Positions 1-64,000 of a DNA stretch of 64,000 nucleotides are shown piece by piece. Source of the stretch: an uncultured bacterium (GTDB taxonomy: Bacteria; Bipolaricaulota; Bipolaricaulia; UBA7950; UBA9294); the NCBI GenBank assembly GCA_903857865.1, contig CAIOGO010000018.1, forward strand, positions 23,588 to 87,587, in the 5' to 3' direction. Made by a program: the position numbers and the translations under genes. How positions within the stretch are numbered: the first letter of the stretch is position 1; every line of letters starts with the position of its first letter. The notes beneath the pieces were generated by a model. It saw nothing but the letters and a program-made list of their open reading frames with translations, was not told where the DNA came from and ran no database searches.

Positions 1-1
1 T

Positions 2-169
2 GACGGTGCGGATGAGACACCGGGGATGTCGATCGGCCGCACGGCGACTCAGGCGCCCGATGTCGATCCGGTGACTTTCGTCCGCGGCCGGCACAAGGCC
101 GGAGTCTTCGTTCGTGCGCGGATCACCGGATCCTCCGATCTCGATCTGACCGCGACCGTCGTCCGCTAG
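2..169 (+). CDS. C-terminal fragment (about 55 aa) of an unidentified protein; the 5' end lies outside the window
   Basis: Open frame from the window edge to TAG at 167-169 (…VTFVRGRHKAGVFVRARITGSSDLDLTATVVR*). Convergent with the CAT-like gene. No recognisable motif. Confidence 0.25.
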   Translation, partial: DGADETPGMSIGRTATQAPDVDPVTFVRGRHKAGVFVRARITGSSDLDLTATVVR

Positions 170-183
170 CAGCCAGCAGGCTG

Positions 184-975
184 CTAGGCGAACGAGCCGG
201 AGCCCGCGACGATTTCCTCCGCCCGCGTGAAGAAGCGACCAACATCGACTCCATCGACTAGCGCATGATGCGCCTGGACGTTGAGCGGAAGGAGAACGCG
301 GCGACCCTGCTCGCGGAAGCGTCCCCAGGCGATGCGCGGGACGGAGTCCGGGGGATCGAGGGGAACTGGGTGCACGAGGGCGGTGAACGACACCCACGGC
401 AAGGTCGTCATGAAGAAGAGATCGTCGCGATCCGGCTCGGACCACAACGAGCCCGAGCGTCGCGCCCGCTCGATGCGCGCGTCGGCGTCCGCGGCGAAGC
501 GGCCGATGTCGGGATCGTACCGCAGCGTGGCGAAGCGGAAGGCGTCTCCCTCTCCGAGTATGGTGATCGACGGGTCGACGACCTCGTGCTCGACGACGTC
601 GTTCCCGCGGATGCGTTGGCGGAACGCCGGGACCTCGTTTGCCGCTGTGCAGAGCGCATGGACGAGGCTGACCGTAAACGAGAACCCGCGAGCGCGATGC
701 GTCTCTCGCAGTCGCGTCACGTCGAGGTCGGCGGTCACGCCCATGTACGGGAACGAGAGACCTCGGAAGAGCTCGAACGCCTCGCGACGACTCCATGTGG
801 TGACGTCAATGACGCGTGGTGCGCGGCGCTCTTCTACGGGTTGGTCCACAGTTTCACCGCCTCGGCGCGGACGACGAAGCAGGACGCGGGCGAGGCCCCG
901 GCGGGCGTGGCCGCTGGCGGCGCGAGCCATGCGAGCGCAAAAGCGAACGAACGCCTCATCTCGACCTCCGATCAC
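184..975 (-). CDS. Chloramphenicol O-acetyltransferase-like protein (classical CAT family). The true start is probably internal (about 849-930); the first ~45 residues of the ORF are Arg-rich.
   Basis: VIDVTTWSRREAFELF… aligns to the CAT N-terminus ([21 protein letters not shown]). A HHALVDGVDVGRFF motif matches the CAT catalytic HHAVCDG motif. Length fits. Confidence 0.75.
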   Translation of the reverse strand: MIGGRDEAFVRFCARMARAASGHARRGLARVLLRRPRRGGETVDQPVEERRAPRVIDVTTWSRREAFELFRGLSFPYMGVTADLDVTRLRETHRARGFSFTVSLVHALCTAANEVPAFRQRIRGNDVVEHEVVDPSITILGEGDAFRFATLRYDPDIGRFAADADARIERARRSGSLWSEPDRDDLFFMTTLPWVSFTALVHPVPLDPPDSVPRIAWGRFREQGRRVLLPLNVQAHHALVDGVDVGRFFTRAEEIVAGSGSFA

Positions 976-1099
976 GAACTCCGTTGGATTCTAGGTGCGC
1001 GGACGTGGAGAGACAACGAACACCGTGCCTCGACGCCTTGCTCACGGTGCCTCCACTCGGTCAATCTAGCGTGGGTGAGCAGGTCGGGAGGAGGAGTCC

Positions 1100-2125
1100 G
1101 TGAGTTGGACGAGGCGGCGGAAACGGTGGATGTGGATTGCGCTCGGGGCGCTCGTTTCTCTTGGGCTGCTTGTCCTCGCTTTCGTCCTCGTGCTCCACTT
1201 CACGGCGCCCGTTCCGCCCGGTGACGCGCCTGAGGTCGCGGTGAAGGCGATTCCGTCCGACTGGATCGAGCCCCCCGTGGCCCAGACCGAGTCGGAGGAG
1301 TCCGCAACTTCGTCCGGCCGGGCGACGTGGCGATCGACGGGCGCGCTCGCCCTGACCGCTGATGGGCGCTCGTTCGGCGAAGAAACCTACGAGCTCAGTG
1401 TTTCCGTTGACGGGGCGGTGCTCAAGTCTTCGGGCCGGTTCTGGTTCAAGATCCTCCTCGCTACGGTCAACGTGGCGTTCGAGCAGCGCTGGGAGGGGGG
1501 AGCCGGCCTCGAGCCGACGCTCTACACGCTGCACCTGAATGCGCCCTTCGGACAAGGCCAAGACATCGCCGGCGCGCTCGACGGGAACCGGTTCGCCGTG
1601 CGGCGCAACCGAAACGAGACGAGCCTTTCCATCGCGCCTGAGCGGACGATCGTCCTCGGCACGTTCAGCACCTACGCCCTCGTGCCGCTCTGGTTCGAAG
1701 AACGGCAACAAGATGGAGCCGCGTCGTTTGACGTCCTCCTATTCGGCGGGCCGCCGGGTGCCGCGTCCGTGGGCGGAGACGGCGAACTTCCCAAGGTCAC
1801 CGTCGAGCGCGACGGGACGGCGTCCGCACGAGGGGACGGTCTGATGATCCATGTCGAGAGGTATAAGATCTCGAGCCCGTTCGGCGACAGCGTGCTCTAC
1901 GCCAAAGGGAGAGAGTTCCTTGCCCTCGTCGCCGGAACCCCCGACCGGCCGCTTCTCGTCCACCGCAGCGACTACTTCCCTCAAGGCTTCAACGTGGTCG
2001 ACACGCAGAACGCGACGGGTGCGCTCCAGCTGGTTGAGAATCTCGGGTACCGGGCGACGAGGACCTTCATCACGTACCGCAAGCCGCTGGCGCAGCCGGA
2101 TGCGGCTGGAGCTGCGCGGAAGTAA
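1100..2125 (+). CDS. Membrane-anchored hypothetical protein (N-terminal TM helix plus a ~300 aa extracytoplasmic domain)
   Basis: 341 aa ORF. Hydrophobic N-terminus (WIALGALVSLGLLVLAFVLVL). Protein-like composition. Followed 68 nt later by the APH gene on the same strand. Confidence 0.55.
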   Translation: MSWTRRRKRWMWIALGALVSLGLLVLAFVLVLHFTAPVPPGDAPEVAVKAIPSDWIEPPVAQTESEESATSSGRATWRSTGALALTADGRSFGEETYELSVSVDGAVLKSSGRFWFKILLATVNVAFEQRWEGGAGLEPTLYTLHLNAPFGQGQDIAGALDGNRFAVRRNRNETSLSIAPERTIVLGTFSTYALVPLWFEERQQDGAASFDVLLFGGPPGAASVGGDGELPKVTVERDGTASARGDGLMIHVERYKISSPFGDSVLYAKGREFLALVAGTPDRPLLVHRSDYFPQGFNVVDTQNATGALQLVENLGYRATRTFITYRKPLAQPDAAGAARK

Positions 2126-2192
2126 CTCCCAGCCATCTCTCAAGGGTGCGGCTCCGATTGCCCTCTGGAGACGGCGGGGCGAAACTCTCCCC

Positions 2193-3173
2193 ATGCGACG
2201 GTTCGACGAGCTTACGGACAGCGAGAAGACAGAGCGCTACGCGCGCCTTGCCGAGAAAGCCCTCGCCGCCTACGGCCTTGCCGGCGACCTCGTCTACGTC
2301 GCCCAAGGGACAAGCGTTGTGTTTCGATTGCGCGCCGGCGGGGCGTCGTTCGCACTACGCCTCTGCGCTCCCGGACGCGATCACGCTCCGCTGCGGCGTG
2401 AGCTCCTCTGGCTTGCAGCCCTCGGCCGCGACACGAGCTTGTCGATTCCCGAGCCGGTCTTGAGTCTGACCGGAGACCTCTTCCGGTCTGTGTCGATGGA
2501 GGGTGTGCCTAGCACGCGAGCGTGCATGGTGTTGCGTTGGATTGACGGCGAGCGCCGCGAAGCCGAGCTGACCACTGACGAGGTGGCGGCCATGGGGCAA
2601 CTTGCCGCGGCATTGCACCGGCACGCCGAGACGTTCCGCTGGCCGGACGAGCTTGCGCTCGGATGCGCGGATCCCGCGGACCGGATGCTTGCGGCTGCCG
2701 AAGGTGTCCGTCCGGCGCTTGCCTCGCCGGCGGACCAGGCGCTGTTGTGCAACGCGGCGGCCTTCGTCAGCGAGGCCACCGCAGAGCACGGGGCCAGCCC
2801 GGAGGCTATCGGGGTCATCCACGGCGACCTACGGCTGCGAAAGATGCGCACGGGCCGCGACCCGGTAGGCATCCTCGGGTTCGACGCCTGCCGCATCGGC
2901 GCGTACCTCGACGATCTCTCTCTCCTTTGGAGCGCGCTCGACGGCCGCGAAGCGACGCCGGCGCTTCGTGAAGCGTTGCTCGACGGATACCAGTCGGTCC
3001 GCGGGTTTCCCGCCGGCGGCGCGAGCTCCCTGCGCGCCTACGTCGCGTTGCGCGGAATGGAGGACGCCGCGCGGACACTCCATGCCCTGGGCCGAGAACG
3101 GACGCCCAATCGGGGGTCCCTGGATCGAGTGACGGGCGACCTTCGCCGCGTTCTGGTCGGCGCCTTGCGCTAG
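2193..3173 (+). CDS. Aminoglycoside/antibiotic phosphotransferase-family kinase (APH / protein-kinase-like fold)
   Basis: Start ATG re-called at M115 of ORF 1851..3173. Catalytic-loop motif IHGDLRLRKM (HGDxxxxN) and DxxR-type downstream motif. About 326 aa. Confidence 0.75.
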   Translation: MRRFDELTDSEKTERYARLAEKALAAYGLAGDLVYVAQGTSVVFRLRAGGASFALRLCAPGRDHAPLRRELLWLAALGRDTSLSIPEPVLSLTGDLFRSVSMEGVPSTRACMVLRWIDGERREAELTTDEVAAMGQLAAALHRHAETFRWPDELALGCADPADRMLAAAEGVRPALASPADQALLCNAAAFVSEATAEHGASPEAIGVIHGDLRLRKMRTGRDPVGILGFDACRIGAYLDDLSLLWSALDGREATPALREALLDGYQSVRGFPAGGASSLRAYVALRGMEDAARTLHALGRERTPNRGSLDRVTGDLRRVLVGALR

Positions 3174-3229
3174 TCCGTTCGACACAGTGCGTCGGTGCAA
3201 TGAGCCGCTCCTCCCAGTATTCTCCCTGA

Positions 3230-4687
3230 ATGCACTTCAAGACGCCGACCCGAGAGGACATCCTGACCGGACCCGCCCTGCGCACGATGGCTTGCATCGG
3301 GGCGCCGGCTGCGCTCGGTTCCCTCATCTTCACGTTCTACAACCTGGCTGACGCGTTCTGGGTCGGTCGGCTTCCGGTCGACGACGCCGGAGCGGCCATG
3401 GCCGGGATCCAGGTTTCTTGGCCCTTCGTTTGGCTACTCATCTCGTTCATCGGCGGCTTCGGCGGCGCGGCGGCCAGCGCGTTCGTCGCCCAGTACACGG
3501 GAGCGGGGCGGCCGCGCGAAGCGAATCTCGCTCTGAACCAGCTTGTGTTCCTCTCTGCGGTCGGCAGCGTGGTCTTCGGCCTGCTCGGCTTCGCGCTCAC
3601 GCCGTGGGTCCTCACGATTCTTGTCGGCCACGGAGCGGTTGCGGACGCAGCCGGCATCTATCTTCAGATCATCTTCCTCGGCTTGCCGACGATGGTGCTG
3701 CCCGGCCTTTTCTCGCAGGCATACATCGCCACCGGCGACGGAGTGACGCCGCTCCTCGTGAACGGAGCATGCACCGTGCTGAACATGGTTCTCGATCCCT
3801 TCCTCGTTCTCGGGTGGGGTCCGTTTGGCCGCATGGGCATCCTCGGCGCTGGATACGCGACCGTGGCCGCTCAAGCCGTGGCGACGATCGTCTTCCTCGT
3901 CTTGTTCGCGCGCAGCCGCGGCGTACTCCACCTGCGATGGGCCGAGCTTCGACCTCGGAAGAGCTGGATTCTGCGCGCGCTGCGCGTCGGGACTCCGGCC
4001 GGCCTCGGTCAGTCCGGGACGGCGCTCGGCTTCGTCGTCATGACCGGCGTGATCGGCCGCCTGCCAAACGCGGAGGCGGCACTTGCCGGGTACGGCGTGG
4101 GGGATCGCCTCCTCGGGATCTTCCTCATTCTCTCGGAAGGGCTGCAATCTGGGCTCACGGCGATGATCGGCCAGGCGCTCGGCGCTGGACTCCTCGAACG
4201 GGCGAGGGACCTCCTGCGAAAGGGGCTGGCCTCGCTCATCGTGATCCTCTCGATCGAAGGCGTCATCCTGATCCTCATCCGACACCCCCTTGTGGCGCTG
4301 TTCGCCCCGGGAAACGCGGATGTCATCGAGGTGGGCGCGCAGTTCGTCCTCGCGTTTGCCGTGTCGCTCCCGTTCTTCGGAACGTTCTTTGCCGCCACGG
4401 CCGTCTACCGAGCGGCGGGGCGCAATTGGCCCTCGGCGATGCTCGAGCTCGTGCGACTGTGGGGGCTGCGAGTGCCCCTTTCGTTTCTCTTCGCCTTCCC
4501 CTTCGGCCTTGGAGCGACCGGCGCGTGGTGGGGCATGTCGGCGAGCAACATCCTGGCCGGACTCCTCGCCGTCGTCTTCCTCGGCCGCTACAGCTGGCAA
4601 CACGCGATCATCGAGCCGGCATCGGATCCTACCTGCGCTCTCCAGGTCCATCCTGGAGGAACGCGCGTCAACCCTGACGAACCGTAG
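3230..4687 (+). CDS. MATE family multidrug efflux transporter (NorM/DinF-like)
   Basis: 485 aa with about 12 TM segments. Typical MATE N-terminus (PALRTMACIGAPAALGSLIFTFYNLADAFWVGRL) and repeated 6+6 TM organisation. Confidence 0.9.
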   Translation: MHFKTPTREDILTGPALRTMACIGAPAALGSLIFTFYNLADAFWVGRLPVDDAGAAMAGIQVSWPFVWLLISFIGGFGGAAASAFVAQYTGAGRPREANLALNQLVFLSAVGSVVFGLLGFALTPWVLTILVGHGAVADAAGIYLQIIFLGLPTMVLPGLFSQAYIATGDGVTPLLVNGACTVLNMVLDPFLVLGWGPFGRMGILGAGYATVAAQAVATIVFLVLFARSRGVLHLRWAELRPRKSWILRALRVGTPAGLGQSGTALGFVVMTGVIGRLPNAEAALAGYGVGDRLLGIFLILSEGLQSGLTAMIGQALGAGLLERARDLLRKGLASLIVILSIEGVILILIRHPLVALFAPGNADVIEVGAQFVLAFAVSLPFFGTFFAATAVYRAAGRNWPSAMLELVRLWGLRVPLSFLFAFPFGLGATGAWWGMSASNILAGLLAVVFLGRYSWQHAIIEPASDPTCALQVHPGGTRVNPDEP

Positions 4688-4833
4688 GACGAACGGCCGG
4701 CGCTTGTGGCAGCTCGGGCCCGGAGGAACAGGGCGATGATGACGCGAAGACCCTGCGCACGTGAGTTCATTCCGCGCCTACCGCTAGGAGATCCCAGCTT
4801 GCCCTCCGGCCGCTGCTTTGGCGCTCCGCTACG

Positions 4834-5688
4834 TCACGGAGTTGTCTGGCTTGGACGCGGCACGTGCCGTGCGATCTCGGCCGCGAGAGAATCGCCGGGC
4901 AGCGCGAACGAGTTGATCAACTCGCCGTTCAGGTACGTCCATCCCCAGTCCCACGGCGACGCCGCCAGCCGGAACGCGTCCTCGCGCGAGTCGATCGCGT
5001 GCTGCTCGAACGAGATGCGGCCTCGGTCGGGGTGGCTCTCGATCGCGAGGCGGAGTCGCTCCGCGAAGCTGACGCTGTACGGACAACGTGCGCTCCACGT
5101 GGAGTCGATGGCCAGGAGACCCTCGCCACGCAGATCGCGTGGCGCAAAGGTTGCTGGCGCCAAGCGCGGCGGGAGAGCGCCCGCGTGGAACGGCAGCCAG
5201 AGGAGCGCGATCGGTTCCTGGCGGACGATCTCCAGGAAACCAAGGCGTGTCAGGAGAGCGATGGGATAGTGCGTCGGATGATTCCATCCCAACGTCGCCA
5301 TTCCGGAGAACGTGTTTCGTGCTTCGGCGACGGCGGCCTCGATGAGTCGAGCTTCTTGTTCGAGGTGACTCGGATCCTCCGGCTCGGTGCCCGCCCAATG
5401 GAAGCAGAGGAGGACGCAGGCGCCCGGCGCCTCGATCGGAAAGGGCGCCGTCTCGGCGGGCATAAACTCGACGAACCCACGCGGCCTGCCATCGGCGTAG
5501 GCGACGAGGCCACGCATGCCCTCCGCGACTCTCTCCCGATGCCACCGCGTGACCACGTCGAGATCTCCAAGGAACGACTTCCCGGCAAGCTCGAGGCCGC
5601 CTGGGCAGCAGACGACGTCCGACAACGTTGTGCCATCAAGGGGGCGAATCTCTGCGCTTTGGGTCTGCTCCATGGGCGGAGCCAGCAT
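4834..5688 (-). CDS. Hypothetical protein, possibly GNAT-fold acyltransferase-like with a C-terminal extension
   Basis: 284 aa protein-like ORF. Weak GNAT-like core (GLVAYADGRPRGFVEFMP…). Function uncertain. Confidence 0.45.
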   Translation of the reverse strand: MLAPPMEQTQSAEIRPLDGTTLSDVVCCPGGLELAGKSFLGDLDVVTRWHRERVAEGMRGLVAYADGRPRGFVEFMPAETAPFPIEAPGACVLLCFHWAGTEPEDPSHLEQEARLIEAAVAEARNTFSGMATLGWNHPTHYPIALLTRLGFLEIVRQEPIALLWLPFHAGALPPRLAPATFAPRDLRGEGLLAIDSTWSARCPYSVSFAERLRLAIESHPDRGRISFEQHAIDSREDAFRLAASPWDWGWTYLNGELINSFALPGDSLAAEIARHVPRPSQTTP

Positions 5689-5875
5689 ACCGGGCGGGAG
5701 AGTGGTCCGCTAGGCGCCGCTCGATGGCGCGGGCTTGGAACTACGTATGCACGTCGCCTGCGGCGCCCTCGTTAGCGCACCCTAGACCGTTCGAAGCGCC
5801 TTGCGCAGGATGGCGAATCTTGCGTCGGGCGGAATTTTCTCGACGCGGAACCCGAGCTGTTTGTACAACCCTGAG

Positions 5876-8131
5876 CTACGAGGCCGGGCTCGGTCCCGAG
5901 GGGCTTCCGCTCGGTGGAATCGGAGTGGGAGTGACCCAGCTGAGAATCGTCGCGACCACGCTCCAGTCCATCTCCGCGTCCAGGTGCCCGTTGAGAGAAG
6001 CCGCCGGTTCCGGCTGGACCCGCAGCCAGTGGTTGACGCCCTTCACGACGGCCGATGTGGCTTCCTGGTTGCCGGCCGCTTGTGCGGCCTGAACGAACAG
6101 CTCGGCACCCGCCGCCGGCACGACGAAGTCCGTGTCTCCCTGGACGAACAGCATCTTCGTCTGCACCGCGCGCGCCGCGTCGACGGGGTCCACGTCCAGG
6201 ACGTCGCGCAACAACGGCAACGGGAAGAACTGACTCCTTCTGGCGTACTCCAGCTCGTTCATCCACGGCAGCGCCTCTCGTGCGGCCTCCAAGCCGACAT
6301 CGGCCCACGTCCCTTGCGTCGACCGGGCAAACCGCAGGAACGATTGCTCGCGTTCGACGAGGGCTTGCACATCCGCGGAGGAGAGCCCGTCTGCCTCGGC
6401 ACGCCCGCGAACCTGCTCGACCCAGCTCTCGGCAAGGGAGCGGGCGGGCGTCGCGATTGAAATGGCGCCGCTCGCGAAGAGGCTTCGCGCACCCAAGCGC
6501 TGGGCCAGCAAGCCGCCGTAGCCGTACCCGACGACGAACACCTTCGTGGGGTCGATCATCGGGTCGTGGCTGAGCGTGATGAGTGCGACCAGTGCGTCGT
6601 CCTCCAGCTCGGCGAGCGTGAGCCTCGCGTAGTCCCCGCCGCTCGCGCCGGTGCCACGCGGGTCGAAGCGGAAGCTGGCGACTCCCTGCTGTCCAAGCCG
6701 GCGAGCCAGATCGCGGAGGATTCTCGTCTCGAGCCCGACGGCGTCGCCGTTGCGGTCGAACGGCCCGAGATCCGGAAGCAGGAGGACGGCGGGCATCTTC
6801 CCGGCCGCGGAGGACGGGGCGGTGAAGGTCCCCTTGAGGGTGACTCCCTGGTCGACGAACTTCGTCTCGATCTCCGCGACGCCCATTGGTGCGGCCATCT
6901 CAACCAGCGTGCGCTTTGCGAGCGAAAGCCCCTTCGGGAAGAGGTCCTGGCGGTAGGCAAAGAGCGCCTGCGACGGCACAGCGACGGCGATCACGATGTC
7001 GTTCTGCACGTAGTAGTACGCAACATCGGCCTCCGTTCCGAACTGGACCCGGTGCTCGTATCCGAGGTCCTTCAGGCCTGAAACGGACACGGTGACCGGG
7101 ACCGAGGGTCCGATCCGCACGGGAATGAGGTCTCGTTGGCTCGCGCGGAGGATCGTCCGCTCGACGACCACCTTGTCGACCGTGGCTCCGAGCGCCCGGT
7201 GGATCAAGACGTAGGACGAGGGCGACGCGCCGTCGAATGCCACGGCGGCCGGCGCTGACTGAACGCTCTCTTCGATGATCCGGACGCCTGCAGCGACGAG
7301 CACGACGCGACCTTCCTCCAGGTCCGCGGTGACATCTTGCGCGACGCCATTCACGGTTCCCGTCAGCCGGTACCCCGTGGGTTGGAGATTTGCGTCCAAG
7401 GTCAGCGCCTGCGAAAGCTCCGTTCCGAGGGGGCCTCCGCTGCGCCGGATGTTCGAGGCGAGTGTATACCCCTCGCCAGAACGCTGCAGCTCGAACGTCT
7501 CGATCCCGACGGGAATCCCCGTCTGAAGCACGAGGAATCGGCCCTCGTCGACGCGCTCGTCCGTCGTTGCGGCAACCACGCCAGGTTCGGTGGGCGAAGG
7601 TCGAAGCTCTGCAGCCGGTTCCGGCGGCACAGGTTGCGGAGCGTGTTCTACCGCCGCTTCCGCCGAAGGTTGAGGCGCTGTTGCCGGCTCCACGGGTTGG
7701 GCGATCGGTTGTGCCGGAGTCTGTGACTGCGGCTCGGCCGTCGCGGGCTCGACGGCCGGTTGGGACTCAGGTTGCGCGGGAGGCGGCGCTACAGGCTGCG
7801 TCGCAGGCGTTGTCGTCGACTGAGTCGTGGGCTGTGCCCCCGTCTCGAGCTTTGACACCCGTGCGCCGAGCGCGTCGATGTCGGCCAGCGCATCGGCCTG
7901 CTCCTTCACCTTGCCGGACAAGTCGTTGACTCGCGCGGTGATCGGGGCCACCAGTTCGGATTGCCGAGTTGTGGTCTCGGTTCGCTGGCGGGCAACCTCA
8001 GCGCGTAGGTCGTCGAGCTCGCGGCTCGCGTCGTTCGTCGAGCGTATGAGGTGCACGGTCAACGCCAACAGCGCGACGAGCGAGCCGATCAGCACGATGG
8101 CACCAACGAGCTTCCAGGAACGGTTCTTCAT
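5876..8131 (-). CDS. Membrane-anchored alpha/beta-hydrolase (S9 peptidase / dienelactone-hydrolase-like domain) with N-terminal TM, coiled coil and Pro/Gln/Thr/Ala-rich linker
   Basis: Start re-called at MKNRSWKLVGAIVL (M32 of ORF 5876..8224), preceded by a plausible RBS. TM helix, heptad-like region, a ~90 aa P/Q/T/A low-complexity linker, then a hydrolase domain with nucleophile-elbow-like VVGYGYGG. Confidence 0.75.
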   Translation of the reverse strand: MKNRSWKLVGAIVLIGSLVALLALTVHLIRSTNDASRELDDLRAEVARQRTETTTRQSELVAPITARVNDLSGKVKEQADALADIDALGARVSKLETGAQPTTQSTTTPATQPVAPPPAQPESQPAVEPATAEPQSQTPAQPIAQPVEPATAPQPSAEAAVEHAPQPVPPEPAAELRPSPTEPGVVAATTDERVDEGRFLVLQTGIPVGIETFELQRSGEGYTLASNIRRSGGPLGTELSQALTLDANLQPTGYRLTGTVNGVAQDVTADLEEGRVVLVAAGVRIIEESVQSAPAAVAFDGASPSSYVLIHRALGATVDKVVVERTILRASQRDLIPVRIGPSVPVTVSVSGLKDLGYEHRVQFGTEADVAYYYVQNDIVIAVAVPSQALFAYRQDLFPKGLSLAKRTLVEMAAPMGVAEIETKFVDQGVTLKGTFTAPSSAAGKMPAVLLLPDLGPFDRNGDAVGLETRILRDLARRLGQQGVASFRFDPRGTGASGGDYARLTLAELEDDALVALITLSHDPMIDPTKVFVVGYGYGGLLAQRLGARSLFASGAISIATPARSLAESWVEQVRGRAEADGLSSADVQALVEREQSFLRFARSTQGTWADVGLEAAREALPWMNELEYARRSQFFPLPLLRDVLDVDPVDAARAVQTKMLFVQGDTDFVVPAAGAELFVQAAQAAGNQEATSAVVKGVNHWLRVQPEPAASLNGHLDAEMDWSVVATILSWVTPTPIPPSGSPSGPSPAS

Positions 8132-8250
8132 GGCGCTCTCCCTTCGCGATCCTGTCGTCTGGAACGAAGACCAGCGCAGTATAGAAGATGGCGGAGAGAG
8201 ATGAAAGCTGTGGAATCGGCCCACGGGCGTAGCCGCGGCCGCGCAGGGCC

Positions 8251-9603
8251 CTACCCCTCGTAGGATCGGATCACGTCGTACAGAACGTCGGCGCCGAACC
8301 CTACGGCCTCGACCGGAATGCGCTCATCCGCAGCGTGGATCGTCGAGAAGAACGAGACATCCGGAGGCAGATTCATCGGCGTATAGCCGTACGTCTGGAC
8401 TCCGAGCCTGGCGAAGTGCCGTCCGTCGCTGCTGGCCGGAAGAAGGTACGGGACCGGCACGGCATCGGGAACCCGCTCCCGGAGAAGACGTCCGAGCAGA
8501 TCGACGAGCTGGAGGTCAGGCTCGGAAGAGCGCCCTTCCTCGGCGACGACGTGAGCCTCGCCGTCGCCGCGCAGGATGGGGCGCAGCTCATCGAGGAGAT
8601 CGGCCGTCGTGTACCCGGGCAGGAGCCGCGCGTCGAGAGCGATGTGGACTTCGCTCGGGATGACGTTCAAACGCTCCCCACCGCGAACGATCGTTGCGTT
8701 CACGGTGTTTCGGAAGAGAGGCTCGAAGGTGCGTCCGGCCTCGCCGAGCGCGTCCAGCACGCGATCGGTGAACGCGCGGTGGAGAAGACGGCGCACGACG
8801 ACCCGACCTGCGAATGGCAGGCGGGTGGCCATCGTCTCGATCATCTGCCGCGTCACCGAGGTTATGTGCACGGGGAGGCGATGCGTCTCGAGACGTGCGA
8901 GGATCTTGCCGAGCTTCGCCATGGCGCCGCCCCGCAGAGGGCGTGCGCCGTGACCGGCCGGCCCGCGGATGACCACGTCGACGGCGACGGGCAGCTTCTC
9001 CGCCACCTGGATCATGTAGAACGTGCGGCCAAGGATCCGCAGGGGAAACCCGCCGAACTCGCCGATCGCGTATCGGACGCCACGAAAGAGATCCGGACGC
9101 TCGTCGACCAGGAAACGGGCGCCGCAGTCTCCGCCCGACTCTTCGTCCACAACCAGGGCAAGAACGAGGTCGCCGGCCGGGGTGACGCCGCCGTTTGCGG
9201 CGCGCAGGAAGGCGCTCACCATCATGGCCACGCCGCCCTTCATATCGAGCGCGCCGCGCCCCCACACGTAGCCGTCGGCGATCGCGCCGGCGAACGGCGG
9301 CACGCTCCACGTCTGATCCGCGGCGGAAACGACATCCACGTGGCCGCAGAAGAGAAGAGCCGGCGCTCGGCCGCGCCCGGGCAGTCGTGCGATCAGATTC
9401 GGCCGGCCGGGGATCTTCTCGGCTCGTTCGGTGACGAGACCAGCTTCCCTCAAGAGACCGTCGAGGAAGTCGATGCACGGGCCTTCACTGCCCGGAGGGT
9501 TTGACGTGTCGAAGCGAAGGAGCTCCTGAAGCAGTTCAACCGGGCACTCACCCGTGGACAGCTTCGCCTGGGTCACGAGTCCTCCCCTGGGCACGCCGCG
9601 CAC
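8251..9603 (-). CDS. M20 family metallopeptidase (ArgE/DapE/ACY1/CPG2-like)
   Basis: HVDVV metal-binding motif, GRGALDMKGG, DEESGG (metal Asp/Glu), 450 aa. The start may be GTG at about 9576, immediately after the upstream gene's stop. Confidence 0.85.
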   Translation of the reverse strand: MRGVPRGGLVTQAKLSTGECPVELLQELLRFDTSNPPGSEGPCIDFLDGLLREAGLVTERAEKIPGRPNLIARLPGRGRAPALLFCGHVDVVSAADQTWSVPPFAGAIADGYVWGRGALDMKGGVAMMVSAFLRAANGGVTPAGDLVLALVVDEESGGDCGARFLVDERPDLFRGVRYAIGEFGGFPLRILGRTFYMIQVAEKLPVAVDVVIRGPAGHGARPLRGGAMAKLGKILARLETHRLPVHITSVTRQMIETMATRLPFAGRVVVRRLLHRAFTDRVLDALGEAGRTFEPLFRNTVNATIVRGGERLNVIPSEVHIALDARLLPGYTTADLLDELRPILRGDGEAHVVAEEGRSSEPDLQLVDLLGRLLRERVPDAVPVPYLLPASSDGRHFARLGVQTYGYTPMNLPPDVSFFSTIHAADERIPVEAVGFGADVLYDVIRSYEG

Positions 9604-9959
9604 CCCGTCATCCTACACCCACCTTGCCTTTGCCACTTCTTGAACAGGAAGAACGCGGCCGCGATGAGAAACGCGAACCCGACCAGATAGTTCCACCGAA
9701 GGGGCTCCTTCAGGTATGTGACGGAGAACCCGGCGAAGACGACGAGCGAGATGACCTCTTGGATCGTCTTCAACTGGGCTGCTGAAAACTGTCCGTGGCC
9801 GAAGCGGTTTGCGGGCACTTGGAAGCAGTACTCGACGAACGCGATGCCCCAACTGACGAGGATGGCGATCCAGAGCGGCGAGGTTTTGAAACGCAGATGG
9901 CCGTACCACGCGACGGTCATGAACACGTTGGAGACGAGGAGAAGGAGGATCGTTCGCAT
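9573..9959 (-). CDS. Small DMT-superfamily membrane protein (DUF486-like)
   Basis: Start re-called at MRTILLLLVSNVFMTVAWYGHLRF (M26 of ORF 9573..10034). About 128 aa, four hydrophobic segments. Confidence 0.55.
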   Translation of the reverse strand: MRTILLLLVSNVFMTVAWYGHLRFKTSPLWIAILVSWGIAFVEYCFQVPANRFGHGQFSAAQLKTIQEVISLVVFAGFSVTYLKEPLRWNYLVGFAFLIAAAFFLFKKWQRQGGCRMTGCAACPGEDS

Positions 9960-10044
9960 GCTGTCTGAGGACACACCGGCGGGCACGGCCCGCGCTACAA
10001 AACAGCGCGGGGGGCGTGACCGCCCCCCGCGCATCCCCTAGATG

Positions 10045-10119
10045 CTACTTCTTGTCCGAAGGCTTGCTTGGCTTCTTTACTGGTGCTGCAGGAGTCTTCT
10101 TACCGCATCCACAACCCAT
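10045..10119 (-). CDS. Candidate 24-aa peptide MGCGCGKKTPAAPVKKPSKPSDKK (Cys-Gly N-terminus, Lys/Pro-rich tail)
   Basis: ATG preceded by AAGGGGG at about 9 nt. Codon usage is A/T-ending (aag, aca, cca, gta), atypical for this genome. It is the tail of track ORF 10045..10257. Confidence 0.25.
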   Translation of the reverse strand: MGCGCGKKTPAAPVKKPSKPSDKK

Positions 10120-10468
10120 GGAGTACGCCCCCTTCATCGGCGACGGATCGCCGACACCGACGAGGATAGCTCGATTGCCGTCCATGTCAAGGCTGGCGGC
10201 GGTGCGGGGAGGGTGTCCAGGGCTCCGATCGCGCCCACTTCTCTCCGCCAGCTGCATCGCGTTGCAGAAGGGCGAGAGCTTCTCTGACCAGCTTGGGGGT
10301 GTTGGCGAGCGTGTGGGTCTCGGACAGGTGAGTCCTCTTCCAGTCCAGGTGATCGTCGCCGGCCGCCATCACCCGATGCAACGCCAGCGCCTCAGCGTCG
10401 GCGAACGGCATGCGTCAGTGTTCGAGCAAACACTGCCCGGCGAGCGCGTTCGTCTCGCGCAACGAAAA

Positions 10469-10495
10469 GAGGCCCGCGTCCGAGGACGCGGGGCC
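10469..10495 (-). terminator. Intrinsic terminator (GC hairpin plus U-tract on the minus strand) for the MacB-type ABC operon
   Basis: Stem GCCCGCGTCC/GGACGCGGGC. On the minus strand it is followed by CUCUUUUCG. Lies about 160 nt downstream of the FtsX-like permease stop. Confidence 0.5.
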
Positions 10496-10548
10496 TCCGG
10501 AGGGAAGAGTCTCCCGGAGTTTCAGCTACTCCGCAGCCCAGCGCCGTC

Positions 10549-10663
10549 AGCTGCGGAGCCCGTCACTCCGCAGCCCCCGCCGTCAAGCCGCCGAGCGGAA
10601 TCCTCCTGCTGACATCACTCGGCGGCCCTACGCCGTCAGCTGCGGAGCCCGTCACTCCGCAGC
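10549..10663. repeat. Two copies of a REP-like palindromic unit (GCTGCGGAG-ccgtcac-CTCCGCAGC) at about 10549-10573 and 10639-10663
   Basis: A 33-nt direct repeat, each copy forming a perfect 9-bp stem hairpin. The second copy overlaps the stop codon of the permease gene. Confidence 0.6.
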
Positions 10664-12079
10664 CAGCGCCTCCACCGGATTGAGGCGGGACGCGCGCCAG
10701 GCGGGCCACGCCCCCGAAAGGGCGCCGATGACGAACGAGGCGACGAGCACGCCGACGATCAGCGTGGTTCCGAAGACCGGTTGGAACGAGCCGACGCCGA
10801 GCGCTGGTCCGAGCAGGCGCGTGCCGAAGAAGCTCAGCAGTCCGCCGAGCACGAGCCCGAGCACGCCGCCGATCAAGCCCATCAGGCCGGAGTCGACCAG
10901 GAAGAGGGCCATGACCTGGCCGTCCCGCGCGCCGACCGCTTTGAGGATCCCGATCTCGCGCGTCCTCTCAAGCACCGATGTATACATCGTATTCATGAGT
11001 CCGATTCCGCCGACAACCAGCGCGACTGCGGCAATGCTGGCGAGCACTGTCTCGATCATCCCCAACGTCCCCTGGATGTTTGCCGCGATCTGCTGGACCG
11101 ACACGGGTGTGGCTAGCACGCCCTGCGCGGTGAGCTCCGCCGAGATGCTTGTCATCACCTGATCGACCTTCGCGCCGGTGGCCATGCGGACGATGGTGAA
11201 CGAACTGCCCGCTTGTGAGATCCAAAGCGAGACGGCTCGCTCCCGCAGGACAAACAGTGAGTCGTCGGTATTCGTCATGCCACGCGCGAGGAGCGAGGCG
11301 CCCGTGCCGACGCCCCCAACCGTACCTGCGCCTGCCCTTGCCGTTCCGTTTCGTCTCCTGCCGGTCGCCGCGGAGGACTCTGCGGATACGGACCTCGACG
11401 AGGCGAGGATGCCGATGACGGCGAACTCGCTGCCGTCGATCGTGATCACGTCTCCGATGCCGATTCCGAGAGTCCGAGCGCTCCGTGCACCTATGACAAC
11501 CTCGTTCTCCGTCGTGTTCGTGAACGTGGTTCCGTTCGCGATGGTGAACCCCCCGAGGATGGACGGGAACGCGGCAAGGAAGCTCAACGATGGTGTCGTG
11601 ACGCGCAAGAATCCACTCGCCGAGGGACCTTCGACGCTAGCCACGCGGGTCCCCAGATTCCCCGCGTCAACAAGGCCAGTCACCGCCTTCAGAAGAGCCT
11701 GAGTATCCACAGCCGCCGCGGTTACGGTTGCTGCCGGTCCCGAGGACGGCGAAGTCGGGACTGACGCTGTGCCGATCTGATCCGGAGAGAATGTCCTCCC
11801 CGAAGGCGGCGCTGCCGACGTCGTCGCGCTTTGGCCAGCGAAGCCGGGACCACCCATCGTAGCGCTGGCCTGACCAAGGCCCGTGTTCGGCGTGATCACG
11901 ATGATGTCGTAGCCGATGTCCTTGAACTGCTGGAGAACGGCCTGCTCAACTCCCGTCCCGATGGAAAGGAGCGACACCACCGCGGTGACTCCGATCAAGA
12001 CGCCGAGGATCGTCAACCACGAGCGTGTCCTGCGGCTGCGGATGTTGTTGATGGCGAGCTTGACGAGATGGAGTGTCAT
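10652..12079 (-). CDS. ABC transporter permease, FtsX/MacB-type (4 TM with a large Thr/Ser/Gly/Ala-rich extracytoplasmic domain)
   Basis: C-terminal FtsX signature region (…TREIGILKAVGARDGQVMALFLVDSG…). N-terminal TM then a ~270 aa periplasmic domain. A 4-nt overlap (ATGA) with the ATPase gene. Confidence 0.9.
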   Translation of the reverse strand: MTLHLVKLAINNIRSRRTRSWLTILGVLIGVTAVVSLLSIGTGVEQAVLQQFKDIGYDIIVITPNTGLGQASATMGGPGFAGQSATTSAAPPSGRTFSPDQIGTASVPTSPSSGPAATVTAAAVDTQALLKAVTGLVDAGNLGTRVASVEGPSASGFLRVTTPSLSFLAAFPSILGGFTIANGTTFTNTTENEVVIGARSARTLGIGIGDVITIDGSEFAVIGILASSRSVSAESSAATGRRRNGTARAGAGTVGGVGTGASLLARGMTNTDDSLFVLRERAVSLWISQAGSSFTIVRMATGAKVDQVMTSISAELTAQGVLATPVSVQQIAANIQGTLGMIETVLASIAAVALVVGGIGLMNTMYTSVLERTREIGILKAVGARDGQVMALFLVDSGLMGLIGGVLGLVLGGLLSFFGTRLLGPALGVGSFQPVFGTTLIVGVLVASFVIGALSGAWPAWRASRLNPVEALAAE

Positions 12080-12771
12080 ACGAGTCCCTCCTTCCCATGA
12101 GAGGTCGAGAAGGACTCAACCTTCCCGTCCCGCAGGAGGACGAGTGTGTTGGCGCTCGCCGCGATCTCGGGGTTGTGCGTCACGACGACGACGGCTTTCC
12201 CTTTCTCCACGAGGCCTTTCAAGAGAAGGAGAATGCGCTGGCCTGTCCGGGTGTCGAGGTTGCCCGTCGGCTCGTCGGCGAGGATCAGCTTCGGATCGTT
12301 GATGAGAGCTCGCGCGATGGCCACCCGCTGCTGCTCTCCGCCCGACAGCTTCGACGGGCGGTGGTGCATCCGATCGCGGAGTTCGACGGCGTCGAGAGCA
12401 TCGAGCGCTCTCTTGCGCGCCTCGGCCGCCGGCTTGTTCTGCAACAGGAGCGGGATCTCGACGTTGCGCAGCGCGGTGAGGTTGGGGATCAGGTTGAACT
12501 TCTGGAACACGAACCCCACCGACTGCGCGCGGAAGTCGGCTCGCCCGCGCGACGAGAGCGCCCCCAGATCCGTTCCGTTGTAGTTGACGCGTCCGTGGGT
12601 CGGCGTGTCGAGACACCCGGCGAGATGGAGGAGCGTCGATTTCCCCGAACCCGAGGGGCCCATGATCACGGCGAGTCGCCGCTCGGGGAGCTCGAACGTC
12701 ACCCCCTGCAGGGCCTCAACTCGCGTCTCTCCCATCAGGTACGTCTTGTAGACATCGTGAAACGTGATCAT
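12076..12771 (-). CDS. ABC transporter ATP-binding protein (MacB/LolD-type)
   Basis: Walker [11 protein letters not shown]-loop, signature [15 protein letters not shown], Walker [13 protein letters not shown]-loop VTHN. Confidence 0.92.
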
Positions 12772-12779
12772 GGCCCTCC

Positions 12780-13469
12780 CTACGGCCTACGAACGTACTC
12801 CGTCAACTTGACCAAGCTGAACGTCAAGAGCGGCTGATCGGCCGCGGAGCTGTAGCGGAACTCCATCATCGCCGGGAAGGGCAAGAGCGCGCGGATTGTA
12901 AGATCCACGGCAAAGGCCAACTGGATCTCGACGTTCGTGTAGTCGGCGTGCGTGTAGGTTCCGTACACGACCTGAACCCCCGCGATCATGCCCACGGCTC
13001 CGGCCTGGAAACGGCCGCCGTCCGGCAGGATGTAGTTCTTGCCCGGCTCGATGACGCTCGATGAGATGTTGGACAGCGGCGACAGGTCGATCGTGCCGCT
13101 CGTGTTCTCCGCTACATGGATTCCAAGTCGCATCATCGGGATGCCGTAGAAGTCTGTGCGAACCATGGCGAGCGGCAACGTCTCGCTGCTCGTCGAGACG
13201 ACCGTGTACGTCCCGTCGGCGACCGGCGTGATCTCGGTCGTCGTCGTCGAGGTCCGGTTCGCGCCCTCGCGCGAGACGGTGTACGTGTACTTCAGGTACC
13301 CACCGGGATAGGGGCCTCCGCCGAACAGACTCACGCTCGCCGGCCGAGCATTCGCGTTCGCCGGGGCCGTGGTATTCGCCCCATCCGTCTGCGCCAAGCC
13401 GACGACGCCAAGGGCAAGAACCGACAGCAAGACCACGCTGGCCATGGGGTGCCGCACACTCTTCTTCAT
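12780..13469 (-). CDS. Secreted hypothetical protein (signal peptide). First gene of the MacB-type operon. No HlyD/MacA features.
   Basis: N-terminal signal peptide (MKKSVRHPMASVVLLSVLALGVVGLAQT). 229 aa, Thr/Ser-rich, predicted beta-rich. 8-nt gap to the ATPase gene. Confidence 0.65.
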   Translation of the reverse strand: MKKSVRHPMASVVLLSVLALGVVGLAQTDGANTTAPANANARPASVSLFGGGPYPGGYLKYTYTVSREGANRTSTTTTEITPVADGTYTVVSTSSETLPLAMVRTDFYGIPMMRLGIHVAENTSGTIDLSPLSNISSSVIEPGKNYILPDGGRFQAGAVGMIAGVQVVYGTYTHADYTNVEIQLAFAVDLTIRALLPFPAMMEFRYSSAADQPLLTFSLVKLTEYVRRP

Positions 13470-13607
13470 TCCGCAACCTCCATGCTGATGCTATGGAAAC
13501 GACGATAGTCGGCGGCCGTGAGGCCAGTCGAGCACCCGTGTGGCAGTCTTGTGTTCACGGGTTCTGGATTGAGAATGATTCCACAAGCGCGCGTCGTCCG
13601 TGAATCC

Positions 13608-13668
13608 TGTAGCGTCGCACGCGTTCGGTCCTAACGAGAGAACGCGCCGCACCACTGCGTGCGACGTT
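13608..13668. repeat. About 60-bp conserved hairpin repeat element, copy 1 (stem CGTCGCACGC…GCGTGCGACG, about 34-nt loop)
   Basis: About 85% identical to 39118-39178 in the same orientation. The 10-bp stem arms are identical in both copies while the loop varies. Confidence 0.7.
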
Positions 13669-13730
13669 CACGTGTCCGCGTTGACGTGCGACGTTGGCGT
13701 ATCGGAATTGTCGTCGGAGACAATGACGTC

Positions 13731-13838
13731 GGAGGCAAGCTCCGACGCTACAGCGGAAAGGTTGAACCGCCGCAAGCCCTAGCTCCCGGCACCAACGAGA
13801 CGCCTGGAGGCAAGCTCCGACGCTACAGCGGAAAGGTG
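13731..13838. repeat. Two 32-nt direct repeats (GGAGGCAAGCTCCGACGCTACAGCGGAAAGGT) at 13731-13762 and 13807-13838, separated by 44 nt
   Basis: Exact 32/32 match. The first copy is embedded in a CGTCGGAG-GCAA-GCTCCGACG tetraloop-like hairpin. Flanked by motif TCTTGGCGCGCTTTGCG (about 13863). Confidence 0.6.
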
Positions 13839-13907
13839 AAATCGACGCGAGCCCCTTGTCTTCTCTTGGCGCGCTTTGCGTGATGCGGTCGATCGGCAAC
13901 TGCGCGG

Positions 13908-14555
13908 CTACTTGCCGTCCACCGGGATCGGTGGGTAGACGGGGCCACCGCCGCACTCCGCGGCGAACGACTGCACGAACGCAACCGCCGAGGCGATGGT
14001 TCCTACGCTATCTGGAGCTTCCGCCACGAACCGGACACGTTCCCCCGGATCGATCGACTGGATGTCGACCAGTGCCTCGGCAACGCGCACGCCGTCTTGG
14101 TCGTAGAACTTCACCTTGATCGACGCGGAGTAAAGGAATAGGTCGCTCAGATTGGCGAGCTCTCCCACCGCGCGGGCTGGATACCCGGCGCTGAAGGTGA
14201 CGTTGCGGACCTCGACGACCGTGTCAACGGCAACCGTTTGCTCGACCGTCGCCTTCATCCCGCGATCGTCGGTGATCGTCAGCGAGACGGTGTACGTGCC
14301 GGGTTCGAGGTAGCGGTGAGTTGTCCAGCCGTAGTAGTCGTCGACCTGATTCCCGTCGCCGTAGTTCCACTCGAAGAAGACGAGCCCGTGGCCGACGGCG
14401 CTCTGCGACGTCGAAGAGAACTGGACGTCGAGATCGCCCCTCGAGCCGTCGGGACACGTCGTGAAACCGGCGATCGGCGGCAAGCACGGGCCGGAGCACC
14501 CTCCCACGAAGACCAAGCCGAAGAACGCGAGCAAGAGAATGAGACGCTTTGTCAT
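13908..14555 (-). CDS. Lipoprotein with PKD domain
   Basis: Start re-called at MTKRLILLLAFFGLVFVGGCSG (lipobox). PKD motif FEWNYGDGN…GTYTVSLTITDDRG. The longer track ORF (to 15194) is a spurious Arg-rich extension. Confidence 0.75.
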   Translation of the reverse strand: MTKRLILLLAFFGLVFVGGCSGPCLPPIAGFTTCPDGSRGDLDVQFSSTSQSAVGHGLVFFEWNYGDGNQVDDYYGWTTHRYLEPGTYTVSLTITDDRGMKATVEQTVAVDTVVEVRNVTFSAGYPARAVGELANLSDLFLYSASIKVKFYDQDGVRVAEALVDIQSIDPGERVRFVAEAPDSVGTIASAVAFVQSFAAECGGGPVYPPIPVDGK

Positions 14556-14635
14556 AGAACCCTCCCCCACGCGAACCACTCTAGCGGGAACCCCACCGTA
14601 GCGCAATGCGCTCTGCGACCCAGTCGCCCGCCCTT

Positions 14636-15433
14636 TCAGAGGCGCTGGCGAACGGCCTCGTACAAGAGGATCGCCGCGGCGGCGGAGACGTTGAGCGAAT
14701 CGTTTCTCCCGAGCATCGGGATGCGGACGCGCAGGTCGGCATAGCTCGTCCACACGGTGGACAGTCCGGCGTCCTCGGCTCCGACCACGATGGCGAGGGA
14801 TCCTGTCAGGTCGGCGGCCGTGTGCAGGAGTTCCGCGTCGGGCTCGGTCGTGACGATCCGGACGCCGTGTTCCTTGAGCCAACGCACGGCATCCCCCGAT
14901 GAGGCCAGCACGACGGGGAGATAGAAGACGGTCCCGATGCTCGCCCGAATGAGGTTCGGGTTCCCAAGATCGGTCGCCGGGTCGCAGACGATGACTGCGT
15001 CCACGCCGGCGCCGTCGGCCGTCCGCAGGAGAGCGCCGAGGTTGCCCGGCTTCTCCACCTTCTCGGCGACGAGAAGAAGAGCGTCCTTGGGGAGAACGAG
15101 GTCGTCGAGGCTCCGCGCAGCCATCGGGCCTACGGCGAGCAGCCCGTCCGGGTTCTCGCGGTACGACATCTTCTCGAACGTCTCGATGCTGCAACGGAAG
15201 ACGCGAACTCCGCGCTTCTCGGCGTCAACTGCCAACGCGCGCGCAGCCTCGTCGGCCTGTTCGAGGCATACGTAGACTTCCTCGGGCGTCCACCCACTCT
15301 GGATTGCGCGGGCCACTTCGCGAGATCCTTCGACGACGGCGAGGCCGGACTCACGCCTCGCGGCGGCGTCGCGCAAAAGCCGGACGACCGCCTTGATGCG
15401 CGCGTTCTGGAGGCTGCGGATCTCGTCTTTCAT
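14636..15433 (-). CDS. TrmH/SpoU-family RNA 2'-O-methyltransferase (RlmB-like)
   Basis: SpoU_sub_bind-like N-terminus followed by SpoU MTase motifs (LLLVAEKVEKPGNLGALLRTADGAGVDAVIV…; C-terminal LNVSAAAAILLYE). Start re-called at MKDEIRSL. Confidence 0.85.
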   Translation of the reverse strand: MKDEIRSLQNARIKAVVRLLRDAAARRESGLAVVEGSREVARAIQSGWTPEEVYVCLEQADEAARALAVDAEKRGVRVFRCSIETFEKMSYRENPDGLLAVGPMAARSLDDLVLPKDALLLVAEKVEKPGNLGALLRTADGAGVDAVIVCDPATDLGNPNLIRASIGTVFYLPVVLASSGDAVRWLKEHGVRIVTTEPDAELLHTAADLTGSLAIVVGAEDAGLSTVWTSYADLRVRIPMLGRNDSLNVSAAAAILLYEAVRQRL

Positions 15434-15597
15434 GTCCCTTCTCGCAGAGTAGTCGAGCGATGCAGCGAACGCCAATCCGTGGCAAACCATCCTCCCACGT
15501 CTCTGCGACTTCCGCCTCTCCTCGGGCCGTGCCGCTCGCGGCCGGTGGCGCCCACTGACCCGTCTGGGGTAAGCTCCCGGGCGCGAAAGGAGACGTC

Positions 15598-15750
15598 ATG
15601 CACGAAGCGACCGTTGCGGGCGGCGAGTGGATCTCCATCTGGCTCTCGCCTATCGCCTACCTCGTCCTCGATGTCCTGTTCATCGCGCTTTTCTTCGTGG
15701 CGGCCGACCTCCTCTTGAAGGTCCTCCGTCGGGCGCGTCACCGCGGCTAG
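15598..15750 (+). CDS. Candidate 50-aa small membrane protein (not in the ORF track)
   Basis: ATG preceded by AAAGGAG at 6 nt. Single hydrophobic helix (WISIWLSPIAYLVLDVLFIALFFVAADLLL) with a basic C-terminus. Sits in the gap between the TrmH gene and the PPC-repeat gene. Confidence 0.4.
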   Translation: MHEATVAGGEWISIWLSPIAYLVLDVLFIALFFVAADLLLKVLRRARHRG

Positions 15751-15784
15751 CCTCCTCGCTCCGCGGCTCCCTTCTCACCGTCCG

Positions 15785-17305
15785 CTACGTCTCCGCGCGA
15801 ACGAGCAAGTGGTACGCGACAGGGCTAGTCCCCGCGAAGAGTTCGACTCGGACGAAGTACGTCCCGGGGTCGAGTTCGTACCTGACGAGACTCCATAGCT
15901 CGGCCCCTCCGTCGTCGTCGCAGGCGATCGTGTTCCCCTCGGCATCGAGGAGGCAGATCGTCGTATCCCCGTTAGCTTCTCCGTACGTCTCCGCGATGAC
16001 CGTGGCGGGCGTCGTCAGCTCGAAGCGGTACACGTCGGCGTTGGTCGGCGCGATCTCCGCGGCGACGTCGTACGGAAGCGTAATCGGGTCTGCGGTTCCG
16101 ATGGAATCGTTGGGTTCCGACTCGGGTCCCTCGGCCGGGCATGAGGTCGTGGTCAGCGTGAGGGTGTAGTCGAACAGGCTCTCCTCGTCCGCGGCACGAA
16201 CCGTGACAATATGGCGGCCGGCATCCACCTTGCGGAACAGGCGGCTCCACACGCCGTCGCCGCCGTCGTCGTCACAGGCAATCTCGTTCCCGTCCTGGTC
16301 GTAGAGACAGACAAGACTGTCCCCGCTGGAGGCGCCGCTCGTCTCAAGTAGCACGCACGTCGTCGCCGAGACGGTGAAAGAGAACGCGTCGACGTCGCCC
16401 TCGTCGATGAACTGGGTCGTCTCCAGTCGGCCGCCCGGCGCCAGCACGCCCAGCGGCGTGGCCTCGTCCGGTGTGTCGTTCGGCTCGGCGTTCGAGATCG
16501 TCATCGCTGTGACGACAACGCGATACGTGGCGATCGTCTCGTTGTCCGCGTACTCGTGGACGCGCAGCGTGTAGCGCCCGGGCTCGGGTTGGACGACGTA
16601 CAGTCGGCTCCACGACCCGGAGCCCGAATCGTCGTTGCGCGCGACCGGCACCGCGCGTTCGAGCGTCTTGTCCTCGGCGTAGAGGAGAAGAAGGGTGTCG
16701 CCCGACGGACACGGCGTCTCGATGCGCACGATCCTCGACATCCCCGGCGCGAGGCCGGTTGCGAAGTCCTCGGGCACGTCGAACGAGAAGAAGTCCACGT
16801 CGCCCGCCGGGGCGATGGACGCGAACGCGCTCAGCGGCTCGCTTCCCAGCGTCCCCAGCGCGGTGGCCTCCACGAGGCCGTCGTTCGATTCGTGTTCGAG
16901 CGCGTTGCTGATCACGAAGACGTAGGATCCAGTGCCGAGGTCCGATTGCTGGATCCGCACGCGATAGCGGCCGGGCGCGAGATCCCGAGTGAGCGAGTCG
17001 GCTCCCGAAACGATGTGGGTCAAGTTGTCGGCGTAGAGCACGATCTGCCAAGTAACATCGGATTCGGTGGCCAGGCGGATTGCCTGTGACCCGCTGCCGC
17101 TGACTTCAAACGAGAACCAGTCAATGTCTCCGGCGTAGCCCGACGTCCCGTCGACGAGGATGGTCGTCAAGGGCTTCGATAGCGCGCCCACGGCCTGGGG
17201 CGTCGCATCGTTCGGCTCGATCTCCTTGACAGTCGCCGTCGCGACGGCCCAGCCGACGCAGAGCATCACGCTGAGTATCCATCCCATTCGCACTGAACGA
17301 CGCAT
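15785..17305 (-). CDS. Secreted protein with four tandem pre-peptidase C-terminal (PPC)-like domains
   Basis: Start re-called at MRRSVRMGWILSVMLCVGWAVATA (signal peptide). About 120-aa repeats, each with EPND…GDVD(W/A)FSF… and acidic Ca-binding-like segments (CDDDGG). Confidence 0.75.
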   Translation of the reverse strand: MRRSVRMGWILSVMLCVGWAVATATVKEIEPNDATPQAVGALSKPLTTILVDGTSGYAGDIDWFSFEVSGSGSQAIRLATESDVTWQIVLYADNLTHIVSGADSLTRDLAPGRYRVRIQQSDLGTGSYVFVISNALEHESNDGLVEATALGTLGSEPLSAFASIAPAGDVDFFSFDVPEDFATGLAPGMSRIVRIETPCPSGDTLLLLYAEDKTLERAVPVARNDDSGSGSWSRLYVVQPEPGRYTLRVHEYADNETIATYRVVVTAMTISNAEPNDTPDEATPLGVLAPGGRLETTQFIDEGDVDAFSFTVSATTCVLLETSGASSGDSLVCLYDQDGNEIACDDDGGDGVWSRLFRKVDAGRHIVTVRAADEESLFDYTLTLTTTSCPAEGPESEPNDSIGTADPITLPYDVAAEIAPTNADVYRFELTTPATVIAETYGEANGDTTICLLDAEGNTIACDDDGGAELWSLVRYELDPGTYFVRVELFAGTSPVAYHLLVRAET

Positions 17306-17449
17306 GGTGCCGCCCTCCCCGTCGCGCCGTGTCGGCGCCGTCCGATGTCGCACTCTCCGACAGCCCGCGCTGTCGCGCTCCTCGGCGCTTCCGAGGATGC
17401 CGCCAACGTACGGCGACCCGAGCATTCGGTCAACTGACCCGACCTTGAC

Positions 17450-18808
17450 CTACTCCTCGAGGCTGAACGGCGGGTAGCGATCGGTCATGAGCGCGGCGTA
17501 AGCGAGCACGCGGAATGACCAGCGGTTGGCGCCGACGATGATCTTGAACAGGTCGACCGGATACCGACTCGTGAACAAGAGCATCACGCCTGCGAAGAGG
17601 GTGAGGATCAGCACGAGTCCGCCCCAGTGCAGGCCGATGCCTCCGAGGAGGACGCCGACGATGACGTAGTGCGGAATCGCAAGGAGCCACCACTTCACCA
17701 GCGCCAGACGCCGCGACAGCTTCTCGGGGTACGGGATGTCGAGATCGGCCGGGTAGCCGCCGGCGCGAAGCGTGAACGGCGGGTACCGGTCCGTCCCAAG
17801 CGCCTGGTAGCCGTAGAAGCCGACGCGCCACGTCCAGCGCAGGACACCGACGTTGTACTCGAACAGGCCGCGCGGGTAGCGACCCGTGAACAAGATTGCG
17901 ACGAGCGACAGGCCCCACGAGCAGACGAACCCCATCCACAGGAAGCCGAGGACGATCAAGTGTGGAATGAGCAGGAACCACTTCACGAGCCACAGCGCGG
18001 GCGAGAGAGTCTCGACGTGCTCGGCCTGGAACGAAAGCGGGAACTGCGAAGGCGAACTTGCCGCGGCGGCCGGTCCGGCCGCGCTGCTCGCGGCTGCGCC
18101 GCTTGCGGAAGAAGCCCCTGGCGCGCTGCGCCCTGCGCCCCGCGCCGACAGGAGAATGGCGACGAGGCCAAGGATGAAGAGAACGGCGCCAACCCCGAGG
18201 ACAATCGCGGCGATCCTCAAGACGACGGGCGCCTTGATGCCGAGCGACACGACGGCGTTGACGCCGCGCGAGCCGTCGGCGTTCATCAGGACGACGCAGT
18301 AGTCGCCCGGCTCGATGCGCCAGTCCAGCCGTTGCGACTTCGAGCCCGCAGCGTTCTCCAGCCAAAACGTCTGCGTCGCTGGAGCTGGCGGGATCGTCGT
18401 GCCTGTTGACGTTTCGTACTGAAGGCGCGGCCGGCGCGGCCGATCGGCGGCCTCGACTCCGAGCCTGCGAATCTCGGCGTAGCTCACGCCGTTCAAGTAG
18501 CGCTCGACATCGGCGCGCTCGGCGAGCCCGACGAACATCGGCTTCCCTTCCGCGCCGCGGCCGGCAACCACGAGGCGAAGCGTCACCGCGTGCCGCCACC
18601 AGAACCACGGAGCCCCCTCGATTCGGGCGGGAGCCACGACGGCGTACGCGTCCTGGTTGATCGACGTCGAGCGGAGCGAGACAAAGCCCTCCGCGTCCGC
18701 GAGCACCCGCTCCGCCACGAGCACGCCGCCCCCGCCGAGGAGAAGTCCGAGCCCCACGAGGAGCACGAGGCCTCCGACAACAATCCCTAGGATCCTTCCT
18801 GCGCTCAC
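17450..18808 (-). CDS. Membrane protein with an N-terminal extracytoplasmic domain and two C-terminal DUF4389-like domains
   Basis: TM, a ~170 aa domain, TM, an Ala/Ser linker, then a duplicated motif (KWxLxIPHxxVxGxL…TGRYPxxLFxxxVGxxRWxxRV…YxALxTDRYPPF). Confidence 0.75.
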   Translation of the reverse strand: MSAGRILGIVVGGLVLLVGLGLLLGGGGVLVAERVLADAEGFVSLRSTSINQDAYAVVAPARIEGAPWFWWRHAVTLRLVVAGRGAEGKPMFVGLAERADVERYLNGVSYAEIRRLGVEAADRPRRPRLQYETSTGTTIPPAPATQTFWLENAAGSKSQRLDWRIEPGDYCVVLMNADGSRGVNAVVSLGIKAPVVLRIAAIVLGVGAVLFILGLVAILLSARGAGRSAPGASSASGAAASSAAGPAAAASSPSQFPLSFQAEHVETLSPALWLVKWFLLIPHLIVLGFLWMGFVCSWGLSLVAILFTGRYPRGLFEYNVGVLRWTWRVGFYGYQALGTDRYPPFTLRAGGYPADLDIPYPEKLSRRLALVKWWLLAIPHYVIVGVLLGGIGLHWGGLVLILTLFAGVMLLFTSRYPVDLFKIIVGANRWSFRVLAYAALMTDRYPPFSLEE

Positions 18809-18930
18809 CGCGTCCTCCTTGCACTGCCACCCAAGCAGCGCCGCGCATCCTACCGAGTTCGTGGGACACGCGGCAACTTCCGTTGCCGCATCAAGAAGAA
18901 TGTAGGTTCGGAATCTGATGTCTGCGGGTC

Positions 18931-18995
18931 CTCTTGGCGATCTTGGCGCGCTCTGCGCGGAACACGGGCCGTCTCACGCCAAGAGCGCAAAGGGC
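18931..18995. repeat. GC-rich repeat-associated motif pair (TCTTGGCGCGCTCTGCG … GTCTCACGCCAAGAGCGCAAAG)
   Basis: The left motif recurs at about 13863. The right motif recurs at about 39081, just upstream of the second copy of the hairpin repeat. Lies in the 730-bp non-coding gap. Confidence 0.5.
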
Positions 18996-19408
18996 GCGAA
19001 GGAGTACCGCCACGTTGACCGCGAGGCCGATGATGAGGAATGGAGTAGCGAGTAGCAGGATCGCCGGGACGGCGAACGTCAGGTCAGCCAGCCGCTCTAT
19101 CGCTCGAACGAGTCCAGTGGTTCCTCAGGGAGTGGGGCATCGAAGTCGTCGGTCATCTCGACTCGCCCCACGGCCGTCCCAGGCTGTCGGTCTTCCACGT
19201 GAGACTCCATGGGGACCAGCCGAGCGACCGGCGTGCCCGCGCGAGCGATGACGATCTCCTCTTGGCATCTCTAGGTTGCCCCTGCCTCTTGCACAGCATG
19301 CCCAGCCACTATCGCTCGTCCGTTGCCGTCACGACAAGACGTCGCCTCCTTGCCCTAGGAACACGCGTCCGCGTGGCGTGGGTGCTAGAATCAATGGCTG
19401 AGACCGCG

Positions 19409-19490
19409 CGGACCCCGCGCAAACAGATTGCGGGGTCCGCTCTCTGCATGGCCCTTGCTCCGCGGTTACGCGCGGGGCAAGGGCTCCTTA
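19409..19490 (-). terminator. Two adjacent GC-rich stem-loops downstream of the RHH gene (candidate terminator, or a structured RNA)
   Basis: GCGGACCCCGC-gcaaacagatt-GCGGGGTCCGC (11-bp stem), then GCCCTTGCTCCGCG-gttac-GCGCGGGGCAAGGGC. Confidence 0.4.
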
Positions 19491-19561
19491 CGAGCGCCGC
19501 CGCAGCAATGCGCCACCGGGCGAAGCGCGTAGCGGAACGAAGTCCAGAAGGAACCTGCCAT
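19466..19561 (-). CDS. Candidate 31-aa ORF (MAGSFWTSFRYALRPVAHCCGGARKEPLPRA) with a strong SD
   Basis: GGAGGTGA at 5 nt upstream of the ATG, 43 nt downstream of the RHH gene stop. The ORF body overlaps the stem-loops, so it could be a leader or uORF. Weak. Confidence 0.2.
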   Translation of the reverse strand: MAGSFWTSFRYALRPVAHCCGGARKEPLPRA

Positions 19562-19604
19562 GGATCTCACCTCCTCGAGTTGAGAGTTGCCGCGCGAGTC
19601 CGAC

Positions 19605-19943
19605 TCACGCGGAGTCTTCGTCGATCTCTCCCACGGCGTCGCGCAGCGACGCGCGCAACTCGGCAATCTGCGTCGTCGCGCCTGCGACCTTGTCGAACAG
19701 GGCGGCGTTCGCCTTGATCCCCTCGCGGATCATGAATGTCGCGGCGCTCGAACGGCTGCGGCAGATGCTCGCATCGACCAACATGTCGAGCTGCTGAAGG
19801 ATCTGGGCATTGACGCGCACCATGACCACGTGCTCGCGGTCGACGAGCGCGTTCTCGATCGCCTCCATCAAGGAATCGCCGGATGCACAACATGCGATCT
19901 TGGCCACCAGCTTCTTTCTCGGTTCGCGTTCCTTGTCGGCCAT
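19605..19943 (-). CDS. Ribbon-helix-helix (CopG/Arc/MetJ-like) DNA-binding protein
   Basis: Central RHH segment VVMVRVNAQILQQLDMLVDASICRSRSSAATFMIREGI. 112 aa from MADKER. Confidence 0.6.
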   Translation of the reverse strand: MADKEREPRKKLVAKIACCASGDSLMEAIENALVDREHVVMVRVNAQILQQLDMLVDASICRSRSSAATFMIREGIKANAALFDKVAGATTQIAELRASLRDAVGEIDEDSA

Positions 19944-20025
19944 TACGACCACCACCTGTTACTTGTAATAGTGTCACAAGTCGGCGGCCGAGTCAAGGGC
20001 TGCGGCAAGAGAGAGTCCGCGGCGG

Positions 20026-20826
20026 CTAGTCGCTGAGTGGGGGAATGGCCTGCTCCTCAAGGGAGCGCGAGAAGCAGAGGACACGGTCCGTGACCCCTCG
20101 GGCCGTCTCACATGCGAGCGCAAGGCTACCCAATTGCGCGTGAGTGGGAACGTAGAGCCGCGCCGGGCACGTCGGGATGACCGTCCGGTACTCGGCGTTG
20201 AACAGGAAGTAGGGCAGGATGAGGACGTCGGGCGGCGTCTCGGTCCATCCCGTCCGAGCGAAGTCCATCGCGATGGTGTCGAAGTTCAGATCCCCTGGAT
20301 CTGCAAAGGCGAGGTCGCCGACCCGAAACCGGTAGCCGACGTTCTCCGGCCCCGGAAGCGGAAACGAGAAGACATCGATGGAGAGACCGGCGGCCTCGAC
20401 TGTCTGGGGGCTGTAGAGCCCTGGGTGGACGACGATCAAGCGGGCAGGATCGAGGGTCGGAGCCTGTGCGAGGACCGCGCGGACGACGTTGGCCGGTCCG
20501 ATGAGGACGGCCTGCAGGTTCGCTGTCATGTTGCTGCTGATGACGGACGCATCGAAGTGGTCCGAGTCGGAGTGCGTGACGAGGATCAGATCGATGTCGA
20601 AGGGCGCGCTTGCCGCTGACATCAGCGCGCGCGGCTGCGCCGCCTCCATCATCGCCTGAGTTGCTGCTGGCGTCTCGAGCGTTGTGAGCCCGTCGATTGC
20701 GACCTTGAAATCGCCCCGGCCGATGACGTATCCGCTGGCGGCAACGAACGTGAGCGACACCGGCTCGGCCGTCAGGGCCGCGGCCCCGAGCATAAGAACG
20801 CACAGACCCGTCGCGAGAAACCGCAT
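20026..20826 (-). CDS. Secreted MBL-fold metallo-hydrolase
   Basis: Signal peptide. HxHxDH-type motif LILVTHSDSDHFD plus downstream His/Asp ligands. Confidence 0.8.
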   Translation of the reverse strand: MRFLATGLCVLMLGAAALTAEPVSLTFVAASGYVIGRGDFKVAIDGLTTLETPAATQAMMEAAQPRALMSAASAPFDIDLILVTHSDSDHFDASVISSNMTANLQAVLIGPANVVRAVLAQAPTLDPARLIVVHPGLYSPQTVEAAGLSIDVFSFPLPGPENVGYRFRVGDLAFADPGDLNFDTIAMDFARTGWTETPPDVLILPYFLFNAEYRTVIPTCPARLYVPTHAQLGSLALACETARGVTDRVLCFSRSLEEQAIPPLSD

Positions 20827-20979
20827 GTCTCGTTTCCTTTCGTCTTACCCGCGAAGCATAGCTGCGCGGAGGAGGCGTCCGCAACGCTCGGCATCTGGTC
20901 CCATGGCGGGCTCGGTGTTCACGGAAGTATCCGTCCCCCACGCCACGGGAGCAGAGTCAACTCGACAGGCCTCCACGCT

Positions 20980-21315
20980 CTAGAAGACGCATGCGTCGAG
21001 GAGCGAGAGGGCTTCCTGGAGAACCTCATCCGGCGCCTTTCCGATTCGCTTCGCCCGGCGAGTGCGGAAGTCGATCGACCGCATTTGCTCGACCGTGACG
21101 AAGCCGGTCACGCCGCCGCCCTCCGGGATCGCCACGTGGAACGGGCAGTCGCGGCGCGTGTTCGTGATCGGGCAGACGATGGCGAGCCCCGTGTGTTGAT
21201 TGAACAGGTCGTGACTGACGACGAGCGCCAGCCGACGGCCGCTCTGCTCGTGACCGGAGCGCGGATCGAACGCCACGGCGATGAAATCACCTTGCCGCGG
21301 AACGTACTCGGCCAT
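20980..21315 (-). CDS. mazF: MazF/PemK-family endoribonuclease toxin
   Basis: PemK fold signature (…GDFIAVAFDPRSGHEQSGRRLALVVSHDLFNQHTGLAIVCPITN…). 111 aa. Start abuts the MazE stop. Confidence 0.85.
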   Translation of the reverse strand: MAEYVPRQGDFIAVAFDPRSGHEQSGRRLALVVSHDLFNQHTGLAIVCPITNTRRDCPFHVAIPEGGGVTGFVTVEQMRSIDFRTRRAKRIGKAPDEVLQEALSLLDACVF

Positions 21316-21564
21316 CTACCAGACCTCGCGGCCCGCCGGCGGACCCCAGTCGAGTTCTTCGGACTTGTAGTCGGCGGGCATGTCCTTGACGAGCTGACGC
21401 AGATCGTGCCCGCCGCGCACCCGCCGCGCCGGCGTGATGACGAGGACGCCGTCACGCGCCGCCACCTCGACCGCGTCGCCCACGCTGAGGTCAACGTTCG
21501 AGAGCAGCTCCTTGCTCAGCCGAAGTCCCTGGCTGTTGCCCCACTTCTGGACCTTCGTGATCAT
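21316..21564 (-). CDS. mazE: MazE (AbrB/SpoVT-fold) antitoxin
   Basis: MITKVQKWGNSQGLRLSKELL… and a C-terminal …DWGPPAGREVW, which resembles E. coli MazE …DWGEPKDKEVW. Confidence 0.85.
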   Translation of the reverse strand: MITKVQKWGNSQGLRLSKELLSNVDLSVGDAVEVAARDGVLVITPARRVRGGHDLRQLVKDMPADYKSEELDWGPPAGREVW

Positions 21565-21642
21565 CGCGCTACCTCCAGCGGATAGCCGAAGTATAGCCCA
21601 ACAAGCCACTATGATGGAACACGGCGCAATCGCATGCATCAT

Positions 21643-22851
21643 CTATGGCAAGCGGGGTTGCGGCGCTTCAGCCCGCGCGCCTGGCTTAGAGCGCAGAAGC
21701 TCAAGACCGTCTCTGCTGAAGTCCGCGAGCGTCGCGAACTTGTGTATGGCACGGCCCTTAAAGAGCCTGCTATACCTGACAGCGACAGGCCCCCGGGTCT
21801 TCATGATTCCGGGGTTTACGACAATGACCTCGGGGAGGCCTTCGTCGAGGAAGTGTATCTGACGGAACAGCCATTCGGAGTGCGAGTCTGTCGGGGGGAA
21901 CGAGTAACCGATGAATACGATTCGGCTGCAGAATGCGAGTTGCTCTCGCGCCAGCATCCACAGTCTGTGCATTGTTGATCCGCGCCTTATCAACTTGCGC
22001 GACGTAGGCGGGATAATGAATGGGCGCTCCTCTTGTCCGCATTCGGGGCACTTGCTGCCGACACTGAGATCGGCCAATTGCCCATCGCGCAGTGCGAGTC
22101 TGATTTGTCCGTGCCTTGAGCAGTCCAGGTTCTGACAAACCATCCAATTCAGTGAGCCGTGGAGTTTCAGTAGCACGCCGCGGCCAACGAAGTCGTTGAC
22201 GAGTGGGCGCTTGACCATAAGATCGCAATAGGTGGCGAATTGCGGGAACTTAGCGAGCTGAAGCGTGAAGTCGGCTATGGTGTCCCAGTTGAAGGAAATG
22301 ATCGAGTCATTGGGCTGGAGAGTGCTCAGAACGTCCAGCAGATGCTCGCAATGGAGACCCTCGGATTTGACCATGAGCAGGAGTGTTATGAAGTGCTCGA
22401 GATCGCGCTTGCAGGCTGAGAAGGCTCGGTGGTAGCTGGTGCCGACGTTGTACATCTGTTCGCCAATGTCGAGGAATGTGAAGACTTCCTCAATGCCAAC
22501 GCGTCGCCACTCATCCTGATCAAGTGCGCGGAGGTTGTGGTCTAGACCCCAGGCCCTGACGATCAGTTCGTTCAGGCCTTCGTACATGGGACCCAGCATG
22601 TTGACATGACGTTCCTCTCACGTTGGAGTCTTCAACAGTGTGAAGAGGTCGTAGAAGAAGGTCTCGCCGGACGGCATCTTGGCGAGAGACTCTCGCCAAC
22701 TGCCCTCCTTGGGGTACGTCGCTGCCCCGACGGATGCCCCGGCCCCGAGGACCAACATCGTTCTATCGTCCTGTCGCCCTTGCACAGGCCAATCAACCCC
22801 CATCGGTGATCGAACAATGAGACGCTCCAACCAAGTCGGCCAATAGTACAC
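21643..22851 (-). pseudogene. Sirtuin/SIR2-like protein (GAGxS NAD motif, catalytic LHGS His, Cys4 Zn ribbon) interrupted by an in-frame TGA at 22618-22620
   Basis: Track ORFs 22618..22851 (…MLVLGAGASVGAA…) and 21643..22599 (…LLKLHGSLNWMVCQNLDC…CPECGQ…) are in the same frame, separated only by a TGA plus 6 codons. Together they give a ~400 aa SIR2-fold protein. Possible starts are 22851, 22803 or 22758. Confidence 0.7.
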
Positions 22852-23266
22852 CGCCGGATTCCTCCTGATAGAGCATCCAGTAGCGTGCGCTGGCTGGTTC
22901 TGCCATCCGCGCGGTGTTTCGAGGTGCCAACATGCCCGAACGCATCAGGCGGGGCAGACACGCCGGGCGGAACACCGTCCAGAGATCGGTGACCGAGATT
23001 CATGGGATGACTACTCTCCGTGCATGTCTCAGCGTTGAGGAGAGGTTGCCGTCCGGCTACCTCCACGGCCTTGTTCCCCGGCGGGCCTCCTACTAGCTAG
23101 GATGTGCGCCCTGATCAGTGGCGAGGAGGGCGAATCGTGTCGATGGCGCACACTCGATGAGTGCGGAGTCCATCGGGACGTTCTGGTTGGCCGCTCGCCG
23201 GGTCCATTGCAGCCGTGCTGTCCGGGGAACTATGCGATCAGGCGAGTATTGGGGAGTGCGGGAGGC

Positions 23267-23520
23267 ATGATGCGCATTCTGGGAATCGAGAACGGCAAGC
23301 GGCTCGCCGGGGAAGCCACTGGTGGAAAATCTGCGCGAGGAGACGGCGCGCGTAGAACCTGCGCCAAGAAGGCAGGCTGCGGGAGATCTACATGACCGAC
23401 GAGCACTCGGGGCCGTGATCCTGCTTGAGTGTGCGAGCACCGCCGAGGCGGGGGCACTCCCGAATAAGCTGCCTCTCGTGCGTCGCATCTTGCGGCGTCG
23501 GGCCCTCCCCTGGTATGTTT
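23267..23520 (+). pseudogene. Decayed paralog (multiple frameshifts) of the muconolactone-isomerase-like gene at 24302..24595
   Basis: Segments [15 protein letters not shown] (frame A), NLREETARV (B), [12 protein letters not shown] (C) and [25 protein letters not shown] (B) each match consecutive parts of the downstream intact copy. Confidence 0.6.
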
Positions 23521-23573
23521 CCCCCCATGTGGCCGGGATCGCCTGGGTGCGATCTCGCGAGGAGGAAGACGAC

Positions 23574-24281
23574 ATGTCGATGCCAAAGCGGATGGGGGCG
23601 GAGTTCTTCGGGACGTTCTGGTTGGTGTTGGGTGGGTGCGGGAGCGCGGTGTTGGCGGCCGCCTTCCCTGGGCTCGGAATCGGATTCGTCGGGGTGGCGC
23701 TCGCGTTCGGACTCACGGTCCTGACGATGGCCTATGCGATTGGCCACATTTCGGGCTGCCACCTGAATCCGGCGGTCTCGCTCGGTCTCTGGGTCGGAGG
23801 GCGGTTCCCGGCGAAGGACCTCGTGCCCTATGTCGTCGCTCAAGTTGCAGGCGCGGCGGCCGGCGCAGGGATCCTCTACCTCATTGCGACCGGGGCGCCG
23901 AGCTTCGACGTGACGGGCGGATTCGCGACGAACGGCTACGGGATTCACTCGCCGGGTGGCTACACGATGACGGCGGCCATCATTTGCGAGGTGGTCATGA
24001 CGGCGATGTTCCTCATGGTGATCCTCGGGGCGACGGACAAGCGGGCTCCGAAGGGCTTCGCGCCGATCGCCATCGGACTCGCGCTGACGCTCATCCACCT
24101 GATCTCGATTCCGGTCACGAACACGTCGGTCAACCCGGCGCGTTCGACGGGCGTCGCGATCTTCCAGGGCGGCTGGGCGCTCCAGCAGCTCTGGCTCTTC
24201 TGGGCCGCCCCCTTGGTCGGGGCGATCGTCGGCGGCATCGCGTACCGCCTGATCGGCGGCGCGAAGGGTCAAGCAGTCTAG
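23574..24281 (+). CDS. aqpZ: Aquaporin Z (MIP family water channel)
   Basis: Two NPA boxes (HLNPAVS and NPARS) and AqpZ-like length (235 aa). Start re-called at [18 protein letters not shown]. Confidence 0.92.
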
Positions 24282-24301
24282 ATAAACCGCTCGGAGGCGG
24301 A

Positions 24302-24595
24302 ATGCGGATCCTGGCGATCGAGACGCCGGCCGAAGGCTCGCCGGGCGTGCCTTCGGCTGGCGACCTGCGCGATGAGGCGGCGCGGGCGTGGGAGCTACAG
24401 CAAGCGGGCAGCCTGCGCGAGATCTACCTGACGGACAAACACTCGCGAGCCGTCATCCTGCTTGAATGCGCGAACGCCGGCGAAGCCGCGGCAATCCTCG
24501 CGACGCTGCCGCTCGTGCGCCGCGGGTTCATCACGTTCGACGTCATGGAGCTCGAGCCGTATCCTGGGTTCGCTCGGCTATTCGCTGGGAGGTGA
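24302..24595 (+). CDS. Muconolactone delta-isomerase-like small protein (97 aa)
   Basis: C-terminal half (…[41 protein letters not shown]) resembles MLI family proteins. Intact reading frame ending in TGA. Confidence 0.6.
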   Translation: MRILAIETPAEGSPGVPSAGDLRDEAARAWELQQAGSLREIYLTDKHSRAVILLECANAGEAAAILATLPLVRRGFITFDVMELEPYPGFARLFAGR

Positions 24596-24637
24596 CGAGG
24601 TATCGAACTCCGGGAGGCCCTCGCAGCGCGGGCGACG

Positions 24638-25255
24638 GTGAGAACTTTCGACGAACGGCCGGTTGCCGCTGGCATCGTGAAGAAGGCGATCCGGGCGGCG
24701 CTTCGCGCTCCAGCGTACAACCATCTGTGGGAATGGGGCTTCATCCAGATCCACGATCGCTCGTTGCGCACGAGCCTCGCGGACGCAGCGGGCCTAGAGG
24801 ATGTCTCGGATCCCGACATCCTAGCCACGAAGTTCGCGTCGCTGCCGACGGAAGCGCGACAGATCTACCTGCGCGCGCTCCCGCTCCAGCGAACGATGGT
24901 GCTCACTGCTCCGGGGCTCCTCGTGCCCGTGTACCGACCGAAGCGGGGAGAACGGGCACCGGAAGGCCCGGCGGATCTGAACGCGTACGCCGCGATCTGG
25001 ATCGCGCTCGGCTACCTCCTCCTGTCGCTCGCCGAGGACGGGGTCTACGGCTGCACGATCATCCCCGGCCGGTCGAGCGAGGCACGGCATCTGTTGGGCA
25101 TTCCCGAAGACTGGGAGATCGCGACCCTGCTCCCGTTTGGCTACCCGCGCGGCCGCGTCGTGCGAAACGAGCATCCTTCGGACGTGGACGCCTTCCTGCA
25201 CGTCGACAAGTTCCGTGGGTTCTCCTTGCCGACCACGGTGGAGCCGATGGGGTAG
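24638..25255 (+). CDS. Nitroreductase-family flavoprotein. The start is unresolved (track start is GTG at 24638) and the N-terminal helix is encoded upstream, in frame, directly after the TGA of the preceding gene.
   Basis: Nitroreductase fold motifs (…RAPAYNHLWEWGFIQI…, C-terminal …RNEHPSDV…). The 14 codons 24596-24637 encode RGIELREALAARAT, the expected N-terminal helix (IELREAL…RTF), with no ATG, GTG or TTG. Confidence 0.75.
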   Translation: MRTFDERPVAAGIVKKAIRAALRAPAYNHLWEWGFIQIHDRSLRTSLADAAGLEDVSDPDILATKFASLPTEARQIYLRALPLQRTMVLTAPGLLVPVYRPKRGERAPEGPADLNAYAAIWIALGYLLLSLAEDGVYGCTIIPGRSSEARHLLGIPEDWEIATLLPFGYPRGRVVRNEHPSDVDAFLHVDKFRGFSLPTTVEPMG

Positions 25256-25318
25256 CGGGCGCCGTGGCTGCTTGCCCCCGCGAAGCTAGGCTTCTACGAT
25301 GGCAGTGGGAGGGGAATC

Positions 25319-25822
25319 ATGAATCGTCGAGTCTTCTACGTGCTGGCCGTTGTTGCAGTCCTTGCGCTCCCGTTCGCCGTTGCTGCGCAAGATGGATTGT
25401 CACCGGCTGTCTCCGCAACTGAGCAGCTAGACAACCTGTCCGCGGGGCGTTCGTTCGGGATCGGGATCCAGGCGGAGTACCCGTGGGGCGGACTCATCTC
25501 GCTCCGTTACTGGGCGACGGACTGGCTCGGATTCGAGGGCGTCTTCTTCGTCCTCTCGAACGACGGAGAGACCTCGGGCATCGTGACCGCTCGCGCCCTC
25601 TACCGTGCCGTCGACGCGGCGGCCGTCGACTTTTACCTCGCGGGCGGCGCCTCGGTCGGTTTCTCGGCCGTCGGGAGCGACCCGGCGACCGGCATTCTGG
25701 TGGGCGGGATCGAGATCAACTTCTCGCAGCGGTTCGCGTGGAACGTTGAGTTCGGGCTATCGGCCACGATCTATGGCGAGGCGTGGACCACGTTCGGCAC
25801 TGGCATCCACTTCTACTTCTAG
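25319..25822 (+). CDS. Outer-membrane beta-barrel protein (OmpW/OmpA-like small porin family)
   Basis: Signal peptide, alternating amphipathic beta-strand pattern, and a C-terminal aromatic ending (GIHFYF). Confidence 0.7.
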   Translation: MNRRVFYVLAVVAVLALPFAVAAQDGLSPAVSATEQLDNLSAGRSFGIGIQAEYPWGGLISLRYWATDWLGFEGVFFVLSNDGETSGIVTARALYRAVDAAAVDFYLAGGASVGFSAVGSDPATGILVGGIEINFSQRFAWNVEFGLSATIYGEAWTTFGTGIHFYF

Positions 25823-25867
25823 TTCGCCTTGGGGCGGCGAGCCATTGCATCTCGCCGCCCCAAGGCG

Positions 25868-26740
25868 CTACGGCTTTCGCGCGCTCACGCAGATGCTCGA
25901 CACCGTGGCCGCGAGGAGATGCGCCGTCTCGTCGGTCAACCCGACGTCCTCGAGGCGCAGGGCCTGGCCGTCGACAACGATCACCGAGGACCCGGAGTCC
26001 TCATTCTCTTGCGACTCGCGGCGCTCGAAAGCATCCTCGGCGAACGTTTCCTTGACGACTGTGACGTCTCGGAACCCGGCGTCGCGGATGGCGCCGAGGT
26101 AGTCGTCGATCTGGGATGCTCCGGCGATGCATCCGACGTAGTGTTCCATGGACTCGCGGACTTCTGTGGGAAGTTCTCCGCGCAGGACGATGTCGGAGAC
26201 CATCAGTCGTCCGCCGCGCTTGAGGGCGCGATGCGCCTCGCGGAACACCTGCGGCTTGTCGGGCGAGAGATTTACGACGCAGTTCGAGATGACGATGTCG
26301 ACCGAGGCGTCGGCGACAGGCAGGTGCTCGATCTCGCCGAGGCGGAACTCGACGTTCTCGATGCCTTCCTTGCGCGCGTTCTCCCTTGCGCGCTCGATCA
26401 TCTCCGGCGTCATGTCGACGCCGATGGCGCGGCCGGTCGGGCCGACCTTTTCCGCGGCGAGGAAGCAGTCAATGCCCGCTCCGGAACCGAGGTCGAGCAC
26501 GACCTCGCCCTTCTTGAGCGATGCGAGGGCTGTCGGATGGCCGCAACCGAGGCCGAGGTCGGCACCTTGGGGAATGGAACGCAACTCGTCCGCGCTGTAG
26601 CCGATGGCCTGGCTCACGGGCGAGGCGCTCTCCGAGCAGCACGTGCCGCCGCAACCGCTCTTGCACGACGTCGCGCGCTTGGCGTAGTTCTCGCGCACGG
26701 ACTTCCGGATTTCGTCATCGCGCTTCGCGTTCTTACTCAT
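25868..26740 (-). CDS. arsM: Arsenite S-adenosylmethionine methyltransferase
   Basis: Class I SAM MTase motif (VLDLGSGAGID) plus the conserved ArsM cysteines (…CKSGCGGTCC… and …LGCGHP…). About 290 aa. Confidence 0.85.
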   Translation of the reverse strand: MSKNAKRDDEIRKSVRENYAKRATSCKSGCGGTCCSESASPVSQAIGYSADELRSIPQGADLGLGCGHPTALASLKKGEVVLDLGSGAGIDCFLAAEKVGPTGRAIGVDMTPEMIERARENARKEGIENVEFRLGEIEHLPVADASVDIVISNCVVNLSPDKPQVFREAHRALKRGGRLMVSDIVLRGELPTEVRESMEHYVGCIAGASQIDDYLGAIRDAGFRDVTVVKETFAEDAFERRESQENEDSGSSVIVVDGQALRLEDVGLTDETAHLLAATVSSICVSARKP

Positions 26741-27008
26741 TCGTCCTCTCCTTGGGCTGCAGCCCTACCGCCCCAATCATCACGCGGACGCCGTCCACGA
26801 GCGCGTCCGCCTTCACCAGCACGAGGCAACAGATCTCGCCCTTTGACTCGATCGTCGTGAGCGCGAGCTTGTCCCCGGCGGAGAGGCCCATTCGCTCTCT
26901 CACATCCTTGGGCAGCACCATCTGGCCACGTTCGTCGACGCGGACGACGGCCGCGACCTGACAGCACTCTCCGCATTCGTCGCGCTTCTTTCTCCGAGAG
27001 TCGGCCAT
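26733..27008 (-). CDS. AbrB/MazE/SpoVT-fold DNA-binding protein with a Cys-rich N-terminus (ECGECC, ICC). Candidate regulator of arsM.
   Basis: Start re-called at MADSRRKK with SD GGGAGGAG. Swapped-hairpin motif RGQMVLPKDVRERMGLSAGDKL. Overlaps the arsM start by 8 nt. Confidence 0.65.
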   Translation of the reverse strand: MADSRRKKRDECGECCQVAAVVRVDERGQMVLPKDVRERMGLSAGDKLALTTIESKGEICCLVLVKADALVDGVRVMIGAVGLQPKERTNE

Positions 27009-27024
27009 GGACTCCTCCCGCACG

Positions 27025-27050
27025 ATCTGATGTATCAGATAAATCAGAGA
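27025..27050. promoter_or_regulatory. Perfect inverted repeat ATCTGAT-GT-ATCAGAT plus a third half-site (AAATCAGAG) within an unusually AT-rich segment. Candidate operator/promoter of the regulator-arsM operon.
   Basis: The 7-2-7 palindrome lies immediately upstream of the regulator's SD and start, in a local AT-rich island within a GC-rich genome. Confidence 0.5.
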
Positions 27051-27177
27051 GTACACTCGATGGCCGAGGCCTGTCAAACCGGCGGCTGGACATTTCACGC
27101 GCAACCCCAGCGAAGGCAAGAGAATTCGGCGGCTGCCTCGTGGGCGTGGCGTCGGCACGCGTGGCTATGCCCCGGGG

Positions 27178-28542
27178 CTACGCCCCCGGGGTGGGTGAGG
27201 ACGCCGACGCCGGCTTGTCCTCCGCCTTCGCGTCGTGGTCCGGCACGAGGTCTTCGAGGTTGCGCACGGCGGGAACGAAGAAGAGGACGATGAGGCAGGC
27301 GAGGCAGTAGACGACTCCTGCGAGAACGTACTGGAGCCCGAGGCCGGAGCCTGGCGACGTGCCGACGAGCCAGCCGAACGCGTGCGACAACCAGGTGGAG
27401 GACGTCATCGCCGGCTCGGTCACGTAGTCGGCCAGCGCTCCGGCGAGGACGGGTGTGATGGGCAAGAGCGAGAAGGCAATGAGCCGCCGCGCCGCGAACA
27501 CGCGCCCCTGAACGTCCGGCGGGACTTTGGCCTGCCAAATCGCTTGGGCGGCGCTGTTGGACAAGCACACGGCCAGCATTCCGAGCGCGGCGGTCGGGAT
27601 CCAGAACGCGAGGCTGCGTCCGAACCCGAACAGGAAGAGGCCGAGGAACCCAAGGAGGAACTCGCCGACGAAGATGTTGGTCGTCTTCCGCTTGAACCCG
27701 CCCCACGCGCTTACGAGGAGGCCTCCGGCCACCCCGCCGACGGCGGCCGCCGACATCACAGCGCCGAGGGAAGCGCTGTGGTTCCCCGTGCGAGCCAGGA
27801 TGAACGGGGCGACGAGGCCCATGCCGTTGACGAAGTTCAGGATGGCAAAGAAGAGGGTAAGGCCGAGGAGACCCTTCCTCGCGAAGATGTACTTGAACCC
27901 GAAGATCGCCTCGCGCAGGAGGTGGCTGCGGGCCGCAGCGCCCTCCGCGGAGGGCGGAGGCGTCGGGATGTGGACGACGAACAGGGTTCCGATGGCGAAA
28001 GCGAAGGTCGCCAGATCGATCACGAGGATGCCGGTGAGTCCGACGATCGGGTAGAGCGCGCCGGCGAGAATCGGCGCGAACACGCCGGGTCCGGAATCGA
28101 CGAGCGACATCATCCCATTGGCCCGCTGGTACTGCTCCTTGGGCACCATGGTGCTGATGGCCGCTGAGTACGCCGGCCACTGGAACGTGTTCCCGAGGCC
28201 GACGAGGATCGCCGTGAGGTACAGGTGCCAGACGGAGAGGCCGCCGGTCGTGTGGAGCACGAGGACGGCCATGGTGCCCGCCGCCGCGGCGAGGTCGCTC
28301 AGCATCATCATCAGCTTGCGGTTGTAGCGGTCGACCATCGCCCCGGCGATCGGGGACAGGACGAGGAAGGGGATGAGGAACGACGTCGAAATCACGCCGA
28401 GGGCGGTGGCGCTGCCCGTCGTCTGGTACGCCCAGATCGTGAGCGCGAAGCTCGTCGCGCCTGACGCGAGAACGGAGACAAGTTGCCCCGTCCACACGAA
28501 CGTGAAGCCCACGAAGCCTGTCGGCTTCTGACGAGCAGCCAT
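27178..28542 (-). CDS. MFS transporter (EntS/macrolide-efflux-like, 12 TM)
   Basis: Start re-called at MAARQKPTGFVGFTFVW. MFS motif region (…GAMVDRYNRKLMMM…). 12 hydrophobic segments. Confidence 0.85.
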   Translation of the reverse strand: MAARQKPTGFVGFTFVWTGQLVSVLASGATSFALTIWAYQTTGSATALGVISTSFLIPFLVLSPIAGAMVDRYNRKLMMMLSDLAAAAGTMAVLVLHTTGGLSVWHLYLTAILVGLGNTFQWPAYSAAISTMVPKEQYQRANGMMSLVDSGPGVFAPILAGALYPIVGLTGILVIDLATFAFAIGTLFVVHIPTPPPSAEGAAARSHLLREAIFGFKYIFARKGLLGLTLFFAILNFVNGMGLVAPFILARTGNHSASLGAVMSAAAVGGVAGGLLVSAWGGFKRKTTNIFVGEFLLGFLGLFLFGFGRSLAFWIPTAALGMLAVCLSNSAAQAIWQAKVPPDVQGRVFAARRLIAFSLLPITPVLAGALADYVTEPAMTSSTWLSHAFGWLVGTSPGSGLGLQYVLAGVVYCLACLIVLFFVPAVRNLEDLVPDHDAKAEDKPASASSPTPGA

Positions 28543-28695
28543 TCCCTGTCCTCCCCGATGGTTGAGTGTGCCGCACATCTTCCGGCACCGAAACACCGGG
28601 CGCCACGGGGCGATGTCTCACGTCGCGAGCCCGGACGCTTGCTCTCAGAGTCAGGACGACACGTCTCGCGAATGTCGCGTGGGCAGCGTGGGCGA

Positions 28696-29778
28696 TCAGG
28701 CTGAGGCCTGCGTCGTCGTGCCTTGACGTTCCAGCTCGAGGAGGCGGTGCTTGCGCCACAGTCCGCCACCGTAGCCGACAAGCTGGCCGTCCTTCCCGAT
28801 CACGCGGTGACAAGGAATGAGGATCGAGATCCGGTTGTCGCCGTTGGCGCGGGCCACGGCGCGCACGGCCGTGGGTCGTCCGATGGCGTTGGCCTGATCT
28901 TGATAGGATCGTGTCTCCCCGCACGGGATTTCCTGAAGAGCTTGCCAGACGCGTTCCTGGAACGGCGTTCCCGCGGTGACGAGGGGGACTGTGAACGCTC
29001 GCCGCGTGCCGGCGAAGTACTCGGCCAGTTGGCGTTCGAGGAGAGCGACGTGGGAACTCGTCCCGGGCAGGGCGCGGGCATGGAGCGCCTTCTGGATGCG
29101 CCCGAGCTGCGTCTCCAGCATGCGGCGGTCGGCGAACTCGAGGAGGCACAGGCCTTCATCGGTCGCGCCCGCGACCATGGGTCCGAGGGGAGTCGGAATT
29201 CGCGTCACCGTGACGAGGCGCAGACTCCGGCTGTGTGCCGGCGCCTTGCCCGTCGTCTTGGCGAACGCCTCGGTGAAGCCGCTCAACGACTCGTAGCCCG
29301 CCCCATAGGCAGCCGCGGCCACGCCGTCGCCTGCCTGGATCCGGCCAAAGGCCGTGGCGAGCCGCAGCGCGCGGCCGTAGGCGTGGAAGGTCATCCCATG
29401 GTGCTTGAGGAACCAGCGACGCACGCGATCCGGCTCGAGTCCTCGGTCGCGCAGATCCTGATCCTTCCAGCGCCGGTCCGGAGCGGCGTGGACGTCGTCG
29501 AGAAGGGGCCGAACCCATTCCGGTGCCTCGCCAGGCACCCCAACCGGGTCGCACAGCTTGCAGGGGCGGTACCCGTAATGCAGCGCGTCGGTCGCGGACG
29601 GGAAAAACTCCACATTCTCGCGCTTCGGCTTTCTGGCGCCGCACGTGAGGCGGCAGAAGATGCCCGTCGTGATGACGCCGACGACGCACACGCCGTCGAA
29701 TTGGCTGTCTCGCTCGATGAGTGCCTTGTAGAGGAGGTCAGCGGGCGGCAACTCGCGGGTTCGCGCTTGGGTATCCAT
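28696..29778 (-). CDS. ada: Bifunctional Ada-like regulator: Ada Zn-binding/AraC HTH domain plus O6-methylguanine-DNA methyltransferase domain
   Basis: N-terminal Cys cluster (CRLTCGARKPKRENVEFF…CKLC), AraC-type HTH, and C-terminal MGMT active site IPCHRVIG. Confidence 0.85.
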   Translation of the reverse strand: MDTQARTRELPPADLLYKALIERDSQFDGVCVVGVITTGIFCRLTCGARKPKRENVEFFPSATDALHYGYRPCKLCDPVGVPGEAPEWVRPLLDDVHAAPDRRWKDQDLRDRGLEPDRVRRWFLKHHGMTFHAYGRALRLATAFGRIQAGDGVAAAAYGAGYESLSGFTEAFAKTTGKAPAHSRSLRLVTVTRIPTPLGPMVAGATDEGLCLLEFADRRMLETQLGRIQKALHARALPGTSSHVALLERQLAEYFAGTRRAFTVPLVTAGTPFQERVWQALQEIPCGETRSYQDQANAIGRPTAVRAVARANGDNRISILIPCHRVIGKDGQLVGYGGGLWRKHRLLELERQGTTTQASA

Positions 29779-29921
29779 GGGACAACGTCTCCTTTGGCGT
29801 CTCGCGTTACGGTAGACGGACGGCGCCGTCTGGGCAACCGGAAACCTGGCGAAGATGTCGTCCAATGCTGTGCTTCCGCTCCCCCGGTCGGGTGCAACTT
29901 CCTTTGTCTACGGAAGAGTCG

Positions 29922-30548
29922 ATGTGGATGAGCGAACGCGAAGCTCCTACCATGCCTGCGATGAACGAGACTCCGAGAGCGATCGTCGTCGCTGGGCCCA
30001 ACGGAGCGGGCAAGACGACGTTTGTGCGGCAGTACCTCGAGACCCACGTGGGGTTCGAGTACCTGAGCGCCGACGATATCGCGCTCGAACTCTCGCCGAG
30101 CCGGCCGGAGACGGTCTACGTGAGTGCAGGCAAGATCTTCTTTCGAAGGCTGCGCAACCTTCTCGCTGTGCGCCAGAGTTTCGTGACGGAGGTGACGCTT
30201 TCGAGTTCCCGCCTTGGCCGACACATCGCGGCGTTTCACGCTGCCGGTTACGAGGTGGAACTCGTGTTCATCCACTTGGAGTCGGCCGAGCTGTGCGTCG
30301 CCCGTGTCGCCGAGCGGGTGCGCAAGGGCGGGCACCGCGTTGCGCCGCGCGACATTCGTCGCCGATACGGACGCAGCGTGACGAACTTCTGGACGCGCTA
30401 CCGCGCGATCGTGGATGGCTGGTTTCTCATGCAGAACTCGTTCCAGTCCTTCAGTCTGGTGGCGTACGGCACTCGGGAGTCCTTGATCGTCGAGGATCCG
30501 GCGCTGTATGATGCCTTCGTGAGAGGTCTGGTTGATGCAACGTCCTAA
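29922..30548 (+). CDS. Zeta-toxin/AAA_33-like P-loop kinase (COG4185-like)
   Basis: Walker A AIVVAGPNGAGKTTF. About 208 aa with zeta/PezT-like fold length. Divergently oriented from ada. Confidence 0.7.
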   Translation: MWMSEREAPTMPAMNETPRAIVVAGPNGAGKTTFVRQYLETHVGFEYLSADDIALELSPSRPETVYVSAGKIFFRRLRNLLAVRQSFVTEVTLSSSRLGRHIAAFHAAGYEVELVFIHLESAELCVARVAERVRKGGHRVAPRDIRRRYGRSVTNFWTRYRAIVDGWFLMQNSFQSFSLVAYGTRESLIVEDPALYDAFVRGLVDATS

Positions 30549-30825
30549 GACGATTCGGGTGGGGCTAAAGGACAAGGCGCGTCACTTCGAGCGCGTTGGC
30601 GCTGAGGCCACGCGCCGGGCGCAGCAGGAGAGTCGGCGCCGCGGCGTTCCGAACGTCTACTCCTGGCGCGGGAGGCTCGTGTTCGAGCATCCGCACTCCG
30701 GCAGGCTCCTGGAATGGGATCCCGCGGCGCCACGGACGGGTCGCGCCGTCGGCGTCATTGCCCGTAGCTTCCGTCAGGCCGGCCGACATCTCCTCGTCTT
30801 CCTCCGCGCTCTTCGGTTCGAGTAA
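30532..30825 (+). CDS. Hypothetical 97-aa basic protein overlapping the 3' end of the zeta-like kinase gene
   Basis: ATG 17 nt inside the upstream gene (translational-coupling geometry). No recognisable domain. Confidence 0.3.
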   Translation: MMQRPKTIRVGLKDKARHFERVGAEATRRAQQESRRRGVPNVYSWRGRLVFEHPHSGRLLEWDPAAPRTGRAVGVIARSFRQAGRHLLVFLRALRFE

Positions 30826-30945
30826 CCACAGCGCGTTCTTCCTCTCGCCAACTCCCATCTGTACAGGACTCCGCCATCTCGCCCCAAACAACGCCGTGTG
30901 CACGCGCCGCCCGGCCCATCTGCGCCGAGCTGAGCCGGCGGCCGA

Positions 30946-31236
30946 TTACGCGTTGGGGTCTGGAGGCTCTCCACCTTCGGCGACGTGGAGTCGGAGGAAG
31001 AGCCACATGATGAGGAGTGCGGCGACCGCCCCGACGGCGACCCACAGAACGCGTATCGGGACGATCAGGTCGCCGAAAACCACCGTGACCAAGAGAACGC
31101 CGATCATCGGCGCCCACCCCCACTTCGTGAGCACCGATCGCCCGCCGCACTTCGCACAGCGATAGCCCATCAAGCCTGAGTAGACGAGCAAACGTAGGGG
31201 GTTCGCGACGGTACGGCAGTACGGGCAACGCGTCAT
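30946..31236 (-). CDS. Small Zn-ribbon membrane protein (CxxC…CxxC plus two TM)
   Basis: MTRCPYCRTV…YRCAKCGG followed by two hydrophobic helices. Confidence 0.45.
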   Translation of the reverse strand: MTRCPYCRTVANPLRLLVYSGLMGYRCAKCGGRSVLTKWGWAPMIGVLLVTVVFGDLIVPIRVLWVAVGAVAALLIMWLFLRLHVAEGGEPPDPNA

Positions 31237-31339
31237 CGGTCTCCTTTCTCTGTCGTCCTGAACACGACGGCTCCAGCCTACACGCAGGCCGCCGCGACGT
31301 CCACGGGAAGGAACCTTGGTTGCGCGAACTCAGGGGGCG

Positions 31340-31924
31340 TCAGGAGTAGAGGCCTGGATTCCGGAACGGGATGAGGGCAAGAGTGACGGCGTGCCGGTAG
31401 AGCGTCGCGCGGTTGATTGCGCCGCCCGTGAGGAGTCCGACGGCTCCGCCCTCGCGTTTGGAATCCGTGCAGCCGAACACGCGGTCGTCGGCCTCACCGA
31501 GCTCCAACCCGTCACGGACGAGGCGCGCGACCGCTTCTGGAAGGAAGAACGTGCCCGTCCTCGCCTTTCCCGTGCGGTCGCGGGACCGCACAACGACCCA
31601 CGCGTAGGCGGCCAATCGCTCGTCCATGTCGGCGACGCCGCCCTCGATGCCGACCCAGAAGTCGGCGTCAGGCGACGCGGCCATGGCCCGAGCGGCGCGA
31701 GCCTCGGCTCCGCGGAGAGTCTCCGCATCGGTGCCGGGCTGGTCGCCCACGCCCGATGGGACGTCGAGGCCGCTCACACGGAAGATCCCATCGGGGAAGG
31801 CATCTCGGAAGCCTCCGAGCGCCGCGCGGATCTTGACTGGGTTATTGGAGGCCACGACGATGCGGCGTTCGCTTGGCGGCTTCACGCTCACCTCTTCCAG
31901 AACCCGAATTCCCTCTCGAAGCAC
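31340..31924 (-). CDS. yjjX: Non-canonical purine NTP phosphatase (inosine/xanthosine triphosphatase, YjjX-like, Maf/Ham1 superfamily)
   Basis: RIVVASNNPVKIRA… N-terminal motif and YjjX-like length (about 180-194 aa). Confidence 0.75.
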   Translation of the reverse strand: MLREGIRVLEEVSVKPPSERRIVVASNNPVKIRAALGGFRDAFPDGIFRVSGLDVPSGVGDQPGTDAETLRGAEARAARAMAASPDADFWVGIEGGVADMDERLAAYAWVVVRSRDRTGKARTGTFFLPEAVARLVRDGLELGEADDRVFGCTDSKREGGAVGLLTGGAINRATLYRHAVTLALIPFRNPGLYS

Positions 31925-32139
31925 GTGCCGTCGATTTCGGACACCATCTGCTGGATTGCCGTCTGAGCATCGCCCACGGCGAGGTTGTACACCGAGGGGC
32001 CGATCTCCTTGAGCGCGAAGTCGAGGAGGAGCGACGCCTTGAGATGGCCGATGTCCTGCTCGAGGTGTTCGGCGAAGTAGCGCCGAATCGAGGCTATGAG
32101 CCGCTCACGCGTCGCCTTGTCGAGCTCGATGGGCCACAG
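31888..32139 (-). CDS. DUF2164-family small protein (start codon uncertain; no in-frame ATG or GTG clear of the upstream gene)
   Basis: …IELDKATRERLIASIRRYFAEHLEQDIGHLKASLLLDFALKEIGPSVYNLAVGDAQ… matches DUF2164. Overlaps the yjjX start by 37 nt. Confidence 0.5.
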   Translation of the reverse strand: MWPIELDKATRERLIASIRRYFAEHLEQDIGHLKASLLLDFALKEIGPSVYNLAVGDAQTAIQQMVSEIDGTCFEREFGFWKR

Positions 32140-32141
32140 GC

Positions 32142-32429
32142 CTACTCCGTGCGGCTGGTGATCTCGATCAGGTGGTATCCGAACTTCGTCTGCACCGGGC
32201 CGTGAACGACTCCGACGGCGTCGTGGAAGACGACGTGGTCGAACTCCGGCACCATCTGCCCCGGTCCGAACTCCCCAAGGTCGCCGCCCGACGAACCGGA
32301 ACCGGACGGGCACTTGGAATGCACCTCAGCCAGCGCGGCGAAGTCCGCGCCGCCTTCGATCTCTCTCAGCAACTCCTCAGCCTCTTCGTAGGTGTCTACG
32401 AGAATGTGCCGCGCCGTCGCCTTGGCCAT
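32142..32429 (-). CDS. PpiC-type (parvulin) peptidyl-prolyl cis-trans isomerase
   Basis: ARHILVDTYEEAEELLREIEGGADFAALAEVHSKCPSGSSGGDLGEF…GYHLIEI. 95 aa from MAKATARHILV. Confidence 0.8.
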   Translation of the reverse strand: MAKATARHILVDTYEEAEELLREIEGGADFAALAEVHSKCPSGSGSSGGDLGEFGPGQMVPEFDHVVFHDAVGVVHGPVQTKFGYHLIEITSRTE

Positions 32430-32644
32430 GTCCGCCTCCCTCTTCTGAAGCATCGACAATACCCGACCTCGAGAGGATCGACAACTCATGTGGGCTGGGA
32501 AATGTAGTTCGCGGGAAGGGCTTCCCAGTTTGCTCGGTCCGACCGGCCTGTAGTCTGTGGCCTCGGATCCCCGGCTGCGTCTAGTCTTAGTCCCTCGAAC
32601 TCGCTAGGCTGGATCGCAGAGCGACAAGGGGAGCGGAGGTAGCT

Positions 32645-33217
32645 ATGCGGCTTGCGGTGGGAATGCTCATGCTCATCGGTCTTGCGGCCATCAGTTTCGT
32701 CAACGTTCATCAAGGAGCGCCCATGACCACCAGCGATGTCGATGTCACGAGGTACATGGGGATGTGGTACGCGGTAGCCAGCATTCCGACGACGTTCGAG
32801 AAGGGATGCGCCCAGGGAACGACGGCCTACTACCGTCTCTTGCCCAACGGCCGGGTTGAGGTAACCAACACCTGCTATGATGCCGCTGGCAAGGCGTCTC
32901 GTGTGGTTGGACGGGCGTGGATTCCCGATCCGTCGCAGACCGGCAAGCTCAAGGTGAGCTTCGTGGGCCTGCTCGGACTCTGGCTCTTCCCAGCAGACTA
33001 CTGGATCCTTGACCTCGCGGCCGACTACAGCTACGCCGTCGTCGGGCATCCCGAGCGAAAGTTCGGCTGGATCCTGAGTCGCACGCCGACCCTTGCGGAC
33101 GACGTGTTGGCGGGAGTCTACAGCCGCCTCGAGCGGCAGGGCTATCGGCGCGACCAGTTCGTGCCGATCGATCAGACGATGCACCTGTCCAAACGCCTGA
33201 CGCCGGCCAGCGGCTGA
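32645..33217 (+). CDS. blc: Bacterial lipocalin (Blc-like)
   Basis: Signal/lipoprotein N-terminus. Lipocalin SCR1 YMGMWYAVASIP (GxWYEIA-type) and downstream TD/R motifs. Confidence 0.85.
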   Translation: MRLAVGMLMLIGLAAISFVNVHQGAPMTTSDVDVTRYMGMWYAVASIPTTFEKGCAQGTTAYYRLLPNGRVEVTNTCYDAAGKASRVVGRAWIPDPSQTGKLKVSFVGLLGLWLFPADYWILDLAADYSYAVVGHPERKFGWILSRTPTLADDVLAGVYSRLERQGYRRDQFVPIDQTMHLSKRLTPASG

Positions 33218-33402
33218 CGCTCTACAACGCGTCGGCGACCGACGTCTCGACGGACGCTTCGTGGTTCATAAGCACGAGGAGGCGGCCGACAGGCTGGCCG
33301 AGCCGTGTTGATGAATCCTTCCGGGTCTACGAGCACGACGCCGCAGACCGTTGCGTGGATCGGCGGCGGGCGATACCGTAGACACGTCGGAAGGTGAGCA
33401 AG

Positions 33403-34182
33403 ATGAAGCTGTTGGAGAACAAGATCGGCCTCGTCTTCGGCCTCGCGAACGACCGAAGCATCGCATGGCACATCGCGCGGAACGCGATCGAGCACGGCGC
33501 GACCTGCGGATTCCCGTACCTCTCGGGAGAGAAGATGGAACGACGTGTCCGCAAGACGCTCGAGGATGGCGGCGTGGCCGCCCCGTGGCTCTACCCGTGC
33601 GACGTCTCGCGCGACGACGACCTGGACTCCCTGTTTTCTGCTGCGGCGAAGCACTTCGGACGCCTCGACTTCGTCGTGCACTCCATCGCGTATGCCGATC
33701 GCGAGTACCTCCAGCCGGGTACGTTCGCCGAGACGCCGCGCGCTGCGTTTGCGCAAGCGCTCGACATCTCCGTCTACTCCCTCCTCGCCGTCGCCCGCCG
33801 CGCGCAACCGCTGATGACGAGCGGCGGCTCGATCCTCACGCTCAGCTACTACGGGGCGGAAAAGGCGGCGTCGGGCTACAACGTCATGGGTGTCGCCAAA
33901 GCGGCGCTCGAATCGGCCGTCCGATACCTGGCGGTGGATCTCGGGCCCCAGGGGATTCGCGTCAACAGCCTTTCCGCTGGGCCATGTCGCACGTTGTCGG
34001 CGATGGCCGTCGGCGGCATCGACGACATCCTGACGAGGGTCGAAGCGGTCGCGCCATTGCGCCGGAACATCGAGACCGACGAGGTCGGGAAGGCGGCCGT
34101 CTACCTCTTGTCCGACCTTTCCTCCGGCGTAACGGGAGAAACCCATCACGTGGATGCCGGCTACAGCGCCATCGTCACGTAG
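33403..34182 (+). CDS. fabI: Enoyl-[acyl-carrier-protein] reductase (NADH), FabI
   Basis: N-terminal GLVFGLANDRSIAW (Rossmann), a catalytic-region Y-x6-K (YNVMGVAK), SDR fold. 259 aa. RBS GGAAGG. Confidence 0.9.
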   Translation: MKLLENKIGLVFGLANDRSIAWHIARNAIEHGATCGFPYLSGEKMERRVRKTLEDGGVAAPWLYPCDVSRDDDLDSLFSAAAKHFGRLDFVVHSIAYADREYLQPGTFAETPRAAFAQALDISVYSLLAVARRAQPLMTSGGSILTLSYYGAEKAASGYNVMGVAKAALESAVRYLAVDLGPQGIRVNSLSAGPCRTLSAMAVGGIDDILTRVEAVAPLRRNIETDEVGKAAVYLLSDLSSGVTGETHHVDAGYSAIVT

Positions 34183-34267
34183 CTGGTCGTCGCCCGTCCC
34201 GAGCTACCGAAGAGCGGGCGCGGTCCGAAAATGGCGGACCCGTAGCTCTCTGCGAAGACCGCCGGAA

Positions 34268-35527
34268 CTAGGCGCCGTGTGCGCGCGGCACGGCGCGGTG
34301 GCGGCTCACATAGAGCGCTCCGGATGGGCGAGGTGCGGTGGCTATGGGCTGACGGAACGAACGCGGGAGAGCGGCGGCCGGCGCCCTTGTCGCGAACTGC
34401 GTTTCCGGCTCGAACGTTCCGTAGTCGAAGTCCGCCAGGCGGCGGCGCTCGATTCGCGCCCCGACCGCGCGGTCGATGTCGCGGATCATGAGACCGTCGG
34501 CGGGAGAGGCCAGTGTGAATGCTTCTCCAACCTGATCTGCCCGGCCCGTGCGGCCGATGCGGTGCGTGTACGCGTCCACCGTATTGGGAACGTCGACGTT
34601 GATCACGTGTGTGATGCCCGTGACGTCGATCCCTCGTGCGGCGACATCCGTGGCAACCAGAATGTCATAGCGGCGGCCGCGGAATCCATCGATGGCGGCC
34701 TGGCGCTGGACCTGCGACATGTTCCCCTGCAAGGCAGCTGCGCGGTGTCCCGCCTTGGCCAGAATCAGCGCCAGATTGCGAGCCCGGTGCTTAGTCCTCG
34801 TGAAGATCAGGACGCGCCCGGTCGCCGTCCGCTTGAGCAGGGCGAGGAGGAGGTTCGTCTTCTGGGTCTCCGGAACTGGGTAGAGTGCGTGCGACACCGT
34901 CTTCGCCGGGGCGATGGGGTCGACCTGGACCGTCGTCGGATCGCGGAGAATGCTCTGGGCGAGGCCGCGGATGTCGTTGGGCATCGTGGCGCAGAAGAAG
35001 AGCGTCTGCCGGCGTGCGGGGACATGTCGAAGTATGCGGCGAATGTCGGGCAGGAACCCCATGTCGCACATGCGGTCCGCCTCGTCGAGCACCAGCACCT
35101 CAACGTGCAAGAGATCGATAGCGCCATCGTCAATGTGGTCGAGGAGTCGGCCCGGGCAGGCGATGACGATGTCCGCGCCCCGCCGCAGGGCGGCCAATTG
35201 CGGCCGCTTGCTCACTCCGCCGTAGATCGCGACGCTGCGCACCTTCGTGTGTCGCCCGAACGCGATCGTCGCCTGATGAATCTGCTCTGCCAGCTCGCGC
35301 GTCGGCGCAAGGATCAACGCGCGGATGCCGCCCGGCTGGCCGCGAACGAGGCGGTCGAGAATGGGGAGCATGAACGCTGCTGTCTTTCCTGTTCCTGTCT
35401 GTGCTAAGCCGAGAACGTCCCGCCGCGCGAGGACGACCGGGATGGCTTGCTCTTGGATGGGGGTCGGGGCCTGATACTCAACGCCGGAAACAACGTGCGG
35501 GTGAAGCGAGAAATGCTCGAAACTCAC
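34268..35527 (-). CDS. DEAD-box ATP-dependent RNA helicase (RhlE/DeaD-like)
   Basis: Q-motif, AQTGTGKT, PTRELA, DEAD-box (DEADRM), SAT-like, HRIGRTGR. GTG start with perfect SD AAGGAGG. Confidence 0.9.
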   Translation of the reverse strand: MSFEHFSLHPHVVSGVEYQAPTPIQEQAIPVVLARRDVLGLAQTGTGKTAAFMLPILDRLVRGQPGGIRALILAPTRELAEQIHQATIAFGRHTKVRSVAIYGGVSKRPQLAALRRGADIVIACPGRLLDHIDDGAIDLLHVEVLVLDEADRMCDMGFLPDIRRILRHVPARRQTLFFCATMPNDIRGLAQSILRDPTTVQVDPIAPAKTVSHALYPVPETQKTNLLLALLKRTATGRVLIFTRTKHRARNLALILAKAGHRAAALQGNMSQVQRQAAIDGFRGRRYDILVATDVAARGIDVTGITHVINVDVPNTVDAYTHRIGRTGRADQVGEAFTLASPADGLMIRDIDRAVGARIERRRLADFDYGTFEPETQFATRAPAAALPRSFRQPIATAPRPSGALYVSRHRAVPRAHGA

Positions 35528-35901
35528 TGAAAGTCCTCCTTGGACTATTGAGCCAAGTCGCACTCTCAGCTCGTGATGCTTTGCAATCTTTGCGGTTGAC
35601 GTATGCGATCCAGTTGCTAGCGTGATATTGGTGGGAAGTGTACCCGCTCCGCGCGAGCTTATCCAGCGGCGATCGGCTCTTGCGGCGCTGCCTGCCCGGA
35701 AACGCTCTCCAGGACGGTTGTTTCGCGCTCAATGCCGAACGGCGTTCGGCACGGGAGTCTTGGTGAAGGCGTGGCTTCTCTCCGAAGCGTCGGCACAGAC
35801 TCTTCATTTCTTGGATGTCTCCGAGGATCGAGGATAGGATGAACGTCGCTGCGTGGGCCTCGGTGGCTCGGCAGCGTCCTCAAAACTGAAAGGGGGCAAC
35901 G

Positions 35902-36783
35902 ATGCAACTCTGGGCGTGGATTCTCATCATCGCCGTTGTGGTCATCTTTCTCTCCGGGATCCGGATCGTGCGTCCGACGCACCGCGCGCTGATCGAGCGG
36001 CTGGGCAAGTACCAGCGCTTCGGTCAGGCCGGATTCCACTGGGTGATGCCGGCGATCGATCGCCTGATTCAGATCAACGTGACGGAGCAGATGGTCGACG
36101 CGCAGCCGCAAGAGATCATTACCAACGACAACCTGAACGCGCGCGTCGACGCTCAGGTCTACTTCAAGGTCAAGAACGACGAAGAGAGCGTCAAGAACTC
36201 GCAGTACAACGTCAATAGCTACCAGATCCAGATCGTGAACCTCGCGCGCACGACGTTGCGCAACATCATCGGAACCCTCACCCTGAAGTCGGCGAACAGC
36301 GAACGAGACAGGATCAACAACGAGCTCCTCTCCACGCTGTCGGCGGAGACGAAGAGCTGGGGCATGGAGATCGTCCGCACGGAGCTCAAGGAGATCGATC
36401 CGCCGAAGGACGTCCAGGAGACGATGAACAAGGTCGTCAAGGCCGAGAACGAGAAGATCGCCGCCCTCGACTATGCCAACGCGGTGGAGCGTCAGGCGGA
36501 CGGCGAGAAGCGCTCCGAGATCAAGAAGGCGGAAGGAATCAAGCAAGCGAAGATTCTCGCCGCGGAAGGCGAAGCCGAGGCCATCCGCCTCGTGAACGAA
36601 GCGGCGAACACGTACTTCGTCGGGAACGCCCAGCTTCTTCGCAAGCTGGAGACGCTCGAGAGGTCGCTGCGCGACAACGCGAAGATCGTAATCCCCGCGG
36701 GGTCCGAACTCATCAACGTGATCGGCGACCTGGCCGGAGTGACTCCGGTGCCAATGAAGCGGCCTGGGGAACAAGGGAAGTAG
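35902..36783 (+). CDS. SPFH/band-7 (stomatin/prohibitin-like) membrane protein
   Basis: N-terminal TM then the SPFH domain, then a coiled-coil Ala/Glu/Lys-rich region. RBS AAAGGGGG. Confidence 0.85.
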   Translation: MQLWAWILIIAVVVIFLSGIRIVRPTHRALIERLGKYQRFGQAGFHWVMPAIDRLIQINVTEQMVDAQPQEIITNDNLNARVDAQVYFKVKNDEESVKNSQYNVNSYQIQIVNLARTTLRNIIGTLTLKSANSERDRINNELLSTLSAETKSWGMEIVRTELKEIDPPKDVQETMNKVVKAENEKIAALDYANAVERQADGEKRSEIKKAEGIKQAKILAAEGEAEAIRLVNEAANTYFVGNAQLLRKLETLERSLRDNAKIVIPAGSELINVIGDLAGVTPVPMKRPGEQGK

Positions 36784-36886
36784 AGGTAACGGTCAGCTTG
36801 TGCAGCATGAGGAGTGCGCCCCCGGCGGGTCGCGGGGGCGCTTCCATTGATCGGCGTGAGAGGCCGTGGGCAAAGGGGATCGTGAA

Positions 36887-38170
36887 GTGAACGAACGTCT
36901 TGTCGTGCAGCAGACTCGCGGTCTGCCAGCGACGACCTGCTCGCTTGTGGCCGATCTCGAGGCTCTCGGCGTGCGCTCGGGGACGGTGCTCATCGTCCAT
37001 TCCTCGCTCAGCGCTCTGGGATGGGTCTGCGGCGGCCCTGTCGCCGTCATCGAGGCGCTGGAGAGAGTCGTGGGCTCGTCCGGCACGCTCGTGATGCCGA
37101 CGCAGACCGGCGGGCTGACCGACCCAAAGGACTGGCGTCGCCCGCCGGTTCCCGAGGAATGGAAGGACCTGATCCGCGCCTCCACGCCGGCATACGACCC
37201 GGATCGGACGCCGACTCGCGGGATGGGTGCGGTTGCCGAGACCTTCCGAACGTGGCCGGGGACGATCCGAAGCGCTCACCCGCACGCTTCGTTCGCCGCG
37301 CGGGGAGCTCGGGCAGTCGATGTCTGTGCGCATCATGCGCTCGACTTCGGGCTTGGGGAGACCTCGCCGCTCGCGCGGGTCTACGACCTTGACGGCTGGG
37401 TGCTCCTCCTCGGTGTCTGCCACACATCGAACACGTCGATCCACCTCGCCGAGTACCGCGCTCGATACCCCGGGAAGCGTGAGACCACAAGCGGCGCACC
37501 CGTTTCCGTGGGGGGAAAGCGGCTGTGGACGACAATTCGAGACGTGGACCTTTCGAGCGATGACTTCGAGGAGATCGGATCGCGTTTCGCTGAGGCGACG
37601 GGCGCCGTACGGTCGGGTCGAGTTGGAGTTGGGACCGGATTCCTGATGCCCCAACGAGCCCTTGTTGACTTAGCCGTCCGTTGGATCGAGGCGAATCGCG
37701 GGCACGAGAGCCCTCAGTGGCCGGCAGAGATACGCGCGGCGACCCACGACGACCAGGCGGAGTGGCTGCGCCTTCGCGTGGCGCTCTGGCCGGCACACGA
37801 TCGGGCGGACTCGGAGCGCGAGGTGGGCGCGATGCTCATGGAAGGCAGCCACGAGGTCGCCTTCGTCGCAGAGATCGCGCCTGGTCGTCTCTGCGGGTGG
37901 GTCGAAGTGTCGCTGCACGAGGAGGCCGAAGGGTGTAACTCGAGCCCGGTCGGCTACATCGGGGGGTGGTTTGTCGATCCTTCGCACCGCGGGCGGGGCA
38001 TCGGCCGCCGCTTGATCGAGGCCGGGGAGGCGTGGGCACGCTCTCGCGGCTGCGCGGAGATGGCCTCCGACACGACGTCGGAGTTTCCCGAGAGCCCGTC
38101 CGCGCATCGAGCGCTCGGCTACGCAGACGCAAAGATGACGTTCCACTTCCGGAAGGAGCTTCGCCCGTGA
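36887..38170 (+). CDS. Bifunctional aminoglycoside acetyltransferase fusion: N-terminal AAC(3) (Antibiotic_NAT fold, AAC(3)-IV-like) plus C-terminal AAC(6')-I-type GNAT domain
   Basis: N-domain: [25 protein letters not shown]…[11 protein letters not shown]…[11 protein letters not shown]…[17 protein letters not shown] (AAC(3)). C-domain: [10 protein letters not shown]…[29 protein letters not shown]…GCAEMASDT…HFRK (compare AAC(6')-Iy GCDSSPV…GCREMASDT…FYRK). Confidence 0.8.
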
Positions 38171-38949
38171 AGACAGCCCTTGTTCGGGGAGTCAGCTCGG
38201 CGATCGGTTCGTGCGAACTGACGCACTTCACGCGCCAGCCGATCGACGTCGCGAAGGCGGAACGACAGCATCGGGCGTACGTCGGAGCCCTGCGCGACCT
38301 CGGGTGCCGAGTTCATGAACTCCCCGCGGACCCCACGCTCCCAGACTCCGTGTTCGTCGAAGACACGGCGGTACTCGTCGATGGAGTGGCGGTGATCGCT
38401 CGCCCCGGCGCAGCCTCCCGCCGCAAGGAGATCGATGCGATCGACGCCTTCCTCAGCCTTCGCCTGCCGGTGCTCCGAATCGAGTCGCCCGGTACTCTCG
38501 ACGGGGGCGACGTCTTGCGCGTCGACCGAACCCTCTACGTCGGGACTTCGGGGCGGACGAACGCCGCGGGAATTGTGCAACTCCGCGCGGGTCTCGCTTC
38601 GTACGGCTACGAGGTCCGTGCGGTTCGGGTCTCGGGGTGTCTGCATCTCAAGTCTGCCGTGACCGAGGTTGGCGACGGACTGCTGTTGATCCAGAACGAG
38701 TGGGTCGACGCGGATGCGTTCTCCGACTGCACCTGCATCGAGGTTGATCCGCAGGAATCGCGCGCAGCCAATGCCCTGCGCGTCGGAGCCGAGATCGTCT
38801 ATCCGGCCGCCTACCCTCGGACCGCAGCTCGTCTTCGCGACAGCGGTCTGCGCGTTCGGCTGGTCGACGTGTCAGAACTCGCGAAGGCCGAGGGTGCGGT
38901 GACATGCTGCAGTCTGATCTGGGACGCAGCCGCTGTCTGCCCATCCTAG
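38167..38949 (+). CDS. DDAH/amidinotransferase-superfamily hydrolase (dimethylarginine dimethylaminohydrolase-like)
   Basis: GTG start overlapping the upstream stop (GTGA). DDAH-like motifs (…[11 protein letters not shown]…, [10 protein letters not shown]-terminal Cys region). 260 aa. Confidence 0.7.
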
Positions 38950-39117
38950 AGGGAGCCGAATGGCACGTCTCGAATGCGTCTGCCTTCCGCGAAGGGCCGT
39001 CGTCTAGCTTGTCCAGTTTCACAGTAGTGTTTGCAGTCGGCGGCAGTTGAGATCAGGGAGGGCGGCGAACGCGCGTGGCGGTCTCTCGCGCCAAGAGCGC
39101 AAAAAAAGGCAGGGTCA

Positions 39118-39178
39118 CTGTAGCGTCGCACGCGTTCGGTTCTAACGAGAGAACGAGCTGCACCTTGCGTGCGACGAT
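39118..39178. repeat. About 60-bp conserved hairpin repeat element, copy 2 (same orientation as 13608-13668), preceded by motif GTCTCTCGCGCCAAGAGCGCAAAAA
   Basis: Stem arms CGTCGCACGC/GCGTGCGACG are identical to copy 1. The loop is about 80% identical. Lies exactly at the 5' truncation point of the DUF885 pseudogene. Confidence 0.7.
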
Positions 39179-39199
39179 GGTGAATTGGGAACGACGTCG

Positions 39200-40091
39200 A
39201 ACACGGCGCAAGAGATCCACGAGATGGGTCTGCGCGAGGTCGCCCGGCTGCACGAAGAAGTCCGCGCGTGCGCTGCGGTGCTCGGCTACGCGGCGACGCA
39301 TCCATCGCCGAGCTGTTCGGATGGATCCAGCAGGACGGTGGAACTCTCTACGACGGGGATATCATGCGAGAGTACGATCGGCTGATCGAATCGGCCAAGG
39401 TGAATGCCCTCTCTTTCCTGTCCCGACTGCCGGCGACGGAGGTTGTCGTGAAGGAGGACCCCGTGGGTGGGTTCTACCAGTCCGCGCCGCGCGACGGCTC
39501 ATTGCCGGCCGCCTTTGGCGCACAGACGACCGGCGCGCAGCTGCGCTTCACCATGCCCACGCTTGCCTATCACGAGACGATTCCTGGCCACCATGTCCAG
39601 ATTGCGCTGGCTCAGGAGATGGATCTGCCGCTCCTTCTGAGCGAGACGGGCTTCCTCGGATTCAACGAGGGGTGGGCGCTCTACGCCGAACGGCTGGCCT
39701 GGGAGTTTGGCTGGTACGAGGGGGATCCCTACGGGAATCTCGGCCGACTTCAGTTCGAGCTGATGCGGGCCGCTCGCCTGGTCGTCGACACGGGAATCCA
39801 CGCGTTGGGGTGGAGCTACGAGGACGCAGCGGCCGCCTACCAGGAAGCCACGGGGCGCTCCCCTCAGCTCACCCAATCGGACATCACCGATACGCCGCCT
39901 GGCCTGGGCAAGCTGTGTCCTACCACGTCGGGTACCTTGCCCTGCTCGACCTACGAACGAGGGCGGAGACCGCACTTGGCGATCGGTTTGACCTCATGGC
40001 GTTCCACGATGCGCTCCTTTCGCTCGGCAACGCGCCGCTTGCGCTCGTCCATACCGCCGTCGCCGCGTTCATCGCCACGCAGGGAGAATGA
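39200..40091 (+). pseudogene. DUF885-family gene remnant: 5'-truncated and carrying at least two frameshifts
   Basis: Homology segments lie in two frames (EIHEMGLREVARLHEEV…; …HETIPGHHVQIALAQE…; …RYAAWPGQAVSYHVGYLALLDLRTRAETALGDRFDLMAFHDALLSLGNAPL…). There is a 1-nt deletion at SDIT|RYAAWPGQA. No N-terminal ~250 codons. Confidence 0.7.
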
Positions 40092-40300
40092 GCGGTGGAA
40101 GCGCCGCGGGGTATGTCGTAGAGTTGCGAGTTGCTGGGACCTAGTTGCAGACGTGCCTCCGCTGGATCGCGTGGGGTGTTGGGTCGACCCCTTGGTCGAG
40201 GGGCGCCTGCCCCGTCGACTTGTGTGGATGCGGCCAGCCGTGAGCGGCTGGGGCGCAGGAGTCCAGGGCACGAACATGGCGCGCAAAGAGGAGTCTCGGC

Positions 40301-42046
40301 GTGACGAAGAATCATGTACCGCGCTGGATCTGGCCGTGCGCTCCCGCTGCGCGCGTTGCGATGGTGCTCGCCTTGGTGGTCTTCCTCGGCGCGTGTTCCG
40401 CCCCTCCGCAGCCGATGTCATCTTGGGTCCCGCCCTCGCTCGCCGACGTCCAGGCTGAGCTTCATGGCGCCTCGTTCGACGGCTTCGTGACATCGTCCTG
40501 TCGGCTCTACCTCCTTCGTTTCCCTCAAGTCGTTGCGCAGCTCGGTGTGGCCGAGACCCTGGGGATCCGAAACGATCGGCTCAATGACTACTCCGTGGCC
40601 TACGACCGCGAGACGGCCGCCATCGAGGGCTACTTCCTCGATCGGCTCCAGTCGTTCGATCGGGAGGCCCTTGCGCCCGCGCAGCGTGCAGCCTACGACA
40701 CCTGCCAGTGGATGTGGACGCGCAGCGCGGCACGCCGTGCGCTCGGGTTTTCGGGATACGCAGTGGACTCGACGATGGCCTCACCCGACGTCCGATTGTC
40801 CCGCCTCTTCACGACCGACCTGCCCTTAGGCGATGAGTCGGATCTTGCCGACTACCTGGCGTGCCTCCGGCAGGCTACGGCTCAGATCCGGGAGATCGAG
40901 CTGCACGTCGATGCCGAGGATAAGCGCGGGATCGTGCCGCCGGATGGGGTTCTGGCGGCGGAACTCGCGATGCTGTCTCTCGTGAGGATTCGTCACACAG
41001 ACTCTCGCGACCAAATTGGCCTGTTTCAGAAGATCAGTGGGACCTCTCACCCGTTCTACCTGAGGATGCGGGACTTGGCTTCCAGCATGCCCGCCTTGCC
41101 GCGTGAGAAGCGGAGCGAGATCATGGTTGCGGCTCGCGAGGAGATCGAGCAAAGGATCATCCCGGCATTCGAACGGCTGTACAACACCGTGGCGCACCGC
41201 CTGTCCGAGATTCCGACAGACGCTGTGGGGATCGGTCCCCTGTTCGGCGCGGATGCAGCGTACGCCGAGCTCCTGCGCCAGGCTTCGGGCACGCTCCTTC
41301 GCTCCGACGACGTGCATCGACTGGCTCAGGCGCATGTCGAACGCGCACGCCTGGACATCGACAAGGTCAGCACGTCCCTGGGTATCCGCGCCGGGACGCC
41401 GCTCGCGTCGCTCTTCCTGTACCTGCAGAGCGAGGACGGTGAGCCCGACGCCGAGTCCGATGGCGAGCCCGACGTGGCCGACGTCCCGGCGCCGACGCGC
41501 GGATTCCCGATGTCGCGCGCGCAGCCGACGATTCTTCCGTTTGGCGTGGGGGTTGACGACGGGGATGGCGTGCCGTGGGGTCTGGCCGCCTCCGACCCGT
41601 TCTATGGGTTCATGGCGGGCTGCAAGCTCTACCTGGCGCAGGTGGCCTGGGAGGAGCGACAGGCTGGCATGGGATCCGCACGGAGTGCGCTTGCGGCGCT
41701 TCTGGAGCAGTATCAGGCTGCGGTGGCTGCCGTAGTCGATACAGGCATTCACGCGCTGGGATGGGGTCTGCGCACTGCGACCACATACTATCAAGATACC
41801 CTAGGTCTGGCCCCGTTCGAGGCTCGCTACGAGGTTTCGCGCCTCGCGGCGGCGCCCGGGCTGGCGGCAGGCCGATACGCCGCGTACTGCCGGATCGTGG
41901 AACTGCGAGCGAGAGCGCAGGAAGCGGCGGGCGACGAGTACCTGCCGGAGCGATTCCATGACTGGCTGCTCGAGTACGGAGCGAGGCCCCTAGAGACCCT
42001 GGATGACCCGACGCCAGGAGACCTGAGAAACGCGGCCGGCTCCTGA
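40301..42046 (+). CDS. DUF885-family lipoprotein (intact paralog of the upstream pseudogene)
   Basis: Signal peptide plus lipobox (LVVFLGACS). Full-length 581 aa with the DUF885 C-terminal region (…VDTGIHALGW…). Confidence 0.8.
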   Translation: MTKNHVPRWIWPCAPAARVAMVLALVVFLGACSAPPQPMSSWVPPSLADVQAELHGASFDGFVTSSCRLYLLRFPQVVAQLGVAETLGIRNDRLNDYSVAYDRETAAIEGYFLDRLQSFDREALAPAQRAAYDTCQWMWTRSAARRALGFSGYAVDSTMASPDVRLSRLFTTDLPLGDESDLADYLACLRQATAQIREIELHVDAEDKRGIVPPDGVLAAELAMLSLVRIRHTDSRDQIGLFQKISGTSHPFYLRMRDLASSMPALPREKRSEIMVAAREEIEQRIIPAFERLYNTVAHRLSEIPTDAVGIGPLFGADAAYAELLRQASGTLLRSDDVHRLAQAHVERARLDIDKVSTSLGIRAGTPLASLFLYLQSEDGEPDAESDGEPDVADVPAPTRGFPMSRAQPTILPFGVGVDDGDGVPWGLAASDPFYGFMAGCKLYLAQVAWEERQAGMGSARSALAALLEQYQAAVAAVVDTGIHALGWGLRTATTYYQDTLGLAPFEARYEVSRLAAAPGLAAGRYAAYCRIVELRARAQEAAGDEYLPERFHDWLLEYGARPLETLDDPTPGDLRNAAGS

Positions 42047-42056
42047 GCCGCCGTTT

Positions 42057-42788
42057 CTAGCGTTGCGCGTCGACGTGCTTCCGCCAGAGAGCCAGCGCGT
42101 GCGCACGTGGGTCGACGACCTCGACGCCCGCCTCGGCGAAGAACGCGTTCGTGTTGACGAGGTCGCGCACGAGGAGTTCGAGCGCGTCGTCGTTGTACCG
42201 CGGATCCACGGCCTGCGGGAAGTCGATGATCGTGACCGCTCCCTTCCAGAAGAGCATGTTGTAGGGTGACAGGTCCGCGTGGACGCGGTGATGGACGAGG
42301 AAGAGGTCCACGTTCTCGAGGATTCGTGCGTAGATGCGGCGGGCCTCCTCTAGGTCCAACGGGACGCCGACGAGGACGGGCGCCGGGGTCTCGATGTCGC
42401 CGAGGTACTCCATCAGGATGACCGGCCCAACGCGCTCGATGGGGTATGGGACATCCGCGCCGGCCGCGTGGAGCATCTCGAGTGTCTTCATCTCGTGGCT
42501 GATCCAGGCGCTGAACTTGTGCGTCCGCCCGTGCTGCGTCTTCTTCCCGAGGGCGCGGAGGACGCGGGCGTCGGGACGAGCGCCGCGGGATCGGCCCTGC
42601 TGATAGATGGCGTCCCGCTTGAAGCTTCTCATCTCCAGCGGGCGATAGACCTTAGCCGCGATGAGGTCCCGATCGAGCGATGGGTGCGCGTGGCAGCAGT
42701 AGACCACGGCCTCTTTGCCACTCTTGATCGGTCGGATCACGTCGAGGAGCAGATGCTCCTCGATCAACGGAGCGAGGTGTTGGAGCAA
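42057..42788 (-). CDS. RIO-type atypical serine protein kinase (RIO1/Kdo-kinase-like)
   Basis: …SGKEAVVYCC…AAKVYRP… (ATP-binding Lys), catalytic loop VHADLSPYNML, metal-binding IDFPQAV. The only available in-frame start is TTG. Confidence 0.75.
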   Translation of the reverse strand: MLQHLAPLIEEHLLLDVIRPIKSGKEAVVYCCHAHPSLDRDLIAAKVYRPLEMRSFKRDAIYQQGRSRGARPDARVLRALGKKTQHGRTHKFSAWISHEMKTLEMLHAAGADVPYPIERVGPVILMEYLGDIETPAPVLVGVPLDLEEARRIYARILENVDLFLVHHRVHADLSPYNMLFWKGAVTIIDFPQAVDPRYNDDALELLVRDLVNTNAFFAEAGVEVVDPRAHALALWRKHVDAQR

Positions 42789-43045
42789 CTCCTCCTCGAC
42801 CGTCTTCTCTTCCGGTTGCGCGGGTTTTGGCGGCGCGTTCTTGCGCGGCGGGCGACGATCGGGCTCGACGTCCTCGTAGAAGCGAATGAGACCTCCCTGC
42901 GACGCGTGCCGGAATCGAGAGCGAGTGTTCGTTTGCCAGCGTCAGAGCCGGAGTATACCCGCGGCGAGCGTGAGCGAGCGGACGGCGGCCGCCGGGGATG
43001 GATCCGCGGGAGAGTCGCGTGCATACTTGCACACATCTGCAAGAG

Positions 43046-43351
43046 ATGGAAAGGAGCAACGTGCTCGTCACGAGTCGCGTCGTGAAAATCGGCAAGGCCT
43101 TGGCTCACCCGGCCCGCGTGCGGATTCTGGTCATGCTCAAGGAAGGGGAGCTCTGCGGCTGCGAATTCACTCCGAGTCTGTGTCTTGACCCTTCGGTCGT
43201 CTCGCGCCATCTCTCGACTCTCGCGCAGGCCGGCCTCATCGAGTCGCGCCGTGACGGTGCTCGCGTGATGTGGAGTCTGTGCGACCCCGCGGTCATCGGC
43301 CACCTTGAGCGCCTCGCGGCGCTTACGCAGGAGAAGGAGGCGGTGCGGTGA
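43046..43351 (+). CDS. ArsR/SmtB-family metalloregulator
   Basis: HTH (ALAHPARVRILVMLKEGELCGCEFTPSL…VSRHLSTLAQAGLIE) with Cys pairs (CGCEF). A 4-nt overlap with the downstream permease. Confidence 0.8.
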   Translation: MERSNVLVTSRVVKIGKALAHPARVRILVMLKEGELCGCEFTPSLCLDPSVVSRHLSTLAQAGLIESRRDGARVMWSLCDPAVIGHLERLAALTQEKEAVR

Positions 43352-44460
43352 AACGAGGACGAGGAGCGCCCACGGCGGTTCCGAAAGAGCCGCCTCCAGC
43401 GCCTACGGGTCCTGGCTTTACCTCTTTGTCGCGGCGGGAGCGCCTCGCGCTGCGCCTGACCCTCGTGCTCTCCGGAGCGGCGGCGTGGTGGCTTGCGTAT
43501 ACGAACCTCGAGGCGTTCGCCACGTGGTTCACCTACCATCTGCTGGGGATGACGGCGGGGACCCCCCTGGCCTCGGCTGTTGCCTTCCTGGTCTACGAGG
43601 CCCCCAAGGTCCTCATGCTCCTGGCCTTGGTCGTGTTCGGCGTCGGGATCCTCCGCACATTCTTCACCCCGGAGCGGACTCGTCGCCTCCTCGCCGGCAA
43701 GCGCGAGGTGCTGGGCAACGTGCTGGCCTCCCTGCTCGGCGTGGTAACGCCGTTCTGCTCCTGCTCCGCCGTGCCGCTCTTCATTGGCTTCGTCAGCACT
43801 GGGGTCCCGCTCGGGGTGACGTTCTCGTTCCTCATCGCGGCGCCGATGATCAACGAGGTCGCCCTCGTTCTGCTGTTCGGCCTGTTCGGGTGGAAGGTGG
43901 CAGCGCTGTACATGGGAACGGGTCTGGTGATTGCCATGGTGTCGGGCTGGATTGTCGGGCGCCTGAAGCTTGAGCGGTGGGTCGAGGACTGGGTCCACCA
44001 AACATCGGCGGGCAACGGGCACGCCGCTGACGAAGGTCCGCTGACCTGGAGCGATCGCGCACGACTCGGCCGGCACGCCGTGAAGGACATCGTCGGGAAG
44101 GTGTGGCCCTACGTGCTGGTCGGCATCGCTGTCGGGGCAGGCATCCACAGCTACGTCCCGGAGAACTTCATGGCCTCCATCATGGGCAAGGGAGCGTGGT
44201 GGTCCGTTCCTCTCGCCGTGGTGATCGGCATTCCGATGTATTCCAACGCGGCCGGTATCATCCCCGTGGTGCAAGCGCTCCTCAGCAAGGGGGCGGCGCT
44301 CGGCACGGTGCTCGCGTTCATGATGTCGGTCATCGGGCTGTCGCTGCCGGAAATGATCATCCTGCGCAAGGTTCTCAAGGTTCCGCTCATTGTGACCTTC
44401 GCGAGCGTCGTAGGCGCCGGGATCGTGGTCGTGGGCTACCTGTTCAATGCTGTCCTATGA
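43348..44460 (+). CDS. arsP: COG0701/DUF318 permease with the TPFCSCS motif (ArsP-type organoarsenical efflux permease)
   Basis: Conserved motif VVTPFCSCSAVPLF. Two-repeat TM topology. 370 aa. Confidence 0.75.
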   Translation: MKRGRGAPTAVPKEPPPAPTGPGFTSLSRRERLALRLTLVLSGAAAWWLAYTNLEAFATWFTYHLLGMTAGTPLASAVAFLVYEAPKVLMLLALVVFGVGILRTFFTPERTRRLLAGKREVLGNVLASLLGVVTPFCSCSAVPLFIGFVSTGVPLGVTFSFLIAAPMINEVALVLLFGLFGWKVAALYMGTGLVIAMVSGWIVGRLKLERWVEDWVHQTSAGNGHAADEGPLTWSDRARLGRHAVKDIVGKVWPYVLVGIAVGAGIHSYVPENFMASIMGKGAWWSVPLAVVIGIPMYSNAAGIIPVVQALLSKGAALGTVLAFMMSVIGLSLPEMIILRKVLKVPLIVTFASVVGAGIVVVGYLFNAVL

Positions 44461-44595
44461 CCAGCGGCGGGCGAAGACCGGGTGCAGAGAAACGCAACCC
44501 GGTGCGAGCGGGGAGTCCGCAAGGGACCATGGAGGGGAAAGATAGTGGATACCTGATCTGCGCCACCACTCGAACCAGCGGAAGAGGGAGGGCCA

Positions 44596-44826
44596 GTGCG
44601 AATCGAGGTGCTAGGAACGGGGTGCCCGAAGTGCAAGGCAACGATGGCCAACGCGCAGAAGGCGGTGGCAGAGCTGGGCATCCGGGCGGAGGTTGTCAAG
44701 GTCGAGGATCTCATGGAGATTGTGTCGCGCGGCGTGATGATGACACCCGCGCTTGTGGTTGAGGGGCAGATCAAAGTTGTCGGGAGGACGCCGACGGTGG
44801 ACGAGATCAAGAAGTGGCTCCTGTAG
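44596..44826 (+). CDS. Small thioredoxin-fold protein (redox-active disulfide protein 2 family), the usual partner of COG0701 permeases
   Basis: 76 aa. N-terminal CPKC (GTGCPKCKAT). TIGR00412-like pattern. Confidence 0.75.
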   Translation: MRIEVLGTGCPKCKATMANAQKAVAELGIRAEVVKVEDLMEIVSRGVMMTPALVVEGQIKVVGRTPTVDEIKKWLL

Positions 44827-44921
44827 ACGGGCAACGCGCGATGCACTCGACGACGACGAGGCACGCGTGAGGTCGGATGTGCAATGCTGCCCGAGGTAGA
44901 CCGAAACACGGAGGGGATAGG

Positions 44922-45518
44922 GTGGACAACAAGGTATTGCTGATCATCGTTTTCGCGCTCTTCGCTGTCGCTGCCGCGCTCGTCGTCTTTGCACCGGGAG
45001 AGCAGGAAGCGCAGACTGCGAGTAGGGCGTCAGTGCCATCCCAGACTGAGGGAGCAGCGTCCACGACGGCTGTCTCCGCGTCGCCAGACGTGCAAACGAC
45101 GCTCGCGTCGGGAGTAGACCTGGCCGGGGAGTCGCAGACGGCAAGCAACGTCGCCTCCGCGAGCTCGACGCCGGCGAGCCATCGCTTTGTTGCGACCTAC
45201 TTCCACAACACCGCGAGGTGCGTGACCTGCCGCAGTATTGAGCAACGTTCCAGAGATACGATCCAAACCGCCTTCGCCGCCGAGATCGTGTCCGGCCGAT
45301 TGGCGTGGCGTGCCCTTAACATGGAGGAAAAGGAAAACGAGCACTACGCCATCGACTACGACCTGCCGTATGCATCGCTCGTCCTCGCTGAAATGGACGG
45401 GGAACGCGAAGTGCGCTTCAAGGTGCTGGAGCAGACGTGGGACCTCGTCCACAAGAGGCAGCCGCTGTTGGAGGACTACGTTGAGAATGAGACGCGCGCT
45501 TTTCTAGAGGGACGCTAG
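44922..45518 (+). CDS. Membrane-anchored thioredoxin-like CxxC protein (ArsF-family-like, which is my recollection of the NCBI family name)
   Basis: GTG start with SD GGAGGGGA. N-terminal TM, Ser/Thr/Ala linker, then a domain with FHNTARCVTCRS (CxxC). Confidence 0.55.
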   Translation: MDNKVLLIIVFALFAVAAALVVFAPGEQEAQTASRASVPSQTEGAASTTAVSASPDVQTTLASGVDLAGESQTASNVASASSTPASHRFVATYFHNTARCVTCRSIEQRSRDTIQTAFAAEIVSGRLAWRALNMEEKENEHYAIDYDLPYASLVLAEMDGEREVRFKVLEQTWDLVHKRQPLLEDYVENETRAFLEGR

Positions 45519-46210
45519 TGCCTGATTGGGTTCTTGGTGCAGCTTCCGCGTTCTGGTTCGGGATTCTGACCTCAATCAGCCCTTGCCCACTCGCGACGAA
45601 CATTACGGCGATGTCCTTCGTCGGACGCCGCGTCGGGAGTCCAGGCAAGGTTCTGCTCGCCGGCGTTCTGTACACGGTGGGACGTGCGCTCACCTACCTG
45701 GTTCTGGGTGCTCTTCTCGTTGGGAGCCTCCTTTCCGCCCCGCGGTTGTCCCTTGTGTTGCAGAGGACGATGAACAAGGCTCTCGGCCCGATCCTCATCG
45801 TGGTTGGGGTCTTGCTGCTCGGCGTGATCCCTCTTCGCTTGCCGTCGTCCGGACTCACCCAGCGTATGGGAGAGCGGATCGCGAAATGGGGACCGTTCGG
45901 CGCGCTCTTGCTGGGAGTCCTCTTCGCCCTCACCTTCTGTCCGGTGTCGGCTGCCTTCTTCTTTGGCAGCCTTCTCCCGTTGGCAATTGAACAGCAGTCG
46001 CCCGTGTTGTTGCCGGCCCTGTTTGGGATCGGTACCGCGATCCCGGTTCTCGGGTTCGCGGTGGCGATCGCTCTGGGTGCCAAGTCGCTCGGCAAGGTTT
46101 TCGGCAAGGTCACGAAGATCGAGCGGTGGGCCAGGCTCATCACCGGGGTGGTGTTCATTGGCGTGGGCATCTATCTGATGCTGGTGCACGTGTTCCGGCT
46201 ATGGGCATAG
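45518..46210 (+). CDS. CcdA/DsbD-like thiol-disulfide transporter membrane protein (ArsG-family-like, which is my recollection of the NCBI family name)
   Basis: Six TM. Conserved Cys in TM1 (SISPCPL) and TM4 (LTFCPV), typical of CcdA/DsbD beta-domain proteins. Start overlaps the upstream stop. Confidence 0.7.
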   Translation: MPDWVLGAASAFWFGILTSISPCPLATNITAMSFVGRRVGSPGKVLLAGVLYTVGRALTYLVLGALLVGSLLSAPRLSLVLQRTMNKALGPILIVVGVLLLGVIPLRLPSSGLTQRMGERIAKWGPFGALLLGVLFALTFCPVSAAFFFGSLLPLAIEQQSPVLLPALFGIGTAIPVLGFAVAIALGAKSLGKVFGKVTKIERWARLITGVVFIGVGIYLMLVHVFRLWA

Positions 46211-46308
46211 AGAGAGGAACGCCCCAACATGCCGGGACCAATGCACAGTTGGTGTGCCGGAGGTCGAGAAGAGGTGCAACAAAGCGCGCAGCGGCTGTGG
46301 GAGAGGAC

Positions 46309-47121
46309 ATGAAGCGCGGGCTCGCAGTGCTCGGCATTATCTGTATTTCGCTCGAAGTCCTTCTCGTCGCGGGATGCACCCGTCTTGACAGCGTCGAAGC
46401 GGTGCTGGACGCGTCCCCCAGCGAAGGCGCCGCTCCTTTACGCGTCGAGTTCCGCATGGACCGTTCAACGTATGGGAGCGGCGGCCCCGGCACGTTCGTC
46501 CTTGACTTCGGCGATGGGACGAACGGCGTAGCGGGCGACGACCTCGGCCTGCTGATCCCGCATGTGTATGGGCCCATCGGAACGTATCAGGCGCGTCTCA
46601 CGGTGATCGCCAACGATGGGCAGACAAACGAGGCGACAGCGGCCATTGCCGCGACCACCGGCGAGGTGCCCGAAGGATCGACGGTGGGGAGGAGAGCCTA
46701 CAATTTCACAGCGCCGACGACGGACGGGCGCGAGATCACGCTGAGCGAACTGCGCGGTCAAGTCGTTCTCATCGAGTTCTGGGGTTCGTGGTGCATACCG
46801 TGCAAGGCGAGCATGCCTCACATCAACGCCTTCTGGGAGGCGTATCACGATCACGGGTTTGTGGTTCTTGCGGTCAGCACAGACGACAGGGCTGAAGACG
46901 CCGTCCAATACCTCGCGAAGAATGGTTTCACTGGGCTGACCTGCATTTGGGAGTCGGGTGGGAAGTCGACGCGAATCAAGCTGATGTATGCAGTCGATTG
47001 GATTCCCCGCTCGATCGTCGTCGACAAGGCCGGGATTGTCCGCTACAACGGGCATCCCATGGATTTAGAGGGGAGCTTCCTGGAAACCCTGCTGGCCGAG
47101 CCGGCTTCCGAACCCCCCTAG
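46309..47121 (+). CDS. Lipoprotein with an N-terminal PKD domain and a C-terminal TlpA/ResA-like thioredoxin domain
   Basis: Lipobox LLVAGCT. PKD (LDFGDGTNG…GTYQARLTVIANDGQ). Redoxin (EFWGSWCIPCK). Confidence 0.75.
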   Translation: MKRGLAVLGIICISLEVLLVAGCTRLDSVEAVLDASPSEGAAPLRVEFRMDRSTYGSGGPGTFVLDFGDGTNGVAGDDLGLLIPHVYGPIGTYQARLTVIANDGQTNEATAAIAATTGEVPEGSTVGRRAYNFTAPTTDGREITLSELRGQVVLIEFWGSWCIPCKASMPHINAFWEAYHDHGFVVLAVSTDDRAEDAVQYLAKNGFTGLTCIWESGGKSTRIKLMYAVDWIPRSIVVDKAGIVRYNGHPMDLEGSFLETLLAEPASEPP

Positions 47122-47385
47122 TGGCACCGAAGCCAACGGCTCTGCGGAGTAGAAGCAGCAGAAGGCGGCGAGGGAACAGCCATGAGGCCCAGAAGTGCCC
47201 CATCGGAGAACGTGCACGCGCGGAGGATACGCGACGGCGCCCCCCGCCCCCTCCCGCGCGCTGGGGGAAGTCCAGTCCGTAGGTCGCCGATCCAGCGGGC
47301 GCCGCAGCCACCCAAAGAAGAGCGGCCCCCAGCTGGAGTGCACTCCAAACGAGCTCCGGGTGTCCCTGCGACCGTCAGAGCCCCA

Positions 47386-47802
47386 TCATTGAAGGGGCGA
47401 TGAGCAGGCGGGTCCCAATGCGCAAGCGGCGACCGCGTTTCGTAGGGCCAACTCCTGCGGCCTGCCCTCACCGACAATTGCTTTGTCGCAAACCAGAATG
47501 ACAGGCACATCGATGGGTGACTGCAGACGGTAGCGGATCGCAAGCTTCTGAAGCAGGCTCTGCCCCGTGGAGCTCTTGAAGTCATAGTAGCGCACTGTAA
47601 GGCCGGGGGACTCGTCAAGAAGCGTTTCAAGAACTTCCTTCATTCGGGTGCAATGGCTGCAGTCCTCCATGTAGAAGAAAACGACTGCCGATCTCTCCGA
47701 TGTGCCAGGAGCCGTGCATCCCGCGAGGACAAGGACGAGTAGGGCGGCCAGACAGCAGCCCTGTAGTTCGCGCGCTCGGCGCACTCCCTGCGATGTGTTC
47801 AT
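47386..47802 (-). CDS. Thioredoxin/glutaredoxin-like lipoprotein (CSHC)
   Basis: Start re-called at MNTSQG… with RBS GAGAGGAG. Lipobox LVLAGCT. FFYMEDCSHCTRMK redox motif. The longer track ORF N-terminus is spurious. Confidence 0.65.
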   Translation of the reverse strand: MNTSQGVRRARELQGCCLAALLVLVLAGCTAPGTSERSAVVFFYMEDCSHCTRMKEVLETLLDESPGLTVRYYDFKSSTGQSLLQKLAIRYRLQSPIDVPVILVCDKAIVGEGRPQELALRNAVAACALGPACSSPLQ

Positions 47803-48031
47803 GAGGTCTCCTCTCGGCAGGCCCAGAAGCTGGTCTGCATCAGCGCCGGCAGCCGCACCGCCCCGTCGGCCCGCACACATCCTGTGGGGCGGCGCCGCGT
47901 CGTCGGCGCGGCACGCGGGCGAAGCAACATGGGTCCTGGGGCGTGCAAGACGGGGGCGGGGGTACGTGGAGGTTGCCATGGGGGCTGATTGTGGTACTAT
48001 TCGCGCGAACATGCAAATAGACGATGAGAAG

Positions 48032-48448
48032 ATGGGGACAGACTATGTGGCGTTGGCCGCGGCTCTTGGCGCGCTGGGGGAGCCAACTCGTCTACGGCTC
48101 TTGGCCTTGTTGATGACCTTCAACGAGCCGCTGTGCGTCTGCGAGCTGTCCTCCGGCCTTGGCCTTCCCGACTATCAGACGTCGCGGCACCTCGCTGCCT
48201 TGAGGCGCGCTGGTCTCGTTGCCTACAGCCGTCAAGGTCTCTGGGCCTATTACCGTCCAACCGACAACCCTCACGTTCGATTCCTGCGCAACGTCCTTTG
48301 CACAGATTCGGAGGACGTGGCGCGCATGCAGTCTAGGTTGCAGCAACGAGTTGCAGGTCGCTGCGTCGTCGGTCCGGCTTGTGCGGCGGCTGAGAAAGAG
48401 CGGGGGCAGATAAGTCCGCTTGCCGCAACGTGCGGATCGAGGAAGTGA
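48032..48448 (+). CDS. arsR: ArsR-family arsenic-responsive repressor (type 1 site, LCVCEL)
   Basis: HTH with the As(III)-binding motif EPLCVCELS (compare ELCVCDL), plus a Cys-rich C-terminal tail. An alternative start is at 48011. Confidence 0.8.
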   Translation: MGTDYVALAAALGALGEPTRLRLLALLMTFNEPLCVCELSSGLGLPDYQTSRHLAALRRAGLVAYSRQGLWAYYRPTDNPHVRFLRNVLCTDSEDVARMQSRLQQRVAGRCVVGPACAAAEKERGQISPLAATCGSRK

Positions 48449-48558
48449 TCGAAGAGAAGAACAAGGTGTCCGAGGACAGGAATCAAGGCCAGCGGCCTTC
48501 CTGAGGAACTGCGCTGGCCATCGCCTGATCGACGGCGAGACGTAAGAGGTGATGAGCA

Positions 48559-49572
48559 ATGCATGGTTTCGAGAAATACTTGCCAATATGGGTTGTCGTG
48601 TGTATGGGACTTGGCCTCCTCCTCTCCCAGACCGTGCCTGGGGTGGGTGAGACGATCGGTTCGTGGGAAGTGGGCGGCGTGTCGATTCCGATCGGAATCT
48701 GCCTCTTCCTGATGATGTACCCGGCGATGCTCAACCTGCAGGTCGCGGAGCTGCGGAAGCTGCGCAGGAACCCGAAGCCGATTCTTCTGACACTCTTCTC
48801 GAACTGGATCTTTGCTCCTCTCGTGCATGTGGGCCTGGCAACCCTCTTCCTTCGCGGAAACCCGCAGCTCATGGTCGCGGTCATCTTGCTCGGATCCAGC
48901 CCGTGCACGGCCATGGTGCTCGTGTGGGGAAAACTTGCGGGAGGCAACCAGGAGCAGAACGTCGTCAACACAAGCCTGAACACGATTGCGATCGTCTTCC
49001 TCTACGTGCCGGTAGTGTCGCTCTTGACGGGAATGCAGAACATTCCCATCGATCGGGTGATGCTCCTCATTTCCGGCGCGGTATTCATTGGTGCGCCCCT
49101 CGTGATCGGCATCGTGAGCAAACGCCTGCTCACCCGCGCCAAGGGTCTCGAATGGTTCGATCGAGTCTACCGCCCCTTTGTCGGCAAGGTGACGATCGTT
49201 GCCTTGCTTGTGACGCTCATCGTTCTGTTTGCGCTGAACGGTGATGTGCTGCTCCATCACTTCGACAAGCTCTTGCTCGTATCGATCCCGCTCCTGCTTG
49301 CCTTCCCGGTCGTCCTGGGATTCAACCTGCTCGCCACGCGCGTGCTCAAGTTCCGCTATCGCGAGGCGATTGTCTCAGTGCTCATCGGGTCGTCGAGCCA
49401 CTTTGAGATCGCGATTGCTTCGGCCATTGGCATGTATGGAGTGGGTTCGCTCGCCGCGCTCGGAACGACGATGGGTCTGTTCTGGGAGGTGCCCGTCATG
49501 CTCAGCGTTGTCTACATAGGGCGAGCCTTGGGGCGCCGGGGATTCTGGGGGGACCCAGTCGCTGCGAAGTAG
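48559..49572 (+). CDS. acr3: ACR3-family arsenite efflux transporter
   Basis: 10-TM BART-superfamily pattern. Conserved Cys in LGSSPCTAMV (Acr3 catalytic Cys region). 337 aa. Confidence 0.85.
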   Translation: MHGFEKYLPIWVVVCMGLGLLLSQTVPGVGETIGSWEVGGVSIPIGICLFLMMYPAMLNLQVAELRKLRRNPKPILLTLFSNWIFAPLVHVGLATLFLRGNPQLMVAVILLGSSPCTAMVLVWGKLAGGNQEQNVVNTSLNTIAIVFLYVPVVSLLTGMQNIPIDRVMLLISGAVFIGAPLVIGIVSKRLLTRAKGLEWFDRVYRPFVGKVTIVALLVTLIVLFALNGDVLLHHFDKLLLVSIPLLLAFPVVLGFNLLATRVLKFRYREAIVSVLIGSSSHFEIAIASAIGMYGVGSLAALGTTMGLFWEVPVMLSVVYIGRALGRRGFWGDPVAAK

Positions 49573-49830
49573 AGAGGGCTCGCATGTTCCGCCCTTGCGA
49601 TCAGGAACTTGGCGAGGCCGTGCCTGCCCAAGCGCTTTCGGGGCACGTCCGACGTCGGCGCGACAGTGAAGGAACTCGCCTGCATCATGGCGCTCACGTT
49701 CCGCGAGAGCGCCGGTGGCGGCGATGGCTGGCCCGGGCACGCTCGGCGACGTGAAGGAACTCATGGCCGGGAACCTTCGCTGCTGCCCGCGGTAAGATAC
49801 GTCGATGAGACGTGGATGAAAAGGAGAACC

Positions 49831-50892
49831 ATGAGACGAACCTTTGCTCTTCTCGCGCTGTCGCTTGTGTGGATGGGTGGGACGGCCGCCGCCGCTCCGC
49901 AGATCGCCGTGGACCTGCAGACGTACAACTACCCGGACACGGTCGAAGGGATCGCCGTGGTCCACACGTTCGTCCTGTCGAACGTCGGCGACCAGGAGCT
50001 TGTGATCACGGATGTGACGGTCGGCTGCCACTGCACAACGACCCAGTTGGCGACCGACCGCCTTCAGCCGGGGCAGAGCGTCGAGCTTCGTGCGGTGCTT
50101 GACACCAATGGGTTCTCCGGCCGCGTCGCGCGATATATCACGGTGGCATCGAACGACCCGGCCCATCCCACGATCCAGCTCAACCTGGCGGGCAACGTCG
50201 TCGATCGGCAGCCGTACCAGAAGCCGGTGAGCGATCTGTTCAACGAAGCGTATCTGCTCGTCGACGTTCGCGACGCGACGGCGTACGCCGCTGGGCACCT
50301 CCTCGGCGCTATGAGCATCCCGGCGAGCGAGGCTGCGTCTCGAGCGGCCGGCCTTCCTCCGAGCGCGTTGATCGTGATCTACGATCAGAACGGCTCAACG
50401 TCGACGTTGACGGCCGTGTCCCAAGCGTTCCACGGCGGCGGGCTGGCCAGCGTCTATGCGCTGCGCGGCGGGCTTGACTTGTGGCAGAAGACCTACAAAG
50501 CATCGTTTGTCGTCGCGGGCGGGACCGGCACGTGGGGCGCGTTTGTCGATGTGTCCGGCGCGCGCGCCTACTCCACCGGAACGCTGCAGAACTTCGATAT
50601 CAGCCAGCTCAAGAGTTGGTACTGTGTCCTCATCGACCTGCGTTCGCCGTCTGCGTACGCTGCCGGGCACCTGGCGGGAGCCGTCAACGTGGATGAGTCC
50701 GGTGTAGCCGCGTTCCTCGGCACTCTTCCGAGCGATATCGACGTCATCCTCTACAGCGACGACGGATCGGCGAGCGACCGCATCGTCTACGGGATGTGGC
50801 AGCGCGGAAGCCGCGCGCAGAGTCTGCTTGGCGGGCTGGCCGAGTGGCAGAAGCAGTACGGCAACTTCCTTATTGTGTCGTCAGCTGGGTAG
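49831..50892 (+). CDS. Secreted DUF1573-domain protein fused to two rhodanese-like domains, both lacking the catalytic Cys
   Basis: Start re-called at MRRTFALLALS with SD AAAAGGAG. DUF1573 (…VHTFVLSNVGDQELVITDVTVGCHCTT…). Two rhodanese folds whose active-site positions read YDQNGST and YSDDGSA, with no Cys. Confidence 0.7.
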   Translation: MRRTFALLALSLVWMGGTAAAAPQIAVDLQTYNYPDTVEGIAVVHTFVLSNVGDQELVITDVTVGCHCTTTQLATDRLQPGQSVELRAVLDTNGFSGRVARYITVASNDPAHPTIQLNLAGNVVDRQPYQKPVSDLFNEAYLLVDVRDATAYAAGHLLGAMSIPASEAASRAAGLPPSALIVIYDQNGSTSTLTAVSQAFHGGGLASVYALRGGLDLWQKTYKASFVVAGGTGTWGAFVDVSGARAYSTGTLQNFDISQLKSWYCVLIDLRSPSAYAAGHLAGAVNVDESGVAAFLGTLPSDIDVILYSDDGSASDRIVYGMWQRGSRAQSLLGGLAEWQKQYGNFLIVSSAG

Positions 50893-50989
50893 GCGACGAC
50901 ACACCGTTGCACTCGGCCAGCTAATCGAGGCGATCTTCTCGCTCTGGCCGCTTGGCGCGGCCGGAGGCGTCTGCGCCGTTCTGTCCCTC

Positions 50990-52126
50990 CTACGGGGCCA
51001 GGACGGCGTGGGCCTTCCTGAGCCACGCGATGATCTCGATCCCTTGAGGGCAGGCGGACTCGCAGGCGCCGCACGCGACGCACCGATCGGCGCGATGCTC
51101 GGGCTTCATGAATCGCGCGTAGCCGACGCGCGACCGCGGTAGATCGTCGTACGCCGTCGCGTCGTTGTAGAGCGCAAACACGTGCGGGATGTCCACGCCT
51201 TGAGGACATGGTTGACAGTAGCGGCAGTTCGTACAGGGGATCGGGGCCAGAGTACGGTACGCGTCGCGGACGCGCTCGACGAGGCGGAGGTCGGCCTCGC
51301 GGAGGGATCCGATTCCCGAACGGTCGGCGCTCGCGAGGTTCTCCTCCACCTGCTCCATCGTCGACATCCCGGACAGGGCGAGTGACACGGCGGGGTCGCT
51401 CCACACCCATTGGAGTGCCCAATCGGCCTGCGAGCGCTTCGTCGGCGCGGAGTCCCACAGCTTGGCGACCTGGCGCGGCGCGGGGCGCGCCAGGGACCCG
51501 CCTCGCAGGGGTTCCATCACGATGACGGCGAGGCCTCGGGCGGCCGCGTAGCGGAGTCCCTCGCGTCCGGCCTGGAAGTCGGCGTCCACGAAGTTGTACT
51601 GGATTTGGCAGAGGCCCCAATCGTGGGCGTCGACGATCCCGCGGAAGGTCTCGACGTCGTCGTGGAACGAGAAACCGAACTGCCCGATTCGGCCGTCCCG
51701 TCGTACCCGCTCGGCCCACTCTCGCACCCCGAGGTCGCGCAACTTGGGCCAGCGCTCCTTGTCGAGAGCATGGAGGAGGTAGAAGTCGATCGTCTCGGTC
51801 TCGAGGCGGCGGAGTTGTTCGTCGAGGAAGCGGTCGAAGTCGTCGGGCGTCTCGACGAGCCACGAAGGCATCTTCGTCGCGAGGCGAGTGCGCTCGCGAT
51901 AGCCGTCTCGGAGGCAACGGCCGAGGAACCGCTCCGACTGCTCGCTGTGGTACGGCCACGCGGTGTCGACGTAGTTCACGCCGTGATCGATGGCCGCCCG
52001 AACCATGCGCGTCGCCAGATCTTCGTCGATCTTGCCATGGTCGCCGTCGATCGTCGGTAGGCGCATCGCCCCGAATCCGAGCGCCGAGGGCCGCCAGTCG
52101 AGCCGTCCGAATGAGCGGTACTGCAT
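50990..52126 (-). CDS. Aldo/keto reductase fused to a C-terminal 2x[4Fe-4S] ferredoxin-like domain
   Basis: AKR N-terminus (FGAMRLP…DTAWPY…) and C-terminal CTNCRYCQPCPQGV…CVACGACESACPQGI. Confidence 0.8.
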   Translation of the reverse strand: MQYRSFGRLDWRPSALGFGAMRLPTIDGDHGKIDEDLATRMVRAAIDHGVNYVDTAWPYHSEQSERFLGRCLRDGYRERTRLATKMPSWLVETPDDFDRFLDEQLRRLETETIDFYLLHALDKERWPKLRDLGVREWAERVRRDGRIGQFGFSFHDDVETFRGIVDAHDWGLCQIQYNFVDADFQAGREGLRYAAARGLAVIVMEPLRGGSLARPAPRQVAKLWDSAPTKRSQADWALQWVWSDPAVSLALSGMSTMEQVEENLASADRSGIGSLREADLRLVERVRDAYRTLAPIPCTNCRYCQPCPQGVDIPHVFALYNDATAYDDLPRSRVGYARFMKPEHRADRCVACGACESACPQGIEIIAWLRKAHAVLAP

Positions 52127-52232
52127 GGTCCGCTACCTCCCGGCGCATGGTCGGCGAACGCTGGGTCGCGATCAAGAGATGCGCCCCGGACAGGGCCGGG
52201 GCGCTCAACAGGGACCGTCCTGAAAATGGACT

Positions 52233-53186
52233 CTACAGCGGTCTCACGGGCTCGCAGATGTCGACGATCCACTTCTTCTGCGGGTGCGTGCCGCCGTCGT
52301 TCAGGTAAATCTCGTAGCACAGCCGGTCGTCCGGCTGGTAGCCGGTCTTCGGCATCCACTCGCCGATCAGCTTGTCCCACGCCTCGCCGAACTGGGTCAC
52401 GTCGATCTCGACGTGCGCCACGGCGAACAGGCCGCCGGGGATCTTCATCGTTCCGATCTCACCGTCGACCTTCGTTCCTGGCGGCACGGTCAGGCACGCG
52501 TCGGAGCGAAGCTTTAACGGGTCGGTGACCTCAGGGCTGTCGTGATAGACGGCCAGCGACTTCGTCTCCGGGAATCGCACGAGCCCGCGCGGCCCGGCCC
52601 ACTTGAACACGCGGTCGAAGGCCTCTCCGACTTTGTTGTACGCGCCGATGTGCCGCGCGTAGACGACGTTCCACTCCGGCATCTGTTTCACTTCCACGCT
52701 GAACTTCATCATCGTCCTCCTGGTGTCCGAGATGCCCGGAGTGTAGGGAGGCGGCGGGGTGAAGTCTTTCCCCTCCTTGCTTTCCGTTTGTCCGTTCTTG
52801 CTTTCGACTTGTCGGATCTTGCGTGCGGCGTCGCGCCCGCCGCGCCGGAACTTGGACGCGCTCGTCCCGAACGCTACACGGAACTCGCGAGCGAATGCTG
52901 ACGGAGACGAGTACCCACATTGCACCGCAATCTCGGTGATGGACTCCCTCGGGTTGTTGAGGAGGCGGGTCGCCGCCGTGGTGGCGCGGACGCGGCGGAT
53001 GAAGTCGTTCAGCGTCTCGCCGATGACGGCTCTAAACACGCGATGGAAGTGGAATGGCGAGAAGCTCGCGATCCGTGCCAGCGTCTCGAGGCGGAGATCG
53101 CCGGCCAGGTTGGCATGGACGTAGTCCATGACGCGGTTGACGCGCCCGACGTACTCCCGCCGTCGCAACTCCTCTTGGTCAATCAA
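52233..53186 (-). CDS. AraC-family transcriptional regulator with a GyrI-like effector-binding domain
   Basis: AraC HTH (…ESITEIAVQCGYSSPSAFAREFRVAFG…) plus a C-terminal GyrI-like domain (…YEIYLND…). Confidence 0.8.
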   Translation of the reverse strand: MIDQEELRRREYVGRVNRVMDYVHANLAGDLRLETLARIASFSPFHFHRVFRAVIGETLNDFIRRVRATTAATRLLNNPRESITEIAVQCGYSSPSAFAREFRVAFGTSASKFRRGGRDAARKIRQVESKNGQTESKEGKDFTPPPPYTPGISDTRRTMMKFSVEVKQMPEWNVVYARHIGAYNKVGEAFDRVFKWAGPRGLVRFPETKSLAVYHDSPEVTDPLKLRSDACLTVPPGTKVDGEIGTMKIPGGLFAVAHVEIDVTQFGEAWDKLIGEWMPKTGYQPDDRLCYEIYLNDGGTHPQKKWIVDICEPVRPL

Positions 53187-53195
53187 GGAGCTCTC

Positions 53196-53561
53196 CTACG
53201 TTCGACTCCACAAGCCGAGGCGATTGCCGACGTTGTCGAGGAAGAGGGCGAAGTACCCGAACTCGTCCGAGATCTTCGTCTTCCGGACAAGCGCGCGGCC
53301 GTCCATCCGCTCGATTCTTCCGAGCGCCGCGTCGATGTCGTCGACCTCGATGTAAAGAATCGGCCCCTTGTCGGACGGCGCGTCGGCGCGCGGCCCAGCA
53401 TCGAATCCCCCTTCCTGTCCGTCCGGCGTGGTGAACCTCGCGTAGGTGTCCCACCCTGGGGTGATCTTGAATTCCCAGCGGAAGATCTCTTCGTAGAAGC
53501 GTCGAGATGCCGCGAGGTCTCTCGTGTGGAGTTCGATGTGCGTGATGCCGCCGTGGCTCAT
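53196..53561 (-). CDS. VOC-family (glyoxalase/bleomycin-resistance fold) protein
   Basis: 121 aa. THIELHTRDLAASRRFYEEIF… and C-terminal …DEFGYFALFLDNVGNRLGLW. Confidence 0.75.
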   Translation of the reverse strand: MSHGGITHIELHTRDLAASRRFYEEIFRWEFKITPGWDTYARFTTPDGQEGGFDAGPRADAPSDKGPILYIEVDDIDAALGRIERMDGRALVRKTKISDEFGYFALFLDNVGNRLGLWSRT

Positions 53562-53715
53562 GAAGCCTCCTTGCCCGAGTCGAGCCCCCCATTATACGAG
53601 TCCGACGACGCCGTCCCGATGGAACCGCAATGTGCTCTCTGCCGGGCCTCATCTCTGCAAACGACAAGGCGCAGCTCGTTCGAGCTGCGCCTCCGTCTTC
53701 ACCTCCGCGCGTGTC

Positions 53716-54417
53716 CTACAACGCGAAGAGGTGGCCCTGGCCGTTCACCCGGTTCCACTCCGTGATTCCGCCCGTGAGGTTGAGGACGTTCGTGAGCCCC
53801 GCCTCGACGAGGATCGTGGCCGCCTGGGCGCTCCTCCCACCCACGAGGCAGTACAGAATGATCGGGACCTCGCGTGGAAGTCGAGGCAACCAGCTATCCA
53901 GGTTCTGCTGGAACTCCAAGAGCGGGATGTTCATCGCGCCGAAGAGGTGGCCGGTCGCGTACTCCTCCGCCGTGCGCACGTCGATCAGGAAGTAGAAGAC
54001 GAGCTTCAGGTCGCCGACCGAGATCTCCTGGATGACCGGGGCCGTCGACTCGGCGATCGTGACGACGATCTGAAAGACGGCGGTCGGATTGATGGGGTCA
54101 TTGGAGGTGACGCTCACGGTCCGAGTCACCGTTCCCCGGAACCCTGTCGTGTTCACCGTTGCCTGGAGGTCGACCGACTCCTCGGGCGCGAGCTCCCGCT
54201 TGGCCAACGCCGCCGTCGTGCATCCGCACGACGTGAACACGTCCGTGATCGTCAGCGTCTCGTCGCCAGCGTTCCTCAGCACGAACGTATGAGTGACGAG
54301 CGAGTTCGACTGTAGGGTGACGGAGTAGACAGGATTGTCCACGCTGATCATCGGCGCGGCGACGGCCGCGACTCCGAATAGCCCGCATGCCACAAGCAGA
54401 ACGACGAACCTCTTCAT
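53716..54417 (-). CDS. Secreted DUF1573-domain protein fused to a single rhodanese domain with an intact active-site Cys
   Basis: Start re-called at MKRFVVLLVACGLFG. DUF1573 (…THTFVLRNAGDETLTITDVFTSCGCTT…). Rhodanese active-site loop ILYCLVGGRS. Confidence 0.75.
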   Translation of the reverse strand: MKRFVVLLVACGLFGVAAVAAPMISVDNPVYSVTLQSNSLVTHTFVLRNAGDETLTITDVFTSCGCTTAALAKRELAPEESVDLQATVNTTGFRGTVTRTVSVTSNDPINPTAVFQIVVTIAESTAPVIQEISVGDLKLVFYFLIDVRTAEEYATGHLFGAMNIPLLEFQQNLDSWLPRLPREVPIILYCLVGGRSAQAATILVEAGLTNVLNLTGGITEWNRVNGQGHLFAL

Positions 54418-54562
54418 CGAAGACCTCCGTTGCACTTCCATCCGTCCGTCCTTGGACGAGGTACGTACCCGCATGGGAGGCATTAGTGTACTCCGAGGCC
54501 CGATTTACGCACGCTCGGGACGGAAGGGCCGGTCTCGGACTTGCCTGGCAAGCGAGTGGTCG

Positions 54563-57157
54563 CTACGCGGGGACACGCACCGCCCGTCGTCGGCGGATGA
54601 GCTTGAGGAACTCGAAGGCGACGACCCACGCGACCCCGGCTCCGACGCTGAGGATGAGGTCGGGCGGGTCGAGTGGGGCGAAGTGGAAGAGCCCTCGGGC
54701 TACAGGGATGAGGAGCACGAGCGCCAGGAAGGCCACAGCGCCGCTCAGCACCCACCACACGGCTGCATTACGGATGCGCAACATCCGGAGGATCGAGCGG
54801 TTCCACGAACGGTTCGTCAGGATGATGAAGAGGAATGCGACAACCAGAGACGTGAACGTGAGCGCTCGCGCCGCGTCGGCCGAGTGACTGTGCCGGGCGA
54901 ACAGGAAGACGCCGAGACAGACGGCAAGCACGGTCAGACCCTGAAGGATCGCAAGGCCGAGCGTGGCGGTCGAGAAGAGGCGCTCGTTCGGATTGCGCGG
55001 CGGGCGCGTCATGACCCCGGCCTCGGCTTCCTCGGCTTCGAACACGAGCGTGCACGAGGGGTCGATGACGAGCTCGAGGAAGACGATGTGGACCGGTAGC
55101 AGTAGCAGCGGCCAGTCGCGGAAGAAGACGGGGATCATGGACAAACCGGCAATGGGCACATGCACGGCAAGAATGAAGGAGACGGCCTTCTTGATGTTGT
55201 CGAAGATGCGTCGACCGAGGCGGATCGCGGCCACGATCGACGAAAAGTCGTCGTCGAGCAGAACGAGAGAAGCGGCCTCGCGAGCCACGTCGGTCCCGAG
55301 CCCCCCCATCGCGATGCCGATGTGCGCGGACTTGAGCGCCGGGGCGTCGTTCACTCCGTCTCCAGTCATCGCGACGATCTCGCCGTTTGCCTTGAGTGCT
55401 TCCACGATGCGCAGCTTCTGCTCCGGAACAACCCGGGCGAACACCTGAACCTTCCCGATGCGCCCCGCGAGTTCCTCGTCCGTCATCGCCTCGAGTTCCG
55501 GGCCGCAGATGACGGCTTCGTGGTCCGCGAGTCCGGCCTGACGGGCAATGCTCAATGCGGTGGCCGAGTAGTCACCGGTGATCATGACGACTCGAATGCC
55601 GGCGGACTGGCACTCCGCCACGGCGGCAGGCACAGTGGGCCGCAGCGGATCCTCGAGAGCGACGAGGCCGACGTAGGTGAGTTCAAGTGCGGCGTGCTCG
55701 TCGGGCACGTCGTGGACCGCCATCTCCGCTCGCGCGACCCCCAGAACGCGGAGTCCCTTGGACGCGAGCGCGGCCACGTCACGCATCATCGACTCCCTGC
55801 GTTCCGGCGAAAGCCGGCACAGCTCGGCGATCGCCTCGGGAGCGCCCTTCGACGCGATCGCGACTCGGTCGCTTCCCTCGCTCCTCCACACGTTGGTCAT
55901 GGCGAGAAGCTTGGACGTCAGGGGGTACTCGCGCACGATCGTCCAGCCAGGCCGGAGATCACCGCCGCCGAGCGAACGAGCGCCCGCGGCGTGCAGGGCT
56001 CGCTCCATCGGATCGAACGCCTGCCGCTTGCAGGCGAGAACGGCGTTCTCGAGCAGAGTCCGAGACTCCTCCGGCAGGTTCGTCGTGCCCTCGCCCATCT
56101 CGACGGACTGCCCGGCGAGGCGGAGCTCCTTCAGTGTCATCTGGTTGAGGGTCAGGGTCCCCGTCTTGTCCACGCAGAGGACCGTCGCCGCCCCCAAGGT
56201 CTCGATGGCTGGCATTCGGCGCGTCAGCACTCGGCTTCGCGAGATTCGCCACGCGCCGAGAGCGAGAAACACCGTGAGCACGACGGGAAACTCTTCCGGC
56301 AGAGTGGCCATCGCCATTCCGATACCGGCTAGGAATCCCTGTTTCCAGTCCGCGATGGACCCTCCGCGCGTCAGCGCGTAGAGGACGACGACGAGCGCGC
56401 AGGCGACCAGGCCGACGATGGCGAAGGTGCGAACCAGCCGTCCTGTCTCCTTCTGCAGGAGTGTTGCCTCCGGCTGTACCTGCTGAAGGGCCTTGCCGAT
56501 CTTGCCTAGCTCGGTGCGTGCGCCGGTCGCCACAACTTCCGCGACGCCTTGCCCCGCGGTCACGAGGGTTCCAGAGTAGACGGACGAGAGATCGTCGCCG
56601 CCCGGACGCTCCAGCGCCTGCGCTTCGTTGGACGGGGTCTTTCGTACGGGCACGGACTCGCCGGTGAGCAGGGATTCGTCAACCGACAGGTGAATCGCCT
56701 GACGCAACAGGGCATCTGCGGGCACGCGATCCCCCTCGGAAAGGAAGATCAGGTCGCCGCGGGCCACTTCGATGCCGGGGATGCGTCGCTGGACGCCGTC
56801 GCGGAGGACGAGCGCGCGTGGACTGGACAGATCGCGCAGAGCATCGAGGGCATGCTCTGTGCGTCGCTCCTGAACGACCGTGATCCCCATGACCACGAAC
56901 ACGAAGCCGAGCAGCATGAGCGCGTCCGTGGCTTCGCCCATGAACAAGTACAGGCTGCCAGCGGCCACGAGCATGAGGAACATCGGCTCGCGCACGACCT
57001 CGAGGACGATCGCGAGGATGCCGCGTTTCTTTTCGGACGGAAGTTCGTTCAAGCCATCGCGTTCGAGTCGTGCGCGCGCTTCATTTTCCGTCAGCCCCTT
57101 GAGTTCGCCGAGTCCGAGAACCGGCCCGCTTCGATGGGAGTGCAATGCATCGTTCAT
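54563..57157 (-). CDS. P-type cation-transporting ATPase (P2/P3-type, Ca2+/Mg2+-ATPase-like)
   Basis: DKTGTLT phosphorylation site, TGES, MITGD, GDGVNDAPAL, 10 TM. 864 aa. Confidence 0.9.
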   Translation of the reverse strand: MNDALHSHRSGPVLGLGELKGLTENEARARLERDGLNELPSEKKRGILAIVLEVVREPMFLMLVAAGSLYLFMGEATDALMLLGFVFVVMGITVVQERRTEHALDALRDLSSPRALVLRDGVQRRIPGIEVARGDLIFLSEGDRVPADALLRQAIHLSVDESLLTGESVPVRKTPSNEAQALERPGGDDLSSVYSGTLVTAGQGVAEVVATGARTELGKIGKALQQVQPEATLLQKETGRLVRTFAIVGLVACALVVVLYALTRGGSIADWKQGFLAGIGMAMATLPEEFPVVLTVFLALGAWRISRSRVLTRRMPAIETLGAATVLCVDKTGTLTLNQMTLKELRLAGQSVEMGEGTTNLPEESRTLLENAVLACKRQAFDPMERALHAAGARSLGGGDLRPGWTIVREYPLTSKLLAMTNVWRSEGSDRVAIASKGAPEAIAELCRLSPERRESMMRDVAALASKGLRVLGVARAEMAVHDVPDEHAALELTYVGLVALEDPLRPTVPAAVAECQSAGIRVVMITGDYSATALSIARQAGLADHEAVICGPELEAMTDEELAGRIGKVQVFARVVPEQKLRIVEALKANGEIVAMTGDGVNDAPALKSAHIGIAMGGLGTDVAREAASLVLLDDDFSSIVAAIRLGRRIFDNIKKAVSFILAVHVPIAGLSMIPVFFRDWPLLLLPVHIVFLELVIDPSCTLVFEAEEAEAGVMTRPPRNPNERLFSTATLGLAILQGLTVLAVCLGVFLFARHSHSADAARALTFTSLVVAFLFIILTNRSWNRSILRMLRIRNAAVWWVLSGAVAFLALVLLIPVARGLFHFAPLDPPDLILSVGAGVAWVVAFEFLKLIRRRRAVRVPA

Positions 57158-57911
57158 GAGGGAATCCGTGCTCCATCCTGCGTGTGAGCCGTGCCTCCGT
57201 CGGAAACGTAGCCAAGGTGCCCGAAATCCGCTCCTCTCGTCTCGGCGACCTTTCGAGGCGACCGCCGAGGAGGGCGCAGGCTACCCGGGCGCCGCGGTGC
57301 ACCGTTCTCCCCACGACGCTTGCCTCGCCTCACAGCACTACCGTGCCAGGTCAGGGTCCTGACGTACACGGCACATCCACCCGTCGGCTCTGGCGTGCGG
57401 CAAGGATCGTACAAAGGTCTGGGCAGAAGTTCGAGGGGACGTGACGGTGCCGCGCTCAAGGGCCACAAGTGAACGGTTACGCAGGCGGGGTCTGGAAAGG
57501 CCAGGCGGAGAAGGGGTGCCCGCGCGGGCGGCTACGGACCCTCCCCTTCTCCTCAGGCCACTCTCCTACTCGTTATCCAGTGCGCGTGGCGTTCCCCCAT
57601 GGCTGCAGGGAGCGCCTCGTCCCACGAAGATTCAAGTTCGCTCGATCGGCTCTGCCTCGTGCACGCGGGCTTCGAAGCTCCGCTCCATCTCGTCGAGCTG
57701 CGATCGCCGTAACCCAGTGAGAGTCTGGCCGGCCATCGTCTCGGGGGCGTTTCCAGGATGTGGGGAAGATGTGAGGTTCGCCCCGGCCGCGGGCAGCCGG
57801 CCAGACTCTCGACTCTCTCGACGGTTCCGGGTCGGTCCCATCGGAGATACCATCACGGGACGCCGCGGCTCGGGGCCTCAAGCGGGAATGCCGGCCGGCC
57901 CAGGAGGTAGG

Positions 57912-59720
57912 ATGGCTCTTCTTGCTGTACGCGATCTGGAGAAGACGTACGCCTCGCACACACTGTTCGAGCGGCTCTCGTTCGCGTTTCACGCGGAGGA
58001 GCGCGTGGGACTCATCGGGCCCAACGGGGCGGGGAAGTCGACGCTCCTGCGCATTCTGGCGGGGCTGGAGTCGGCCGACGGCGGGTCGGTGGAGTGCGCC
58101 AAGGGCGCGCGCATCGCGTATCTCCCGCAGGCCGATGTCTTCCCGCCCGATGTCACGGTCGAGAGGGCTCTTCACTCTGCGCTGGCCGACCTTCCGATGG
58201 AGGACTACGAACGATCGGTGCGTGTGCGCAAGATGTCGCGCCGACTGGGGTTTGAAGATGGCACGGCGCTCGCCAGCCAGCTGTCCAGGGGCTGGAGGAA
58301 GCGCTTGGCCATTGGCTGTCAGCTTGTGCAGGAGCCCGACCTCCTCCTGATGGATGAGCCGACAAATCACCTTGACCTCGAAGGCATCGATTGGCTGGAA
58401 CGCTTCCTCGAACGGGAGAAGCCGGCGTTCGTTGTGACAAGCCACGACCGCTACTTCCTCGAGCGCGTTGCCGACCGTATCGTCGAGATCAACCCGCGCT
58501 ACCAAGGAGGCTTCTTCTCGAGCAAGGGCCGGTACAGCGACTTTCTCGAGAGGCGGGAGGCCTTCCTCGCGGCCGAAGACGAGGAGCGTCGCGCCCTGGC
58601 GAACGACGTGCGTCGCGAGATCGACTGGCTGCGCCGCGGCCCCTCGGCGCGTGGCACCAAGGCCTTTTCGCGGATCGACCAGGCGCAGGACAAGATCCAG
58701 AGGTTGTCCGAGGCCGAGCGCCGCAGCCGCGTTGAGGGTGGCCTTGAGATCGACTTCGCCGCGAGTGGCCGAAAGACGCATGACCTCATCACGGCAAGCA
58801 AGATCGAGAAGACGCTCGGCGGACGATGCCTGTTCCGGGAGCTCGACGTTCACCTGCGGCGCGGCGATCGCCTCGGCATCGTCGGCAACAACGCGAGCGG
58901 CAAGACAACCCTCCTTAAGACCCTGGCCGAGCTCATCGCTCCCGACGCGGGGCGCGTGAAGCACGCGACGGAGCTGCGCATGGCGTTGTTCGACCAACAA
59001 CGAGAGCAGCTCGACAAAGACGAGAGGCTGCGCCGCACCCTGTGCCCGAGCGGCAACACGGTTTCCTACCTTGGCCGCAAGACCCACATCGTCCCGTGGG
59101 CCAAGCGCTTTGGCTTCCGCGCCGACCAACTCGACACTCCCGTCGGCGAGCTGTCGGGCGGCGAACAGGCGCGAGTCCTAATGGCGCTCATGATCCGCGA
59201 GCCGGTCGACGTCCTGATGCTTGATGAGCCGACCAACGACCTCGATATTTCATCCATCGAGGTTCTCGAAGGCGCGCTCGAGGAGTTCCCCGGGGCTGTC
59301 GTGTTGATCACGCACGACCGTCACATGCTCGATCGGGTCTGCACGGATCTCGTTGGCCTGCACGGCGACGGGCGGTGGGGCAACTACGGCAGCGTTGCGC
59401 AGTGGCAGCTCGTAGATCAGGAGCGCCGGACGGAAGCGAGCACCGTCACGAAGGAACCTCCGAAGCGGGACCCCGCCGCTCGGCCCAGGAAGTCGGGGCT
59501 CACCTTCCTCGAGAAGAAGGAGTGGGACGAGATGGAGGTCAAGATCCTCGCCGCCGAGGACGAGGTGGCGTGTCTGCAAGCGGAACTCGACGATCCTATC
59601 GTGGCGACCGACCACGAGAAACTCCACGCTGCCTTTGAGGCCCACCGTGCCGCGCAGGCGATGTCAAGCGCGCTCTACGCGCGCTGGGAAGAACTCGAGC
59701 AGAAGAGGCTGGCGGAGTAG
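57912..59720 (+). CDS. ABC-F family ATPase (tandem ABC domains, no TM; EttA/Uup-like translation factor)
   Basis: Start re-called at MALLAVRDLEK with SD AGGAGG. Two Walker A sites (GPNGAGKST and GNNASGKTT), two signature motifs (LSRGWRKRLA and LSGGEQARV), an inter-domain linker and a C-terminal coiled coil. Confidence 0.9.
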   Translation: MALLAVRDLEKTYASHTLFERLSFAFHAEERVGLIGPNGAGKSTLLRILAGLESADGGSVECAKGARIAYLPQADVFPPDVTVERALHSALADLPMEDYERSVRVRKMSRRLGFEDGTALASQLSRGWRKRLAIGCQLVQEPDLLLMDEPTNHLDLEGIDWLERFLEREKPAFVVTSHDRYFLERVADRIVEINPRYQGGFFSSKGRYSDFLERREAFLAAEDEERRALANDVRREIDWLRRGPSARGTKAFSRIDQAQDKIQRLSEAERRSRVEGGLEIDFAASGRKTHDLITASKIEKTLGGRCLFRELDVHLRRGDRLGIVGNNASGKTTLLKTLAELIAPDAGRVKHATELRMALFDQQREQLDKDERLRRTLCPSGNTVSYLGRKTHIVPWAKRFGFRADQLDTPVGELSGGEQARVLMALMIREPVDVLMLDEPTNDLDISSIEVLEGALEEFPGAVVLITHDRHMLDRVCTDLVGLHGDGRWGNYGSVAQWQLVDQERRTEASTVTKEPPKRDPAARPRKSGLTFLEKKEWDEMEVKILAAEDEVACLQAELDDPIVATDHEKLHAAFEAHRAAQAMSSALYARWEELEQKRLAE

Positions 59721-59775
59721 CGCGCGCAGTGGCGCCTCGAGACATTCCGCTCGGCGGGCGCCACGAAACGTTCGC

Positions 59776-60448
59776 TCAGACGAGCGAGGCTTCGATGGCC
59801 GTTCGAAGCTCATGGAACGTCTCGAACACGCGGCAGCCGCAGGCGCGCAGCGTCTCCGGCGCCTGGTGCCCTTGGGCGACTAGGGCGACCGGAGTTTCCA
59901 ACGCGCGAGCCACTTCCGCGTCGTGGTCCATGTCCCCCCACGAACAAGGCTGCCACGTTGTGCAGCCCGTAGCGCTCCACCAGCTCGCGTCCGCGAACCA
60001 CCTTCGAGTCGGCCAGACGGTGATCGAGGCCGTAGACGGCGGCGAAGTAGTCGCCTATTCCGAGTCTCTCCACCGCGTCTCGAAGAGCGCCCTCCTCGAG
60101 GGCCGAGAGCACAAATTGCCTGCCGCCTGCGTCGTGGACGAGATCGAGGATGTCCTTCACTCCAACCTGCAACCCACACTTCGATAGCTCGGGCAAGTAG
60201 GCCTCGTGGAACTCGCCGGCCAGCCCCGCCATCGTCTCGCGCGACAGGTCCATGCCGAGCCTCCGATAGTAGTCGGCAAGCGGGAAGCCGAAGGCGCGGC
60301 GATAGACGTCGCGGGACGCCGGCGCGAGGCCGCGCCGGACGAGCATGGTGTTGATCGACCGCAGCGCCAGGTCCACGTCATCGACCAGGGTCCCGTTGAA
60401 GTCCCAGATGACGGCTCTCTCTCTCAGCCCCTCGCCGATCGCATTCAT
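59776..60448 (-). pseudogene. HAD-superfamily hydrolase (phosphoglycolate-phosphatase-like) with a +1 frameshift in a 6-nt poly-G tract (about 59934-59939)
   Basis: Start MNAIGEG with SD GGAGGTGAGGG. Motif I VIWDFNGTLVDD. After FVGG the called frame becomes Arg/Gly-rich junk, while the -1 frame gives a canonical HAD C-terminus (FVGDMDHDAEVARALETPVALVAQGH…ELRTAIEASLV*). Confidence 0.7.
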
Positions 60449-60762
60449 GGCCCTCACCTCCGTGGCATGGTCGCTCAGCGACCGTTGCGGCGCACGCGGA
60501 CGGCGCGCCGTGGTTAGTTGCGTGGAATGCGGGGAGGTGCGGGATAGAGAAGGAGGCGCTGGCCCTTGCCTCGCTCGCGCCGTGGACGCTGCACGAGTAG
60601 GGAGCGTGCTTGCCGACGGACTGCGACTGGTGTGAGACCGCCTACGCCATTGCAGCTCGCTGTCTCTCAGTGAGGAGGGTGCGCTCCAATCTGCCCAGCA
60701 CCTCACTCAAGGCTGGGCCGCCCGCCGAGCCTCCAGTGAGGAGATGGCTCCACCCCACGGGC

Positions 60763-61333
60763 TTACCGCGCTGTCTTCCCGTCCTCATCCTTCGTGATGG
60801 AGTCCATGCCCGGCTTCGTCTTCGTGAACAGGGTCTCGGCGACGTCCTTGAGCTTACGGATGGCCTGCTCGGAGAACATGCCTACGAGCCCGGAAACGGC
60901 GGCGAAGCCGATGGGATTCAAGGTGCCGGCCGAGGTGCCCTGGAGAAGCCCGCCGCGGAAGACGAGGTAGAAGAGGAACCCGAGGGCCCCGCCAACGAGC
61001 GGCAGGAGGAAGTAACATGGCGACCCAGCTCACGATGAGCTTACGGTGCCCGACATACCAGTAGAACGATCGCAGCGCGTGGACGAGGGCGCCGAGCACG
61101 CCGGCGAAGAAGACGAGCAGAAGCGTGGCCTGCTCGCTGCCCCTCGGAAACGGCCAGACGAGGAACGTCGGGCCCGGCGCTTCCGTTCCGGGAGCGCCGG
61201 CGTCGGGCCACAGGGCGACGATCGCGTACAAGGCGAGGCCGGCGAGGCCGACGAGGTAGATTCCGATGGGAAGCACCCACGGCCACGGGACACGGCTGGC
61301 TCCTCGCTCCGAGATCGATGCATCGGCATTCAT
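60763..61333 (-). pseudogene. 4-TM membrane protein interrupted by a 1-nt frameshift near 61017
   Basis: The called ORF 60854..61333 becomes Arg-rich after …VSWVAM. The adjacent frame continues as a coherent TM protein (YFLLPLVGGALGFLFYLVFRGGLLQGTSAGTLNPIGFAAVSGLVGMFSEQAIRKLKDVAETLF…) to a TAA at about 60763-60765. Confidence 0.55.
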
Positions 61334-61415
61334 GACATTTCCCCTCCTGTGCTCTCAGGTAACCACGTCGGATAGGAGACGAGTATAGGACTCACCGCGT
61401 GCGGCGCCAAGGGCC

Positions 61416-62417
61416 CTAGAAGCCGAGCCCGCGGTAGTGGGTCTCGATGGCCGCCGCAATCTTCACAGGGTCGAGGCCGACCTCATCGACCACCCGCTGG
61501 ATGGGGATCGGCTCGCCGAACGCGACGCGCACCGGGCGTCGGAACCGCAGCTTGCCCAGGCGCCGCGCGAGGGGGTTCCGCGACAGGAGTTGGAAGATCC
61601 CGGTGATGGAAGCGCCCGAGATGCTCCAGGGGACAAGGTAGGTCGCGTGCGGTCCCGGGTTCCGAGTCAACTCGGCGACAAGCACGCCGATCCCTGCTCG
61701 CCACGACTCCCGGTGGTTTCGTGGTTCGGGTGCGATAAGCAACCCCCCGCCGCGCCGGACTTGTTCGGCCGCCCGCCTCAGGGAGTCGCGATTGCGCTCC
61801 TTCGCCGCGTCTCGCTCCAATCCTCCCTCGGACTTCCACGCGATCCAACCCATGACGCGGGGAACGAGACCCTTCCTTCCAGCACGTTTCACCTTGACGG
61901 GCGCAGCAGCGTAGACGGGGAAAGAGCATGCTGCGATATTCGGACCCAACTTGGTGATGTAGCTTGCCGCAATCATCTTGAGGTCGGGCCGATTGATGGC
62001 TGCGGCGAGGAGCAGAGGGGTGAGGATCGAGCCATGCGTTCCGTAGACGATGATCGGCGCCGTACGGATCTCGACCTCGCCTCGGGCCGGCATCTCAGCC
62101 CGCCAGGGAATGGGCAGGCGCGCGAGCGTGACGCGCGACCCGCCGTGAACGCCGAGTTCACCGACCATGCGATCGAGGTCCCTGGTAATGGTCAGGAGCG
62201 GCGTGATCGGGAGGAAGAGGTTGAGAAGCCTGTACAACAGGCGGTAGCGCAGGCTCTTCTTGAGGGAGGCGAAATGAGCTTGGTGCAGAGCGTCGATGCC
62301 GCCCTGCCCGAACGAGTCGCTCAACTCACGCAAGACGCAACGAAGAGAACGCTGCCGCGTGGTTCGCTCCTCACCCGAGTTCCCACGGTCCAAGGACGCG
62401 GACAACCGGCCGCACAT
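61416..62417 (-). CDS. Hypothetical protein, tandem paralog A (lysophospholipid-acyltransferase-superfamily-like core; uncertain)
   Basis: 333 aa. About 60-65% identical to the gene at 62540..63517 across the full length. PEPR(N/E)…W…GIGV segment reminiscent of LPLAT motif III. Confidence 0.6.
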   Translation of the reverse strand: MCGRLSASLDRGNSGEERTTRQRSLRCVLRELSDSFGQGGIDALHQAHFASLKKSLRYRLLYRLLNLFLPITPLLTITRDLDRMVGELGVHGGSRVTLARLPIPWRAEMPARGEVEIRTAPIIVYGTHGSILTPLLLAAAINRPDLKMIAASYITKLGPNIAACSFPVYAAAPVKVKRAGRKGLVPRVMGWIAWKSEGGLERDAAKERNRDSLRRAAEQVRRGGGLLIAPEPRNHRESWRAGIGVLVAELTRNPGPHATYLVPWSISGASITGIFQLLSRNPLARRLGKLRFRRPVRVAFGEPIPIQRVVDEVGLDPVKIAAAIETHYRGLGF

Positions 62418-62539
62418 TTCTGCCCATTCTATGTAAGGAAGCCATCAGCTGCGAATCTCATCCGCCCTCGACCTGCGGCGTGCGGGAAGGGATCGCATTG
62501 GGCTGCGGCTTTTGGGGGCGACTCGGCGAGAGTTGTTCC

Positions 62540-63517
62540 CTAGAGACCTCGCACGCGGTAGTCGCGTTCGAGGTACTCGGTGACCTTGGCCGGGTTGTAG
62601 CCGACCTGTTCGACGATGCGGCGAACGGGTACGGGCTCGCCGAACGCGACGCGGATCGGTTGGCGAAAGCGCATCCGCCCGAGAGCTCTCATGAGCGGGT
62701 TTCGCGACAGGAGCTGGAACACCCCGGTGATGGAAGCGCCCGTGATGCTCCAAGGGACCACGTAGGCCGGGCGCGCACCGGGATCGTGAGCCAGGCTGAC
62801 GACGATGACGCCGATACCCTGGCGCCAGGGCCTCTTTCGCTCGCGCGGGTCGGGCGCGATGAGCAAGCCGCCACCACCGCGGACGTGCTCGACTGCCTGT
62901 ACGAGCGAGGCCCGGTTGCGCTCGCGCGCCTCCTCGCGATCGATGCTCCGCTCGGACTTCCACGCGATCCAGCCCAGCGCGCGCGGTGTGACGCCCTTGC
63001 GCCCCGCGCTCTTCATTTTGACCTGCGCGGCGGCGTACACGGGGAAAGAACATCGCTCGACGTTCGGACCGATCTTCGCGATGTGGCTTGCCGCCACCAT
63101 CTTGAGGTCCGACCGGTCGAGGGCGGCCGCGAGCAGGAGCGGCGTGAGGGCAGACCCGTGCTTGCCGTAGAAGACGACGGAGGCGGAGAGAATGTCCCGC
63201 TGCCCGTTCTCGGGCATCTCGGTCCGCCATGGAATCGGTGGGTGAGCCAGGACTTCTCGGGACGCAGCGGACCCGCCGAGCTCGCCGACGAGGCGATCGA
63301 GGTCCTTGGCGATCGCGAGGATCGGCGTCATGGGGATCATGAGGTTGAGGAGCCGGTAGAGAATCCGGTAGCGGGAGCTGCTCGCAAGCGAGGCTAAGTG
63401 GGCCGCGTGCAGCGCCTCGACGCCGCCTTGGTCAAACGCAGTCTGCAGGGACCCCAACGTGTCGCGGATGGTTCTTACCTTCGCGCGATTCCGGGTGTCA
63501 AGCGAGCGGTCCGACAT
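62540..63517 (-). CDS. Hypothetical protein, tandem paralog B of 61416..62417
   Basis: 325 aa. Collinear with paralog A (…FPVYAAAQVKMKSAGRKG…LLIAPDPRERKRPW…VPWSITGASITGVFQLLSRNPL…). Confidence 0.6.
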   Translation of the reverse strand: MSDRSLDTRNRAKVRTIRDTLGSLQTAFDQGGVEALHAAHLASLASSSRYRILYRLLNLMIPMTPILAIAKDLDRLVGELGGSAASREVLAHPPIPWRTEMPENGQRDILSASVVFYGKHGSALTPLLLAAALDRSDLKMVAASHIAKIGPNVERCSFPVYAAAQVKMKSAGRKGVTPRALGWIAWKSERSIDREEARERNRASLVQAVEHVRGGGGLLIAPDPRERKRPWRQGIGVIVVSLAHDPGARPAYVVPWSITGASITGVFQLLSRNPLMRALGRMRFRQPIRVAFGEPVPVRRIVEQVGYNPAKVTEYLERDYRVRGL

Positions 63518-63590
63518 GCCTACATTCTATGGATGCCGCTCCTCTCAGGGAAGACGACGCTCCTCGTGCAACGAACGGCTTCGCTGAAGC

Positions 63591-64000
63591 CTAGAGTCCG
63601 AGCGCCCCGAAGATCACCCAGGCGGCGCCGAGGGCAAGCGCGGTGTTGAAGACCGTGGCGGACAGGTAAACGGCCACCGGCCGCCAGCCCATGGCGCCCA
63701 ACTCCCTGACCGAGAGCTCGAGTCCGATCGAGAGGAAGGCGGCGGCGAACGCCCACTTCGACAACGCCTTGAGGACAGTAACGGCGTTCCCGCTCAAGAC
63801 GCCGGTCGACGCGAGGATCGATACGAGCACGAAGCCAAGGATGAACTTTGGGAATCGCTGCCAGATCACGATGGCGCTCGGCCGCTCGGACGGCTTGCGC
63901 TCGACCTTCACGACGAAGTACATGGCGAGGAGAAACGCGGCGACACCGATGAGCGCGTTCTGCGACATCTTGACGACCGACGCGACTTGCTGAGCCGTTT
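63591..64000 (-). CDS. C-terminal part of a polytopic membrane protein (YeiH/UPF0324-like putative exporter); the 5' end lies beyond the window
   Basis: Four hydrophobic helices. No stop upstream of the first Met as far as the window edge. Confidence 0.45.
   Translation of the reverse strand, partial: TAQQVASVVKMSQNALIGVAAFLLAMYFVVKVERKPSERPSAIVIWQRFPKFILGFVLVSILASTGVLSGNAVTVLKALSKWAFAAAFLSIGLELSVRELGAMGWRPVAVYLSATVFNTALALGAAWVIFGALGL

Follow-up and report, generated by a model that had tools for sequence, protein, structure and literature searches.

With a probability that we put at roughly 0.85, the SIR2-like gene upstream of mazEF in the window (the whole stretch of 64,000 nucleotides that was analysed) is a horizontally acquired stand-alone gene, pseudogenised by one Arg-to-stop mutation, which lies beside a resident mazEF pair at a variable cargo site and does not form a system with it. 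The analysis establishes how the gene is built and which fold its product has, that the stop codon is real and where it came from, that linkage with mazEF is absent, and that the empty site and the variable slot exist.

The gene occupies positions 21643..22851 of the minus strand (402 codons including one internal TGA, about 56% GC) and was annotated by us as a pseudogene of this population. The first-pass annotation had described two minus-strand ORFs, 22618..22851 and 21643..22599, that share one frame and are separated by TGA and six codons, and this description proved exact, the intervening codons being the TGA at 22620-22618 and six codons for EERHVN. The upstream ORF starts with GTG, has AGGAGG 8 nt upstream of it and specifies an N-terminal fragment of 77 aa (22621..22851, minus strand) with strand β1 and the GAGAS NAD-binding loop. 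It is closed by the in-frame TGA at codon 78 (22618..22620, minus strand), which is derived from CGA (Arg). The C-terminal ORF of 318 aa (21643..22599, minus strand), called as a gene of 318 or 314 aa in other assemblies, carries the FNWDT motif (N/D pair), the KLHGS histidine and the Cys4 ribbon, lacks the GAGAS loop and ends on TAG at 21645-21643. The sirtuin hallmarks that had been reported were all recovered: GAGAS (as LGAGAS) at 22732-22746, KLHGSLNW with its His codon at 22159-22161, and CQNLDC...CPECG at 22039-22137.

A homologue search with the joined translation returned 724 relatives, the full-length ones being single ORFs of 360-392 aa that cover 92-96% of the joined query with E-values down to 1e-150. 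When aligned with 17 intact homologues, the joined translation was collinear with them and showed no gap at the stop; the column of the TGA is ungapped and variable (H, Q, N or R). Because of this collinearity with single-ORF homologues, the two ORFs do not stand side by side by chance, and the alignment identifies them as a single gene, interrupted once, in agreement with the earlier suggestion that together they encode one protein of about 400 aa. The window copy keeps 70 of the 70 invariant columns, C223, C228, C252 and C255 among them, and G20, G22, N172, D174 and H215 are invariant in the 18 sequences including the window copy. No homologue of the gene was found to be naturally split at the position of the TGA. 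Homologues listed as proteins of 317-351 aa that start with MPSG were considered as possible further split genes and rejected as gene-caller artefacts after a check of locus L114, where the ORF runs uninterrupted over its full length and its start had been placed by the gene caller at an internal Met. As these entries are full-length ORFs, the split is peculiar to the lineage of the window. In one other locus (L113, 1968-2266) the first ~100 codons of a related SIR2-like gene were found at 82% nucleotide identity and in a different context; this fragment looks like another member of the family that has decayed independently.

The identical TGA is present in five independent assemblies (L001, L086/L093, L087, L088 and L089), obtained from different samples and with different assemblers (ENA ERZ27313047; JGI 3300023311, 3300022650, 3300022593 and 3300022653). 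All of these contigs read CCAACG-TGA-GAGGAA, and each matches the window at 99.95-99.99% identity with 1-3 SNPs. The same split is seen in the gene calls of three further records (46+318 aa or 314 aa). An intact protein of 394 aa, which falls into the same 90%-identity cluster as the window copy, is encoded in the Logan run SRR20698648 (P0127, locus L096). At 98% identity to the window in its coding sequence, this allele has ACG CGA GAG around codon 78, i.e., Arg, and the fragment P0122 likewise has Arg at this position. As the 98%-identical intact allele has CGA there, the stop is read as a recent nonsense mutation, CGA (Arg) to TGA, by a C-to-T transition at a CpG. The window and the intact allele differ by 10 synonymous and 11 non-synonymous substitutions (dN/dS 0.33). 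Two polymorphisms were seen inside the gene within the TGA-bearing population, F to V at codon 205 and D to G in P0123; neither is synonymous, which would fit relaxed selection, although the numbers are too small for proof.

Three options had been left by the first-pass annotation for the TGA, namely recent inactivation, a split gene with reinitiation and a sequencing error, and recent inactivation accounts best for its presence in five assemblies together with CGA in the 98%-identical allele. A sequencing or assembly artefact has practically no chance of being the cause, since the assemblies that share the TGA stem from separate samples, were made with different assemblers and depart from the window at other sites; nothing that would support such an artefact was found. 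Stop codons that are unusually rich in TAG in this genome raised the question whether the TGA is recoded, by insertion of selenocysteine or under a variant genetic code; such recoding is about as improbable as an artefact. Reassignment of TGA (code 4 or 25) was considered for this reason and rejected, because TGA properly closes Ada, SpoU and other genes; in the first two it stands right after the last domains, so that it serves as a regular stop codon of this genome. Selenocysteine at codon 78 was rejected as well, given that the homologue column holds Arg, His, Gln or Asn and never Cys, that the intact allele has Arg, and that no SECIS-like hairpin after the UGA and no Rfam match were detected. 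A GC3 scan for TGA reassignment was uninformative in this high-GC DNA. With regard to stop usage in general, 24 JGI gene calls on one of the related contigs (L086) comprise 15 TAG, 6 TGA and 3 TAA, which is TAG-rich for a genome of 66% GC, and the long high-GC3 ORFs of the window end on 24 TAG, 8 TGA and 1 TAA.

It is unlikely, though less so than the two preceding explanations, that the gene is still functional, either as a 77 + 318 aa split enzyme made by termination and reinitiation at the ATG at 22599 or through low-level read-through of the UGA. This ATG lies six codons past the stop, GAGGAA overlapping the stop is a possible weak ribosome-binding site, and in the predicted model the break falls in a surface segment between structural elements. 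The gene is otherwise pristine, the TGA being its sole lesion with every catalytic and invariant residue kept and with a dN/dS of 0.33 against the intact allele, albeit from few differences, so residual function of the TGA allele is conceivable; moreover, the TGA is the sole allele in every sampled member of a near-clonal population, a fixation that would be expected as well if this state were tolerated or useful. Against this stand the lack of any homologue naturally split at this point, the lack of conservation of the ATG at 22599 across the SIR2-like family, the long spacing (12 nt) between GAGGAA and that ATG, and the two non-synonymous polymorphisms already mentioned. Loss of function is to be expected because the 318 aa product is devoid of strand β1 and of the Gly-rich NAD loop, both of which reside on the 77 aa piece. 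Hence, as far as can be judged from the sequences, the SIR2-like gene of the window is most likely a recently formed, non-functional pseudogene.

Assignment of the product to SIR2 required structure prediction, since the Pfam and NCBIfam scans gave no matches or very weak ones. The joined window protein had no Pfam match at E<0.1, including SIR2 (PF02146). Among the members of its family, Pfam SIR2_2 was matched by 5 of 18, with a best E of 4.7e-5. The window protein itself was hit by PADLOC SIR2 models at E of about 9e-4 and by NCBIfam CobB at E 0.017 over the His/zinc region, and a profile search of PDB sequences gave a best E of only 0.31, to 8j4u. The predicted model of the ~400 aa protein consists of a single domain, residues 14-371, with a Rossmann-type sirtuin fold, and the GAGxS loop, the N/D pair and the catalytic His are present. 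Thus the earlier designation of the gene as sirtuin-like (SIR2) is supported by the predicted fold and the motifs, while the Pfam HMM check that was to go with it gave no match for this copy and SIR2_2 matches in 5 of 18 relatives. The Cys4 module is invariant in the family and starts 8 residues past the catalytic His, a position that we take, from Sir2Tm, to be the same as in canonical sirtuins.

The family is large, spanning bacteria and archaea with E<=1e-3 matches to the representatives of 6,722 clusters formed at 50% identity, and it is single-domain: among the top 150 representatives (95-411 aa) the full-length proteins have about 320-410 aa, and none is long enough for an added sensor domain. 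It is absent from PADLOC 2023, and our literature search found no study of it. The SIR2 subunits of the SIR2-HerA (Nezha) system (PDB 8yhx_G, 8w9l_A, 8j4u_A and 8uae_B) share 14-18% sequence identity with the window protein; they come with a HerA partner, whereas no HerA is present in the window, where the neighbours are mazE and gene remnants, and nine orthologous loci have no shared neighbour. The ribbon of four invariant Cys after the catalytic His is another difference, the aligned HerA-linked SIR2 having a gap there. Unlike the canonical sirtuin deacylases (CobB, Sir2Af, SIRT1-7), the window protein is not matched by PF02146, and its family has Cx4C instead of Cx2C as the first Cys pair, a long helical insert between the GAGAS loop and the FNWDT motif, and a patchy distribution, often among mobile or defence genes. 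From the SIR2_2 or 'SIRim' proteins (ThsA, DSR1, DSR2, FAM118) it is set apart by its single-domain architecture without SLOG, STAND, pAgo or a large C-terminal sensor; accordingly, the SLOG, sensor, STAND or pAgo-APAZ modules of Thoeris ThsA, DSR1-DSR2, SIR2-STAND (Avs5) and SPARSA are not found in the window protein. It also carries a zinc ribbon, whereas the antiphage sirtuins of the SIR2_2 type were reported to have no zinc module (PMC12700824).

The mazEF pair downstream matches the usual type II toxin-antitoxin arrangement, with mazE (AbrB/MazE fold family) first and abutting mazF (PemK family). The mazE antitoxin gene (82 aa; 21316..21564, minus strand) was recognized by PF04014 at E 3.9e-6 and by NCBIfam MazE at 4.2e-13, and the mazF toxin gene (111 aa; 20980..21315, minus strand) by PF02452 (PemK) at E 6.9e-27 and by NCBIfam MazF at 2.8e-24. 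Both scores are below the NCBIfam equivalog cut-offs (E. coli MazE, MazF), so the pair is a divergent member, otherwise with nothing unusual. These domain matches confirm the earlier reading of the two genes and of their spacing: 78 nt separate the SIR2 stop (21645-21643) from the mazE ATG (21564), and 0 nt separate the mazE TAG (21318-21316) from the mazF ATG (21315). GGAGG precedes the mazE ATG by 7 nt within a conserved leader (GGCTATACTTCGGCTATCCG..GGAGG..; 21565..21598, minus strand) that was delimited by comparison of 12 loci, with blastn boundaries at 21598. We read mazEF as a canonical type II toxin-antitoxin operon that is resident at this site and has a ribosome-binding site of its own and a conserved leader. 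A scan for sigma-70 promoters and terminators gave nothing above background, and the window as a whole yielded no match to rRNA, tRNA or Rfam. Elsewhere in the window, a second MazE-type antitoxin gene (91 aa, PF04014; 26733-27008, corresponding to 4308-4583 of L086) has no MazF partner called beside it and lies directly upstream of a class I SAM methyltransferase gene (25868-26740), overlapping it. At 19605-19955, adjoining the MBL-fold gene that neighbours mazEF, a 116 aa protein is encoded that is 91-99% conserved in relatives and is weakly matched (E 1.8e-5) by the C-terminal portion of the NCBIfam model for AbmR, an ATP-binding transcription factor.

Linkage between the SIR2-like gene and mazEF was surveyed from both sides. 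On the SIR2 side, 80 homologue loci with flanks of up to 10 kb on each side and the 1.2-kb contig L001 were collected (81 loci, 1.34 Mb), and tblastn with MazE and MazF gave no match at E<=1e-3 in any of them. The nine closest orthologous loci (39-59% identity) share no neighbour besides the SIR2-like gene itself. Single members of the family were found 3 kb from a type II restriction-modification system (L082), near a DEAD/MZB helicase (L083), in an integrative conjugative element with HigBA (L084, Muricauda oceani), near a tyrosine integrase (L114) and 20 nt upstream of a gene for a TIR-NACHT protein (P0041). MBL-fold genes occur near the SIR2-like gene in the window, L083 and L113 and were considered as a link, but they are mutually unrelated and their presence was regarded as a coincidence. 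On the host side, 16 relatives were found via the neighbouring MBL-fold gene. Upstream of it, 10 of the 16 have full matches to mazE and mazF (79-95% amino-acid identity; 84-95% for mazE and 79-88% for mazF), and partial pairs occur in two more, with mazF truncated in L110 and mazE cut by the contig end in L112. The order in these relatives is aqpZ-mazE-mazF-MBL without the SIR2-like gene, which was found in 0 of the 16. The GC content of the SIR2-like gene is 55-58%, vs about 66% for mazEF and the flanks.

The region just upstream of mazE is variable. In 12 related loci the similarity breaks off at one and the same position (GGCTATACTTCGGCTATCC...), which lies 34 nt before the start codon of mazE; the boundary of the slot is marked by GGCTATAC. 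The empty site is represented by L109 and L110, in which the start codon of aqpZ is followed by 175 nt and then by mazE-mazF-MBL; the segment 21599..23573 of the window, which comprises the SIR2-like cassette and the gene remnants, is absent from both. Upstream of the 34-nt mazE leader there are at least 6 unrelated contexts in the 12 loci (window vs L096-L111): the SIR2-like cassette in the window and L096, a PDC-S59-like protein in L100, a PDC-M05A/B pair in L098 and L105, an M05A-like protein together with an MqsR toxin in L111, and a canonical SIR2-HerA pair with a type I specificity subunit and PDC-M30/M41 genes in L106. Cargo in related strains further includes a type IIG restriction-modification gene (L096). 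The slot looks like a recombination and cargo hot spot for defence or toxin-antitoxin genes. The SIR2 protein of L106 is a different SIR2, unrelated to the family of the window; at 1034-3972 of that locus, SIR2 (393 aa) is followed by HerA (586 aa, PADLOC HerA 1e-153), with the type I restriction specificity subunit before them and DUF5131/PDC-M30/M41 after them.

The first-pass annotation had proposed a compact SIR2/MazE/MazF arrangement, i.e., one three-gene anti-phage system, and had known of no description of such a system; our literature search found none either. In favour of the proposal, the genes are co-oriented with gaps of 78 and 0 nt, a piece of mazE immediately follows the SIR2 gene in the closest intact relative (L096) as well, and known defence systems include ones with SIR2 domains and ones with MazF-like domains (PMC13069673). 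Nevertheless, we consider such a system very improbable. Conserved linkage with mazEF, on which the proposal had been staked, was not found: none of the 81 loci has mazEF, the nine orthologues have no shared neighbour, and at least 10 related loci, the empty sites of L109 and L110 among them, have mazEF at the same chromosomal site without SIR2. In addition, the GC content differs by 10 points, and mazE has its own leader conserved in relatives. Finally, L096 and the window each kept only part of the trio. L096 retains an intact SIR2 gene but just the first 31 codons of mazE, with mazF lost and the type IIG restriction-modification-like gene coming next; the window is the reverse, with the SIR2 gene broken and mazEF kept, so that neither lineage keeps all three genes. 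That one lineage kept SIR2 and the other mazEF is not the behaviour of one system. As the first 31 codons of mazE come right after the intact SIR2 gene in L096, the adjacency of SIR2 and mazE predates the nonsense mutation, and the tight packing of the two is explained by the position of the recombination hot spot just upstream of mazE.

Two remnants in the inserted segment are scars of earlier rearrangements in the window: a remnant of the 5' end of aqpZ (23156..23190, plus strand), 89% identical to 23591-23625 (repeat family D5), and a remnant of a second muconolactone-isomerase-like gene (23261..23486, plus strand), 72-77% identical to 24293-24523 and intact in L096. The intact genes lie downstream of them, aqpZ at 23574-24281 and the isomerase-like gene at 24293-24595. 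In L088 the stretch 23191-23590 is missing, apparently through recombination between the two 35-nt repeats of the aqpZ start. Two contigs diverge within mazE at points no more than 20 nt apart, L091 (its positions 1-1047 being joined at window position 21483) and L096 (break at 21465), and both breaks adjoin a GC-rich stretch at 21455-21480; these breakpoints could be due to assembly chimerism or to a recombination-prone spot. In L091 a NAGLU-like ORF is fused in frame to the MazE C-terminus; this contig, probably an assembly chimera, was left out of the evidence.

Taken together, the comparisons indicate that a low-GC one-gene SIR2-like cassette was inserted between aqpZ and mazE, in a slot in which different strains hold different defence or toxin-antitoxin cargo, while mazEF is resident and occupies this place in the chromosome also in relatives into which the SIR2 gene never came. 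The cassette encodes a solitary SIR2-fold protein of about 400 aa with the GAGxS loop, the N/D pair, the catalytic His and the sirtuin-placed Cys4 ribbon, and the change of CGA (Arg) to TGA at codon 78 separates the 77 aa with the NAD-binding β1/Gly loop from the remaining 318 aa. NAD+-consuming chemistry may be supposed for the intact protein from its sequence. A defence role of the family is plausible though unproven, considering the slot upstream of mazE and the mobile or defence contexts of other members. More tentatively, and with the odds rather against it, the intact family might represent an uncharacterised one-gene NAD+-consuming anti-phage (abortive-infection) effector that moves as a cassette into defence hot spots, the window copy having been recently silenced, perhaps because it was costly.

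A SIR2/MazEF defence system would have mattered, and is ruled out by the comparative data. The locus offers instead a clean case of a defence-type cargo gene just after its inactivation, with the ancestral intact allele at hand for comparison. The hypervariable slot ends exactly where the leader of a toxin-antitoxin operon begins, which is consistent with 'addiction' limiting the reach of replacements. Finally, the gene points to a widespread, uncharacterised stand-alone family that combines a SIR2-HerA-like core with a Cys4 module like that of canonical sirtuins.

Follow-up and report, generated by a model that had tools for sequence, protein, structure and literature searches.

The hgcC-like gene is located on the minus strand at 26733-27008 of the window, which is the whole 64-kb stretch of DNA that was analysed and in which all the coordinates are given. 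According to the translation, profile matches, alignments, AF2 model and Foldseek search, the gene encodes a cysteine-rich protein of 91 aa with the AbrB/MazE/SpoVT fold. The protein sequence reads MADSRRKKRDECGECCQ...EICCLVL..., in which ECGECC and ICC comprise residues 11-16 and 59-61, respectively, and the conserved core motif is VDERGQMVLPKDVR. The Shine-Dalgarno sequence GGGAGGAG (27012-27019, minus strand), read directly, is situated 3 nt ahead of the ATG at 27008, and GGAGG-like sequences were detected in the matching position in most of the homologous loci. A longer GTG-started ORF reaching 27158 is unlikely to be real, because the homologues are 85-95 aa long and the Shine-Dalgarno sequence at 27019-27012 precedes the ATG at 27008.

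The hgcC-like gene is flanked by an MFS transporter gene upstream and by arsM downstream. The latter (25868-26740, minus strand) encodes an arsenite S-adenosylmethionine methyltransferase of 290 aa (NF008823, 349 bits with a cut-off of 263; PF13847, E = 1.4e-43). The stop of the hgcC-like gene and the start of arsM overlap by 8 nt (26733-26740), due to which the two genes are probably translationally coupled. An earlier note on this DNA had reported that a 91-aa protein of the AbrB/MazE/SpoVT fold overlaps the arsM start by 8 nt and that arsM has no ArsR-family gene in front of it. Both statements were confirmed: the profiles and the fold agreed for the minus-strand ORF 26733-27008, and no ArsR-family gene was present among the genes scanned within ~6 kb on either side. 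An ArsR/SmtB gene at 42974-43351 (NF033788, 76.6 bits), 16 kb away, heads another arsenical cluster. A genuine mazE-mazF pair, toxin included, was found at 20980-21642 in the window.

A G+C-rich, 17-bp hairpin was detected at 25826-25866, between the convergent stops of arsM and of a plus-strand gene ending at 25822. The RNA fold was determined to have an energy of -40.6 kcal/mol with z = -5.98, and the hairpin is likely the end of the hgcC-arsM transcript. The terminator scan called no terminator after arsM, since this hairpin lacks a T-run.

Family and fold of the HgcC-like protein

The protein scored 96.4 bits on NCBIfam NF040962 ("HgcAB-associated protein HgcC", equivalog), above the curated cut-off of 70, and is by this measure a member of the family; residues 15-79 were aligned with profile positions 1-65 of 70. 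The corresponding score of an hgcA-linked relative was 123 bits. The scores with Pfam PF04014 and TIGR01439 were 35.6 and 45.7 bits (cut-offs 24.7 and 28.3), respectively. The ArsR/SmtB winged helix-turn-helix profiles (PF01022 / NF033788) gave no match to the protein at E-values up to 10. The association with hgcAB to which NF040962 owes its name was not found here, as a six-frame regex search of the 64-kb window yielded no HgcA cap-helix motif.

In the AF2 model, the pLDDT was ~90 for residues 21-70 and below 50 for residues 1-12. The top 19 Foldseek matches in the PDB were all SpoVT/AbrB/Sso7c4/C68/MazE domains, with a protomer fold of two hairpins plus a helix. Ranks 1-18 had Foldseek probabilities of 0.85-1.0 and rank 19 one of 0.38; the E-values were weak, 0.02-0.5, as expected for a 50-residue domain. 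No solved structure of an HgcC-family member was found, the best matches being the SpoVT and AbrB N-domains with E ~1e-3. The hgcC-like protein belongs to the HgcC family of the AbrB/MazE/SpoVT superfamily (swapped-hairpin barrel) and, by analogy with the superfamily, is a putative DNA-binding homodimer.

Conserved cysteines

Two cysteine pairs are characteristic of the HgcC family, one just before strand 1 and the other in strand 4, where CC is almost invariant. The four residues, C15, C16, C60 and C61 in the hgcC-like protein, were conserved in alignments of 28, 93 and 80 members. C16, C60 and C61 were ~100% conserved in both the arsM-linked and hgcA-linked classes, and C15 was present in 60 of the 61 arsM-linked members and variable in the hgcA-linked ones (8/14). 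The strand-4 CC was detected in 195 of 216 family proteins, and the one clearly unpaired copy had lost two of the four cysteines. The N-terminal cysteine pattern varies in the family (CC, CxC, xC), and C12 of the hgcC-like protein is lineage-specific. Thus, the ECGECC and ICC clusters pointed out in the earlier note are both present and contain the two family-conserved pairs, but ECGECC as a whole is only partly conserved.

In ArsR variants, as in ArsD, As(III) or MAs(III) is bound by vicinal cysteine pairs. Neighbouring cysteines of a beta-strand face opposite sides, and a joint chelation by C60 and C61 would require a distortion of the strand or partners from another subunit.

Predicted promoter and operator array of the hgcC-like gene

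The predicted operator array at 27024-27050 (minus strand) consists of three tandem 9-bp units with the family consensus AATCWGAWT. On the gene strand the units are TCTCTGATT (27050-27042), TATCTGATA (27041-27033) and CATCAGATC (27032-27024), and the array is the sole copy in the 64-kb window. Units 2 and 3 correspond to the perfect 7-2-7 palindrome ATCTGAT GT ATCAGAT (27025-27040, read directly), which begins 5 nt from the Shine-Dalgarno sequence; the third box, ATCAGAG, is at 27043-27049. The elements had already been noticed as a palindrome with a third half-site upstream of the Shine-Dalgarno sequence, although a description as three palindromic 9-bp units in tandem is more appropriate. 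The AT-rich patch described around the palindrome was also verified, as 27020-27060 contains 58.5% AT compared with 34.8% for the window.

A perfect 7-2-7 inverted repeat was by itself not significant, with 11 occurrences in the window and 8.9 ± 3.2 in simulations. The pattern TCWGATNNATCWGA (at most 1 mismatch) was found in the window only here, resulting in two overlapping matches compared with 0.23 expected; two matches were reached in 2 of 100 shuffles. The same motif was encountered ahead of homologous genes in many phyla.

The perfect -35-like hexamer TTGACA was read directly at 27072-27077 on the minus strand. The TTGAC box is mostly located 27-29 nt ahead of the first operator box in the homologous loci, and the distance here is 29 nt. 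A weak -10-like hexamer, TACTCT (27048-27053, minus strand), is proposed at a spacing of 18 nt and would overlap the first operator unit. The consensus scan for a sigma-70 promoter upstream of the hgcC-like gene resulted in no call, TACTCT being under the threshold, because the -10 matches at only 3 of 6 positions. The perfect TTGACA and its conserved distance to the boxes in the other loci point to a promoter of the hgcC-like gene at this site.

The predicted operator across relatives

Upstream of the homologues, TCWGA boxes occurred at 2.03 per 120 nt, while the background and the shuffles gave 0.16 and 0.23, respectively. The box-to-box spacing was 9 nt in 53 cases, 18 nt in 19 and 27 nt in 3. 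The family operator can be described as 3-4 tandem 9-bp palindromic units AATCWGAWT in a strict 9-bp register, overlapping the -10/+1 region. Of the 80 upstream zones, 48 contained an array of at least three units, compared with 2 such arrays in the remaining 805 kb of the loci, and both of these exceptions sit further upstream within the same operons. The arrays were common to the arsM-linked and the hgcA-linked loci and were also present in archaeal ones. The other 32 of the 80 loci had no clean three-unit array by the criterion used. Regarding a wider regulon, no further copies of the array were present in the window or in the 805 kb of loci beyond the two same-operon sites. According to the sequence comparison, the palindrome is a part of a conserved predicted operator that travels with the hgcC-like gene.

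Fur, LexA and ArsR-type operators were also considered as an explanation of the boxes. Their consensus sequences and the co-occurrence of the array only with the hgcC-like gene speak against these readers.

Gene neighbourhoods of the relatives

Relatives of the hgcC-like protein are encoded in at least 570 genome stretches of a collection with one genome per species, and the neighbourhoods were counted in the best 80 loci. Directly downstream and on the same strand, arsM was found in 64 and hgcA in 16 of these 80 loci; as they are the closest relatives of an arsM-linked query, the ratio of 64:16 should not be extended to the whole family. Both arsM and hgcA are present in two loci of one lineage. 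The identities of the partners were determined with NCBIfam profiles (HgcA, 400 bits; ArsM, 341 bits), and the same gene pairing was observed on independent metagenome contigs. Desulfoferrobacter suflitae DRH4, a carrier that is in culture, has the hgcC-arsM pair in two copies. Among the 80 best loci, no other neighbouring family was present in more than 9 loci and no toxin family was conserved. The arsM-linked and hgcA-linked members were interspersed in the tree and originated from bacterial and archaeal phyla; the identifiable hosts belong to anaerobe-type lineages.

The earlier note had called for phylogenetic profiling and had allowed that the homologues might never be linked to arsenic genes, which is contradicted by these counts. 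Since the downstream gene is arsM here and in most of the closest loci, and hgcA in the others, the name HgcC (HgcAB-associated) describes only a part of the family and is not literally apt at the arsM locus.

Discussion

The synteny, the operator and the cysteines make a non-ArsR, AbrB-fold candidate regulator of arsM well supported at the level of sequence. The suggestion that such a protein would represent a distinct sensor class is partly supported, but the class has been partly recognised before, by NF040962 and by Zhang et al. 2023 (ISME Commun, PMC10349881), who noted genes annotated as prlF/mazE/abrB in front of hgcA and suggested that they encode a regulator of hgcAB, mainly in archaea. 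In comparison with that picture, the family determined here is spread over many bacterial phyla. There is no mention of the cysteines, the operator or the arsM link in PMC10349881, which also lists methanogenic Hg methylators. This was the only relevant paper found, and no description of the arsM linkage, operator or cysteine pairs was detected in the literature, where the coverage mostly excluded subscription papers and the absence is therefore not a proof. The hgcA-linked HgcC relatives share the sequence family, size, core motif, cysteine pairs and upstream box array with the protein studied here and differ in the partner, which is arsM at this locus and more frequently so in the 80 closest loci (64 compared with 16).

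We consider it rather probable that the HgcC-family protein is a dedicated autoregulated repressor of the two-gene operon hgcC-arsM which is released by a thiophilic metal(loid). According to the proposed mechanism, HgcC dimers would use the invariant loop/helix motif D-E-R-G-Q-M-V-L-P-K-D-x-R, with one dimer bound per palindromic 9-bp unit AATCWGAWT. The three adjacent units (27050-27024) would start inside the -10 element and span the predicted transcription start, and the bound HgcC protein would occlude RNA polymerase due to this overlap. The C-terminal amphipathic helix (residues 67-81) probably bridges neighbouring dimers. The thiols involved would be the four conserved ones of each subunit, C15 and C16 in the flexible tail before strand 1 and the vicinal C60 and C61 in strand 4. 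A soft metal(loid) bound to them could distort the barrel or the tail, resulting in the release of the DNA. The release would switch on arsM, translationally coupled via the 8-nt overlap. At this locus, As(III) or methyl-As(III) would be the most likely ligand, with Hg(II), MAs(III), the redox state and SAH as possible alternatives; for the relatives linked to hgcAB, the ligand may be Hg(II). We infer that the hgcC-like protein binds the array and represses rather than activates, and the oligomer geometry and the ligand are proposed on the same grounds.

The protein might instead be the DNA-binding regulator of the operon with a signal other than arsenic or mercury, such as an Fe-S cluster, zinc, a redox/sulfide/thiol switch or SAH/SAM, which we regard as unlikely. 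The anaerobe-type lineages of the identifiable hosts and the variable N-terminal cysteine pattern are in accordance with such a signal, and the cyanobacterial AbrB2 repressor is regulated by the modification of a cysteine thiol. In ND132, hgcAB has an unrelated, ArsR-like regulator with a response to both arsenic and SAH. SAM is the methyl donor of ArsM and HgcAB alike (PMC11588087). However, it is not obvious where a nucleoside ligand could be accommodated in a domain of ~50 residues with one additional helix, and vicinal CC pairs, which are poor Fe-S ligands, are typical of sites that bind As(III), MAs(III) or Hg(II). In addition, the pairing in the 80 best loci only with two metal(loid) methylases, other SAM or redox enzymes being absent, points to the substrates of these methylases.

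It is more doubtful still that the protein acts as a metallochaperone or substrate carrier supplying ArsM with As(III) or HgcAB with Hg(II), with the DNA binding secondary or absent and the array read by another factor. The flexibility of the tail in which cysteines are located (residues 1-12 have a pLDDT below 50) and the tight genetic coupling to the enzyme, including the 8-nt overlap, would suit a carrier. A precedent exists in ArsD, a protein with vicinal cysteine pairs that was initially reported to be a weak repressor. Yet the most conserved part of the protein, invariant across phyla, is the AbrB-type DNA-contact loop/helix DERGQMVLPKDxR, and the box array accompanies the hgcC-like gene and occurs essentially nowhere else in the 805 kb. 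No other DNA-binding protein is conserved nearby in the 80 best loci, and a carrier would need to dock both on a methyltransferase with a Rossmann fold and on a corrinoid protein of the membrane, which are structurally unrelated. It is hardly credible that the protein is a toxin-antitoxin remnant or an orphan antitoxin of the MazE/PrlF type, placed beside arsM by accident and with the palindrome as an ordinary autoregulatory site, although automated annotations name the relatives 'antitoxin PrlF', PF04014 is the MazE antitoxin family and a real mazEF pair is present in the same window. The gene has no toxin gene beside it at this locus, and none is conserved in the 80 loci, in which arsM or hgcA holds the downstream slot. 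The cysteine pairs of the protein are conserved, and a short helical C-terminus takes the place of a long toxin-binding tail. The protein scores above the cut-off of the distinct family NF040962 and far below those of PrlF NF007429 (16.9 bits compared with 125) and the Deinococcus-type MazE NF050106 (21.2 compared with 65).

The proposed repressor follows the same logic as the ArsR/SmtB proteins, among them the ArsR-like regulator of Pseudodesulfovibrio mercurii ND132, whose gene is co-transcribed with hgcAB. In both cases a small, here putative, repressor is encoded by the first gene of the operon, the operator is located at the promoter, and cysteine thiolates presumably act as the sensor. 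Several ArsR types use vicinal cysteine pairs, and ArsR-type genes also precede both arsM and hgcAB. To our knowledge, the only tested hgcAB regulator is the ArsR-like protein in one strain. In contrast to the winged helix-turn-helix of ArsR, the protein studied here has a swapped-hairpin barrel without a PF01022 match, and a tandem array of 9-bp palindromic units replaces the single imperfect dyad of the ArsR/SmtB operator. This genome keeps a canonical ArsR for the other arsenical cluster.

With AbrB, SpoVT, MazE, Sso7c4 and MraZ the fold and the DNA-contact region are common, and by analogy so may be the autoregulation from sites at the own promoter. MazE and AbrB autoregulate via operators at their own promoters, and MraZ reads phased tandem repeats. 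HgcC differs from these proteins in lacking a toxin partner and any role in sporulation or the transition state, and in possessing conserved cysteine pairs and a dedicated enzyme partner; compared with AbrB, which has no clear consensus, the HgcC family has a sharply defined 9-bp palindromic unit. The resemblance to ArsD is limited to a small ars-operon protein with vicinal cysteine pairs, which in ArsD bind As(III). There is no relationship in sequence or fold (no Pfam match even at E = 10), and the partner of ArsD, to which it hands As(III), is the ArsA ATPase and not a methyltransferase.

A catalogued small family is thus described as a conserved partner of arsM or hgcAB in the best 80 of at least 570 loci, with a 9-bp operator unit and four thiols per subunit. 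The 27-bp DNA target and the four mutable cysteines provide a concrete handle and a possible biosensor scaffold, and the box array is a sequence signature for predicting co-regulated genes in metagenomes. The results bear on the switch for anaerobic arsenic methylation, on the control of hgcAB expression and on the real role of HgcAB in mercury biogeochemistry. It is quite possible, and is put forward here tentatively, that a single family of thiol-based sensors with the AbrB fold, using a common operator code (tandem AATCWGAWT), controls arsM in some genomes and hgcAB in others, over bacterial and archaeal phyla and sometimes both in one genome. If true, this would be a second metalloid-sensor class beside ArsR and structurally unrelated to it, and the same chemical signal would switch on arsM and hgcAB; hgcAB would in that case functionally be a part of metalloid (arsenic) metabolism and not of mercury detoxification. 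Arsenic as the ligand for both partner types would give independent support for the proposed arsenic link of mercury methylation.

The hgcC-like gene and its surroundings

The hgcC-like gene was translated from the ATG at 27008 to 26733 on the minus strand (91 codons; product MADSRRKKRDECGECCQVAAVVRVDERGQMVLPKDVRERMGLSAGDKLALTTIESKGEICCLVLVKADALVDGVRVMIGAVGLQPKERTNE), with the Shine-Dalgarno sequence GGGAGGAG at 27019-27012 (-), 3 nt 5' of the start codon. A longer, GTG-started reading of the frame, to 27158, was unsupported because the homologues are 85-95 aa long. The stop of the gene and the start of arsM (25868-26740, -) overlap by 8 nt; arsM encodes a 290-aa arsenite methyltransferase (NF008823, 349 bits vs the cut-off of 263). 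The Cys motifs of this ArsM, TCC, LGCGHP, SNCVVN and VGCIAG, are presumably those of an active enzyme. A 17-bp hairpin 3' of arsM, common to a convergent gene, was found by RNA folding (-40.6 kcal/mol, z = -5.98).

arsM is faced by three convergent plus-strand genes within 23571-25822. They encode a MIP-family channel (23571-24281), a nitroreductase (24638-25255) and a 167-aa protein without a family match, the N-terminus of which looks hydrophobic and signal-peptide-like (25319-25822). In other organisms As(III) passes through MIP channels. On the 5' side, a Mef/EntS-like MFS transporter (27178-28596, -) and an Ada-type methyltransferase/AraC protein with Ada zinc-binding, AraC HTH and O6-methylguanine methyltransferase domains (28696-29865, -) share the strand of the hgcC-like gene; this arrangement (27178-29865) was seen again in identical metagenome contigs and was absent from more distant loci. 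A Zeta-toxin/AAA_33-like P-loop kinase gene (29955-30548, +) lies next to the Ada-like gene in divergent orientation; a 100-aa ORF without a family match (30523-30825) follows it, and the two may form another toxin-antitoxin-like pair.

The absence of a preceding ArsR-family gene, stated in the earlier note, was borne out among the genes scanned about 6 kb on either side of hgcC-arsM; the nearest one noted is 16 kb away. It heads a separate, second arsenical cluster (42974-46210, +), which consists of the canonical ArsR/SmtB regulator (42974-43351, +; NF033788, 76.6 bits), a SaoE/SO_0444-type permease (43309-44460, +), an ArsF-family nitroreductase-subunit-like protein (44871-45518, +) and an ArsG-family aromatic arsenical efflux permease (45491-46210, +; 284 bits). 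The position of ArsR at the head of this cluster points to a putative division within the genome, in which ArsR would serve the organoarsenical genes and the AbrB-fold protein arsM.

Protein family, fold and conserved cysteines

The hgcC-like protein scored above the thresholds of Pfam MazE_antitoxin and TIGR01439 AbrB, and reached 96.4 bits with NCBIfam NF040962, "HgcAB-associated protein HgcC" (curated cut-off 70). The AlphaFold2 model, built on 93 sequences, was confident for residues 21-70 (pLDDT about 90), with a disordered N-terminal tail (residues 1-12) and a C-terminal helix (67-81). The best 19 matches among solved structures were all SpoVT, AbrB, Sso7c4, C68 or MazE swapped-hairpin domains, in agreement with a profile search of PDB sequences; a solved structure of an HgcC-family member was not found in the PDB searches. 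The segment V-D-E-R-G-Q-M-V-L-P-K-D-x-R is nearly invariant throughout the family alignments, and we take it to be the counterpart of the DNA-contacting loop and helix of AbrB/MazE. The family is of moderate size: of 1.84 billion representatives searched (E up to 1e-10), it accounts for 345 clusters (50% identity).

The ECGECC and ICC clusters described earlier are both real, but only C15, C16, C60 and C61 are conserved in the family. C16, C60 and C61 are about 100% conserved in the arsM-linked and hgcA-linked classes alike, whereas C15 is present in 60 of 61 arsM-linked and only 8 of 14 hgcA-linked members. Among the 216 family proteins having the core motif, the strand-4 CC was detected in 195 and the N-tail CC in 137, with xC or Cx in most others. 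In many members of the 80-locus set another CC precedes the conserved pair by about 10 residues (CC-x-P-...-CC), and in the 267-protein set an extra CC, CxC or CxxC was found in 50 of the 188 members whose tail is long enough; one subgroup has C-G-C-Y in place of x-x-C-C. Due to this variation, the N-terminal tail looks like a variable thiol-rich arm. An unpaired member on an Aminicenantes chromosome (OY969586; L035, 6001-6276), with convergent, unrelated genes downstream, has kept the upstream box array but only two of the four conserved cysteines, the residue being N at position 15 and Y at 60.

Gene neighbourhood of the relatives

Scanning one genome per species resulted in at least 570 matching stretches from many anaerobe-type lineages (among them Bipolaricaulota, Thermotogae, Syntrophales, Dehalococcoidia, Nitrospirota, Aminicenantes, methanogens), the nearest relatives among the matches listed being Bipolaricaulota. 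In the best 80 of these, ArsM was directly downstream on the same strand at 64 loci and HgcA at 16, a ratio that is not family-wide because the best loci are biased towards relatives of the arsM-linked query. Both partner identities were confirmed by NCBIfam, and an HgcB-like ferredoxin starts after HgcA in a representative locus. Every other conserved neighbour family occurred at 9 or fewer of the 80 loci. The pairing was also found in three independent metagenome contexts. In a neighbour-joining tree, weakly resolved for a protein of about 90 residues, the hgcA-linked proteins fell in at least five places among the arsM-linked ones.

One Syntrophaceae MAG (CAZODI01) has two regulator paralogues, one before arsM and one before hgcA (L012 and L013), both with box arrays. 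At two further loci (L025, 458-4105; L029, 6001-8221) the hgcC-like gene is followed by arsM and, 2-3.5 kb on, by hgcA on the same strand, thus the arsenic and mercury methylation genes share one neighbourhood behind a single regulator gene. An unpaired copy (L036) adjoins a divergent ArsR-permease pair.

The earlier note had named an orphan MazE-like antitoxin as the alternative to its reading, should homologues never be linked to arsenic genes. With the partners found and no conserved toxin family among the neighbours in the best 80 loci, the regulator reading survives. A genuine type II pair in the window provides a useful internal contrast: its MazE-like antitoxin (21316-21642, -; PF04014, NF007312-like) has a MazF/PemK toxin (20980-21315, -) immediately downstream, whereas the hgcC-like gene has no toxin.

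Tandem box array and promoter geometry

The gene arrangement and palindrome reported before arsM were confirmed, with ATCTGAT GT ATCAGAT at 27025-27040 and a third box, ATCAGAG, at 27043-27049. The patch that holds them is 58.5% A+T (window, 34.8%). The perfect 7-2-7 repeat is unremarkable by itself, as 11 such repeats were observed in the window vs 8.9 ± 3.2 expected. Upstream of the homologues, too, TCAGA or TCTGA recurs as a short box, at 2.03 per 120 nt, compared with 0.16 for the remainder of the loci and 0.23 for shuffles. The box-to-box distances were 9 nt (53 times), 18 nt (19) and 27 nt (3), and almost never other values. The 161 units share the palindromic 9-bp consensus AATCWGAWT (T 0.88, C 0.92, G 0.93, A 0.93) and stand head to tail in three or four copies.

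Arrays of at least three units (up to 1 core mismatch, within 220 nt upstream) precede 48 of the 80 genes: 34 of 61 arsM-linked, 10 of 14 hgcA-linked and 3 of 5 archaeal. The other 805 kb of the loci contained only two, both farther upstream in the same operons. The array is 1.3 kb from the regulator gene at L017 (4663-4689), where the stretch immediately 5' of that gene is coding-like and lacks boxes, and about 380 nt away at L050 (2455-2481). Some operons may therefore begin with a gene other than the regulator. In the window the array occurs once, as the putative operator units TCTCTGATT, TATCTGATA and CATCAGATC, in this order, at 27050-27024 (-).

In the bacterial loci a TTGAC -35 box usually lies 27-29 nt before the start of the first box, which therefore overlaps the -10 region and the transcription start. 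The window matches this geometry, with a -35-like TTGACA (27077-27072, -), an 18-nt spacer and a weak -10-like TACTCT (27053-27048, -); the promoter scan made no call here because the -10 has only 3 of 6 matches. In contrast to the bacterial position downstream of the -35 box, the arrays of four archaeal loci (L031, L072, L078, L024) lie about 40-110 nt 5' of the gene, directly upstream of or touching an A+T-rich TATA-like element (e.g. TTCAGAAATATATAAATA). The control mode, blocking of TBP/TFB or activation, may therefore differ in archaea.

Discussion

The AbrB-fold protein is the only DNA-binding protein travelling with the array, and its invariant contact motif is paired with an invariant box; an autoregulated repressor is the simplest interpretation. 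With one dimer on each palindromic unit, it would block the hgcC-arsM promoter, and in other genomes the repressed operon would be hgcC-hgcAB. The four conserved thiols per subunit and the exclusive pairing with two soft-metal(loid) methylating enzymes suggest As(III), MAs(III) or Hg(II) as the inducer. ArsR-type sensors offer a parallel in cysteine chemistry, but the fold of the AbrB-fold protein is unrelated. Instead of arsenic or mercury, the protein could possibly sense redox state, bind Fe-S or zinc, or respond to SAH; in strain ND132 an ArsR-like hgcAB regulator responds to arsenic and SAH, an example of the same logic of regulation in a different protein. An ArsD-like chaperone role is also possible. 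That the protein is a dedicated DNA-binding regulator of arsM is considered highly probable, and the full mechanism, an autoregulated, metal(loid)-induced AbrB-fold repressor of hgcC-arsM, somewhat probable.

A gene annotated as prlF/mazE/abrB was previously noted directly 5' of hgcA, both in contigs (14 of 35) and among confirmed methylators (8 of 31), for the most part in archaea, and was proposed as a putative regulator in a toxin-antitoxin framework (Zhang et al. 2023, PMC10349881); the cysteines, the operator and the link to arsM are absent from that paper. A link between the HgcC family and arsM was not found in the literature searched, the coverage of which was incomplete. The family, already catalogued by NCBI as HgcC (NF040962), is thus named but uncharacterised, and what is new here is its predominant partnership with arsM, the putative tandem 9-bp operator and the conserved cysteine pairs.

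Follow-up and report, generated by a model that had tools for sequence, protein, structure and literature searches.

The 64,000-nucleotide stretch analyzed here (the window) carries an open reading frame (ORF) in which an antibiotic-acetyltransferase fold is followed by a second, GNAT-type acetyltransferase, and the next gene, of the DDAH family, overlaps the stop codon of the first. This raises the question of whether these two genes form an aminoglycoside-modifying system, as the original prediction suggested, or whether the association has another meaning. On balance, the fusion gene probably encodes a two-headed N-acetyltransferase of Candidatus Bipolaricaulota that uses acetyl-CoA; it would be chromosomal, vertically inherited and dispensable, and the DDAH gene would be separable from it. 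The features on which the discussion rests are the following:

36887..38170, + strand: fusion ORF, a two-domain N-acetyltransferase of 427 aa (ORF list, Pfam, NCBIfam, homologues, AF2)
36992..37690, + strand: N-terminal Antibiotic_NAT domain of the YokD/BA2930/FrbF type (PF02522, structure matches)
37430..37456, + strand: NTSIHLAEY, with the Antibiotic_NAT catalytic motif (TSIHLAE, aa 183-189; dyad His186/Glu189)
37697..37726, + strand: inter-domain linker of about 10 residues (variable sequence, conserved length)
37727..38167, + strand: C-terminal GNAT domain of the AAC(6')-Iy/Ig/Ih type (NF043067, PDB matches)
37961..37963, + strand: codon GGG for Gly359, a position that is Glu elsewhere in the family (alignment)
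38167..38949, + strand: gene for a DDAH-family (pentein) hydrolase of 260 aa (sequence, NF045660, Pfam, 3rhy)

Read from the first GTG, an alternative upstream start, the fusion ORF spans 36866..38170 (+) and encodes 434 aa. The GTG at 36887, which opens the 427-aa form, is preceded by AAGGGGA, and this form agrees with the length of most fusion homologues (423-428 aa). Pfam and NCBIfam domain matches bear out the predicted junction of an Antibiotic_NAT domain with an AAC(6')-I-like GNAT in a single 427-aa ORF, and all the motif strings quoted for it, including HFRK, are present in the sequence. The same full-length ORF occurs in 56 other clusters (defined at 90% identity; 52-96% identical) drawn from JGI, ENA, NCBI and Logan assemblies, and the organism labels seen on these clusters are all Bipolaricaulota or 'Thermotogota' MAGs. 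It is also uninterrupted in a distant clade, at 42% identity. Since independent assemblies carry the same ORF, with a linker of conserved length, the idea that a frameshift or a misassembly has fused two separate genes was rejected as extremely unlikely, and the fusion is considered genuine.

The known AAC(3)/AAC(6') fusion, AAC(3)-Ib/AAC(6')-Ib', joins two GNAT folds and, like other bifunctional aminoglycoside-modifying enzymes, derives from integron cassettes in clinical bacteria. Like the window's fusion, it bears two acetyltransferase domains per polypeptide. However, the protein described here combines Antibiotic_NAT with GNAT, and its gene is chromosomal, syntenic and found in an uncultivated phylum. 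AAC(3)-Ia/Ib being of the GNAT fold (PMC12378234), the predicted difference in architecture holds. A literature search, in which parenthesised enzyme names were unusable as search terms, found no published Antibiotic_NAT+GNAT fusion.

The combination of Antibiotic_NAT with a GNAT behind it recurs among proteins but is uncharacterised. In other lineages, the YokD-type domain is fused to unrelated GNATs (ArsN1/PAT-like, weakly RimI-like or generic), and its other partners include methyltransferases, a beta-lactamase-family domain, a flavin reductase and FmdE. Recurrent fusion to detoxification-type partners, that is, AAC(6')-like GNATs, arsinothricin/phosphinothricin-acetyltransferase-like GNATs and beta-lactamase-family domains, suggests a role of the YokD-type domain toward xenobiotic amines. 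The locus is most realistically seen as a handle on the function of the YokD/BA2930/FrbF-type Antibiotic_NAT enzymes. Split-gene ancestors were looked for as standalone Antibiotic_NAT genes, either at the fusion locus or beside a GNAT, and neither of the two standalone proteins (P0057 and P0069) has an adjoining GNAT. P0057 (75% identity, locus L020) lies in a different context, with the defence-type genes QatB, KAP NTPase and zeta toxin, and P0069 at another Bipolaricaulota locus. Standalone homologues of the C-terminal domain (P0135 and P0136) are also found in unrelated contexts.

The N-terminal domain matches the Pfam model Antibiotic_NAT (PF02522) at aa 43-275 over its entire length (model 1-232 of 232) with 302.6 bits (E 2.4e-90), above the gathering cut-off of 25 bits. 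Comparison with PDB sequences gives FrbF from S. rubellomurinus (3sma, E 4e-80), BA2930 from B. anthracis (3ijw/3e4f, 1.4e-77) and YokD from B. subtilis (2nyg, 1.3e-69), versus E values of 7e-42 or weaker for true AAC(3) structures. Identity amounts to 53% (Foldseek) or about 55% (phmmer alignment) with FrbF and to 45-47% with BA2930 and YokD, and these three give TMt values of 0.94-0.96 with an rmsd of 1.5 A in Foldseek. Toward AAC(3)-II/III/IV/VI/X, the Antibiotic_NAT fold and the catalytic His/Glu dyad are shared, but identity is only 33-37%.

The original prediction had assigned this domain to AAC(3), with AAC(3)-IV as the closest type. The assignment stands for the fold, given PF02522 and the His/Glu dyad, but not for the family: the score with the AAC_3 equivalog (NF033082) is 204.2 bits, under the cut-off of 270, and FrbF, BA2930 and YokD are closer. 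Closest kinship with type IV is contradicted, as the AAC(3)-IV model (NF033081) gives 130.3 bits in two stretches versus a cut-off of 420, behind both AAC_3 and AAC_3_VIII (166 bits, NCBIfam). Among solved AAC(3) structures, AAC(3)-IVa is moreover the weakest match and the sole partial one, covering only aa 19-196. These values call for caution in resistome annotation, the label 'aminoglycoside 3-N-acetyltransferase' corresponding here to fold-level similarity under the curated cut-offs.

The catalytic motif of Antibiotic_NAT enzymes is Tx(hydrophobic)H(hydrophobic)AE (PMC8956665). None of S184, H186, L187, A188 and E189 varies across the 57 aligned fusions, and the Thr of the motif is replaced by Ser in seven of them. 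FrbF, BA2930 and YokD have the same TxΦHΦAE motif and match the fusion N-domain over its full length. They are, however, single-domain proteins, whereas the window's protein has a GNAT at its C-terminus. FrbF further differs in belonging to phosphonate antibiotic biosynthesis, according to the title of its PDB entry; no such cluster is present at the window's fusion. Judged by these matches, the N-domain belongs with FrbF, BA2930 and YokD, not with the true AAC(3)s. In one paper's summary, these three proteins have no aminoglycoside activity and are used as an outgroup to the four groups of that paper (Stogios et al. 2022, PMC8956665). Placement in their subgroup does not prove that the N-domain lacks such activity. 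Isoelectric points, which might have betrayed an acidic aminoglycoside pocket, did not discriminate: the two halves in the window have values of 6.6 and 5.3, and values across the family overlap those of FrbF, BA2930 and AAC(6')-Iy. It can be proposed that the N-terminal half is a YokD/BA2930/FrbF-subgroup enzyme with an intact His/Glu dyad, which would acetylate some small molecule on a primary amine; a classical aminoglycoside is probably not its substrate.

The C-terminal domain matches Acetyltransf_1 at aa 307-418 (58.9 bits, E 7.4e-16, Pfam). Its best NCBIfam AAC(6') model, NF043067 (group E), is matched from position 2 to 140 of 140 with 116.8 bits (E 6.4e-34), under the cut-off of 140 bits, and the scores with all specific AAC(6') models are far under their cut-offs. 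The C-terminal half of a distant fusion (P0178) reaches 131 bits with NF043067. In the PDB, the domain aligns end to end with AAC(6')-Iy from Salmonella (1s3z, E 3.6e-25); 4e8o (6e-18) and 4evy (1.7e-16) are also matched. For AAC(6')-Iy, a GNAT dimer with swapped C-terminal strands has been described (PMC12378234). The domain has in common with AAC(6')-Iy and with AAC(6')-Ig/-Ih from Acinetobacter, all of them chromosomal enzymes, the motifs GC(D/N)SSPV, GC(R/A)EMASDT and (F/Y)RK as well as the acetyl-CoA loop. The latter (R/Q-x-x-G-x-G/A) is present as HRGRGIGRR, and the conserved Asp is found in GCAEMASDT. Across the fusion family, the RGxGIG acetyl-CoA motif is conserved, and G373, D395 and T396 do not vary. 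JGI applies the label AAC(6')-I to standalone homologues of the domain (146-160 aa, 44-54% identity).

AAC(6')-Iy, -Ig and -Ih differ from the C-domain of the window in two respects. They are standalone, whereas the latter sits behind another enzyme, and they have a Glu in a 'FLEG' motif at the position where the window's copy has Gly359. Of the 56 other fusion clusters, 55 have Glu there, Gly being found only in the window and in its 96%-identical relative (P0001). A literature search on the role of the corresponding Glu79 of AAC(6')-Iy found nothing; from the alignment and from GNAT mechanisms in general, Glu359 may be important. Thus, the predicted AAC(6') identity is supported by full-length matches to AAC(6') models and structures, but not by the curated cut-off nor by the FLEG Glu. 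In most members of the family, the C-terminal half would have all the features expected of an aminoglycoside or amino-sugar 6'-N-acetyltransferase of the AAC(6')-Iy type. In the window's copy, it may be weakened or retuned by E359G.

These data bear on the idea of a true bifunctional aminoglycoside-resistance enzyme, with the N-terminal half acting on the 3-amine, the C-terminal half on the 6'-amine, whether of one aminoglycoside or of two different ones, and a spectrum broadened like that of AAC(3)-Ib/AAC(6')-Ib'. The best NCBIfam models of both halves are indeed aminoglycoside acetyltransferases, each fold has its catalytic motif, and the C-terminal half comes near its cut-off, that of P0178 nearer still. 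Moreover, environmental Antibiotic_NAT enzymes often confer resistance (PMC8956665). However, the N-terminal half groups with proteins reported to be inactive on aminoglycosides and scores under the AAC_3 cut-off, and the window's C-terminal half has lost an acidic residue kept in almost all other clusters. The N-domain is elsewhere joined to many non-aminoglycoside partners, and the gene, part of a syntenic chromosomal block, has disappeared without trace from a close relative (described below). Such an enzyme is rather unlikely. Should both halves act on aminoglycosides, bifunctional resistance would here be reached by a structural route that is new, Antibiotic_NAT plus GNAT, with an environmental reservoir. 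In a broader version, the fusion, at least in the 55 clusters with Glu359, would be the first natural Antibiotic_NAT+GNAT aminoglycoside acetyltransferase (3-N and 6'-N). It would then belong to a wider, so far unrecognised class of multi-drug detoxification fusions of environmental bacteria, in which the partners of the YokD-type domain include methyltransferases, beta-lactamase-family domains and GNATs of the AAC(6')-like and PAT/ArsN1-like kinds. We regard this broader version as unlikely.

How the two active sites relate to each other can be approached from the linker and from the predicted structure. The linker region comprises 11-13 variable residues in 56 of 57 aligned fusions, P0053 having an 18-residue insertion. 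The AF2 model of the fusion (mean pLDDT 90.6, pTM 0.71) contains two well-folded domains, with pLDDT values of 81-95 in the C-domain, and the linker is the sole block of low pLDDT (64). The pTM value hints at a preferred orientation of the domains in the model, so that the two sites could cooperate. More probably, since the YokD-type domain joins many unrelated partners elsewhere, the two halves, separated by a flexible linker of about 10 residues, would work independently. The protein would in that case carry separate detoxifying or modifying activities, not consecutive steps on a single substrate.

The overlap with the downstream gene, also part of the original prediction, is confirmed in the sequence: the GTG start at 38167 overlaps the TGA stop of the fusion (38168-38170), giving GTGA. 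A Shine-Dalgarno sequence of the DDAH gene, GGAAGGAG, is located at 38151-38158, within the last codons of the fusion. The product matches the dimethylargininase equivalog NF045660 over almost the whole model (2-247 of 249) with 241.8 bits (E 9.4e-72), under the cut-off of 340, and P. aeruginosa DDAH (3rhy) with an E value of 7.9e-46. ADI and DDAH_eukar are its Pfam matches. The gene had been described as of the DDAH/amidinotransferase fold. Its membership of the DDAH family is upheld by 3rhy and NF045660, but no amidinotransferase model (StrB/AGAT type) in Pfam or NCBIfam is matched at E <= 0.01. At this threshold, matches are to ADI, DDAH, arginine deiminase and arginine dihydrolase, plus one chance-level match to EccE.

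Residues 26-250 of the product align with P. aeruginosa DDAH (1h70, 3rhy), including the active-site Cys and His and the substrate-binding motifs. At the position of Cys247, the 1h70 chain, the C249S active-site mutant, has Ser. His160 (LHLK) and the Asp of LDGGD (motif GT(V/L)(E/D)xGD) also align with P. aeruginosa DDAH, and both are presumably catalytic. DSVFVED, RPGAxSRR and RTN are identical in the two proteins; these segments bind the alpha-carboxylate and the alpha-amine of free arginine derivatives. Their identity argues for an amino-acid substrate, and the product would be an unremarkable DDAH-type enzyme that hydrolyses free (methyl)arginine-like amino acids.

Comparison of loci shows that the gene order FabI / DEAD helicase / Band_7 / fusion / (DDAH) / ... 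/ DUF885 / RIO1 is common to Bipolaricaulota MAGs. Because this synteny is conserved and the GC3 of the fusion ORF (0.78) is like that of neighbouring genes, recent horizontal transfer is unsupported. No tRNA gene, the one kind of mobility marker covered, was found in the window, nothing relevant was found among Rfam families and tandem repeats across it, and a promoter/terminator consensus scan of 35600-39400 found nothing. The 4-nt overlap is kept in every fusion locus that bears a DDAH gene, across 56-67% identity, which agrees with the coupling that had been predicted and marks the next gene as operonic. GTGA with a Shine-Dalgarno sequence inside the 3' end of the fusion is found in the window, in L002-L005 and in L025/26. 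Such conservation exceeds what is expected of random neighbours and could reflect a shared physiological role. The DDAH gene would be co-transcribed and probably translationally coupled with the fusion.

However, no DDAH gene adjoins the fusion in four of the ten distinct fusion loci with a readable downstream side (L001, L021/22, L023, L027/28), nor is it linked to the distant fusion P0178. On the fusion tree, loci with and without DDAH are interleaved, and DDAH adjacency appears ancestral to the fusion clade. Conversely, no acetyltransferase of this kind lies near DDAH at 79 other DDAH loci. A metagenome contig from a close relative (L029) lacks the following segment:

36849..38098, no strand assigned: 1,250-bp segment missing in L029 (blastn vs window)

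In blastn, this contig matches the window at 34891-36848 (95% identity) and then directly at 38099-38982 (90%). Of the fusion gene, the deletion leaves only the last 72 nt, and the DDAH gene is kept. In tblastn, the flanking DEAD and SPFH genes are 99% identical and DDAH 90%.

Within the two-step scheme of the original prediction, the DDAH-family enzyme would alter or remove a guanidino group, and the acetyltransferases would cap amines, on one and the same antibiotic (streptomycin, another guanidino- or amidino-aminoglycoside, or a nucleoside). The conserved overlap with its embedded Shine-Dalgarno sequence and the ancestral-looking adjacency are in its favour. Nevertheless, the DDAH gene product matches dimethylargininase over its whole length and no amidinotransferase family, and its P. 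aeruginosa-like binding motifs argue for an amino-acid substrate. Furthermore, the gene is missing at several fusion loci, unlinked at 79 other DDAH loci, and retained where the fusion is deleted. The two-step scheme is thus very unlikely, and the DDAH gene would be a passenger that some loci do without, taking no part in the modification of antibiotics. Because the L029 deletion keeps DDAH and sister loci lack it, the fusion would be dispensable and DDAH, found in the operon by descent in some lineages, functionally separable from it. More generally, an operon neighbour can remain functionally separable even when it overlaps by 4 nt, which calls for care in reading function from such overlaps.

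The same loci bear on a housekeeping role, in which the substrate of one or both halves would be an amine of the cell itself, for example a polyamine, an envelope amino sugar or an amino acid. Among amino acids, citrulline, ornithine or an arginine derivative could be considered, with DDAH loosely tied to nitrogen/arginine metabolism. Non-resistance roles have been argued for the chromosomal AAC(6')-Iy and AAC(2')-Ia, the neighbourhood of the fusion is a conserved chromosomal core, and co-transcription with DDAH looks ancestral. Linked metabolic pathway genes are, however, absent. Moreover, the fusion is not essential, since a relative with 90-95% identity in the aligned flanks has lost it by a clean deletion, and since it was found in only part of the phylum. 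A housekeeping role therefore appears quite unlikely. In L025, the fusion is surrounded by further accessory GNATs together with a NUDIX gene and a methyltransferase gene, a setting that looks more like a detoxification cluster.

The fusion is encoded by a single open reading frame (ORF), for which two GTG starts were considered:

36866..38170, + strand, fusion ORF, longest form, 434 aa from the first GTG
36887..38170, + strand, fusion ORF, adopted form, 427 aa, GTG start preceded by AAGGGGA

GTG 36887, also chosen in the original prediction, was retained because of the upstream AAGGGGA and because 427 aa fits the length of the homologues, most of which have 423-428 aa in the alignment of protein-database matches. 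As predicted, this one ORF joins an Antibiotic_NAT domain (Pfam, aa 43-275, 302.6 bits, E 2.4e-90) to a C-terminal GNAT domain (Pfam Acetyltransf_1, aa 307-418, 58.9 bits, E 7.4e-16; both in the 434-aa numbering), and HFRK and the other residue strings quoted in that prediction are found in the translation. Among 5.8 billion proteins searched, 56 full-length two-domain fusion clusters (90% identity) were found; they are 52-96% identical to the window fusion and originate from JGI, ENA, NCBI and Logan assemblies. These clusters rule out an artefactual origin of the fusion, the probability of which we regard as negligible. Across the 57 aligned sequences, conservation extends to both domains, with mean pairwise identities of 67% (N-domain) and 59% (C-domain); the inter-domain linker is variable in sequence but keeps its length, apart from a single 18-residue insertion. 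The AlphaFold2 model obtained from this alignment has a mean pLDDT of 90.6 and a pTM of 0.71, linker residues 271-280 being its only weak block (pLDDT 64).

Among solved structures, the best match of the N-domain is FrbF (3sma, E 4e-80; identity of about 55% with phmmer and 53% with Foldseek), followed by BA2930 (E 1.4e-77) and YokD (E 1.3e-69). The true AAC(3)-III, -X, -II and -VI enzymes are found at E 7e-42 to 4e-31, and AAC(3)-IVa at E 9e-25, as a partial match only. With Foldseek, the fusion model matches BA2930, YokD and FrbF with TM-scores of 0.94-0.96, an rmsd of about 1.5 Å and 45-53% identity. Thus, the N-domain resembles the FrbF/BA2930/YokD subgroup (45-55% identity overall) and differs from the AAC(3)s, to which it is only 33-37% identical. 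The proposal that it is closest to AAC(3)-IV was therefore wrong, the NCBIfam AAC_3_IV score being 130 for a cut-off of 420; the AAC_3 equivalog score is 204 for a cut-off of 270. FrbF, YokD and BA2930 are reported to be without aminoglycoside activity and were taken as an outgroup in the study that defined the TxΦHΦAE catalytic motif of Antibiotic_NAT enzymes (Stogios et al., 2022, PMC8956665). This motif reads TSIHLAE in the window fusion, and its His and Glu are invariant across fusions. From its sequence, the N-half is predicted to be a catalytically intact Antibiotic_NAT enzyme, within a subgroup reportedly without aminoglycoside activity.

The predicted similarity of the C-half to AAC(6')-Iy-type enzymes holds, since this domain can be aligned over its whole length with AAC(6')-Iy (1s3z, E 3.6e-25), AAC(6')-Ih and AAC(6')-Ig. 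The highest-scoring NCBIfam model for it is AAC_6p_group_E (116.8 bits, cut-off 140). Standalone homologues of 146-160 aa, with 44-54% identity, occur in metagenomes. The Glu of an 'FLEG' motif is common to AAC(6')-Iy, -Ih, -Ig and 55 of the 56 other fusion clusters. At this site, the window carries:

37961-37963, + strand, codon GGG, Gly359 (position from the alignment; Gly is also present in P0001, a 96%-identical homologue)

This is one of only three departures of the window from residues at least 93% conserved in the fusion family. GNATs typically employ a Glu/Tyr pair (PMC8956665), to which the 'FLEG' Glu might belong, and the window C-half with Gly359 is possibly weakened or retuned. AAC(6')-Iy forms a dimer in which C-terminal strands are swapped (PMC12378234). 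GNAT is C-terminal in all Antibiotic_NAT+GNAT fusions scanned, a placement that would leave the GNAT C-terminus free for a similar strand swap.

AAC(3)-Ia and -Ib have the GNAT fold (PMC12378234), and the domain combination of the fusion differs from that of characterised bifunctional AACs. The two fusion halves and the DDAH gene product all score below their curated equivalog cut-offs, for AAC(3), AAC(6') and DDAH, respectively. Weighing the end-to-end AAC(6') match with these scores and with the subgroup of the N-half, a true bifunctional AAC seems unlikely. We rather favour, with reasonable though limited confidence, a dispensable, chromosomal, two-headed acetyl-CoA-dependent N-acetyltransferase, whose two active sites, of different folds, would most likely work independently of each other, on small-molecule amines. 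The substrate of the N-half would probably not be an aminoglycoside. In most family members, the C-half would use an aminoglycoside-like substrate; in the window copy, it may be compromised. The DDAH gene product would be a hydrolase that acts on arginine-derived amino acids and is separable from the fusion.

An HMMER scan without filters covered 1.84 billion representatives at 50% identity, in which the Bipolaricaulota fusion family is reduced to one entry. Beyond this family, it retrieved many multidomain proteins that contain a YokD-type Antibiotic_NAT domain. A Pfam scan was restricted to 20 long ones; 12 have an N-terminal Antibiotic_NAT and a C-terminal GNAT domain, with GNATs of different kinds. 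Proteins in which a second domain was recognised include:

P0178, GNAT AAC(6')-like
P0184, GNAT arsinothricin/phosphinothricin-acetyltransferase-like
P0259, GNAT with a weak, sub-threshold RimI-like match
P0301 and P0305, Pfam GNAT match only
P0176, and P0108 from the search of 5.8 billion proteins, Antibiotic_NAT and methyltransferase
P0273 (691 aa), Antibiotic_NAT and beta-lactamase-family domain
P0179, N-terminal flavin reductase and Antibiotic_NAT
P0182, Antibiotic_NAT and FmdE
P0189, Antibiotic_NAT and zinc ribbon

No specific GNAT match was obtained for the remaining seven Antibiotic_NAT+GNAT proteins scanned against NCBIfam. As judged from their domains, P0273, P0176, P0108, P0179, P0182 and P0184 form a set of putative, uncharacterised combination enzymes from other organisms. 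Each domain of the window fusion adds a member to a known family, and the Antibiotic_NAT+GNAT combination is common in sequence databases, where it is already annotated, only generically. A limited literature search, for which parenthesised enzyme names were unusable as terms, found no description of such a fusion.

Translation signals of the downstream DDAH gene overlap the end of the fusion ORF:

38151-38158, + strand, GGAAGGAG, DDAH Shine-Dalgarno
38167, + strand, GTG start of the DDAH gene, overlapping the fusion TGA stop (38168-38170)

The product, of 260 aa, belongs to the DDAH family (Pfam, NCBIfam and PDB matches) and aligns over aa 26-250 with P. aeruginosa DDAH (E 7.9e-46), so that the predicted overlap and fold are both confirmed. 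In this alignment, the LHLK His and the DSVFVED, RPGAxSRR and RTN motifs, which we take to bind the amino-acid moiety of the substrate, are retained. Cys247 aligns with the Ser position of the 1h70 chain, presumably the C249S active-site mutant. The NCBIfam dimethylargininase score is 241.8 bits (cut-off 340), and no amidinotransferase model matched in the Pfam and NCBIfam scans.

In genome collections, the fusion is carried by Candidatus Bipolaricaulota MAGs, two matches with identical synteny being labelled Thermotogota/Thermotogae. The recurrent order is FabI / DEAD-box helicase (-) / Band_7 / fusion / [DDAH] / ... / DUF885 / RIO1. The GC3 of the fusion ORF (0.78) resembles that of neighbour genes, and tRNA genes, the only mobility marker looked for, are absent from the window. 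In the window and in the retrieved loci L002-L005 and L025/26, DDAH comes directly after the fusion and overlaps it by the same 4 nt; it is absent beside the fusion in L001, L021/22, L023 and L027/28. In an NJ tree of the fusions rooted on P0178, DDAH-bearing and DDAH-lacking loci are interleaved, which implies an ancestral adjacency followed by several independent losses. P0178 itself is a distant fusion of the same architecture (42% identical) that keeps the FLEG Glu and whose C-half scores 131 in NCBIfam (cut-off 140); the gene after it, of which 43 residues are available, is not DDAH. Metagenome contig L029 aligns with window 34891-36848 at 95% and then passes straight to 38099-38982 at 90%, and so lacks window 36849-38098, that is, the entire fusion except its last 72 nt. 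This remnant keeps the DDAH Shine-Dalgarno and start codon, and the DDAH gene is retained. L029 is thus a natural knock-out of the fusion; L029 (1-5811, compared with window 34891-42500) also lacks window 38983-39665. Moreover, no Antibiotic_NAT or AAC(6')-like gene was found in the flanks of the other 79 retrieved DDAH loci (52-61% identity). Therefore, fusion and DDAH are co-expressed where both occur, yet each has been lost without the other. For this reason, and given the lack of an amidinotransferase match, no element of the original prediction has less support than the DDAH-coupled aminoglycoside module, and such a joint module, to which the shared overlap could point, is very improbable. 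A housekeeping acetyltransferase, favoured by the recurrent gene order but not by the natural knock-out, is quite improbable.

Several further features of these loci were observed. The MAGs labelled Thermotogota/Thermotogae, L002 and L006, have the gene order of the Bipolaricaulota MAGs and the window, with flanking proteins 71-91% identical to those of the window; these labels are probably inconsistent. Between the Band_7 stop and the fusion start, window 36816-36841 contains a 9-bp all-G/C inverted repeat (GCGCCCCCG, 8-nt loop, CGGGGGCGC) with no T-run downstream; it is kept in L029, directly ahead of the deletion junction. After DDAH, no more than about 207 aa are encoded by window 39268-39890 (+). 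They correspond, with 77% identity, to the C-terminal third of the DUF885 protein that is full-length in L001, the other two thirds having no counterpart; from its sequence, this stretch looks like a decayed gene remnant. A separate, complete 581-aa DUF885 paralogue comes next (window 40301-42046, +). The hypothetical protein and PCMT-like methyltransferase found at the post-DDAH site of other MAGs are absent from this site in the window. Among standalone homologues of the N-domain, the closest is P0057 (75% identity, 282 aa, contig L020:1-10880). Its neighbours are defence and toxin-antitoxin genes (a QatB/QueC-like pair, a KAP NTPase, a zeta toxin and a ParD-like gene), unlike those of the syntenic Bipolaricaulota locus. 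In L025:600-8105 (P0053 lineage), three more GNAT genes, a NUDIX hydrolase, a methyltransferase and a DUF2007 gene, the latter overlapping the fusion start, lie upstream of the fusion and DDAH, in what looks like an accessory acetyltransferase cluster.
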